From positions 186,001-250,000 of the forward strand of contig CM061248.1 in the NCBI GenBank assembly GCA_022605425.2: a stretch of DNA of 64,000 nt. Direction: 5' to 3'. Below the pieces are notes generated by a model, which saw only the letters and a list, made by a program, of their open reading frames with translations, was not told where the DNA came from and ran no database searches. This document shows positions 1 to 64,000 of this stretch, one piece after another. This stretch comes from Hamiltosporidium tvaerminnensis FI-OER-3-3. Taxonomy: Eukaryota > Fungi > Microsporidia. Made by a program: the position numbers and the translations under genes. Position 1 is the stretch's first letter. Each line of letters opens with the position of its first letter.

Positions 1-1520
1 TTGTCAATGGACATATGCACTTTACCTTAAAATCTTTACAACTTTTCTTATAAAACTTTCGTTTTTAAATTAATTGCGGAATATTGCATTTTTTTCAAAT
101 CTTCTCATCCTATCATCTTATTTCATCACAAGAAAAGGAAAATTTTATTTTAAGATTTATATTTTAAAGCTATATTGGATTCACGGGTCATCATTTTGAT
201 AAAATACGTTGTATGACTTAATAAATCTTAGTATTTAATTTTAGTATAAATATTTGAAGTCCGATTTTTTTGAGATTTGTTGGAATTTACTTAGATTACG
301 TTGAGGAAAACAATATTATTTAAAGTAAACATGAGTATTTAATTTTGTAACTTAATTAATTTCATAAATATGTATTTATTTTTTAAACTTCACTTGAATT
401 TTTTTTTATAAAAAATTTTAAAATTTAATATTTTGCTTATTAGCTGGGTATTTAAAGATATTTAAATTCTGATTCGTGATAAATATCATAAAATATTAAT
501 TTAATAGGTTTTTCAAATGAGTAAAGATTTTTTTAATTTTAAAAGTGTGTTTTTAAAATTTAGACTGCTTATATGACACAGATTTAAATAAAAAAAATTA
601 AATTTAGAATATTAGAAATCTGTATTCTTAATCTCTATAGCCTCCATGAAATTATAAAGATTATTTGGTAAAAAATATATTTCATTTTGTACTTGGAAGA
701 TAATTAATATTTTTTTAAGTCAAAGATGTAAAAAAAATGCTCTAATATTTTTTAAGGTAAAACATTGCCGTGTTTTACATTTATGGCATATTAATTCCAT
801 TAAATAATAGTTTGAACAACAAATATTAAAGATAAAAAATTACTATATTCATAAAAAAATTCAACTACGTCGTGTCAAGGTAGATTTGGAATACAAAGAT
901 GAAACCGATTAATTATAATTTTTATAATATACTATCTTACTCATTCCGGTTTATTTTGTATCTCTCGGTGCTGATGATATTCTTATACTAAAGAAATCTT
1001 TATTAAAATTTTAATTCTGAGATTTCATGATTTATTTGATATTTATCTTATAAATGATTCTTTTTTCGATTTAATTCAATACTAAAGATATTACAGTTCT
1101 TTAAATAATTTTATGTACGTTTTCTCCTTCATATTTTGTTTTTTGGTTTATTTTATATTTATTTTAATGTTTTAATTCGGATCTGTCTTTAAAATATTAT
1201 CGAATCCACCTCTTCTTCTATTTTTGTCTATTTTCCATTACTTTTTCTTCATCTCAATATATTTAATTACTTTATTTATGTAAATTTCAATCGGTTGCTT
1301 TTTTTGTAACGAATCAGAGAAATATTTATCCTAAAATTCTTTATTCTCGTATTTTATTTTTGAAATTAAATATTAAATTTATAAGCAAAATTACAAATCT
1401 ATATTCTAAAGAAAATAAAAATTCCAACCGCTTATATAATAGCCATTGGTTACAATTAAAATGAATACAAATTTAAATTCTAATTCCTATCCCGATTATA
1501 AGTTAAGTAGTAGCCAATAG

Positions 1521-1826
1521 TTTCAATCAACCTCAACAAAATCTATATTCTAAAGAAAATAAAATTTCTAAGCTTTTTTTAAAATTAATAGTACTTTCAA
1601 TCAACCTCAACACAATCTATATTCTAAAGAAAATAAAATTTCTAAGCTTTTTTTAAAATTAATAGTACTTTCAATCAACCTCAACACAATCTATATTCTA
1701 AAGAAAATAAAATTTCTAAGCTTTTTTTAAAATTAATATTACTTTCAATCAACCTCAACACAATCTATATTCTAAAGAAAATAAAATTTCTAAGCTTTTT
1801 TTAAAATAAATATTACTTTCAATCAA
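1521..1826. repeat. Tandem repeat, 74-bp unit, ~4 copies
   Basis: TTTCAATCAACCTCAAC... recurs at 1521, 1595, 1669, 1743 and partially ~1817; directly upstream of the 1887 ORF. Confidence 0.9.
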
Positions 1827-1886
1827 TTCAAACCTCTGCTATTTGAGTCGTAAATATAGTTTTATTCAATTACACTTACATAACCC

Positions 1887-2459
1887 ATGATATTATACAA
1901 GAAAGATTATAACGATTTAGTTGTTAAAAATATAAAAAACAGTAATTTTATTTCATCTGAACAAATAAAAAATGTAATTATAAAGATTTTTATAAATGAT
2001 GGCGAAAAAATATATTCAATAGAAACAGAAAATAAATGTTCTTGTTATATTTGTAGTGATACTGAGAATAAAATATACACTTTGGATTTATCAAAATCCT
2101 TCTTTGATTTCCTTGTACCAATAAAAATATTAACTGTTAAATTTGTATATCATGATGCTTTTGTTAAACGAAATGCTGGCGATATCGTATCTATTTTACC
2201 TGATAGTTGTAAATGTGAGGATTTAAAAAATTTACGGGTAAAATTTCTTATAGATGATACGTTAGATTTATCACATTATATTGGTATATTAAAACATGAT
2301 ATGGAAAATATAGGCATATTGGTATATTCAGAGTCATTGGGATTTTATTCATATTTTAAAGATATAATGAAGGAAATCCCTATTGAGTGTGAATTTACAA
2401 AGGAAAATTACTTTGAATATGATTTATTTAATGTATTATTTTCTGCTAAGCTTATTTAA
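1887..2459 (+). CDS. Hypothetical protein, 190 aa
   Basis: Long ORF in very AT-rich DNA; CCC immediately before ATG (taacccATG); AATAAA-like signals after the stop; no recognisable domain. Confidence 0.7.
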   Translation: MILYKKDYNDLVVKNIKNSNFISSEQIKNVIIKIFINDGEKIYSIETENKCSCYICSDTENKIYTLDLSKSFFDFLVPIKILTVKFVYHDAFVKRNAGDIVSILPDSCKCEDLKNLRVKFLIDDTLDLSHYIGILKHDMENIGILVYSESLGFYSYFKDIMKEIPIECEFTKENYFEYDLFNVLFSAKLI

Positions 2460-2747
2460 TAAAATAATTTATATTAAATAAATTATCTTCTAAATTATCA
2501 AGTTTATGGTATTTTTTTGTTACTTTACTTATATTTTTGTATTAATTTTTAATCCCCCTCATTAATTGAAGCTGGAGTGTTTAGTTCTTAAATTTATTTT
2601 TCAATATAAAGTTGAAGATGTATTTCTTAAAAATGATATTTAGAAAAATAAATTGGTTGTATAAATTCTGCTTTTTTATTAATATTAAGATTCTGTTCTA
2701 TTAACTATAATCTTAATTTGTTATATTCTAATATAATTTTTCACAGA

Positions 2748-3045
2748 AAGACAGTCAAAACAATTTCCTTTGATCGATGAAGATGACTTGAGTCAGGACT
2801 AAATACAGAAGAGAATTGGTAAAGAGCACCAATAAGCTTTATACAAGAGTCGAAATACACGAAGAAACAAACCTTATTAAAAACCAGTTAGTAACAAGCA
2901 GGATGGTTTTTAACAGGCGTAAACCAAAAACACTAAACTCACTTTTAGTGGTTTAACCACACTAGATGAACCAAAATAAATATAAACGAAGATTCGGATT
3001 TGAAGAAGAAAATTAACTATCAAAGAGGCAGAACAAAATATATAA
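2748..3045 (+). mobile_element. Degenerate 3' fragment of the R4-like LINE
   Basis: gacagtcaaaacaatttcctttgatcgatgaagatgacttgagtcaggactaaat aligns by eye with ~42570-42870 of the LINE. Confidence 0.75.
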
Positions 3046-4070
3046 GAAGAATTAAAATATTGCTAATCTAAAACTTAATTATATAATAATATATTAAAGG
3101 AAATTTTTTTATGATATTTTGAGAAATATTGATTAGATATACGCCTTAAAACACAGGTAATATCTTCATATTTTGTATTTCTATATATAACCATCAATAT
3201 TTCTTATAAATTAAACTTATGTTTCGGTTTTTTACTCTTTAAAATAAAAAAATATAATTCAAGAACAAAAATAGTTTGTTTGTTATTTTTTTCATAATAT
3301 TATGAAAACAAGTCTGACAAAATAAACACTATTATTCTCTGTAAGTTTGTAAAATTCTTTATTTGATCCAAACATTTTGAGTAAATATTCTTATTATATT
3401 TAATATATCATAAAAGTTACATATAGTCGTTTGTCTTATCACTATCTCAGTCTTTTATCGTAATATACTATTGCTTTTAAATTTATAATACATATGAATC
3501 AAAGCAAGTCGGGCTTAATTATTTTTCTAATAATATCATTTTCTGGCAATTATTTAATTTTATAGCAATTTATAATAACTGATACCTCAAATATTTTTTT
3601 AAATACAACAAATTTTAAATGTAAATTCTTTTATATGTACATCTTATAAAATACATAGAAGATCAGAAATTAAATAGATATTCATTTTATAAAACGTTGG
3701 TACACCATAAATATTGAACATTTAAATTTAATTATTTTTTCTTATGATTACAAACGTGACAAAAAACTTTAAAAAATATTAAAAATATTAAAAACATAAA
3801 AAATATTAAAAACATAAAAAATATTGAATAGACTGTAGTATCGGAATTATAATACTTGCAAATTTTTTGTAAATAAAATTTGATGGAAAAAAGAACAAAA
3901 GAGGATAATTTATTAAGTAAAATGAATTTTAAAGAAATAATCCTTTACTTGGCTTATGGTGAATTAATAAAGAAATTGGCAAGTCTACTTTTCTTAAAAT
4001 GTGTAAAAAAAAATTTTTCTTGTCTTTTGCTATAAAGAAATGCTAAATCATTCCTCATATCCAAAAACAA

Positions 4071-4188
4071 AACTACGGCACCAGAGGTTCCCAAGCGGTC
4101 GCCCTACTTAGTACTACCCTGGCTCTCGGAGGCTTAACTTCGGAGATCTGACGAGTTCCGGTGCTTTACTCTGGATATGGCCGTAGCT
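4071..4188 (-). rRNA. 5S rRNA
   Basis: Reverse complement AGCTACGGCCATATCC...GATCTCCGAAGTTAAGC...GTAGTACTAAGTAGGGCGACC...GGTGCCGTAGTT; 118 nt, paired termini, followed by a T-tract Pol III terminator. Confidence 0.95.
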
Positions 4189-4765
4189 GAAAGCAGTAAA
4201 AACTTAGGTATTTATAATGTATTATAAAGATCTATTATGTCATATTCATGTTTTATTATAGTTTTATTTCATAGTTTAATAAATAAATTTTATTCCTACT
4301 AAGGTTTTTATAGTTATTCCTTATTTTATTTTTTTATTTTAAATGAATTTTTGTTCTCTGAAATAATTCATTATTTATTGTTCAGAATGTAAAAAAGATG
4401 TATTTCAATTCATTCATTGATAAAGCTTGGACATATTTTCTTGTGAAACATAATATTTTTAAAAAAATGAATAATTTGCTTTTAACAGAATTTTTTTTTA
4501 CGAGACAAACAAAAGAATATTTTATTATTCTTTATCTAGTGTTGGCTTGAAGAGTTACTACTAATATTTCCTTTTAATTTTTTTTTATTTATAAGAGATT
4601 ATTTCAACACCACAGCTATAAATAAGAAAATAAACGAGACTTTATTTTCTAATTTATATTTTATAAATGTTTTTAAATTTTCAAGTATTTTAAGCAATTG
4701 TAAAATTATTTCATTTTATGAATTTAATTCTTAATTTCATTGAAATATTCATTTTATAAAAATAA

Positions 4766-4845
4766 CGAACCGACATAAACTTAAATGAAGAGTCGGATTT
4801 AGAAGAAGAGAAAAAAGTGGTTAAAGAGATAGAAGAAAATATAAA
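4766..4845 (+). mobile_element. Short 3'-terminal relic of the R4-like LINE
   Basis: aaatgaagagtcggatttagaagaagag...gtggttaaagagatagaagaaaatata matches 42807-42870. Confidence 0.7.
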
Positions 4846-4982
4846 AAAAAGGTAATTTTGATTTGTTTTAAGACGTTTTAAAAAAATATAATTTATTGTC
4901 ACATCTTCACATATTTTGAAGATATAATTAGTTATTAGATAAATGGTCAGCTAAAAACAATATTTTAACCTTAAATGATTAA

Positions 4983-5095
4983 TAGATATTTAGATATTTA
5001 GATATTTGGATATTTAGTTATTTAGATATTTAGATATTTAGATATTTAGATATTTAGATATTTAGATATTTAGTTATTTAGATATTTAGTTATTT
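4983..5095. repeat. (TAGATATT)n 8-bp microsatellite, ~14 units
   Basis: Directly visible, with TAGTTATT/TGGATATT variants. Confidence 0.9.
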
Positions 5096-5560
5096 GGTTA
5101 AATATTTTAATTCTTCGAAAGTATACTTTTATTACTGTTTGTTTTAAGAATTTCTTAAGCAGAAAAATTGTGAATTTTTTTAATTTTTTTTTGGTATTTT
5201 TATCAGCAAGAATTTTACATTTTATTGCTTAGAAATTACTTTAATAAAATTACCATCTACACACAATATTTAATCAAATTTAATCTTTCAATAATATTTT
5301 TTAACTATATAACTTTATTTTTAACTATAATACAACCACTCTTTTTCTTTAAGTTCAATTATTACTCAATTCCTTTTTTTTTTATTGAAATATAATATTT
5401 TTCTAGAAAAGATATTTGAGAAAAAAATATTTTTTTATTTAAAAGTATGTTAAATTGGATGTCGTTTTCTATTTTTATTCCACTTTTTTAAATTTAAAGA
5501 AAATTAAATTTTATTAAAGAATATATGAAGGTTTATAAATATTCAATGGAATAATAAAAA

Positions 5561-5878
5561 TTATTCTTTCCATGTCTCTTTACATTTAACACACGTATAA
5601 AATATTGTCATCGGTTCATCTGCACTACGTGTCTGCATTTCTATAAAATACGCAGAATTTGAATCGCATTTATTACATTTCTTTTCACATGTAGCTGCAT
5701 TTTTAAAACTTTCATTTTCATCATAAACATCATCAATCACTTTTGTTTTGTAATTAGTTTTCTTAAAAAATGGTTTTTCTATATTATAACGGTAATCACA
5801 TGTCATACATATCAAAGACAATCTTTCCTGTATTCTTTCTGTCGTTAAAATGTTTTCACAATCTGGACAAAACAACAT
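5561..5878 (-). CDS. RPC11: RNA polymerase III subunit C11 (RPC11/POLR3K)
   Basis: N-terminal MLFCPDCENIL zinc ribbon and C-terminal TFIIS-like QTRSADEPMTIFYTCVKC; 105 aa. Confidence 0.9.
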   Translation of the reverse strand: MLFCPDCENILTTERIQERLSLICMTCDYRYNIEKPFFKKTNYKTKVIDDVYDENESFKNAATCEKKCNKCDSNSAYFIEMQTRSADEPMTIFYTCVKCKETWKE

Positions 5879-6403
5879 GGATTGGTAATTTTTTTTAATA
5901 ATTTTTGTCTGTATTTTATGGTATTTTGGTTACAAAAGTAAAAAAAAATTACATTTTTTAAAATAATGAATTTAAATGAGAAATTCTGATTTATATATTT
6001 ATATAACTGTAAATTAAAGAATCTTTTATATTTTAGATATAGAAAACAAAGTTTTAAGAAACTGAATTATTTTTCAATTCCAAAGAATAGAAAGATAAAA
6101 AAAATGTATATTTAAATTTTTTTGATTAAATAAATATTTTTTACTTCCAAAAATAAAAAAAGATAAAAAGATAAAGTATGAAAATATAAGAAAAAATGTT
6201 TTAAAATAAAAAACTTTAAAAAACAGAAGTGTAAAATATAAAAAAAAAATTTAAATTCAATAAACTATTTCAAATACAAAAAAAATAAATTGTTTAAATA
6301 AAGTTCTTTAAATTTTTTTTATATACAATTTATTTCTGATTAAAATTATTTATTTCAAAGAAATATAAATTACTCTTTAAATTAAACATAAAAATAATAT
6401 TAT

Positions 6404-6660
6404 TACTTATGAAATAAATAATTTTTATGAAAAGAAATTGAGTTTAAAAAACTGTCTAAATCCAAACTTAGGATATCTTTCAATTATTAGTACTTATGAA
6501 ATAAATAATTTTTATGAAAAGAAATTAAGTTTAAAAAACTGTCTAAATCCAAACTTAGGATATCTTTCAATTATTAGTACTTATGAAATAAATAATTTTT
6601 ATGAAAAGAAATTAAGTTTAAAAAACTGTCTAAATCCAAACTTAGGATATCTTTCAATTT
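6404..6660. repeat. 87-bp tandem triplication of the 3' end and stop region of the calcineurin-B-like gene
   Basis: TACTTATGAAATAAATAA... at 6404, 6491 and 6578. Confidence 0.9.
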
Positions 6661-7210
6661 CTCTACTAAAATCAATAACCATAGCTTTATCTAAAGAAGG
6701 ATCTGAAGTATAAAATCTGATAAAATCTTTATAACTAAGATATCCTTTATTACCTCTATCATATAAAGACAATACTCTGTAAACACTTGCTTCTGCTTGT
6801 TCAATACAAATATTACTATTACCGTTCATAAGTGTGTATATGTTTAATAGAACATCTTTACATATTTTTTTGTCTTTGTTTATGTCAAAAGCACTAAAAA
6901 TAAATTTTATTCTTTCTTTTTTATCAGTTTTGTGAGAAAAAAGTTGCATAAAATCTAAAAAATATGCAAAAGTCATATTTTCGTATTGAATGTAATTTTC
7001 AATAGCAGATAATATTAAACCAGAAAGTGGATTAGAATGAAATTCTGGTATTAACATTAACTCATTAAAAGTTATATAATTTTGTTGAGATCTGTTCAAC
7101 ATTCTAAAACGTTGAAATAAAATATTTATTTCTTGTTTGGTAAATACTGTAGTAGCTAACAAATCTTCTATTTCTTCTTCACATAATACTCTTGAATTAA
7201 GAATCCCCAT
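6599..7210 (-). CDS. Calcineurin B / CHP-like EF-hand protein
   Basis: Likely start MGILNS at 7210 (Gly2; CCC upstream); FTKQEINILFQRF, IPEFHSNPL, FIFSAFDINKDKKI, YDRGNKGYLSYKDF. Confidence 0.85.
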   Translation of the reverse strand: MGILNSRVLCEEEIEDLLATTVFTKQEINILFQRFRMLNRSQQNYITFNELMLIPEFHSNPLSGLILSAIENYIQYENMTFAYFLDFMQLFSHKTDKKERIKFIFSAFDINKDKKICKDVLLNIYTLMNGNSNICIEQAEASVYRVLSLYDRGNKGYLSYKDFIRFYTSDPSLDKAMVIDFSREIERYPKFGFRQFFKLNFFS

Positions 7211-7454
7211 CTTTAAAGGGGAGAGAAAATATTTAGATTTTCTCTTTGAAACCAAAAATGTCAGAATTTCATTTCGAATTGGTGTTTTATAGTTTATTAT
7301 CTATTTGAATTTAAACAGTAGAATATAATTTGTATGTAAATTCAAATAAGTTTAAACAAAAATTGTTTTTAAATTTAGAAAAAAATTTATACTCTAGATA
7401 AAGAAATATTTTTTGGAAATTTAATGCTGCATATAAAAATCAAATATTGAGTTA

Positions 7455-7710
7455 TTCATGAAGAAATATCGTAGAGAATTCAATGAAGTTTAGTTATAAA
7501 CCAAAGTACATCAAAAACGGAATTACTCATTAGCAATATCTTAGAGAATTTCAATGAAGGTTAGTTATAAACCAAAGTAAATCAAAAACGGAATTACTCA
7601 TTAGAAATATCTTAAAGAATTTCAATGAAGGTTAGTTATAAATTAAATTACAGCAAAAATGGCGTTATTCATACAGAAATATCTTAGGAAATTGAATATA
7701 GTTTAGTTTC
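7455..7710. repeat. ~71-bp tandem repeat, ~3.5 diverged copies
   Basis: AATATC...GAATTTCAATGAAGGTTAGTTATAAACCAAAG recurs at ~7465, 7535, 7606 and 7678. Confidence 0.8.
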
Positions 7711-7877
7711 GATTTAAATACAAGTTTTAATTAGGATTGTAGTTTATTATTGATATATATATATATAATTGTGGGAAAGTTTTAATTACATGAAAACTTA
7801 TTGCTTTGTAAGGAGTAAGTGATATTGGTGTGAAAATAATTTTTCGGTGTTTTTAGTGGGATTAAATTTATTTAATA

Positions 7878-8092
7878 GCTCACTTCTTCCCTACGGATGG
7901 AACACAATCCAACGATGAATCATAGCCTCGCCAAGTTCTAGGCGTTCCAAAGACAATTTTCTTTTGATTGAATTGATTGTCATCCTCACGCAAACTTTCC
8001 GCACGAAAAATAAAGAGTGCTCCAACCGGGGATACAAACCGGTCCTTCGGAAGTAAATTCGATATCCTCACTACTAGACCATTGGCGACCAG
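7878..8092 (-). mobile_element. tRNA-derived SINE, copy 1
   Basis: Minus-strand head TGGTCTAGTAG (A box) ... GGTTTGTATCCCCGG (degenerate B box); body shared with 47958-48160. Confidence 0.6.
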
Positions 8093-8169
8093 TGTAATTA
8101 AAACGTTTCCATATTTTTATTGAGGCAATGAACATTGATAAAGCGAATAAAATCTATAAAATAACGATA

Positions 8170-8690
8170 TTTTTGTAAAAAATTATTTTGTAGTTTTTTA
8201 TGTAACTAGATTCATAACCAAGATTGAATATTTAGGTAATTACTATGAATAAGCATGAAAACTAGCTCTTCTCAGTCGAGTTACAGACTTGGTGCCTGTA
8301 ATATTTAAAGAAACAGACGTGGAAAAAACTAAAAAAAAAAGCAAAAGATTCTGGGTTTGGGTATAACATTGAAATGTCCAGTTGTATTGCGTAAAAGTTG
8401 CCGAGATATATCTTAAGTGACAATTCTTAAGGTTCAGAAGCGAAAAGTCACTAGAATTCTGTTAGTCCCGGGAACACGATATATATTCAAACTACAGTCA
8501 TATAAAAATAATTTTTCAGCCTCTTCAAGTATTTCTACACACCGTTAATTCACGCTTCAAAATTCGGGTATTTAAGGGATGTCGATAGGGCGTTTTCAAG
8601 TGTTATCTATGTAAATTACAATTGGTTTCAAGCCATAAAAAATTTGATAGTAGCCACTGCTTTTTTAAAAATATATGATATTTTATAAAT
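8170..8690 (+). repeat. Degenerate copy of the ~700 bp structured repeat
   Basis: ttgtagttttttatgtaactaga, aagcatgaaaactagc, agacttggtgcctg are colinear with 9950-10490. Confidence 0.6.
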
Positions 8691-8924
8691 AAAATTCTTT
8701 TTAAAAGCTAATTATGGTTTTTAAAGACGAATAAAAATTACTTTGCTAATTATTACTTTGGTATACACACAAAGAAGAATATTTCTAAAGACAAGTTCAA
8801 GAATGCTAAAATGATTCTAAATAGTTTTAAAAACTCGGAATATTACACTTCAAGGGTTTAAATACATCAAGGTAAGAAAAAACAATAATCTTGATTCCAT
8901 ACACTTATATTTGTTATTATAATT

Positions 8925-9141
8925 ATCTTGACACTAAAGCCCTGCGTGCCTTGGCCGCCCTCAGTAATACCGCCCAACAGTCTTTTTCCATTGGGTTTGT
9001 ATACTTTGGAGTTTCATAACAAGGTGATTTTAAAGGGTAGTCGTTAGCCCTACGCCCAACACGGAGGACCAGTCTCTTCTAGTCGCCTCTTACGACAAGC
9101 AGGGAATATTTAGTCAATAATACGCCCGGCATGGTGGAGAA
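8925..9141 (-). mobile_element. Non-autonomous RTE-derived SINE, copy 1
   Basis: CCTGCTTGTCGTAAGAGGCGACT, GTTGGGCGTAGGGCTAAC and 3' GGCCAAGGCACGCAGGGCTTTAGTG; 4 copies in the window. Confidence 0.75.
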
Positions 9142-9193
9142 AATTTATATTTGTACGAAATATATTTCAATAAATGATTTTAGATTTTCTAAC

Positions 9194-9276
9194 GGTAGCA
9201 TGGCCGAGCGGTTAAGGCGGTGGACTTAAGATCCCCTTCTCGGAAGAGAGCGTGGGTTCGAATCCCACTGCTACCA
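9194..9276 (+). tRNA. tRNA-Leu (anticodon TAA)
   Basis: Cloverleaf GGTAGCA/TGCTACC, D arm GCC..GGC, CT-TAA-GA loop, long variable arm, GTGGG-TTCGAAT-CCCAC; one T:C mismatch in the anticodon stem. Confidence 0.93.
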
Positions 9277-9777
9277 TATTTTTATATTATATAATTTTGA
9301 TCTCAAGATATATTCTTGCTTGCATTAAAGAAAAATTTTTACAATTATTGTCATTTCCATCTCCAAAAAAATATTGTTTGATCCCAAACTCAAAACAATA
9401 CCCAACCGATTTTAGTCCAAATATAATAATCTAATTTTTCTCTTTAGCTCTTTTTCTAGTGGTTTGTTATTTTTATTATTCTAATAATACAATGTCTAAA
9501 ACACTTCAGGAAGATAAATCGTAATGAAAAATAAAAAGAAAGAAACTCAACAATAAACGATAAAAAAGTCGAGAACGCCAGAAAAACCACGGTTTCAAAT
9601 ATTAATCATTCTTATTGTTTTACAAACGATATTTGATTTCGAAATTAAACTTATTTCGAATTTACCGCTTGATTTTCATACGTGTGATATTCTATCAAAA
9701 AAACATGGTCTTATATTTTCATAAATCTATTCGTCAGGTTTTAAACTTCGCTTCTTTTCCTTTTATATTTATTAATA

Positions 9778-10490
9778 TGGAGGGAGAAACACACAATAAA
9801 AACTTTCTGCTTGGCAATGAGTGTGTGAAACTGGTGTGAGGTCATTGTTTGGATTTTATGGTGGGAATACAACCACACTACATCTTCGGTTGTTTCATGG
9901 GAGTTATTATGAGGAGGAGAGGTCTAAGAGATGGAGAAACTTTTTCTACAAATTTATTTGTAGTTTTTTATGTAACCAGATTGCAGACCGCAGCTAAACA
10001 TTTATGTAATTGCCATGTAAAAGCATGGAAACATAGCCTTGCATACTCAGGTTAGAAGACTTAGCGCCTGGGAGATATAAAAATAAAAACCATTTAAATC
10101 CAGGTGAGCTAAGTAACAGGTTATACCTGTTGGTATGACATTGCACTGTCTAGGTGAACCTCATGTAAATCTCTGAAATATATCTTATCTAGAAGTTTAT
10201 TGAGTTTAGACAGTGAAGAGTAAGTGTGAATGCTGCATATACTTGGGGTAGCCCAGGGTGCTTCGACTTCGATCACAGTCCATGCAACGGACATTAACGA
10301 ACCTCGGGCAACTGCCTCGACTATAGATTAGGTTCTATACACCTGGTAGATGAAATGCTTTGGAAAGTAGGTATCGCAGGGGTTACCGATGGAGTGTTGG
10401 GGTAACAGTCATTTATGTTAAACCTAGAACTGCGTTAATGTCATAAAAACAAATATAAAACTTGGCAATGTTTTTAAAAGAGGCAATAAA
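9778..10490 (+). repeat. Unclassified ~700 bp structured interspersed repeat, young copy
   Basis: Closely similar to 21255-21973(-) and 54125-54866(+); GC-richer than background; multiple stems. Confidence 0.9.
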
Positions 10491-23002: not shown

Positions 23003-25276
23003 TTAAGAGTAAGAATTTTTTTTATACCAGATTTCAAGATAGATTTCATTTAAAAAAGATATCTTTGTATAGAATGATGCATTTTTCGGGATATAACACG
23101 CATAAAAAATCAAATCTTTAAGTTTTCTTAATCTGGAAATAAATTCCAAATCTATTTCTTTTATACTGATTTCATAAAAGTATAATTTTTCAATCTTGTA
23201 TTCCTTAGAATTACAAAATAATTCCGAAAAATATATATTGGATAAATATATTTCAGAGATTTTTAAATTCTTTAGATTAGATAAATTACGAAATGCACCC
23301 GAATCCTTTTTATAGACAATCATATCCTCTAGTGTAAGTTTATATATTCTTTTAAGAAGATTTTTTTCAAATAATTGATTTAAGGAAACTTCAACACGAT
23401 TAAAATCCAAAATCGAATTAAGAATAGATTTTGAATTTAAATTGAATCTCATTTCAAAATAATCTATGAAATAAACAAGAAATTCATTTTTTTGTACAAT
23501 TAATTCTTCAATATACATAATTTGTGTATACGAAGAGATAAATACGATTTCGTTGTAAAATTTAAGGTAGATTTCTCTCAGATTTTTCATAAAAGCTACT
23601 AATACAAAGAAATATCGGCAATTTTTATCATTTTTAGGACTGAAGCTAAAATATTTTACAGATTTATTATTTAGCTTGATATCATTTCCGATAAATAGTT
23701 CCGAATTATTTATAGTCAAACTTTCAAGCTCAGTTATGTTAAAAATATCTTTTAAAAAGTTAGGATCGATTTCAGAATCTTTGATTATAATTTCTTTAAT
23801 ATTCTTTTCAATTTGCATGTCTTTAATTAAAAACTGTTTCAACTTTAATTTATTTAAGGTAATTGAAATATTATGAAAATCACCATTAGATTCATAAAAA
23901 CATCCGAATCCGCAAAATTCATATGTTAGGTTTAATGATTCAAAAATTTTAACATTTTCTTCAATTTGATTCATTTCAAACAAATTAGAATATAAATTCT
24001 TGACCTTTTCATCTGTATTTTCATACCAACGATTAGTATTTTTCATCGAAAAAATTTGAGTTTCTTCTTCTCCCTGTTGTGAATTCATTATAATATCTTT
24101 AACACTATCAATTTTCAAGATTATATTCTCGTTTTTGATTTTATTTATATCATATATCATACAACCATCAAAAAATATATATTCGTTGAGAATGATTAAA
24201 TGTTCTGTTATTTTTAAATCTTGATTTATATACGTGTCAAGAAAAATGATTTTTTTTGGATTCAAAATTTTCAAAAAATTATTAAGAGATATAATTAGCT
24301 TATCATATATCGAAAGTTTATAAAATACGATTTCTTCGATTTTCTTTTTAATATTTTGTAAAAAGAAATAAAGTGCATTCTCATTTTTCTCTTTAAAATT
24401 ATATATATGCAAATACTTTATGTTAAAAGTGTTTAGAAACAAGATAAATAAATTTTTACAATTCAAATTTTCCGATACTTTTTGAAAAATAAAAGAAAAA
24501 TTTTCGTCATTTAGTATCCAAAGATCCTCATCGTCACCGTTGTATAACATTTCATATATATACTGATGAAATGTTGGCATTTCTTCCAAGAAGAATGACG
24601 AAAAATTTTCAATTTCAGCAAAAAAAATTTCTAAATATTTTTGTGATATAATTTTTAAAAATTCTTCAGAAAATATTTCTTGCTTTGAAAAGTGAAATGA
24701 AACTTTATATAAATCGAAATATTCTATATCTTTAGATTGTGATAAAGAAAATAAAATTATTTTAATTGAATTGTGGAGGTTATTATCATCTCCCACTCTT
24801 AAATATTCCAAAAAATATAATATACTGTAGAATTTGTTAATCGTCATTTCTCTTTTTGGTAAATAATACGACATTAGAAAATCCAAAAAATATAAAAACT
24901 CGAATTTTTGAATATGGTTGCACAGAAATATTTCTCTATCTGTATTTTTACTGATAAATGTATCGATTATATCAAATTTTATGCCGATTTTTTCTATATC
25001 TTGTAAAGTATACTTAATATAATTTCTATTTGTAATTCTTTTAAATAATTGACTGTTTTGTTCAATGCCCGGGGTTTTAGCATACATATCTCGTCTTATA
25101 TCACACATATACTGATATTTCATTTTTTTTGCATTCAGAGAGTTATCTGTATTTTGATGATCTACTAAGTAGAATATAACATTCTGTTGACTGGAATAAC
25201 ATAAAAACATTGAAGTAAAAAGACTTAAATCAAAATACAAAGAATAACGTCGAGAAAGGCTAGAAAAATTCCACAT
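23003..25276 (-). CDS. Putative secreted BTB-like/leucine-rich-repeat protein, 757 aa
   Basis: Hydrophobic N-terminus; BTB-like segment EIFLCNHIQKFEFLYFLDFL...MTINKFYSILYFLEYLRV; LRR-like repeats (FRNLSNLKNLKISEI, FISRLRKLKDLIF); paralogue of 33678. Confidence 0.85.
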   Translation of the reverse strand: MWNFSSLSRRYSLYFDLSLFTSMFLCYSSQQNVIFYLVDHQNTDNSLNAKKMKYQYMCDIRRDMYAKTPGIEQNSQLFKRITNRNYIKYTLQDIEKIGIKFDIIDTFISKNTDREIFLCNHIQKFEFLYFLDFLMSYYLPKREMTINKFYSILYFLEYLRVGDDNNLHNSIKIILFSLSQSKDIEYFDLYKVSFHFSKQEIFSEEFLKIISQKYLEIFFAEIENFSSFFLEEMPTFHQYIYEMLYNGDDEDLWILNDENFSFIFQKVSENLNCKNLFILFLNTFNIKYLHIYNFKEKNENALYFFLQNIKKKIEEIVFYKLSIYDKLIISLNNFLKILNPKKIIFLDTYINQDLKITEHLIILNEYIFFDGCMIYDINKIKNENIILKIDSVKDIIMNSQQGEEETQIFSMKNTNRWYENTDEKVKNLYSNLFEMNQIEENVKIFESLNLTYEFCGFGCFYESNGDFHNISITLNKLKLKQFLIKDMQIEKNIKEIIIKDSEIDPNFLKDIFNITELESLTINNSELFIGNDIKLNNKSVKYFSFSPKNDKNCRYFFVLVAFMKNLREIYLKFYNEIVFISSYTQIMYIEELIVQKNEFLVYFIDYFEMRFNLNSKSILNSILDFNRVEVSLNQLFEKNLLKRIYKLTLEDMIVYKKDSGAFRNLSNLKNLKISEIYLSNIYFSELFCNSKEYKIEKLYFYEISIKEIDLEFISRLRKLKDLIFYACYIPKNASFYTKISFLNEIYLEIWYKKNSYS

Positions 25277-26019
25277 AGCGGTTAAGAATTTTTTGTTTAT
25301 ATAGTTTTTTTACAAATTTACTACTTTAATCTTTATTGTTTTTTAAAGATGAATAGAATACCAAAGAATAAGAAAAAGATGATAGATGTCATAAATTTTA
25401 TTCAAGCAGAAACAGATAATTTAAAAGTGTAGACTTCATTAAACTAATAGTATTGTTTTACAATATTTTATTTGTTCTAATATTAGCTGTATCAAGCGGG
25501 ATTTGAAATAAATTTTTCTTTAAAAGTTTCTTAATTATAAAAAACGTTGCCTTTTTTATACGCTGTACTATATCAACAAATATTTATCGGTATACTTTTA
25601 GATTTTTTTGTTCTATGACTATTATTTGCGAAAATCTAGATCACTCTTATTTTAAAAATGATATTTGATTTTTATGACAATCAGATTTCTAGTAATAATT
25701 TTCTTAGAGTAGTTATAAAAACAAAAAATACACATCTAATAGTCTAAGATAGGTTCAAATTCTCTGTATCTTCATATTTAAAGTATTCTGCTATATATAA
25801 ATTACTGATTCATAAAAAAAACATCGCAAGCTAGCATACAAGTATATTTTGATTATATATTTTCAAATACGTGAATTTTTTTTTGTATAATTTTGTTCTT
25901 AAATAAAATTTATTTCCATAGATTTATTTCTCTCTAAACAATAGATTTCATATAACATTTTTTCATCAAAAAAATTCCATATTATATTAACTCTAAGATT
26001 ATTTAATCGTATATTTTTT

Positions 26020-26706
26020 AAGAAGGTGACATTTCCATATAATTTTATGAAATCAATACAGTTGGGTTGCCATAGATAACTGCACCACCAACACTATGTT
26101 AGTGTCTTTTAAGATAACCAAATCCCAAGGTTTTTCATCTACACTTTTGCAGCACCCATTTATAGAGCAGGCAATGTCTTGTGTTTGTTGATTCTGTTGC
26201 AAAATGCAGAATCTAAGATTCAAATCTAGTTTGGGCTCCTAAAGTCAAACATCCTTTTTACTTATTCTACACTTCACGAACCGAATATATTTCCAGCTAA
26301 GATGTATACATATAGTTCGGTAACTTAAAAGGGTCTATTAAAGCTAGAATGCATATATACATGTAAGACTATATGCTTAAGACTTCTGATTTTCTAAAGG
26401 GTATGTTTCTGTATCCCATAGGCGCTAGGTGTTCTGTCACGAGTAAGAAAGGCTAGGTTTTCATGCCTTAAAATAGCAATTACATATACTTTCAGCAGTA
26501 TTTTACAACACAAATACAATAAAAATGCAAACTTGTTTGCAAAAAATTTCAAAGTTTATAGACATCCCTTCCTACGAATCCTATGTAAAAACCAAAATTT
26601 TAGTGAACAGTAAGTAATTCATCAAAAATTCAAACATTTTTATATGCTAATTTCGCTCAATGATTTACAAGTAAATGGTTATAATGCAATTATTATTCCT
26701 CTACAG
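26020..26706 (-). repeat. Degenerate copy of the ~700 bp structured repeat, abutting the hAT TIR
   Basis: ataactgcaccaccaacact, tttcatctac, aggcgctaggt, gaaaggctaggttttcatgc are colinear with 21290-21970. Confidence 0.7.
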
Positions 26707-29329
26707 CAGTGCTTCTTAACCTTTTGAATGTGCCGCATCCTCTTGAATCTAAAAATTGGTTTCCGCACCTCCAATGAAAATGTGTTTCAATTTTGCAAAT
26801 TTTTGTTTATTTAAAAATAATGTATATACTAAATATCAAATACTTAAAACTATTATTTTATCCAATGAATACACTGTTGGTGCTTGTTTATTATAATCTT
26901 CGCAAGCGAAGCTTTTTTTTAAGGAGACGCGTGTAAGTCAACAGTTACATTTAAGCGATTTTTCGCTTTAGTTTTTATGTTCAAAGTGAGAAAATTCATA
27001 TCACACAAGTAAGTGGCAGCAAAGATTAGAAATAAACTTGATGATTATTTTGCCAACTTTGGATAAAGTTGTGTCTGTGTATAAGAATTGTTGTACTTCC
27101 AGATGTTCTATTCCATTATAATATGACCACTGTCCCCCATTTCAATAATATCGTCTTTTTCACACATCACTATCATCCATCAAATTTAGGTTATAAAGAA
27201 ACAGATTCAGTATTCATTTCGAGTTTTGGTAATATCTCTAGTAAAAAAAATATACATTTAATGATTGACTCAATAATTTGAAATGCATTGCAATCTTGGT
27301 AAAATGTTTTTTTTTATTTTCTACAACAATTTCATCAAGCAAGGGGAGTTTACAAAACTTCCAAGTTCAACTCGACCGACCCAAATTTCTAGTTTTTCAA
27401 TAAATATATAGAGTATTACTTACTTAATTATTTTTGTACTAAATTCTTGGATTGATACGTTCAATTTGTTAAGTGGTTGATATATGTGCTAATAGGCTCG
27501 GAAAAGAATATCCCTCTTACTCTCAAAATTATTTACTAAATCATTGTTTCGACCAGTCCGTAACTGAACAATTTCATCCCGTAATTCAAAAACTCGACTA
27601 AGCATACAGTCTTTAGAAGGCCATGTATTTTGGGGCGATATAAAATATCGATATGACAGCATCAATTTCTTCGCACCGAAAAATGGGATAATTAGAAGCT
27701 CGTCCACAAGTATATTATAATATGTTATTTCGGAGATCAGTGGTTATTTTAAAGGTTCGCAAAGTTTTTAAGGTAAGTGCATGGCTAAGAAACATGCAAT
27801 GTGATTTTTTACTCTGCAGTAATTCCCTTTTCACGTGGGAAAAACACAAAATGTTTCCCTAACATTGCCGGAGCTCTATCAGTACATACTGAGCCTATCA
27901 CATCTAAAAGTAACAAAAATTTAAAAAAAAGTTATGTGATAAAAAACACAATTCCCTCGATTTCAACTTTAGTAGCTCACAAAATGTATTTTCCTTATCC
28001 TTTGTTTTTCTTTTGAGTATAATATCGCACAAATACTTGCAGCTGGCTAAAATTTTACCATCACTGACACATTTTTTTGTAAATTTATCATTAGAGTACT
28101 TACTTGTATTCTATATATTATCTATAGTATAACACCAATTATTAAGATCTTGAATTCTTCATCGAATTATCTATTTGATAATGTAATATTTTGGATTATA
28201 TTATATATCTTTGGAATTTAATAATATTGTAGCTATTATTAATGCTCAAGGTTTTATCAATTCTACAGATCTAGAGTTGCGTTTTTTTTCTTTGCATATA
28301 AATATGCCAATTGAAAAGAAGCCTCTAACAAGGGCTTTTAACTTGCAGAATCGCATAATTTTGGGAATGTACCATGAGAATCAAATCGATTATTTTTTGG
28401 CCTCAAACTGGCTATGATATGCGTATCTTTATGACCACGCAGATTGTTAAAATGCTTTGATATCTTTGATGGTTTGAGATTGCTGTTTGAAAATATCTTA
28501 GAACATAAAATCTAGTGAGACAGTTGTATCCTACCTTCTTTTTTCTATTCTACAAGTGAATTCATAAGCACCATGCCTATTGTTTCATTGACGTTTTTTT
28601 GACAATATAGATTTTCATCAGTTCCGGGCGCAATAGCCCTGGCATCCCTTGTTAATACCACCCACTGGTCTTTTTCAGGTGGGTTTGTTAACTTTTTCAG
28701 GTTTAGTAACAAGGTGCTTTTAAAAGAAGAGCTGTTAGCTCTACGCTTAACCCCAACCACGAGGGCCAGACCCTTTTAGTCGCCTCTTACGACAAGCAGA
28801 GAATACATCAAGCCAATTCTGCACCCTCTATGGTGGGGAATTACAAGACTTTATTCACAAATAATGATAAAAGTCTTAATTGTACTATGAATATAATATC
28901 CCTTCGGCTTAAGTCAGTGATCCATCAGGAATGTAAAATCGGTAAGAAATATTGACAATTGAAAATAGAAATGCGTTCAACGTATTAGTTTCAAAGACGT
29001 TTCGCGACTAAGTAGCGAAAATGTTATAGTAGACTCAGACAGTGAGAAAGAGAAAAGGCGGTCTCGTATTTAGTAGCGATCTGCCTAATTCGCTTATACA
29101 CACCTGAATAACAAAGACTATAACTTCCTTCGTGTATGTGTAGTGATCTTAAGTATAGCTACGAAATATTTTATCACATATTTTTTTTTACTTTATTTTA
29201 GTCTTAGCATATTTGTATTTTGTTGCAAAAAACTCATAATTATAATTTCCGAATTTACTTAAGCTTTTGATATGGGGTTCTCCTGCCCCCTACAAAATAC
29301 CTCCATGCACTCCTGGTTTAAAACCACTG
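26707..29329 (-). mobile_element. hAT transposon, Charlie/Buster group, decayed
   Basis: TIRs CAGTGCTTCTTAACC / CAGTGGTTTTAAACC; flanks CTCTACAG and CTCTAGTT resemble the NTCTAGAN target; transposase relics VCTDRAPAMLG, W.SK..MLSRVFELRDEI, FAATYLC...IKTKAKNRLNV. Confidence 0.85.
28612..28840 (-). mobile_element. RTE-derived SINE, copy 3, nested in the hAT
   Basis: TTCCCCACCAT...CTCTGCTTGTCGTAAGAGGCGACTAAAAGGG...AGGGCTATTGCGCC. Confidence 0.75.
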
Positions 29330-30565
29330 CTCTAGTTCATGCCATTCACTAAAAAATATAAATTTATTGTATCTCAATTATTTTTTATTTAGCTATCTAA
29401 AACACAAATTGATTATAATTTGGATCAGAGGCCTCTAAACTAAGTACTGCGGCAGCTGTCCGGAATTCTCATGAATTTTGTTCGTCACAATGTTTTGTTA
29501 ATTGGCTAAAAAAATTAAAAAATATATGCCAAAAGCAATTACAATTATAGATGATTTTTATTATGCCTTTGTAATAGAAAGAAAATTTAGTTAGTTTTCA
29601 ACATTTAGTTTAAAGACCATTTTAATGTTTTATTATTTTATTCTAAAAACTCAAAAAAAATAACAAAAAACCATTTACATAATTTAATATTGATTAGATT
29701 GATAGTTGAGATTTTCACTATTGATTAACGAAATTTTGGATTAATTTACCTGAAGAAATTATATATAACTGCATCAAGTGTTTATCTGTTAATTTTGATT
29801 TGTAAATACATTGTGTATAATTCATTTTAGAAAATGTTTGTTTACTCAGTTTGGTAGAGTAAAGGCGAATATAAAACCCCAATTAAATTTATAAACATTA
29901 TTGAATTGTAAAGCAGAAAGGCTCTTATAAAATTCCAGTAATTAATTTAAAAAAAATTATTAAGAACATTTTTTTTGAACATCTGCAAGAAACTTCAAAA
30001 CTTGATTCAAAAATATAGAATGGCCATAGAAGAAATATTTTTTGAAAAGCTAGTATAAATCAATGATTTCTTGACTCTCGTGACTTTTTTAGAGATCAAT
30101 ATTATCCGTAAGCTAAACAGCAACCCCTATTTAAATAAAAAAAACTTAGAGTCATTTATTATTCATTTAACCTACGTACTATTATGCAATACAACCCTGA
30201 ACATTTAGAGAACATTTTATTACAAGAGAAAACTAACTTTCTATAATCCACGAACCCATTTTAACTCACATTTTTATAAAAAAAATATATTTTTCGAATT
30301 CGTCCCCGAGAGTCTCAATATATTTCACTAGGGAAGAATTTTTTCAGAAAAATGCAATTTAGCATTGTATTTAAATAAAATATCAATGTTTTAATGAGTT
30401 AGAATAACTAACTAGTCTAGAAATACAAGCAAAATCTGTATTTTGATAAAAAAAATTCCATTTTAACGAAGTAGAAGAATCTAAAGGGATAAATTCAATC
30501 AAATATCTACCCTTTAATGTACAATTTAATCGCCTAAAATAATATATTTTATAACTAAATTTAAT

Positions 30566-31387
30566 TTATTTATTTGCTATAATTTTTGACAACAACCATT
30601 CAAATCCATTCCTAACATTTTTACCAGTTAAAGCAGATGTATAAATAAACCGTACATCACCATACTTATCATACCTACTCTCTTCTTCCTTAAAACCAAC
30701 CAAATCACATTTATTACCCATAACTACAATCGGTACATTCTCTAATTCCACATCATTTACAATCTCTTCAAGTAATTCTTCATATTTTCTATTATCAGAT
30801 AAATCATAAACAAATACAACACCATCTACCTTTTCATAGTAAGATGACCAATATTTCCTGAATAAAGATTGACCACCAACATCTACTATTGTTAAGGTAT
30901 AGATATCATTACAATCTAAATTTTGAACCAAATTTTCTTCTATACTTTGATATATTTCTTGTTCTCTACAATCTTGGATAGTTTCTTGTATATTTTTCTT
31001 TAAATTCATATTTTTTATTTCTCCTTCCATACCCATACCTCTTTTACTTATATCTTCCATACCCATCTCTCTTTTACTTATATCTTCCACACCCATCTCT
31101 TCCACACCCATCCTTTCTACGCCCATCCCTTCCATATCTCCCTCTTTATTACAACAAACACTATTCTTAAATCTTTCTACATCCAACTGATCAGTAAATA
31201 ATTTCCTTCTAAAAAAATACTCAACACTAAATAAAGAATATCCAAACGTAGGAACAACATCACAAATACTTTTACCAAACATTTTATACAACAAACTTGT
31301 CTTCCCACAATTATCTAATCCTATTATTAACACCTTTATATTTTTGTTATTTTTTATTATTTTATTTATCAATCGTTGTATTGTCAT
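30566..31387 (-). CDS. ARL2: ADP-ribosylation factor-like GTPase 2 with ~95 aa repetitive insertion
   Basis: GLDNCGKT, PTFGY, DVGGQSLFRKYW..YYEKVDG, NKCDL, TSALTGKNV..GFEWL; CCC upstream of ATG. Confidence 0.82.
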   Translation of the reverse strand: MTIQRLINKIIKNNKNIKVLIIGLDNCGKTSLLYKMFGKSICDVVPTFGYSLFSVEYFFRRKLFTDQLDVERFKNSVCCNKEGDMEGMGVERMGVEEMGVEDISKREMGMEDISKRGMGMEGEIKNMNLKKNIQETIQDCREQEIYQSIEENLVQNLDCNDIYTLTIVDVGGQSLFRKYWSSYYEKVDGVVFVYDLSDNRKYEELLEEIVNDVELENVPIVVMGNKCDLVGFKEEESRYDKYGDVRFIYTSALTGKNVRNGFEWLLSKIIANK

Positions 31388-31459
31388 ATGGGCTGTACTT
31401 TATAATGTATATATGTCTTATTCTCTATATAAAAACTTAATTATCTTAAAATAAAAATT

Positions 31460-32967
31460 TTATTTAATAAAATTTTGGGTTAAAATATTTTAACATTTTT
31501 ATATGTTTTCTTCTACCTCTTTAACCACTACTGTCTCTTCTTCCAAATCTGACTCTTCATTTATGTTATTGGTCGATTCCTGTAAAGTGGTTCTCCTTGT
31601 GAAATAAGGGGTGCATTATTTTTTGTTTTTAAAATTTTAACACAATCTTCCTCTCTCTTCGCTTCTTTTAAAGGGGGTGTTGGTTACTCATGCATCTCTG
31701 ATCTCATAATAACACCCCATTGACGCTCTCTCCCAGCTCTCTTCGGCATTTAGTCCTGACTCAAGTCCTCTTCGTCGATCAAAGGAAATTGTTTCGACCG
31801 TCTTCTTAAGTACTATAGATTAAACGTGTGCCTCTATATTCATGGGTATTTCTAGTCTTTTAAGGTGTAATCTATGGTATTTTGTCACAATACCGTCCCA
31901 GGTCATCACATAAGGGATTATCTCAACACTACACTTATAAATAAGACCTAACTCATTGGCTAGCAGGTCATACTTGCTAAGTTTTTCAGTTTCAACTATT
32001 TGAAGTGAATCTTGGGAAGTGATTCCTACTTCAATGAGTGTTATCATATTCTTCTTCTTATCTAAAATATATATGTCGAGTCTGTTATTCCGAATTTTAA
32101 CATCAGTTTTTATTCTGGTGTTCACTCTTATCTCTGCGTACTCATTATCAAGAATTTCTTGAACTGAGTGACTCCTAATTCGTTTTGAAGACTTAAACTT
32201 ATATCTATTTAGGAGAAATAAGTGTAGGCATCTAACCACTTCATTATGCCGTCTGGTGTAGTCATGGCCTAGCATTTTTTCGCATCGAGTTGCTAGATAA
32301 TCTACAGTCTTACCAGATTTATTGAAGCGTTGACACACACCATCTGCTCCCCAGAATACATTTCTATCCTGGATATAGCAGAACACAGCTTCATTTCGTG
32401 GCCTAATATTTCCTCTCTTTAGCCATCTTGAAGAGTCACTAACACTCACAAGCTCATTTTTTCTTGCATTATATAACTTTGAATGGAGTTTTCGTTTTTC
32501 TATTTCGTTATATAGTTTTGCAAGTTGAGCTTCTTCTAAAATTTTCTTAGTGACTTCTTCTACTAACCTGTATTTTAGTTTTAAGAAGCCTTTTATTAGT
32601 GCAAGATGGGTTTTATTATTATTCTCCACCTTGAGGATTGCTGCTCGTCTAGTTGATATTTCTTTACTTTTTTCCAGACAATCCAAGAGTTGTAGAAGCA
32701 TATGTTCACTTCGCAGCTCAACACTATGTAGGCTCTTCCAAGTTCTGTTATAGGAAGATACAAACGCTCTTTACATTCTGGGCGGATATGTATCTTATTC
32801 TTCACCAACACCGCACGCACTGCATCATCTAACTTAGAGAAGCCAGCCGGTTCAAGTCGAAGTACTCCTATGTGGTAGTTGATTAACGATATCGCATGTT
32901 GATTGATTGCAGAAAATAAATTTTTTGCATTTAATCTAGTGTGACAAAGTCTTTCAACTCTTGATAT
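31460..32967 (-). mobile_element. 5'-truncated R4-clade RLE LINE (copy B)
   Basis: Encodes RHNEVV and ...DIYILD..LIEVG..KYDLL endonuclease region; candidate 10-bp TSD AATAAAAATT at 31450-59 and 32968-77. Confidence 0.9.
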
Positions 32968-33627
32968 AATAAAAATTCCTAATGTATTAGTGTGAGTAAA
33001 TATGAAAAAATACTTTTAAAATATAAATAAAAAAGAAAATTCATAGTAAAACTATGTTTAAAAAAAATAATATTAAAATTTTGTTTAAAAATATATTTGA
33101 TGTAGTTTTCATTGACTTATTGTATTCATTTGTTAAATTTACGTTTTGCGGACAAACAATTTATATTCTTACATTTTTTTCAACCTTCTTTACATTTTTA
33201 TAGCATTATTTGTCATTCGATAAAAAATCAAAAAAAACTATAATTTTAAGAAATATAATTCTGATTTTAAAAATAATCAAAGCTCGTATTTTTTATAGAG
33301 AGAAGTTCTGCAAAAAATAAAAGAATCTAATTTTTGTTGTAATGACTAATATAAAACTTAACTGAAATATAAGGAACATTCGATTATTGATTTTATAAAC
33401 TACAAAGAATAATTGGACATAAAAAAAATGTTTGTATATTAAATTCTAAAAATAGTATTTTTATTCAATAAAATTTGATGTTTAGAAATACCAACAATTG
33501 TTCATACTTAAGTCTTTTAAGTTTTTATTTTTCTAAAACAGTATAAAATTTTATTAAATTGAAATTGATAGCCACATCATTCTTGACGTTTTATGAAAAA
33601 AATTAAAATTTTTATAAATAAAAACTA

Positions 33628-33660
33628 AAATAGTAAATTGATTGTAAACTATAAATACAT
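33628..33660 (+). promoter_or_regulatory. Family-specific upstream motif TAGTAAATT-N9-CTATAAATACA
   Basis: Equivalent motifs at similar spacing upstream of ATGs 15469(-) and 25276(-). Confidence 0.6.
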
Positions 33661-33677
33661 ATTTTTTTCGGAGATTT

Positions 33678-35999
33678 ATGAAATTTAATCTTTTCTTCCA
33701 TCTCATATCATTTTTATATAAACCAATAATTTTTGTGTTTATATACCATTCGAGTGAAAGAGATATAATATTTAATGTTGTAAATGAAAATGATGAGTCT
33801 AGCATAGCTGCAATTAACAATGAACTCAAGCCTGAATGTTTATGTCTAATCAAAAGAGATGAGACTAATGAAAATGATGAAAAAAACTGTTTAGAAAGAA
33901 TGTTTGACAGAGATGAAAATAGGCAATATGAACAGTATTATATAGAATTTATTGAGATAATTGGTCTTAAGTTTGATGTATTCGAAAAGTTTAACGATAC
34001 GAATTCAAACATTGAAATATTTATCTGTCATCATATAAGAAAATCTGATTTTTTAACATTTTATGAGTTTATAATTACATATTATTTACCGGTACATAAA
34101 ATGACAATTGAGAAGTTTTACTCAATATTGTATTTCTTAGAATATTTTAGAGTTCAATATGATAATAAATTGAGGAATGCAGTAAAAAATATTTGGATTT
34201 CTTTAATGGAATCTAATGAAATTAAATATTTAAATATTGAAAAAGTATCGTTTCATTTTTCAAAGCAACACTATTTTTCACATGCTTTATTTAAAAAAAT
34301 ATCACAAGAATATTTAAAACTACTTAATGACGGAAATGATTCCGAATTTTCGTTTTTTATAAGAGAATATAAATATTATATTTTTTATACATATAAAGGG
34401 TTGTTTACGGAAGATAGAAAGCATACTTTAGTAATTGATAACAAATTTCATACAGGTTTTTATAAAAGAGTAGTTGTGGATCGAAGAAGCCGACGTTTAT
34501 TTTTCACATTTCTAAATACATTAGATATAAAATATTTGCATATATATGAATTAAAAGAAAGGTATTGGAAGAGTTTTTGTTTTATTTTACAAAATTTAAA
34601 AAAAATAATCGATGAGATTGTATTTTTTTGTGGTTGCATATCTGATGATGTCATTCGTTCTCTAAATGCAAATTTAAATTTTGAAAATTTAAAAAAGATT
34701 GTTTTTATAAAATCTAAATTTGTTACAAGTTTCATATTCAAAGAGCATTTAGCCAAAATTAACGAATTTACATTTTATGAAGTGCATAATTATGGAAGAT
34801 ATATTCTCGATGAAATCAAAGAAGGGGATCTTAACATAGCAGGGAATATAATTAAAAGTCTGAAGTATAAATACCAACAATATTCACTTGAAGAATCTAT
34901 CAATAAGATCAATTATATACCAGAAGAAAATAAAGATTTTTATTTAAAGTTACTTAATGAAAATAACTTTAAAGGTAAATTTAGAATTATTGAATATTTT
35001 CGATTCAAAAATAATAATTTGGAAGTCGAGTGTTTTTATGAGTATAAAGGGCGTTTTAATAATATTTCAATTACTTTTTATCAATTAAATGGTAATCAAT
35101 TTTTTACAACTGAAAATACTATTTTAGAAGAAAATATAAAGTGTATTGAAATTTCATTTTCAGAAATAAAATCTGATCTTCTCAGAGATATTTTAAATAT
35201 AAAAGGGCTAGAAAGTTTGGAAATAAATTATTCAAATATATATATTGAAAATGAAATTTTTATAAACGAATCTATTAAATATTTTAGATTCTCGTATAGT
35301 AATTCTGACAGTTTTCATATTTTTTATAAGTTGATAGGTATGATTAAAGGTCTTCAAGAAATATACGTTTGTAAAATAAATTGTTTTACATTAAACCGTT
35401 CGGTAGATCAAATTTTCTATATTACAGAATTAACACACGAGAATACCCATGAAATGATTGATTTATTAAATTTTTTGACAGCTAATAAAAAATTTGCGTT
35501 TACAGCAGAAAATAAAGATATTTCTGATTCTGAAAATCCTAAGAATACCTTAAAGTTTTTATTTCATAAATATGATCTAAGCAGTATAAAGCAACTAAGT
35601 ATTAGACATTTTTTTATCGATAATTTAGATGTAAAAGCATTCAGTAATTTATTGAATCTAAAAGAATTAAATATTAGTAGAATTGATTTTCAAAATATTA
35701 GTTTTTCAGAATTGTTTTGTGAGTCACATGAATATAAAATAAAAAGAATGAAGTTAATTCAAATAAATATATCAGAAAAAGATTTCATATTTATTGCAAA
35801 TTTAAAGAAAATTGAAAAAATCATATGTGAGTGCTGTAATATACAGAAAAAGACTTACGGTTGGATAAAATTTTTGTTTAATAGTGAAGGTTACATTACG
35901 CTGAAATATAATACACGAAATGATAATTTATCAAATGAAGTTATTAATTTTATAAAAGAGAAATTTAAAACGAAATATATTGTTATAAGAGGAATTTAA
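33678..35999 (+). CDS. Putative secreted BTB-like/leucine-rich-repeat protein, 773 aa
   Basis: Signal-peptide-like N-terminus; BTB-like IEIFICHHIRKSDFLTFYEFI...MTIEKFYSILYFLEYFRV; LRRs (LNIKGLESLEINYS, FSNLLNLKELNISRI). Confidence 0.88.
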   Translation: MKFNLFFHLISFLYKPIIFVFIYHSSERDIIFNVVNENDESSIAAINNELKPECLCLIKRDETNENDEKNCLERMFDRDENRQYEQYYIEFIEIIGLKFDVFEKFNDTNSNIEIFICHHIRKSDFLTFYEFIITYYLPVHKMTIEKFYSILYFLEYFRVQYDNKLRNAVKNIWISLMESNEIKYLNIEKVSFHFSKQHYFSHALFKKISQEYLKLLNDGNDSEFSFFIREYKYYIFYTYKGLFTEDRKHTLVIDNKFHTGFYKRVVVDRRSRRLFFTFLNTLDIKYLHIYELKERYWKSFCFILQNLKKIIDEIVFFCGCISDDVIRSLNANLNFENLKKIVFIKSKFVTSFIFKEHLAKINEFTFYEVHNYGRYILDEIKEGDLNIAGNIIKSLKYKYQQYSLEESINKINYIPEENKDFYLKLLNENNFKGKFRIIEYFRFKNNNLEVECFYEYKGRFNNISITFYQLNGNQFFTTENTILEENIKCIEISFSEIKSDLLRDILNIKGLESLEINYSNIYIENEIFINESIKYFRFSYSNSDSFHIFYKLIGMIKGLQEIYVCKINCFTLNRSVDQIFYITELTHENTHEMIDLLNFLTANKKFAFTAENKDISDSENPKNTLKFLFHKYDLSSIKQLSIRHFFIDNLDVKAFSNLLNLKELNISRIDFQNISFSELFCESHEYKIKRMKLIQINISEKDFIFIANLKKIEKIICECCNIQKKTYGWIKFLFNSEGYITLKYNTRNDNLSNEVINFIKEKFKTKYIVIRGI

Positions 36000-36959
36000 G
36001 GCTTTTAATATTTTTAAATAAATTTGTGCCTTTTAAAATTATATGTAAATTATGGGTTTTAAGAATTGCAATTAAAATTTTACGGTGTTTTTCATTTTTA
36101 GTCAATATTTAGATTTAATCTGTAGAAAAAACAGAAGTATGGATGTAATCAGTTTTCTAATACAATATATTATAATTTTTTTGTCAGCTATTTCTTTTCA
36201 ATATGTATGACAGACAGTCTAAATGTGAATTAAAGCTTTGTTACCCTTTTTAAGGTGTGTCTTATGAAATTTTGATCAAATTAATTAAACAGGTTGTTTC
36301 CAAAAGAAAATTTTTCTTATTCATAAAATAAATAATTTAGTAAGAAGGATCAATCTGTTTCTCGTTTGGAATTTCTGGCATCTTTAACTTTATATTTTTG
36401 TAGGGAATCAAGGTTTATATTCTTTTTTTAAAAAAAAATTAATTTATTTAAAGGTGGACAAAGGAAATTACATAAAAATCTATCTACTAAGACACTATTA
36501 ACTAAAACTTAAAAGGCAAATTTATTGTTTAGATTTTTGATACGAATGATAAACCCGCTATAATTTCTACCGTTTCATCAAATTTGTAAGAGGAAAGAAT
36601 GATCTGCAAATTTTTGCGGCTTTTTTAATACGAAAAGCGTTGTAGTTTTTAATGTGGTTATCCACTCTGAACTTGTATAAGTGATTTTCTATATTAAACA
36701 TAGAAATTTATAATGTGATGAAAACAATATAACACATGCCACTGTTCTAAAAAAAGTAAAATTCTATAAAAAAAATAATTTTAGAACTAACAAAATCTGA
36801 GATATAAAATTAAAAAGAAGAAAGGTAAAACCAAAGAATCAACGCTCTTTACTAACACATACCTTATTAATAATCTCATATCATATCTCATATTCATCTA
36901 ATTAACTCTCAAATACCCTCACCAATCACTAATAACTCTTACACCAATCCTAAACCTCT

Positions 36960-39110
36960 CCTTCTCTCTCCTGAAATCAACAACAACCTCAGGAAAGTTA
37001 TCAATATCAAACAAACACTCAAAAACACAGATAATAACACCCTCACCTTCTTTCTTACAACACAATTCTCTTATAAATTTTTCTCAATTATTTTTAAACC
37101 TCTCATTATCATAAAACGTACAAAACACAACAGTATCTCTTATTGTTACCATACTTATATCTACATTCCACTCCCTGTTAAAATATTTTAATATTTCAGA
37201 TAATTTACAGTCACCAGGGACAAAGGTATTCCAAAGAGTAAAAGTAGTACTATTAGTATTAACAGGATGTAAGATATCAGAGTAAGTATTAACAGGGTGT
37301 TGTTTACTAGTACTGGTATTAACACCCTCTAATCCATTACTGTTACTAACACCCTCTAATCCATTACTGTCACTAACACCCTCTAATCTATCTCTATTAT
37401 TAACACCCCCCTCCCTACTATCACACCTAACCATCCCACATTCCATCTTCTCAGCCTCAATAACAGATTTACACCTTATAAATGAAAGTCCTAAATTAAC
37501 ATACCAATTCTTATACCCATTACCATATAAAAAATATCCAATCATTTCTAAAACACATAACCCTGATATAACAGATGTAGTAGTTGCTATTGCTGGTATT
37601 ATACGACCTGCTATACCTTTTACTGTTAATTTAGAAACTTCTTTTACTTTATAATTATGTGCTTTTAAATTAGCACATGCATATATAAAATCTATATGAC
37701 CATTACTATCATTATCCTTCTTAAGAGTAACAGGATGAAGAGTAATTATATTATTAGTATTGTTATAAGACGGAATGTTAGTGTGTAAGGTATTTGGTTG
37801 GTGATTAAAGGGGCGTTGTTCATTAGAACTTTTATTAAGAGGGTGTTGTTTAATACTACAGTTATCAAAGGGGTGTTGTTTATTTGTACTGTTACTAACA
37901 CCCTTTATATTACTACCTTTCTCACTAACACCCTCTAATTTACTACCGTTGTCATTAACACCCTCTAACATACTCTTATCATAAATCCCATCTCTTATTA
38001 TATCTTTCACCTCCTTATAACTAACACCGTCTCCATTACCCTCTAATCCCTTTATCTCATACACATTACATATAACCCTACAATAACTCTGTACAAACAA
38101 CACATGTACACAATCATCCTTATTAAAAATAAAAGGTAAAGGTGGTCTCTTTAGCGGTACCCAAAAAGGTTGTCCTTCTCTTGTTACATGTCCAACAGGA
38201 AATGTTTCTATAAGTGTCTTAAATTTATATAAAAATACTTATTAAATAAAATAACACCTTCTCTTACACATTCATATATATTCTTAGGTATACTACTTGC
38301 TAACTCTCATATATCCTCACCAATAGCAACACTCTCAGTACTAAGATTATCATGCGTAGGGATAGTATTGTTAGTAGTAGCGTTAGTAATATATGGGGTG
38401 CTAGTAGTAGGTATAGTATTAACAGGGTGTAAATTATTAATACTATTGTTAACAGGGTCTAGTTCAATATCTTTTAACTAACGCTCCTATAATTACTACT
38501 ACCGTTACTATTCCCCTCTAATTTACTATCCCTATAATTAACACCCCTATAATTAATACCTCTATCCATACTATCACCCTCCAATATATCACCCCCACAC
38601 TTTATATACTCACTTATACCAATAATCTTCTCTTCAAAATTACTCTTAAACTCACTCAATGCCCACTCTATAGATATTCAATACAATGAGGAAAATTACG
38701 TATAATACATGACGGTATACACTTATCAGGTTGATCTCTACTACTATAACTCTCTGTCTTATAAAGTATTACTATCTGTACATTACCTTTAGTACCTAAA
38801 GTACCACTTTCAAATCAAGGTATTTTATTAGTAATACATCTTCTATCTACATACAGTCTAGCTTCTATATTATCTAAAGCATTTACTAGTAAAGAGGTTT
38901 CAATAAGAAAAGTATCAGAGAATATAGACTCAGTCTCTTTACCTACTTTAAAAGAGAGATGTATAATAGTATTGTAAGTAAGGTTGTTGAAAAATGTATT
39001 GGTATTGTTATTATTAGTACTATTATTTTTAAGTATTGTTTAGAATTAAAAATAGTATTATTACTATTATTAGTAATAGAATTCTTTATGGTTAGGGTTA
39101 GTTATATTAT
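36960..39110 (-). pseudogene. UBA1: Ubiquitin-activating enzyme E1, C-terminal half only, with stops, frameshifts and repeat insertions
   Basis: [37 protein letters not shown] (catalytic Cys region), FWVPLKRPP, KDNDSNGHIDFIYACANL, IAGRIIPAIATTT; truncated at the LINE. Confidence 0.88.
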
Positions 39111-39117
39111 TATCCTA

Positions 39118-42100
39118 ATGGCTATAAAGAAAAATGTTAACAGCAAAATATCAAAAATTACTAAAATAAAGGCTTCAAACCACGCTGATGGGGTGAAGAA
39201 AAGTGATAGTTGGATACAAAAATGTGAGCTACACCCACCGGCGATTTCTCTACCTTCCTCCTCCTACACAACAATAACACATCCACCACCAAGTCAAACA
39301 TGCAGTAAAATGCAAAATAGTGGGCTTGACACCTTACCTTCGCCTAATACACCAGTTCCCTCTTCGGTTGAAGTCTCTGCGTGCGAGCCATCGTACGACA
39401 TGACAAGCCCCTGTACTCTAGCTATTCCGGAAGGTAACAGGCTAATGGCATTGCGGACGATATTCGATTCCGTAACAGCCGACCCGAAGGAATGGCCTCG
39501 AATTGTTTTTTTTGCAGTACAGACAAGGTTTGAAAGAATGCCAAGAAATGGCTGGACAGAGCTTCACAGGTACTATAATGAGAAATTCGGCTGCACTGAA
39601 ACTCTCGAAGTGTTAAAAAAATTGGCACAAAGTGAGATGGGAAAGGAAGTAAAATCAGAAGAGAATGGAGAACGACGTAGAATCGCCACTTGTCTCGCTG
39701 ATACATGCACCTTGACCGACATCACGGAGTCATAAACCTGAGAGATAAATTCTTGAGTAAAATCAAAGAAATCTCGAAGAAGGAAATTGGAAAAGTGGTG
39801 GTCCGAACTAGAAAACATCCAAATGAATTGGTTGATAGTAAATTCCTGGATCTCATTAATCGAGAAGTCTATGAATAAGCCGGAGCTCATGTACCCGAGT
39901 CAATTACGGAAGCCGCGTATATCATGCAAGCTGCGCAGGTATGCTATGACGAGGCAACACGTAAAGAGAAGCCTAGATCCGCTTGGAAGGAAAACATAGA
40001 AAGTAAAATTTCTAAGTTAGTACTTTCCAAAGATCTTCTCGAGAAGGCTCGTAAGCAGGAAAAGCTCTCCATTTCGGAAACGAAGAGCCTTAAGAAAATC
40101 ATGCGAGAGTTTAATTTAAACTTGAGCAGTGTAACTGATCTTTCTGAGGCTTTAGTTAAGAAGAATGAGTCTTTGAATGTGTACGAGAAAAAAATTACGA
40201 TGTATGAAAGTAGGAAGCAATTCCGAAAAGAGAATCGTATGTTTGAGCTTTTCCGAGGTCGATTTTATCGTGGGTTATCTGGGCGTGTGGAATCCGAGCA
40301 TGTGGTTAGTCGTGATGAAATTGTGAGTTTTTGGTCTACAATGTGGAACAAAAATGATGACACTGTCATGTGGGATAATTATTTGATTCCATTTGTATCA
40401 GATAATCATCCGACCACGTTTCCTTCACTTGATGAACTTTTAAATATCATTAATTGGCTTCCTAATTGGAAAGCTGCTGGAATTGATGGTATATACAATT
40501 ATTTCATAAAGAAACTTACAACTTTTCATAAACATCGTAATGATATTGTGAAAGTTATATGTTTATAAGGAACACCTCAAGCTGATTGGTTTTACTGCGG
40601 GCTTACGTATTTAATACCAAAAGGAACACCCCAAAGAGGTTCTGACTATCAGGCCAAACACTTGTATGTCTACGCTCTACAAGTTAACGACAAAGTTTGT
40701 AACGAAAGTCGTTCAACTTGAAGTGGAAGGAAGGATTGCTTTCAGAGAATCAATTAGGGGCGGTAAGAGATGTGCAGGGAGCGAAAGAGCAGGCTCTACT
40801 GAATATTGCCTTAAATAAAGAGTATGGAAACAATCTTAAGGCAAAATGGATTGATGTTAAAAAAGCTATGATTCAATAGATCATGCTTATTTAACTCAAT
40901 GCATTGAAAACCTTAATTTACGTGATTGGATCCTGAAATTTATCAAGGTAATTATATCAAAATGGAAAATTGATATATCAGTAGGGCCTGAAAAAATCAT
41001 GAGCAAGAAGATTGATAGAGGGATTCTGCAAGGAGATAGTTTGTAACCATTGTTGTTTGTGTTGTGTATGGATCTATTAAGCCGAAAACTTAATGAAAAA
41101 TACACAAAAGTGACAGTACAAACAGATGCAGAATCCCATTCTACTAATTATCTCTTGTTTATTGACGATCTGTAGCTCCTTGCAAAAGACAGCTCCACAT
41201 TGAGTGCTAGGACAGGCGAGACAAAGGAATTTTTAGAGGTGATTGGCTCGGAGATTAACAAAAAGAAGTCAGCCACAAATGATACGTGTTGTGAAGATAC
41301 TGCTACTCTTCTAGAAGGTGTTAGTGTTACAAATATTTAGGAATAATAGAAGATAGCAGAGGAATCCCAACACGTAGCTCATTTGAAGAAGTACAGAGCA
41401 AACTTATATCAAGAGTTTAAAGACTTTGTCGCACTAGATTAAATGCAAAAAATTTATTTTCTGCAATCAATCAACATGCGATATCGTTAATCAACTATCA
41501 CATAGGAGTACTTCGACTTGAACCGGCTGACTTCCCTACGTTAGATGATGCAGTGCGTGTGGTGTTGGTGAAGAATAAGATACATCTTCGCCCAGGATGT
41601 AAAGAGCGTTTGTATCTTCCTAGAACAGAACTTGGAAGAGGCCTACATGTGTTGAGTTGCGAAGCGAACATATGCTTCTGCAACTCTTGGATTGTCTGGA
41701 AAAAAGTAAAGAAATATCAACTAGACGAGCAGCAATCCTCAAGGTGGAGAATAATAATAAAACCCATCTTGCACTAATAAAAGGCTTCTTAAAACTAAAA
41801 TACAGGTTAGTAGAAGAAGTCACTAAGAAAATTTTAGAAGAAGCTCAACTTGCAAAACTATATAACGAAATAGAAAAACGAAACTCCATTCAAAGTTATA
41901 TAATGCAAGGAAAAATGAGCTTGTAAGTGTTAGTGACTCTTCAAGATGGCTAAAGAGAGGAAATATTAGGCCGCGTGATAATCCTGTGTTCTGCTATATC
42001 CAGGATAGAAATGTATTCTGGGGAGCAGATGGTATGTGTTAACACTTAAATAAATCTGGTAAGACTGTAGATTATCTAGCAACTCGATGCGAAAAAATGC

Positions 42101-42912
42101 TAGGCCATGACTACACCAGACGGCATAATGAAGTGGTTAGATTCCTACACTTATTTCTCCTAAATAGATATAAGTTTAAGTCTTCAAAACGAATTAGGAG
42201 TCACTCAGTTCAAGAAATTCTTGATATGAGTATGCAGAGATAAGAGTGTACACCAGAATAAAAACTGATGTTAAAATTCGGAATAACAGACCCGATATAT
42301 TTATTTTAGATAAGAAGAAGAATAAGATAACACTCATTGAAGTAGGAATCACTTCCCAAGATTCACTTCAAATAGTTGAAACTGAAAAACTTAGGAAGTA
42401 TGACCTGCTAGGTAATGAGTTGGGTCTTATTTATAGGTGTAGTGTTGAGATAATCCCTTATGTGATGACCTGGGACGGTATTGTGACAAAATACCATAAA
42501 TCTCATCTTAAAAGACTAGAAATACCCATGAATGTAGAGGCATACATTCAGTCTATAGTACTTAAGATGACAGTCGAAACAATTTCCTTTGATCGACGAA
42601 GAGGACTTGAGTCAGGACTAAATGCCGAAGAGAGCTGGGAGAGAGCGTCAATGGGTGTTATTATGAGATCAGAGAAGCATGAGGAAATAACACTCCCTTA
42701 AAAGAAGAGAAGAGAGAGGAATATGGTGCAAAAATTTTAAACCAAAAAATAAAGCACCCTTTATTTCACAAGGAGGAACCACTTTAGAGGAACCGACCAA
42801 TAACATAAATGAAGAGTCGGATTTGGAAGAAGAGACAGTAGTGGTTAAAGAGGTAGAAGAAAACATATAAAAATGTTAAAAATATTTTAACCCAGAATTC
42901 TATTAAATAAAT
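39118..42912 (+). mobile_element. Near full-length R4-clade non-LTR retrotransposon (RT + restriction-like endonuclease), copy A, defective
   Basis: PNWKAAGIDGI, GILQGDSL*PLLF, LFIDDL, RLYLPRTELGRGL, CEKMLGHDYTRRHN, RPDIFILD..LIEVG..KYDLL; many stops and frameshifts. Confidence 0.92.
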
Positions 42913-43042
42913 TATTTCACTTGACCCCTATTATATTTATCAATTAAATACTTCATATTTTAATATTGGGGTGTTAAATATGAATAAATAGAAAATAAAG
43001 GGAGTTATAAATATATTGAAAATATGGGGGGTGTATTAGAAA

Positions 43043-46000
43043 TAGAGTTGCCAGATGTCCCGATTTGATCGAGACATCCCGATTTTTTAGACCTTTACGA
43101 AATGTCCCGTCGGAACACGCAGTGTCCCGATATTTTCCCAGTTTCATTATCTGACAGTTTATTTAATGATTCCTATAAGGCCACACTCGGAAATATAAGT
43201 CAGGAGTTCTTGTAAGTCAAACTGATGGTATCAGTTATCCATCTGATGTTCCAAGAAAAGTTCCTTCTGTATACCAAACAGATGTCTTGAATCTCTACAT
43301 CCCTTATTTTTTCGTCTAAGTTGCTTGTGATCTTTTTGCTGTGCTACACCTACTTACTCTACTGGAATCAATAAGTAAGTATCAATTAAAATTAGAACTC
43401 TAGTTTCGAAACCGTGGTGTCAATTTTTAATTTCAAAAGATTCATTAGAGATATTGTATTTATTCAAAGTAAAAAACGAATGGAAAAGAGAATAAAGATC
43501 GGGCCCAGTACCAGCAGCTCCAATTTATTTTTAATATTAACAAAAAAATTCATATTAATTATTATGCTGTGTAATTATTATATGTTTCACCTGTTGTTTT
43601 ATGTCAGTGCAAGGTCGGGTAAACACAGTATAAACAAATATTGTTAAGGCCGACAAATATTATGAGTTTATGGTTTATATTAAGGGGGCGGCATTTTTTC
43701 CAAAGGGGGCTGCAGTTTGAGTAGTTTGAACGCCCCAGGTGACGTTCTTCCTAGTTACGCCACTGTAATGATCTGTTAAAACGAAGATATAATTACCTAT
43801 TTTTTTTATTTCAATTCTATTGTGATTTGTAACTATCTTACTTGTTATTTTTAGTAGTTTAGTTTACTGTGTTAATTATACCTTTTTGGATTTTATTTGT
43901 AGAAAAATGAGTGGAAAGGAGTCAAATACAATGGACGATGCAACTCCTCCCAAACAAGCAAAAAGATTAACAAAGTACGGTAAAACTTGGGAAACTTCTC
44001 ATCCATTGTCAAAAGAAGTAAAAAATAATACATTCAAGGCGTTTTGTACAATTTGCAATGAAGAATTGTCATGTGCCCATGGTGGAATTTCTGATTTAAA
44101 GCATCATGCATCTAGTGCTTCACACATTAATATCATTAAAACCAAAGCAAGCAGTGCACTGTCGAAATTTATTAACAAGCCAAATGATGCAGTGTTAGAA
44201 TTTAAAATCAGTGTTTCCTTTGGAGAAATCACGTGTGTATATCATACAGTAAATCATGGCCTTAGCTATAATAGTATGGATTGTGGGCATAAGTTGTTAC
44301 CTACTGTTTGCAGTGATTCGAAAATTGCACAAAAATTTTCGTGTGGCAGGGCAAAAGCAACAGCTATTGTTTCGAGCTAACTAAAGAGTCTATCAAAGAG
44401 GTTTTGAAGTCTCTCAAGGAAAATGATTCGTTTTTTTCCATTGCCACTGATGCTAAAAATAAGAAAAACAGAAAAATGTTTCCATATGTATTCGTTATTT
44501 TGACTTATATTCTGGAATTGAGAATTGGCTTCTGGACTTTTTTGAGTGCAATAATGAATCGGTTGATGTAGTTTCCAAATTACTACAAGATTCTTTAGCA
44601 AAGAACGAACTGTCAATGAGTAAAGTGTCTACCTTTTCTGCAGAAAACAAATGTAAACTTTGGTTGTAATCATTCAATTTACACTAAATTTAAAGAATTA
44701 AATAACAGTATCGTTGAAGCTAAATGTCTAGTTCATATTCTCCATAAGGCAAGCAACTTTGCTGAGAACAAATTAAAAGTAGATGTTGAGTGTTTACGTT
44801 TAAATAAGTAGCCGTTTCAGTAGATCTGCTAAACGAAGAGCTGATTTAATGGAGCACTTTGAGTCAATTGAAATGCAGAGGGAGGAAATAGTGAGGCATG
44901 TTGTTACAAGATTCTTGACTCTGGGTCCTGCAATTCAACGTATTCTGAAATTATGGCCAGCTCTCAAGTCACACTTTCAAGATGAAGATAATGAATGTCC
45001 AACTAGCCTTCAGAATATTTTCATTTCTGAAGAAGAGGAAAACAAGATGCTAGCATATTTTGCGTTCCTCCACAATGTGAAATTCGTTTTAGAAAATACT
45101 ATGAAGAAACTTGAATCACATTCCCTAACAGTTGTTGAAATGCATGTTCAAATGAATACATTGTTCAAAAAAATTGAACAAAGAATGAATGATAATTTAT
45201 CCGGAAGACAAACAAAAAAAATTCTTGATCTGTTAAAGCAAAGTAACGTAGACTTAGCGGAATCGATGAAAAATGATTTTTTATCTTTTTATAGTAACTT
45301 CATTACTTATCTAAGAAAAATGTATGATTTCTCAGCTCATAATATGCTCTCAAAGTTGTTGTTCTTTAACTTAGATACAGTGATAAGTTACAGTGAACTA
45401 GTGTCAAGTGGTGAACTACTGAATATTCATGTAGATGAATATGTTTTATATAATGAATACTAAATTATGAAACCAAGCTTTGAACAAATTGTTGCAGAAA
45501 AGGATTTCAATGCTATACAAAAATGGAAAACGGTTTTTAAACCCTTTTCAAAGACAGATGTGCAAAATATTTTCCAAATTGTTGAATTTATAATGAGTAT
45601 TCCAAGTTCAAATTGTTATGTGGAAAGATTTTTTTCTCAAATGTCCATCAAATGGAGTGATGTTAGGAATAGGTGTTTGTTTGAAATTATACGAGATGAA
45701 CTAATGATAATGTTCAACTTCAAGCTTGATTGTAAAAGCTTCTACCAATATTTGAAAACCAACAAAAATTTTCTAAAAAAATTACAATTATCATCAAAGT
45801 ATGAAAAATAAAAAACCTTTAATAAACAGTTATTTTGAAAGAAACAATGCACGTATTTTCATTTCATTTTTTTCGCATTATACCTAGTTCTGCCATAAGT
45901 TCTGTTACAAGAAAAAGTGTTTCTAGAAAATAAAGTACTCATAGTTCTTGGGAAAAGTAATTTATTTATAAAATTGTGAGCTGGTAATCCTTAGCTTCAT

Positions 46001-46195
46001 ATCTGAGATAAACATTAGGTAGGTTTCAATAGGGATTTACGTTAGCTAATCTTTATGTCCAATGTTTGAAACAGAACTTATGGCAAGACTAGGTACTTCC
46101 GGGGGTTTTGTCCCGATCATTCATCGAAAATCCCGATTTTTTGGCACTTTTTACTCATATGTCCTGATATCGGCTTAAAAAATCTGGTAACCCTA
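43043..46195 (+). mobile_element. hAT transposon (Tip100/Blackjack-like ends)
   Basis: TIRs TAGAGTTGCCAGAT / TAGGGTTACCAGAT; subterminal TCCCGA repeats at both ends; no clear TSD. Confidence 0.88.
43907..45811 (+). pseudogene. hAT transposase, frameshifted
   Basis: Zn finger AFCTIC...DLKHHASSASH, SIATDA, RHVVTRFLTL, dimerisation motif SIPSSNCYVERFFSQM. Confidence 0.88.
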
Positions 46196-47957
46196 GTTAT
46201 CGACATCAAAAATGTATAGGAAATAACGGTGGTTCTATTGGACATGGTGAGTTTATTAGCCCGTGACATTTAATAATTATTTTACCCCTAAGTAGGAGTG
46301 AAAATGAACCACAACAAAAGATCTTCAAACAATATAAACTATTCTTCAATATTTCTCAAACGCCGGCACACGCCACAATATTTTTGTATTTTATTTTAGG
46401 GAATGTTTCTTCATATTGATAGATTTCGCCAAAAGCGCAAAAAAAACTTAGAGAAAATTTATTGGCCTGATTGAAATCCGAAACCGAAAGACTTTTATAA
46501 AATTCAATACATTTTGAATTCAAATATTTTTTTAAAAAAAGTATTTGTGCATTACATATCTATTACTTATAATTAAACACTGGAGCTAGCTTTCGAAATC
46601 AGCCGAAAGTGTTTAAAGAATTAGAATATTTTTATACAAAATTGAAATTAGAAAAACTACATCTAAATATATTTTCAAAGTATCTAAGGTTTTTACTACG
46701 AAGTCTATTAAAGAGTGTCATTTTTTTCACTAAATGTTGCGCAAGTATTCAAATAAATGAGTTTTTTTTATAGTTTTTGACTAAAAAAGACAGTTTTGAT
46801 GGAATTCATCTATTATTCACTTAAGTCTGTATAATAAAACAACTTATATAGCCATTCATTGCTTCGTAAATGAGAAAGAAGCTGATTCATTTCAGAAAAA
46901 ATTTCTTTGATTGCAATAAGTTTAAAACTGCACTAAAATGTTTGTAAAACTGTGCTAGAAACCTGATCTAATCCGTGAATATCATCTTTGCTGATTTCCT
47001 AAATTTATTCACGTAATTGACGAGTTTTAAGTACGTGCAATTCTATATAGTTGAAGGTTAAATGACTGGTATATAAGCTTTTACAGTTTCAAGTATACTC
47101 CATATAACGATTTTTTAGAAAAATAAATTTATTATAAATGGTTTTGAAATAGCTTAATTTCCTGACTTAAAATTACAGAGTAACGAAAACTTATTTTCTC
47201 ACATTATATTTTTCCTCATGCAGTTGTAAATGATTTTAAATTTAACCTTTTTGATTGTTCTTGCAAATTATTTTTCGAATTGATTAAAATATCTTATATA
47301 TTGGTCGTACTTTGTAGACTAAAAACATCTAATGGTTCTTTATAAACCTTATTTTTTAATAAAATTTCGAATAAAATAAATTTGCAGTAATATTCGAAAT
47401 ATCATTTACTCATCCAGAGCCAAATAAAACATATCTGAGCGTCTTATTTATATAGAAATTTGGATTTATATCGAATGTAATGTTCATAAATCTTCTTGCA
47501 TCTGTGTTTACGGACAAACGTATTATTTAAAATGTGTTGAAACCTTCAAGACAATATCTCCAAGATTTCTTTCTTGATACGATTTAAATAATCCCCGTTC
47601 TTTAAACAGTTTACCATGCTAAACAAAAAATTATTAGTACATAAAAATTTTTCCGAATCGCGGCTTTTTTCCAGCTCTTAATTTCTGTAAAAAATTATAT
47701 TAGAATTTACTTCCTCGTTTTTAAGCTTGATATTTCGTTCCTAAAATCTAAAGTATATTCCGAGATTCAGAGAATGAATGGTTTAGGAAGAAATATTTAG
47801 TACTATTCATTCGAACTGATATGGTTTCATTGCAAACAAATATATTCCTTTAGTCTATAAAGTAATAACAAATTACGACCTCTCTTTTCTTTTCTGTATT
47901 CATATTCTATTTTCTTTTGTAGGTACGAATATTAAGTTAAATTAGGGGAAAAAACAA

Positions 47958-48160
47958 AGCGCAGTAGTTTAGAGCGGATATCAAATTTTGTTTCTAAAAG
48001 GCAGGTTCGATTCCAGTCAATTCACACTTGATCTCTTTATAAAGAAAGTTTAATGTTTAACTGAAGCCTTACCAACCAAAAGAAGAAATGTTTCTGAGGA
48101 GCCTATACTTGGCGATGCTCTTATTACCTCGTGGATTGTGTTCCATACATAGGGAATGAA
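47958..48160 (+). mobile_element. tRNA-derived SINE, copy 2
   Basis: B box GGTTCGATTCC at 48004; tail CTTGGCGA...TGGATTGTGTTCCAT.C.TAGGGAA shared with 7878-8092(-). Confidence 0.6.
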
Positions 48161-48999
48161 ACAACTTAATATGAAAATTAATTGAGATTACAGTAATTTT
48201 TACTACGAGATTTCAACTAAAAAATTAAAGTGGCATTTTTTTAGCGGTTAAAAACAACTAACAACAATGTTAAGTTCTAAAAGATGCGATCTTTATATCT
48301 CCTAAGACTCGAAGCCACCAAATTTTTATTTGATAATCTAATATATCATAATTATTTTGATTGCAGGTAATGATAAAAATTAATTTAAAAAATATCTAAG
48401 CCATAATGCTATGCTATTTTGTTGATAATAAGACCGAACAACTTGGCATATTGATCAAGACTCCGGACTTTTGAACTGAAAACCAGAATATGAAGCAAGG
48501 CAGGCGAGAATGCATTTTATACATTTATCAAGTTAAATACTAATTCGTATTTGCGTACTCGCAAGTCTTAATAATAATTTATAGAAAACCAGTCTTTAGT
48601 GTCGTTTTCTTGTTAAATCATTTAAAACGAACATTTATTCTGATGCTATGGGTTATCGTTCATTTTTAATCAAATATAAGTATAAAATAAAAATCTCGTA
48701 GCTTAAGACCTATGAAGCAAGGGTAAAAAGAAATGGAATAAATAAAAAAATCATTCGCACAGATATTCCTTATTTTTTATAAGAAAACAGCAAAAAACTA
48801 TTAATTCTAGGTTTTTATAGTAGTATTTTTGTAAGTAATACACATATAATTATCTTCCCTTACTTTCTATAGAAAAATATTTATATTATTTTTAAGATTG
48901 TAGTCGAAAATAACATTTTTAAAAACAATCTTATGAAATTTATTTGAAACGGACAAAAATGATATCTAAAGATTTTTTGTAGAATAATAATTACACTTT

Positions 49000-49812
49000 A
49001 TTATCGGTATTTTATAAAAAACAGTACAAAGAGAAGAAAGCCTAATAAATGTTAAAACCTTTTATACAAGCATAGTTTGTAGTTTTTCTATAAAAATAAA
49101 ATGGAGAAAAGTATTGATTTTTAGATAATTGGAATGTAAAGGCATAGTAACCTAGCCTTGCTCTTTGAATTAGGAGAAAGAGATACAAAGAAATGCAAAA
49201 AAGAATATAGTTTATGGAGCATTTAAATCTAAGTGTCCCCACCATGCTGGGAGAGAATTGGCTTAGAGTGTTCTCTGCTTGTTGTAACAAACAACTAAAA
49301 AAGACTGACATCACACGTTAGGCGTAGGGCTAACAACTCATCTTTTAAAACCACATTGTTACTAAACCTGAAAAAATAAAAAAATCACTTAGAAAAAGAC
49401 CAATAGCAGGTATTACTGAGAAAAGCCAAGGCTCGTCCAGGGGTTTAGTGGCAATGATGATGATGTAAAGCCGGATATCAGGTTATACCCGTTGATATGA
49501 CATTGCACCGTCTATGTAAACTCAATGTAAATTGCCAACATATATTTTAGTATGAAAATTATATGAATCTGAAACATTAGAGTGGATAGCAGAAATTTAT
49601 AAGCTGGGAAGAGCCTAGATTTAATTTAGTCTTGGTATAACAACAAAGCAAACAAATATTAACAAATTTTAGGCAATTGCCTTGCTCGTTTATTGAATTT
49701 TACAGATTTTCGATTAAAAGGTTTACAATTGGGTACCTATGGAATAATGATATTTTGTTAAAGACCGTCCTTAATAAACCTCAAAACCGTGTAAATGTCG
49801 TAAAAACAATAT
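49000..49812 (+). repeat. Old copy of the ~700 bp structured repeat, interrupted by an RTE-SINE
   Basis: tttgtagttttt, aacctagccttgctc and catttaaa before the SINE; caggttatacc, tatgacattgcac and aggcaattgcct after it. Confidence 0.7.
49236..49465 (+). mobile_element. RTE-derived SINE, copy 4
   Basis: TCCCCACCATG...GGCGTAGGGCTAACAAC...GCCAAGGCTCG...TAGTGGCAATGATGATGATG, ending in a (GAT)n tail. Confidence 0.78.
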
Positions 49813-50539
49813 AGTATATCCTACCTGTAGAAAATGATGTTGTTTTTATAAAAAAAATTCAACTATCTAGTAGTTATTAAAAAAAAATTGTGAAGAAAAC
49901 CGATGTTACTCATCTCTTATAGTCTAATTTAAAATACCTACAGAACATGAGCATTTTTTATAGCAAATCAAAGATAAAAATATAAAAGTATCTCATCATA
50001 ATATTTTAACATTCCTAACTGTTCTTTATGCTTTTATTGATCATAATCTTTAATTTGTTTTACACTTTCGGGCGATTATTGCTCTTTAGTTACTATTCAT
50101 CCAATTTTTTGCTTAAAAAGATCAGTTTTTTTTAAACAAAAGCACTTAGATACAAATATCTAGAAATTTTGGCTGTCTATACGAATAGAGACTTATATTA
50201 ATGAATAAAGTTTTTTTTTAAGAAAAGATGGTATTCTGAATATACGAACAGGCCTATTCATACTTCTTAGTTTTGAGAGGCCATCTTATGTACAATGAGT
50301 TTAATACCGAATATTCTTGTCATTTTTCTTAGTTGGAATTCGTATACCGTTTTATTTGGGTTTTTTGTGTAATTTTATGATCGAATTTTAGATTTCACCC
50401 AACTAAAATCTTTGAAACGCTAATAAAAGCATTTAAAATTCGGTTTAAAGTAAAAGTTTTCACTTCTCAAAAAAAGCACCTAATAACATTCATAATTGCT
50501 GAATTGAAATTAGCTTAAGAGATGTAATTGAACAAATAT

Positions 50540-53500
50540 AAAAATTCTGGGTTAAAATATTTTTAACATTTTTATATGTTTTCTTCTACCTCTTTAACCA
50601 CTACTGTCTCTTCTTCCAAATCTGACTCTTAATTTATGTTATTTGGCGGTTCCTGTAAAGTGGTTTCTCCTTGTGAAATAAGGGGTGTATTATTTTTTGG
50701 TTTTAAGATTTTAACACCATCTTCCTCTCTTTTCGCTTCTTTTAAAGAGGGTATTGGTTCCTCATGCATCTCTGATCTCATAATAACACCCATTGACGCT
50801 CTCTCCCAGCTCTCTTCGGCATTTAGTCCTGACTCAAGTCCTCTTCGTCGATCAAAGGAAATTGTTTCGACTGTCATCTTAAGTACTATAGACTGAATGT
50901 ATACCTCTATATTCATGGGTATTTCTAGTCTTTTAAGATGAGATTTATGGTATTTTGTCACAATACCGTCCCAGGTCATCACATAAGGGATTATCTCAAC
51001 ACTACACCTATAAATAAGACCCAACTCATTACCTAGCAGGTCATACTTCCTAAGTTTTTCAGTTTCAACTATTTGAAGTGAATCTTGGGAAGTGATTCCT
51101 ACTTCAATGAGTGTTATCTTATTCTTCTTCTTATCTAAAATAAATATGTCGGGTCTGTTATTCCGAATTTTAACATCAGTTTTTATTCTGGTGTACACTC
51201 TTATCTCTGCATACTCATATCAAGAATTTCTTGAACTGAGTGACTCCTAATTCGTTTTGAAGACTTAAACTTATATCTATTTAGGAGAAATAAGTGTAGG
51301 CATCTAACCACTTCATTATGCCGTCTGGTGTAGTCATGGCCTAGCATTTTTTCGCATCGAGTTGCTAGATAATCTACAGTCTTACCAGATTTATTTAAGT
51401 GTTGACACACACTATCTGCTCCCCAGAATACATTTCTATCCTGGATATAGCAGAACACAGCTTCATTTCGTGGCCTAATATTTCCTCTCTTTAGCCATCT
51501 TGAAGAGTCACTAACACTTACAAGCTCATTTTTCCTTGCATTATATAACTTTGAATGGAGTTTCGTTTTTCTATTTCGTTATATAGTTTTGCAAGTTGAG
51601 CTTCTTCTAAAATTTTCTTAGTGACTTCTTCTACTAACCTGTATTTTAGTTTTAAGAAGCCTTTTATTAGTGCAAGATGGGTTTTATTATTATTCTCCAC
51701 CTTGAGGATTGCTGCTCGTCTAGTTGATATTTCTTTACTTTTTTCCAGACAATCCAAGAGTTGTAGAAGCATATGTTCGCTTCGCAACTCAACACTATGT
51801 AGGCCTCTTCCAAGTTCTGTTCTAGGAAGATACAAACGCTCTTTACATTCCGGGCGAAGATGTATCTTATTCTTCACCAACACCACACGCACTGCATCAT
51901 CTAACGTAGGGAAGTCAGCCGGTTCAAGTCGAAGTACTCCTATGTGATAGTTGATTAACGATATCGCATGTTGATTGATTGCAGAAAATAAATTTTTTGC
52001 ATTTAATCTAGTGCGACAAAGTCTTTAAACTCTTGATATAAGTTTGCTCTGTACTTCTTCAAATGAGCTACGTGTTGGAATTCTTCTGCTATCTTCTATT
52101 ATTCCTAAATATTTGTAACACTAACACTTTCTAGAAGAGTAGCAGTATCTTCACAACACGTATCATTTGTGGCTGACTTCTTTTTGTTAATCTCCGAGCC
52201 AATCACCTCTAAAAATTCCTTTGTCTCGCCTGTCTTAGCACTCAATGTGGAGCTGTCTTTTGCAAGGAGCTTAAGATCGTCAATAAACAAGAGATAATTA
52301 GTAGAATGGGATTCTGCATCTGTTTGTACTGTCACTTTTGTGTCTTTTTCATTAAGCTTTCGGCTTAATGGATCCATACACAACACAAACAACAATGGTT
52401 ACAAACTATCTCCTTGTACACCTCTTACCGCCCCTAATTGGTTCTCTGCAAGCAACCCTCGCCTTTCGCTTTTCCATTTGAACGACTTTCGTTACAAACT
52501 TTGTCGTTAACTTGTAGAGCGTGGACATACAAGTGATTGCCCTGTAATCAGAGCCTCTGGTGGAATTCCTTTCGGCATCAAATACGTAAGCCCGCTGTAA
52601 AACCAATCAGCTTGAGGTGTTCCTTATAAACATATAACTTTCACAATATCATTAAGATATTTATGAAAAGTTGTAAGTTTCTTTATGAAAAAATTGTATA
52701 TACCATCAATTCCAGCAGCTTTCCAATTAGGAAGCCAATTAATGATATTTAAAAGTTCATCAAGTAAAGGAAACGTGGTCGGATGATCTTCTGATACAAA
52801 TGGAATCAAATAATCATTGTACGTGACTATGTCATCATTTTTGTTCCACATTGTAGACCAAAAACTACCAATTTCATCACGACTGACCACATGCTCGGAT
52901 TCCACACGCTCAGATAACCCACGATAAAATCGACCTCAAAAGCTCAAACATACGATTCTCTTTTCGGAATTGCTTCCTACTTTCATGCATCGAAATTTTT
53001 TTCTCGTAAACGTTCAAAGACTCATTCTTATTAACTAAAGCCTCAGAAAGATCAGTTACACTGCTCAAGTTTAAATTAAACTCTCGCATGATTTTCTTAA
53101 GGCTCTTCGTTTCCGAAATGGAGAGCTTTTCCTGCTTACGAGCCTTCTCGAGAAGATCTTTGGAAAGTACTAACTTAGAAATTTTACTTTCTATGTTTTC
53201 CTTCCAAGCGGATCTAGGCTTCTCTTTACGTGTTGCCTCGTCATAGCATACCTGCGCAGCTTGCATGATATACGCGGCTTCCGTAATTGACTCGGGTACA
53301 TGAGCTCCGGCTTATTCATAGACTTCTCGATTAATGAGATCCAGGAATTTACTATCAACCAATTCATTTGGATGTTTTCTAGTTCGGACCACCACTTTTC
53401 CAATTTCCTTCTTCGAGATTTCTTTGATTTTACTCAAGAATTTATCTCTCAGGTTTATGACTCCGTGATGTCGGTCAAGGTGCATGTATCAGCGAGACAA

Positions 53501-54095
53501 GTGGCGATTCCACGTCGCTCTCCATTCTCTTCTGATTTTACTTCCTTTCCCATCTCACTTTGTGCCAATTTTTTTAACACTTCGAGAGTTTCAGTGCAGC
53601 CGAATTTCTCATTATAGTACCTGTGAAGCTCTGTCCAGCCATTTCTTGGCATTCTTTCAAACCTTGTCTGTACTGCAAAAAAAAAACAATTCGAGGCCAT
53701 TCCTTCGGGTCGGCTGTTACGGAATCGAATATCGTCCGCAATACCATTAGCCTGTTACTTTCCGAAATAGCTAGAGTACAGAGGTTTGTCATGTCGTACG
53801 ATCGCTCGCACGCAGAGACTTCAACCGAAGAGAAAGTGGTGTATTAGGCGAAGGTAAGGTGTCAAGCCCACTATTTTGCATGTTACTGCATGTTTGGCTT
53901 GGTGGTGGAGGTGTTATTGTTGTGTAGGAGGAGGGAGGTAGGGAAATCGCCGGTGGGTGAAGCTTACATTTTTGTATCCCAATATCACTTTTCTTCACCC
54001 CATCAGCGTCGTTTGAAGCCTTTATTTTAGTAATTTTTGATATTTTGCTGTTAACATTTTTCTTTCTACCCATGTCAAGTCAAAATAAATATTTA
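50540..54095 (-). mobile_element. R4-clade RLE LINE copy C, ORF start at 54073, internal RT deletion
   Basis: Inverted near-identical copy of 39118-42912; lacks ~260 bp of RT (equivalent to ~40775-41030). Confidence 0.92.
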
Positions 54096-54124
54096 TATAC
54101 TTTTAATTTTTTTTACCTCTAAAG

Positions 54125-54866
54125 TGGAGGGAGGCTAAACACATAAAAAACTTTCTGCTTGGCAATGAGTGTGTGAAACTGGTGTGAGGATCATTGTTTG
54201 GATTTTTAGTGGGAATAAAACCACACTATATCTTCGATTGTTCCGTGGGAGTTTGTATGAAGGAGGAGAGGTCTAAGAAATGGAGAAACCTTTTCCTCAA
54301 ATTTATTTGTAGTTTTTTATGTAACCTAGATTGTAGACCGCAGCTTAATATGTACGGTAATTGTCATGTAAAAGCATGGAAACCTAGCCTTGCTCACTCT
54401 GGTTAGAAGACTTAGCGCCTGGGAGATATAAAAATAAAAACCATTTAAAGCCAGGAATGCTAAGTAGCAGGTTATACCTATTGGTAGGACATTGCACTGT
54501 CTAGGTGGACTCCATGTAAATCTCTGAAATAGATCTTAGCTAGAAGTTTATTGAGTTCAGAAAGTGTAGAGTAAGTGAGAATGCTGCATAGTCTTGGGGG
54601 AGCTCAGGGGAGGGGGCTTCGGCCTTCAATCACACTCCATGCAACGGACATTAACGAACTTCCGGGCAACTTCCTCGCCTATTAATTAGGTTCTACACAC
54701 CTGGTAGATGAAAAGCTTTGGGACGTAGGTATCGCAGGGATTACCGATGGAGTGTTGGGGTAGCAGTTATTTATGTTAAACCGTAGAATCTGCGTTAATG
54801 TCATGAAAACAAATATAACACTTGCCACTATTGTAAAAAGATGTGATATTTTTAAATAAAGATAAT
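54125..54866 (+). repeat. ~700 bp structured repeat, head-to-head with LINE copy C
   Basis: Matches 9778-10490; begins ~50 bp from the LINE ATG. Confidence 0.9.
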
Positions 54867-54887
54867 TTTAATAAAATATAAAATATT

Positions 54888-55379
54888 TTAATCTCTATAT
54901 TTATTTTTTGATAGCCTCACAGTATAAAGGCAATGTATCTTCAGGAATCCTTGTGTATCTTCTTTACTTGTAAATTCATTTACCATACTTTTAAGAACTT
55001 TATAAAACACACTTTTATGAGACTCTTCAAATCCTATATAAACAGATCCCACATAACTTTCTTCAATAGCAATATCAAAAGAATAATCATCATCTACACT
55101 TATAATACGATCAAATGTAATAAAAAAAGAATCAAAAAATTTTGTAGAAATTTTTGGTTTATAAATTACCCTATAATTTGTTATATAAACTGTACCGTTA
55201 TAACTAGAATAACGAACTGTAAGTGCTGGTGCTCCGTTTCCTATTTGTAAATAAAATGTCACATTTTTTGTAAAATATAATATTTCTTCATCTATATTTA
55301 CTGGTAATGGTATATCATTGTCTGTAAATATTGTATTATTTATAAATGTATAATTCTTTCTAAAATTTATTTCTGACAT
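54888..55379 (-). CDS. WBP2-like GRAM/PH-domain protein
   Basis: GTVYITNYRVIY...FDSFFITF resembles the WBP2 GRAM domain; probable true C-terminus IPEDTLPLYCEAIKK* (stop 54901) lies in another frame. Confidence 0.6.
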   Translation of the reverse strand: MSEINFRKNYTFINNTIFTDNDIPLPVNIDEEILYFTKNVTFYLQIGNGAPALTVRYSSYNGTVYITNYRVIYKPKISTKFFDSFFITFDRIISVDDDYSFDIAIEESYVGSVYIGFEESHKSVFYKVLKSMVNEFTSKEDTQGFLKIHCLYTVRLSKNKYRD

Positions 55380-55486
55380 CTAAAAAAACCCTTTTTTAGT
55401 TTATTTTTATATTTTTTTTTATAAAAAATACAAATAAATGTTGTTTAAATCACCAATAAATATAACAGATAAGAAATTTAAATTAA

Positions 55487-55970
55487 AGGGTTTTAATTAT
55501 ATTCTAGTAATAAGGCATTTTAAGACCCTCTTAATAGTAGTACTGTTATTAAAACCCCTTTATATATGAGTATAATTATTACCACCCCTTTATTTACTAG
55601 CAGGGTCGCTAACACCCTCTAATTTACTAGTACTGTATTTAAACCCGCTTTATTTACAGTATTGTTGTTAAGACCCTCTAATTTATTAGTACTTTTATTA
55701 AAACCCCTTTATATATGAGTATAATTATTAACACCTCTTTATTCTAGTACTGTTGTTAACACATTCTTGATATGAAGATAATTAGTAACACCCTCTTATT
55801 TACTAGTATTGTTATTAACACCTATTTATTTACAGTGTTGTTGTCAATACCCTCTTATTAACTGATAACCTCGTTAACACCCCTTTATTTACTAGTAGTG
55901 TTATTAACACCCTCTTATTATATAGTATGTTATTAACACCTCTACCTGCACCATACTATTAACACCCCCA
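55487..55970. repeat. Intergenic ~30-bp-period array of TTAACACCC-like motifs upstream of MON2
   Basis: About 15 spaced AACACCC/AAACCCC/AGACCC motifs. Confidence 0.8.
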
Positions 55971-56035
55971 TATCTTATCACTATCTGTAACACGTTTCAT
56001 CAAAACAATATAACACAACACAAAACCCCCTTCAA

Positions 56036-59000
56036 ATGTTAAACATAGACACACAATACCTCTCAACCACACTTATTCAACTACAAACAGAAACAAAAAA
56101 GAAACATCCTAAGATATCAGAAGCATGTACAGAAGCTTTACAATTACTCAGTACAAATACTTCTATTAACACCCTTTTATCTAGTCCTATTTTACTCAAC
56201 CCTTTTGTTTTAACAGTACAACTTAAACAGAAAATACCACTTAATATCCTAGAAGTGATATATGTTATTTTACAGACACAATGTGTTAATAACAGTAAAG
56301 GGGGTGTTAATAATGAGGATATGCTAGAGGGTGTTAATAAAGAGGATATGTTAGAGGGTGTTAGTGATAGTAAAGATATGCAGGAGGGTGTTAATCATAA
56401 GGAGTATAAATTAGAGGGTGTTAACAACAGTAGTAATGAACAACAGGGTGTTATAAACACTACAAATGAACAACAGGGTGTTAGTGACACTACATATAAC
56501 TATCACCCTGTTAACAACACTACTAGTAAATATCACCCTGTTAACAACACACCTAACAATAACCCACCCCTTATAAATAACACCCTCTATAATAACATGG
56601 ATACCACTGTTAATACAATACTTTCCTCTTTATCTTCAAATACATATCTAACACCCCCACACAACATAAAAATATTACAATACACACTTATATTTTTAAA
56701 ATACCCTTTAAAGATAGAAACATTAAGTCTTATATTTAACACCCTCTTAAGTATTACAAATAATAGTAATCAACAAGTAAGTGTTACAGCTAAAGCTATT
56801 ACATATCAGTTTATATCTTTAATACCTGAAACTCATCCTTCTTTTATGTATACACTTGTTACTTATATATGTGATATACTTAAGACACCTAAACCTTTTT
56901 ATTATGATATACTTTGTACAACACTTAAAGTTATACTTAATAACACAGAGACTAACCCTAAGGTTGATAGTACGGATATATCTAGTAATATATCTAACCC
57001 TACCCTAACCCTAAATAAATGCATAAAAACAAACCCTAACCCTACCCTAACCCTAGACACACGCATAAACAACTCTACCCTAACCCTAGACACACCCTTT
57101 AACACCATCAATACTAACAATACCAATACTTTAGATATTATATCTCCCATTTCTACTCTTCTAATAAATAAACTAAACAACACCTTAGAAGAAATAGAAT
57201 TACTAAAATGTCTTGAAGCTATACTAATAATACTAAACAACAATTACACAAACAACACAACAATAACATCTTTTCTATCTACAATACTAAATCTTTATAA
57301 ACATTCTGAATATAAAAATGCCATTATAAAGTTTTTCCTTTCTTTTCCTTTTAAATATCCTTTTATTTATCATATTTTACTTACTTTATATACAGAAGTA
57401 TTTAATTCTTTAGATTTAAGTTTATATTCTGCTTTTAATAAGGATTGTTTAGAATATTGTTGTAAAATAAAAGATTTTTTATTTATAGATAACAGGAGTG
57501 ATAGAGGGTATGGGGTTTATAGTGTAGTAGAGTGTGTTAGTGGGATAGAGGGTGTTAGTGGTTATGGGGGTGTTAGTGGTTATGGGTTAGATGGTGTTAG
57601 TTATAGAGGTAGTGGGTTAGAGGGTGTTAGTTATAAGAGTAGTAAACAACAGGGTGTTAATGAGAGTACTTATGAACAACAGGGTGTTAATAACAGTACA
57701 GATAATTATCACCCTGTTAATGAGAGTACACATAATTATCACCCTGTTAATAACAGTACTATTAATTATCACCCTCTTAATGAGAGTACTATTAATTATC
57801 ACCCTGTTAATAATAATATATCTTTATTTATATTATTCTTTTATAAATACATGTTAGAAGTAAAGAAACCTATACATAGTAATTATCAAGAACAAATATC
57901 TTTAATATTTAACACTATAATAGAATATCTTATTATAAGTAATGTTAATATAGTTAATAAGAAGAGTAATAAGGAATGTAATAAGAAGAGTAATAAGGAA
58001 TGTAATGATAATTGTAAGGGTGATATAAACACTAACCCTACCCTAACCCTAGAAACATGCATAAACACTAACCCTAACCCTACCCTAACCCTAGAAACGT
58101 GCATAAACACCAATCCTAACCCTACCCTAACCCTAGAAACATGCATAAACACTAATAATATTACCAATAAGAATACAAATAACAATATAATAACTAATAC
58201 TAACAATATAATAACTAACAACATAACAAATAATATCAATAATACTAATACTCTTATAAATTTAATATCCCTTTATACATCTCTATCACCTCTATTTCTA
58301 TACAACTGTATATCTTTATGTATAAAACATAAAAATAACATACATTATACTATATGGACTATAATAATAACAAAAATAACAACAGAACAAGAAACTTGTT
58401 GGGAATATATTGTTAACAGTAGTGATACCTTTAATACAAATGAAATATATTGTTTATTTAAAGGTATTTGTTATACTCTTATTAATAATAAGGATATTGA
58501 TATTAATTTTAAATGTATTAATGAGGATATATATTATAGTGATAGCAGTAGTGAGATAAGGGGTGATAATGATAGTAGGAAGGTAGAGGGTGATAGAGAT
58601 AGTAGGGAGGTAGGGGATGATAGAGATAAGAGTAATGTATTAAAGGGTGATAGTATAGTAGAAGGTAAGTTAGGGGGTGATAATGATAGGGATATGTTAG
58701 GGGGTGTTAATGATAGTAATATGTTAGGGGGTGTTAATGATAGTAATATGTTAGGGGGTGATAATAAGCTATATGATAAACAACAGGGTGTTAATAAGCT
58801 ATCTAATGAACAACACCCCTTTATCGATCTATCTAATGAACAACAGGGTGTTAATAATAATACTAATATACAAAAACCCTTTATAGATCTATCTAATGAA
58901 CAACAGGGTGTTAATAACAATACTAATGGACAACACCCCTTTAATAACAATACTATTGAACAACACCCCTTTATCGATCTATCTAATGAACAACACCCCT

Positions 59001-62000
59001 TTATCGATCTATCTAATGAACAACACCCCTTTAATACTACTCCATATAATACTAATACACATCACCCCTTTATTAACACTCTATATAATACACAACACCC
59101 CTTTAATACTACACTTAACCTTTTAAGACTTAAACAACTATTCCTTAAGAATATAACCCTTATTTCTAATAATATATATTTATTAGAATTAACACTTAGT
59201 GTTATTTATAAACTTAATAGTATTGATACGTTATATGTCTTAGTACTTGAATATTATAAAACTATAACGTATAAAGAGGGTAGTAATAGTAGATTAGATA
59301 GTAGTGATATAAAGAGTAGATTAGATAGTAGGGTTAGTAATAGAGAGGGTGATATAAAGAGTAAATTAGATAGTAGGGTTAGTGATAGAGATAGTAGATT
59401 AGATAGTAGTGATATAAAGAGTAATATAAAGGATAATACTATGGATAATACTATGAATAATACTATAAAAGATAATACAATGAATACTATAAAGGATAAT
59501 ACCTGTAGTGTTATACCTCTTTATTATATCTATAAGCTATGTAACAAGCATATAAATAACACCTATAGTAATATAGATAGTAACAGTGTTAGTGACATAG
59601 ATAATAACAATAACAGTAATGGTAGTGGTAATAGTAACACTAAAGGTAGTGGTAATAGTAATACTAATGGTAATAACAATACTATCACTAATACTACTAA
59701 CAATAACCCTACTACTAACAATAACCCTACTACTAATACTACTACAATAACCCTACTAATAATAACACTATTAACCCTACTAATAATAATACCCTTGTTA
59801 AGGTACTGTCTTTACTTTCTGAATTGATAGGAATATCAAGTTATTATTTTAAAGATGAATGGGGTGTTATTTTTAAGATATTAAATATTACTATAAAACA
59901 AAGGGGTTTTAATGATAGTAATTATGATATATTAAGGCTTATTGTTGATAATATAGGGTTTATAAGTGATAGGGGTGTTAAGGAGTGTATAGAGATTATA
60001 AGGGTGTTATGTTATAGTGGTATAGTAGAGGGGGGTGTTAGAGGTATGTTAGAGGGTATAAAGGGTGATAGAGGTATGGATGAGGGTGTAAAGGGTGATA
60101 GAGGTATGTTAGAGGGTGTAAAGGGTGATAGATATGTTAGAGGGTGTAAAGGGTGATAATAGTATGTTAGAGGGTATAAAGGGTGATAGAGGTATGGATG
60201 AGGGTGTAAAGGGTGATAGAGATATGTTAGAGGGTGTTAGGGATAAGGATATGTTAGAGGGTGATAGAGGTATGGATGAGGGTGTAAAGGGTGATAGGGA
60301 TAAGGATATGTTACAGGGTGTAAAGGGTGATAGAGGTATGGATATGTTAGAGGGTGTTAACAACAGTATATATGAACAACAGGGTTTTAACAACAGTACT
60401 TATGAACAACAGGGTTTTAACAACAGTACTTATGAACAACAGGGTGTTAATGAGAGTACTTATGAACAACAGGGTGTTAATGAGAGTACTTATGAACAAC
60501 AGGGTGTTAATGACACTACTAGTAACCATCACCCTGCTAACAACACTACTAATAACTTACACCCCTTTAATAACACATATAACTATCTTCCTATAAATAA
60601 CACCCTTTTAATATCAAATACTTCTAAAAATATTGTGTTAAACTGTCTTTACCTGTTAGATGATATTTCTTTTCATATAAATAATACAGATTCTTCGTTG
60701 TTTTATTGTTATTTTGACTGTCTTATACACTTTATAAGGGATAAAAGGTGTGATGTAATGGATACAGCAGTTAAATGTGTTTATAATAATTTAAGAGGGT
60801 GTTATTCTAAAGAGATGTGGATATATATAAATAATAGGGTGTTATTTAGTATATTAGAAGTAAGTGATATTATATTAAAGGGTGTTAGTATAGAGGATAG
60901 TAATATGGGTATATTTGAGGGTAATAAAGGGGGTGTTAATGATATAGATATGGTAGGGGGTGTTAATAATAGAGGTATGTTAGAGGGGGGTGTTAATATA
61001 CAGGGTAGTAAAAGGGGTGTTAGTAACCATATAGATAAACAACAGGGTGTTAATGACACTACTAATGAACAACAGGGTGTTAATGACACACCTTTTGAAC
61101 AACACCCTGTTAATAACACTACAGTAATAAGACGTGTTAATTCTTTACTCTTTATTATAAATGAAACTAACACCTTTATTACCTCAACACCATATTCTTA
61201 TATAACACCCTTTATTCATAAGTATATATATTTTATACAAAGAGGACTTACAAGTCTTTATAATTTACATAATAAGGATGAAATAGCAGGGGTGTTAATA
61301 AAAGGACTTGAATCTATACTTAAGACTGTTAATAGTGTAAAGGGTGTTAGAGATATAGATATGGTAGGGGGTGTTACTTATAAAGATAGTAAAGAGGGTG
61401 TTACTTATGAAGATATTAAAGAGGGTGTTACTTATAAGGATAGTAAAGAGGGTGTTACTTATAAAGATAGTAAAGAGGGTGTTACCTATAAGGATAATAA
61501 AGAGGGTGTTACTTATAAGTATATTAAAGAGGGTGTTAATAACAGTACTATTAAACAACAGGGTGTTAGTTACAGTACATATAAACAACACCCCTTTAAA
61601 AACACATCATATAAACAACAGGGTGTTAACAACACATCATATAAGCAACACCCTCTTAATAACACATCGTATAAACAACACCCTCTTAATAACACCCCAT
61701 ACACCCATCACCCCTTTAATAACATACCAAGTAATATATTTAATAATAACTTATATACATTAACATGTTCTATTATAAATATAATAGGTAACATTAGTAA
61801 TGACTATAATGAAGAAGTATATATAAATATAATAGGTGTAATTTATAATATACCTTTATATGTAATTATACCTGTTAGTGATAAACTGTTAAATAATATT
61901 TCTAATATTTTATTTTTAGATATTGAAGATGATAGTAACAGGGGTGTTAATAATAGAGAGTATGATATAAAAGGTGTTAATAACAGTACTAATGAACAAC

Positions 62001-63526
62001 GGGGTGTTAACGACTGTACTAATGAACAACAGGGTTTTAACACTAGTACACATGAGAAACACCCTGTTAACAAGACACCATATGAACAACACCCCTTTAA
62101 TACCAATACTACAGATGAACAACACCCCTTTAATAACACTATATATACACATCAGGGTATAACACCCTTACAGCTTTGTATTTTAAGGTATTTAGAATAT
62201 TTAGGAATAAATAACAATATCTTTAATAATAACAGGGTGTTAAATTACTGTAAATGGTTAGATATGTGTAATTATAGTATGTGTTGTTATCTTATGAATG
62301 AAATAAGTAGAATAATTACAAGTAATGGTTATAACAGAAGTATAAAGGATACTAAGGATAACAGTATTATAGATCATGTATTGAATACTAATTGTATTGT
62401 AAGTAATATGAACTCTAAGACTACTGTAGATATCAAGTCCAACCCTACCCTAACCCTAGACAATTGCATAAACAATTCTTCCCTAACCCTAGACACATCT
62501 GTTAACAATACTACCCTAACCCTAGACACTTGCATAAACAATTCTTCCCTAACCCTAGACACTTGCATAAACAATAACCCTTCTTATGTAATATCTACTG
62601 TTATAAAAAGTATAACAAGTCTTATGTTTACTAAGAATATACATTGGGAAAGAGGAATGATTTGTTTAAAAAGAATAAGTAATTGTATAACAGTAAATGA
62701 ATATAAAGATTATTTGGATTGTTGTTATAAAATATTTATTGAAGATAAAGTTAAAGGAGAGGTTAGTTTTGAGAGGAAAAGAGAAAGAATTTTAATTCAG
62801 TATATTGGTGTTTTAGAGGGTGTTATTTATAGGATTTTAGATTGTTATAAGGAAAAGGAGGTAAGGGGTGTTAATGATATAAGGTGTGATGTAAAGGGTG
62901 TTAATAAGGGTAGTAATAAACAACAGGGTGTTAATATAAGTACTGATGAACAACAGGGTGTTAATATAAGTACTAATGAACAACAGGGTGTTAATATAAG
63001 TACTAATACTTATCACCCTTTAGATATAAGTCAAGATGAACAACACCCTTTAGATATAAGTAGTAATATTTATCACCCTCTTAATACCAATACTACACAG
63101 CACCCCTTTAACAATAACAATACTACTTATCACCCTCTTAATTACAATTATAACTTACATGATGATGTTAAAAGAACATTTTTATTGTTAGATAGCATTT
63201 GTGAGGGGGAGGTGTTATTTAGAGACAAATTATCTTTAAGAGTTATAGGGGTGTTATTTAACCATACAGAAATATTAGAAGTAAGAGAAATGGTATGTAG
63301 AAGGGTTAGTAGGGTGTTAAGAAGGTATGTTAAATGTGTTGTTAATCAGTCTATGTCTTATAAGGTAAGAGATATGTGTGTAAGAGTGTTAGAGTGTATG
63401 GAGAGTGTTAAAGATAAGAGTGTTATTGAATGTGTTAAGAAAGAGGTTTTAGATTGTTTGGTTGGAATGGAATGGAGGGTTGTTGATAGTGTTAGAAGGG
63501 TGTTAAGTATAATGTTTAGTGAGTAG
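56036..63526 (+). CDS. MON2: Mon2 (Sec7/BIG-related HEAT-repeat protein), expanded by many repeat inserts; two frameshifts (~59745, ~60131)
   Basis: N-terminal LQTETKKKHPKISEACTEAL...ILLNPF (DCB domain); EWGVIFKIL, LRLIVDNI..CIEII, NIVLNCLYLLDDIS, DKRCDVMDTAV match Mon2 C-terminal motifs in order; CCCCC before ATG. Confidence 0.75.
56950..57095. repeat. Telomere-like (CCCTAA/CCCTA) tract inside the CDS
   Basis: aaccctaaccctaccctaaccctag; also at 58030-58140 and 62438-62565. Confidence 0.85.
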
Positions 63527-64000
63527 GGTTAGAGGGTGTTAAGTATAATGTTTAGTGAGGAGGGTTAGAGGGTGTTAATATATAGTAGTATAGTTAGTAT
63601 TATAAAGGGGTGTTAATATATAGTAGCATAGTTAGATGTTAAAGGGGGTTTAATATATAGTAGTTTGGTTAGTATGATAAAGGGGTGTTATTATAAAGAG
63701 TACTATCTTATTATAAAGGGGTGTTAATATATGGTAGTACTATCCTATGATAACGGGGTGTTATTATAAAGAATACTATCTTATTATAAAGGGGTTTTAT
63801 TATTAATGGTAGTATAGTATGTAGGATAACGGGGTGTTATTATAAAGAATACTATTCTATGTTAAAGAGGTGTTAATATATAGTAGTTTAGTTAGTATGA
63901 TAAAGGGGTGTTATTATAAAGAGTAATATCCTATGATAAAGGGGTTTTATTATAAAGAATACTATCCTATAATAAGGGGGTGTTAATGAAGTATTTCCTC
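63526..64000. repeat. Intergenic ~30-37-bp-period array of GGGGTGTTA motifs downstream of MON2
   Basis: About 14 AGGGGTGTTA(A/T)T motifs; reverse-complement sense of the upstream array. Confidence 0.8.

What the first reader, a model, noticed from the sequence alone, without database searches (positions are those of the whole stretch)
56285..63150. Polar 30-bp arrays of AACA(GGG/CCC)TGTT inserted in frame in conserved genes; the core flips orientation at each array centre
Seen: MON2 has at least 8 inserts (~56285-56600, 57495-57815, 58540-59115, 60020-60610, 60880-61125, 61330-61750, 61930-62170, 62860-63150) built from ~30-nt units. They run LEGVN -> QQGVN -> QHPVN/YHP; the 58540-59115 array alternates locally. 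The G and C units differ only by inversion of a 3-nt loop inside an inverted repeat: AACA-GGG-TGTT at 61041 and 61071 versus AACA-CCC-TGTT at 61101, an exact 30-nt period. GGGTG sites therefore point inward from both sides of a centre, and each insert could fold back on itself. The same family occurs in the UBA1 relic on the other strand, again in the sense orientation and in the hydrophilic frame; the antisense frame would read hydrophobic LLTGCC/LLTP. Established: the 60020-60610 insert sits between Mon2 motifs that are nearly adjacent in homologues. Inference: a selfish or functional coding-compatible palindromic element, analogous to Rickettsia palindromic elements. It could be a phased (~3 helical turns) protein-binding platform for chromatin, origin or centromere function, or a segment removed at the RNA, DNA or protein level. 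I am not aware of a description of this architecture.
Basis: partly seen in the sequence, partly recalled or inferred. Interest (0 to 1): 0.9.

Follow-up and report, generated by a model that had tools for sequence, protein, structure and literature searches.

The report
Inward-facing DNA motif arrays inside genes
In a parasite of water fleas, one short DNA word is stacked in inward-facing arrays inside and around many essential genes, lengthening their proteins and biasing even their silent codons, which points to an undescribed DNA-level marking or repair system whose function is still unproven.

Summary
Real and genome-wide. The genome is the microsporidian Hamiltosporidium tvaerminnensis; H. 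magnivora shares the arrays. All eight MON2 inserts run G-type then C-type; 82 of 92 mixed arrays in 16 stretches do so. The constrained thing is a DNA word (about TWAARGGGTGTTA), not the peptide: it flanks genes, appears off-frame in structured coding sequence (45 vs about 8 expected) and differs less between assemblies than neighbouring insert bases (1.4% vs 3.8%), while insert amino acids drift near-neutrally. A G/C skew wave of about 300 bp either side of each centre reaches synonymous codons of conserved residues. Arrays look like a convergent pair 30 bp apart, amplified by tandem duplication, which reproduces the polarity. Inter-assembly indels are 3n; six frameshifts tested in other genes are absent from independent assemblies. 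RNA folding is unremarkable. Intein, intron and Rickettsia-palindrome membership fail. Best reading: oriented protein-binding sites marking housekeeping-gene islands (binder and function inferred); main rival: non-adaptive break-repair drive. No reads could be examined. A 2020 paper noted only Asn-rich MCM expansions. Other first-stage notes saw this pattern elsewhere in the same genome.

The parts
55520..55970 (+). Non-coding upstream array, about 30-nt period, C-type on the top strand (true reverse complement of the G unit)
   Evidence: same array in H. magnivora contig L036
56026..56030 (+). CCC-like microsporidian promoter signal 6 nt before the MON2 ATG, same orientation as the C-type sites
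   Evidence: signal described in PMC2803860
56036..63526 (+). MON2-like gene (DCB domain at residues 8-87; weak HDS match at 59800-59905), in three reading frames in this assembly
   Evidence: PF16213 E 2e-5, below cut-off; PF09324 E 0.07
56285..56600 (+). Insert 1, 7 G then 3 C sites, centre about 56491; shared with H. magnivora
57495..57815 (+). Insert 2, 6 G then 4 C sites, centre about 57697
58540..59115 (+). Insert 3, G run, alternating centre (60-nt period), C run
60020..60610 (+). Insert 4, long G arm then 3 C sites, centre about 60517; holds a 2-nt shortfall near 60130 (probable assembly error)
60880..61125 (+). Insert 5, 6 G then 1 C site; exact GGG/GGG/CCC 11-mers at 61041, 61071, 61101
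61330..61750 (+). Insert 6, G run (27-nt then 30-nt units), one alternation, C run
61930..62170 (+). Insert 7, 3 G then 4 C sites
62860..63150 (+). Insert 8, 5 G then 4 C sites, centre about 63001
56950..57140 (+). Low-complexity insert with telomere-like CCCTAA tracts (NPTLTL peptide), C-skewed
57950..58250 (+). Low-complexity insert with telomere-like tracts; skew + to -
59270..59790 (+). Low-complexity insert without the main motif; skew +0.96 to -0.39; holds a 1-nt shortfall near 59745 (probable assembly error)
62330..62580 (+). Low-complexity insert with telomere-like tracts; skew + to -
63487..63985 (+). Downstream array (begins at the end of the ORF), 36-38-nt period, G-type on the top strand
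37087..38975 (-). Broken, 5'-truncated UBA1 paralogue with polar arrays centred at about 37310 and 37886 and a third at about 38390-38600

Best explanation
A Hamiltosporidium-specific, orientation-dependent double-stranded DNA site (about TWAARGGGTGTTA / TAACACCCYTTWA) is retained in islands of conserved housekeeping genes. Its basic module is a convergent pair 30 bp apart around an AT-rich dyad. Local tandem duplication of either half gives GnCm arrays, and 60-bp duplication across the centre gives the alternations. Arrays can grow only where tolerated: gene flanks and variable surface loops, where they are kept as 3n, stop-free, hydrophilic peptide that itself evolves nearly neutrally. The same directional force leaves single sites in other frames and a G-left/C-right skew in synonymous codons for about 300 bp around each centre. 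SHOWN: the word, its polarity, strand symmetry, DNA-level conservation, 3n unit indels, the codon wave, sufficiency of duplication for polarity. INFERRED: that inserts are translated; that a protein binds the word (candidates: a telomere-repeat-type Myb protein, or the factor reading the microsporidian CCC promoter signal); that the role is to keep these genes in open chromatin in a genome that is 40% repeats.
For: Motif consensus is the same in flanks, G arms and C arms. Motif bases differ between assemblies at 18/1258 vs 229/6053 for other insert bases; inserts N:S 171:44 vs 56:33 in structured blocks. Codon choice is locked to the word: CAC 200/202 in HPx, CAA then CAG in QQG. Isolated off-frame sites 45 vs about 8 under position-matched synonymous shuffles; anagram controls not enriched. 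Synonymous wave in 110/128 blocks, also in orthologue-aligned RPA2 residues (Ser TCN 29/43 vs 7/37). Central spacing is 30 in 31 of 65 listed centres, 29-31 in non-coding ones; non-coding spacings cluster at 29-31, 35-41, 57-61. Toy duplication model gives adjacency 2.7:1 vs observed 99:34. Small genes are bracketed C-left, G-right. Telomere hexamer is the top tandem hexamer in islands; 15 Myb matches in the genome. C-type flanks run into the CCC promoter signal.
Against: No binder, chromatin map or expression data. 27-nt units are common (52 arrays), off helical phase. Several housekeeping genes in the window lack arrays. Units are homogenised by duplication, so low motif divergence and shared spacing may partly reflect conversion or descent, not selection. 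A binding-site model does not by itself explain the broad synonymous wave. Loci were chosen from motif hits; background is only 97 kb.
Confidence: 0.45

Rival explanations
1. Non-adaptive break-repair drive: array centres are recurrent double-strand-break sites; resection exposes the top strand on the left and the bottom strand on the right, giving rotationally symmetric mutation or conversion bias; telomerase-seeded or templated additions and unequal repair build the arrays. The word is a by-product or a conversion-driven passenger.
For: Symmetric G-left/C-right wave of about 300 bp each side with raised GC3 near centres; G-then-C is the polarity of head-to-head telomere joins (established knowledge); CCCTAA tracts enriched and oriented with local skew; TERT present, Ku not found, weak Spo11 match; motif-free inserts have the same skew; weak selection reported for this genus (PMC6944219).
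Against: The main word is not TTAGGG; point-mutation bias cannot make one specific 13-mer in three frames; cut-promoting motifs are normally eroded, not amplified (own knowledge); I could not retrieve a paper to check hotspot skew polarity.
Confidence: 0.27
2. The arrays are chromosome-function sites: dispersed centromere units (microsporidia have no recognised centromeres) or replication initiation/termination zones read by an oriented binder.
For: About ten islands per 2-Mb contig on C1 and C2; island-wide skew runs C-left to G-right; convergent phased sites resemble viral origins (own knowledge); no centromeric regions found in these genomes (PMC12449221).
Against: Eight or more centres within one gene is far denser than origins or kinetochores need; sites track conserved genes and their loops.
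Confidence: 0.1
3. A mobile, coding-compatible micro-palindrome (RPE- or MITE-like): the 33-45-bp convergent pair inserts as a unit, then amplifies locally.
For: Central pair is an imperfect palindrome alike at unlinked loci; a non-LTR retroelement carries a convergent pair 40 bp apart at its 3' end.
Against: No constant target-site duplication in the listed centres; no presence/absence polymorphism of whole inserts in 8 allele comparisons; the one DNA transposon checked has unrelated ends; does not explain off-frame single sites, one-orientation flanks or the codon wave.
Confidence: 0.1
4. Inserts are removed or skipped (non-canonical introns, ribosome bypass, inteins or programmed DNA deletion).
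For: Frameshifts in this assembly fall inside inserts; arms can pair; Haag et al. left inteins open for MCM.
Against: Six frameshifts tested in other genes are absent from independent assemblies, one from the same isolate; indels are 3n; sense frame is always hydrophilic and stop-free; folding z about -1; Iso-Seq-confirmed introns average 28 bp; no intein domain.
Confidence: 0.05
5. Ordinary slippage-generated low-complexity loops with no DNA-level force.
For: Asn-rich, near-neutral, at loops where other microsporidia also expand.
Against: One shared word at all loci, consistent seed orientation, flanking arrays, off-frame sites and codon wave.
Confidence: 0.03

Closest known systems
Asn-rich in-frame expansions of Hamiltosporidium MCM proteins (Haag et al., PMC6944219)
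   Same: Same genus; in-frame Asn-rich expansions splitting conserved motifs; very probably the same inserts
   Different: Reported for MCM only, as possible inteins or neutral expansions; no DNA word, polarity, flanking arrays or codon wave described
Low-complexity protein insertions of Plasmodium falciparum (PMC3140889)
   Same: Asn/Asp-rich, length-variable by slippage or unequal exchange, AT-rich parasite
   Different: No shared oriented motif, convergent centre or skew wave in the passages read
PATCs of C. elegans (PMC4947018; bioRxiv 10.64898/2026.08.08.743475)
   Same: Helically periodic, minisatellite-derived DNA tied to essential genes; a model for the proposed anti-silencing role
   Different: PATCs are non-coding An/Tn periodicities acting mechanically and shaped by transcription direction; here a specific G/C word, in coding DNA, strand-symmetric and convergent
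Nucleosomal signatures of yeasts (PMC4422121, PMC5088595)
   Same: Base-composition pattern that shapes codons and amino acids
   Different: Mononucleosome scale and genome-wide; here about 300 bp each side, centres 380-2000 bp apart, limited to islands, with a discrete motif
Microsporidian CCC-/GGG-like promoter signal (PMC2803860)
   Same: AT-rich run followed by CCC; same orientation upstream of ATG; a 35-bp head-to-head promoter is described in E. cuniculi
   Different: Single copy next to the ATG; not known as arrays, inside genes or downstream in inverted form
Rickettsia palindromic elements (own knowledge)
   Same: Repeat family found in frame in conserved genes and in non-coding DNA
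   Different: RPEs are discrete, fixed-size stable hairpins; these are variable tandem arrays without exceptional folding
Interstitial telomeric sequences / telomere fusions (own knowledge)
   Same: G-then-C polarity; TTAGGG-type tracts present in the islands
   Different: Main unit is about 30 nt with a non-telomeric word

Membership tests
Rickettsia palindromic elements | Inserted in frame in conserved genes | tested here: met
   RPA2 alignment to 15 orthologues
Rickettsia palindromic elements | Discrete element of near-constant length | tested here: not met
   Inserts about 25-190 aa, varying by whole units between alleles
Rickettsia palindromic elements | Unusually stable hairpin | tested here: not met
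   z -0.75 and -1.0, two inserts only
MITE | Terminal inverted repeats | tested here: inconclusive
   Central pair gives 7-11-bp inverted repeats, but so does any convergent site pair
MITE | Constant target-site duplication and a matching autonomous element | tested here: inconclusive
   No constant flank; only one transposon's ends checked, unrelated
Inteins | HINT fold with splicing residues and hydrophobic core | tested here: not met
   No such Pfam match; inserts hold 1 Trp, 31 Cys and 83 Phe in about 8,350 residues
Spliceosomal or non-canonical introns | Free of reading-frame constraint | tested here: not met
   93% of G-arm spacings 3n in genes vs 54% outside; allele indels 3n
Spliceosomal or non-canonical introns | Absent from mature mRNA | not testable with these tools
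Interstitial telomeric sequences | Tandem copies of the species' telomere unit | tested here: not met
   Met only by minor tracts; main unit differs from TTAGGG
PATCs | Non-coding 10-bp An/Tn periodicity | tested here: not met
   Mostly coding, defined by a G/C word; a PATC score was not computed
PATCs | Protects genes from silencing | not testable with these tools
   Needs chromatin or reporter data
Nucleosomal signatures | About 150-bp genome-wide period | tested here: not met
   Centre spacing 379-1995 bp, median about 860; absent outside islands
Microsporidian CCC-like promoter signal | CCC after AT-rich DNA just upstream of ATG | tested here: met
   At starts of island genes, including 56026-56030; applies to the last flank site only
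Microsporidian CCC-like promoter signal | Transcription starts at the site (for intragenic copies) | not testable with these tools
   No 5' end data
Low-complexity protein insertions (Plasmodium type) | Asn-rich, length-variable, at tolerant loops, weakly constrained | tested here: met
   describes the peptide only

The most novel reading that the evidence does not exclude
A eukaryote with almost no intron space writes a convergent, phased protein-binding code into its essential genes, paying with translated junk loops and altered codons, to license those genes (or to build dispersed centromere units) in a transposon-rich genome; a retroelement carries a copy of the convergent pair, possibly as mimicry.
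Probability: 0.3. Interest if true: 0.93.

Novelty: categorically new. Interest (0 to 1): 0.82.

Why it matters
It would explain why Hamiltosporidium genes are unusually long for microsporidia (mean 1,391 bp vs 952-1,081 bp in other large genomes, PMC12449221) and settle the open intein-or-expansion question for its proteins. It is a case where a DNA-level signal, not protein function, dictates hundreds of residues and synonymous codons in Prp8, RNA polymerase I, midasin, VPS13 and myosin. It gives defined targets for three open questions in microsporidia: how essential genes escape silencing, where centromeres are, and how breaks are repaired without Ku. If the repair rival is right it is instead an extreme, mappable record of strand-asymmetric repair, and would then count as a new variant of recombination-driven low-complexity regions. 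Practically, repeats here cause frameshift errors and fragmented gene models.

Tried and rejected
RNA hairpin selection: z about -1. Protein-level selection for the peptide: near-neutral N:S and non-coding arrays. T-box binder (motif resemblance from memory): none found, but the control did not ring either. Mariner ends as source: unrelated in the one element checked. Occurrence beyond the genus: none in Astathelohania contejeani (21.7 kb) or an unnamed relative (9.5 kb), none in 11 other microsporidian RPA2 proteins, none in JGI metagenomes; small samples. First block-level enrichment was inflated by off-frame tandem units and was redone with isolated sites only. Papers on hotspot skew could not be retrieved. 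A search for microsporidia + asparagine-rich + insertions returned nothing.
Full report
Source. The window is G000:C3:186001-250000 of a 21,638,905-base, 17-contig assembly. That matches Hamiltosporidium tvaerminnensis, 21.64 Mb in 17 contigs with TTAGGG telomeres (PMC10542269); contig starts carry that repeat, and all 39 protein hits to the first MON2 frame are from H. tvaerminnensis or H. magnivora.

Observation. The eight inserts, their order of peptides and the three 11-mers are as described. The gene is MON2-like on a sub-threshold DCB match and a weak HDS match. Four more low-complexity inserts lack the main word; three run from G- to C-skew and one is C-skewed throughout. A C-type array lies upstream and a G-type array downstream of the gene. 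The UBA1 piece is a broken paralogue with the same units. In RPA2, aligned to 15 orthologues, the inserts fall between conserved blocks, some at loops where Edhazardia, Conglomerata and Binucleata also expand.

Extent. The 16-nt G unit has 211 exact copies and the matching C unit 72, in clusters, with none for reversed controls. Hosts include RPA2, Prp8, midasin, VPS13, Sec7, Ski2, Dis3, TAF2, UBA1 and a spindle-pole protein. In the window plus 15 fetched loci, 82 mixed arrays run G before C and 10 the other way. Genome-wide, close G-then-C pairs number 256 against 58; 18 of the first 50 of the former belong to a retroelement, leaving roughly 2.8 to 1. Density is 8.1 sites per kb in these loci and 0.06 elsewhere. 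The loci were picked from motif hits, so this is not an unbiased sample. Nothing similar was seen in limited samples from other microsporidia or in metagenomes.

The constrained unit is DNA. Oriented to the G strand, flank, G-arm and C-arm sites share about TWAARGGGTGTTA. Upstream flanks hold the full reverse complement of the G unit; in coding C arms only the core is inverted, which keeps the peptide hydrophilic (inference). Codon choice follows the word. Between assemblies, insert codons change 171 non-synonymous to 44 synonymous, against 56 to 33 in structured blocks, while motif bases differ at 1.4% and other insert bases at 3.8%. Isolated sites in other frames within structured sequence number 45 against about 8 expected, and 25 of 29 C-type ones lie in the 5' half of their block; G-type ones are not polarised by half.

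A skew wave reaches silent sites. Across 128 structured blocks, Ser TCN use falls from 0.77 to 0.13, C at fourfold sites from 0.157 to 0.025, and G at Lys/Glu/Gln third positions rises from 0.23 to 0.59, from the 5' to the 3' fifth; 110 blocks agree, and six control genes show no consistent pattern. It holds in orthologue-aligned RPA2 residues. With motifs masked, GC skew is about +0.3 to +0.6 left of 77 centres and -0.3 to -0.5 right, fading by about 350 bp. Whole islands are C-rich on the left and G-rich on the right, and even a small gene is bracketed this way. The pattern is the same for genes on either strand, so it does not follow transcription.

How arrays form. The innermost G and C sites are 30 bp apart in about half of the centres, 60 in many others, and 29-31 outside genes, around an AT-rich dyad often holding AGTACT. 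Allele differences are whole units. A toy model that starts from one G-C pair and duplicates one unit, or two units one time in five, gives 98% polar arrays and 2.7 to 1 adjacency, close to the observed 99 to 34. Polarity inside an array therefore needs only a convergent seed. Why seeds are convergent, and why flanks and codons follow the same rule, needs a directional force.

Are inserts kept? Indels between assemblies inside inserts are multiples of three except six coding positions where this assembly has one extra base; the Illumina contigs, one from the same isolate, read through. Those contigs were found as open frames, which biases the comparison. The two MON2 breaks, near 59745 and 60130, are 1- and 2-base shortfalls in repeat units and are probably errors too, but no allele covered them. 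Folding is not better than shuffles. Confirmed introns in this species average 28 bp.

Mechanism. I favour oriented binding sites that mark housekeeping-gene islands (0.45). Leads for the binder: the telomere hexamer is the commonest tandem hexamer in islands and absent from background, and the genome has 15 Myb-domain matches; or the factor for the CCC promoter signal, since C-type flanks run into that signal and a convergent pair resembles a minimal head-to-head promoter. Non-coding spacings near 30, 38-39 and 59 suggest helical phasing, though 27 is common in genes and arrays are not independent. The break-repair rival (0.27) explains the wave better and the word worse; TERT is present, Ku was not found and Spo11 matches weakly. 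Centromere or origin roles, a mobile micro-palindrome and removal of the inserts rank lower.

Known literature. Haag et al. noted Asn-rich in-frame expansions in MCM proteins and left inteins open. I found no description of the word, polarity or wave in the papers searched. The peptide fits ordinary low-complexity insertions; the DNA architecture fails the defining tests of every family considered, and works most like PATCs if the anti-silencing reading holds. Other first-stage notes report the same pattern on other pieces of this genome; they are not independent support.

Verdict. Real, genus-wide and undescribed at the DNA level; function unproven. Interest 0.82.

Noticed in passing
window:31675-31717, 42653-42695, 50749-50791; L009:3062; L016:9692: The 3' end of an abundant non-LTR retroelement (restriction-like endonuclease type) carries a convergent GGGTGTT...AACACCC pair 40 bp apart, with further motif-like sites downstream; source, mimic or chance is unresolved.
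   Followed up: partly
window:16234-18008: Mariner-like DNA transposon with 40-nt terminal inverted repeats starting CTCCCT, resembling plant-type elements.
   Followed up: partly
window:30566-31387 (-): Arf-like GTPase with an in-frame insert of about 80 aa made of a different, 15/30-nt G-rich repeat.
   Followed up: no
L024 (Ski2), near 3617: One unit reads CCC-type in the same-isolate Illumina contig L031 and GGG-type in this assembly: a core flip between alleles or a chimeric unit.
   Followed up: partly
L016:4560-4850: Small Eaf6-like gene (name from memory of the sequence) bracketed by a 650-bp C array and an 850-bp G array.
   Followed up: partly
G000:C4:420294-420659 and C11:194092-194882: The TERT gene lies next to array locus L022, and a 692-aa two-Myb gene has motif units beside its Myb repeats.
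   Followed up: no
L009 and L012, first 100 bases: Telomere tracts contain an occasional 7-nt variant (TTAGAGG on the G strand), which resembles the start of the outer G-arm unit.
   Followed up: no
window:1521-1826, 4983-5095, 6398-6659, 7462-7708: Unrelated AT-rich tandem repeats of 74, 8, 87 and 71 nt in non-island DNA.
   Followed up: no
island loci vs background: Dinucleotide use differs: TA, AC and GT enriched about 1.2-fold, CG and GC at about half, TC and GA reduced.
   Followed up: no
window:45881-46095: 30-nt inverted repeats 155 nt apart, 90% complementary; possible small non-autonomous element.
   Followed up: no
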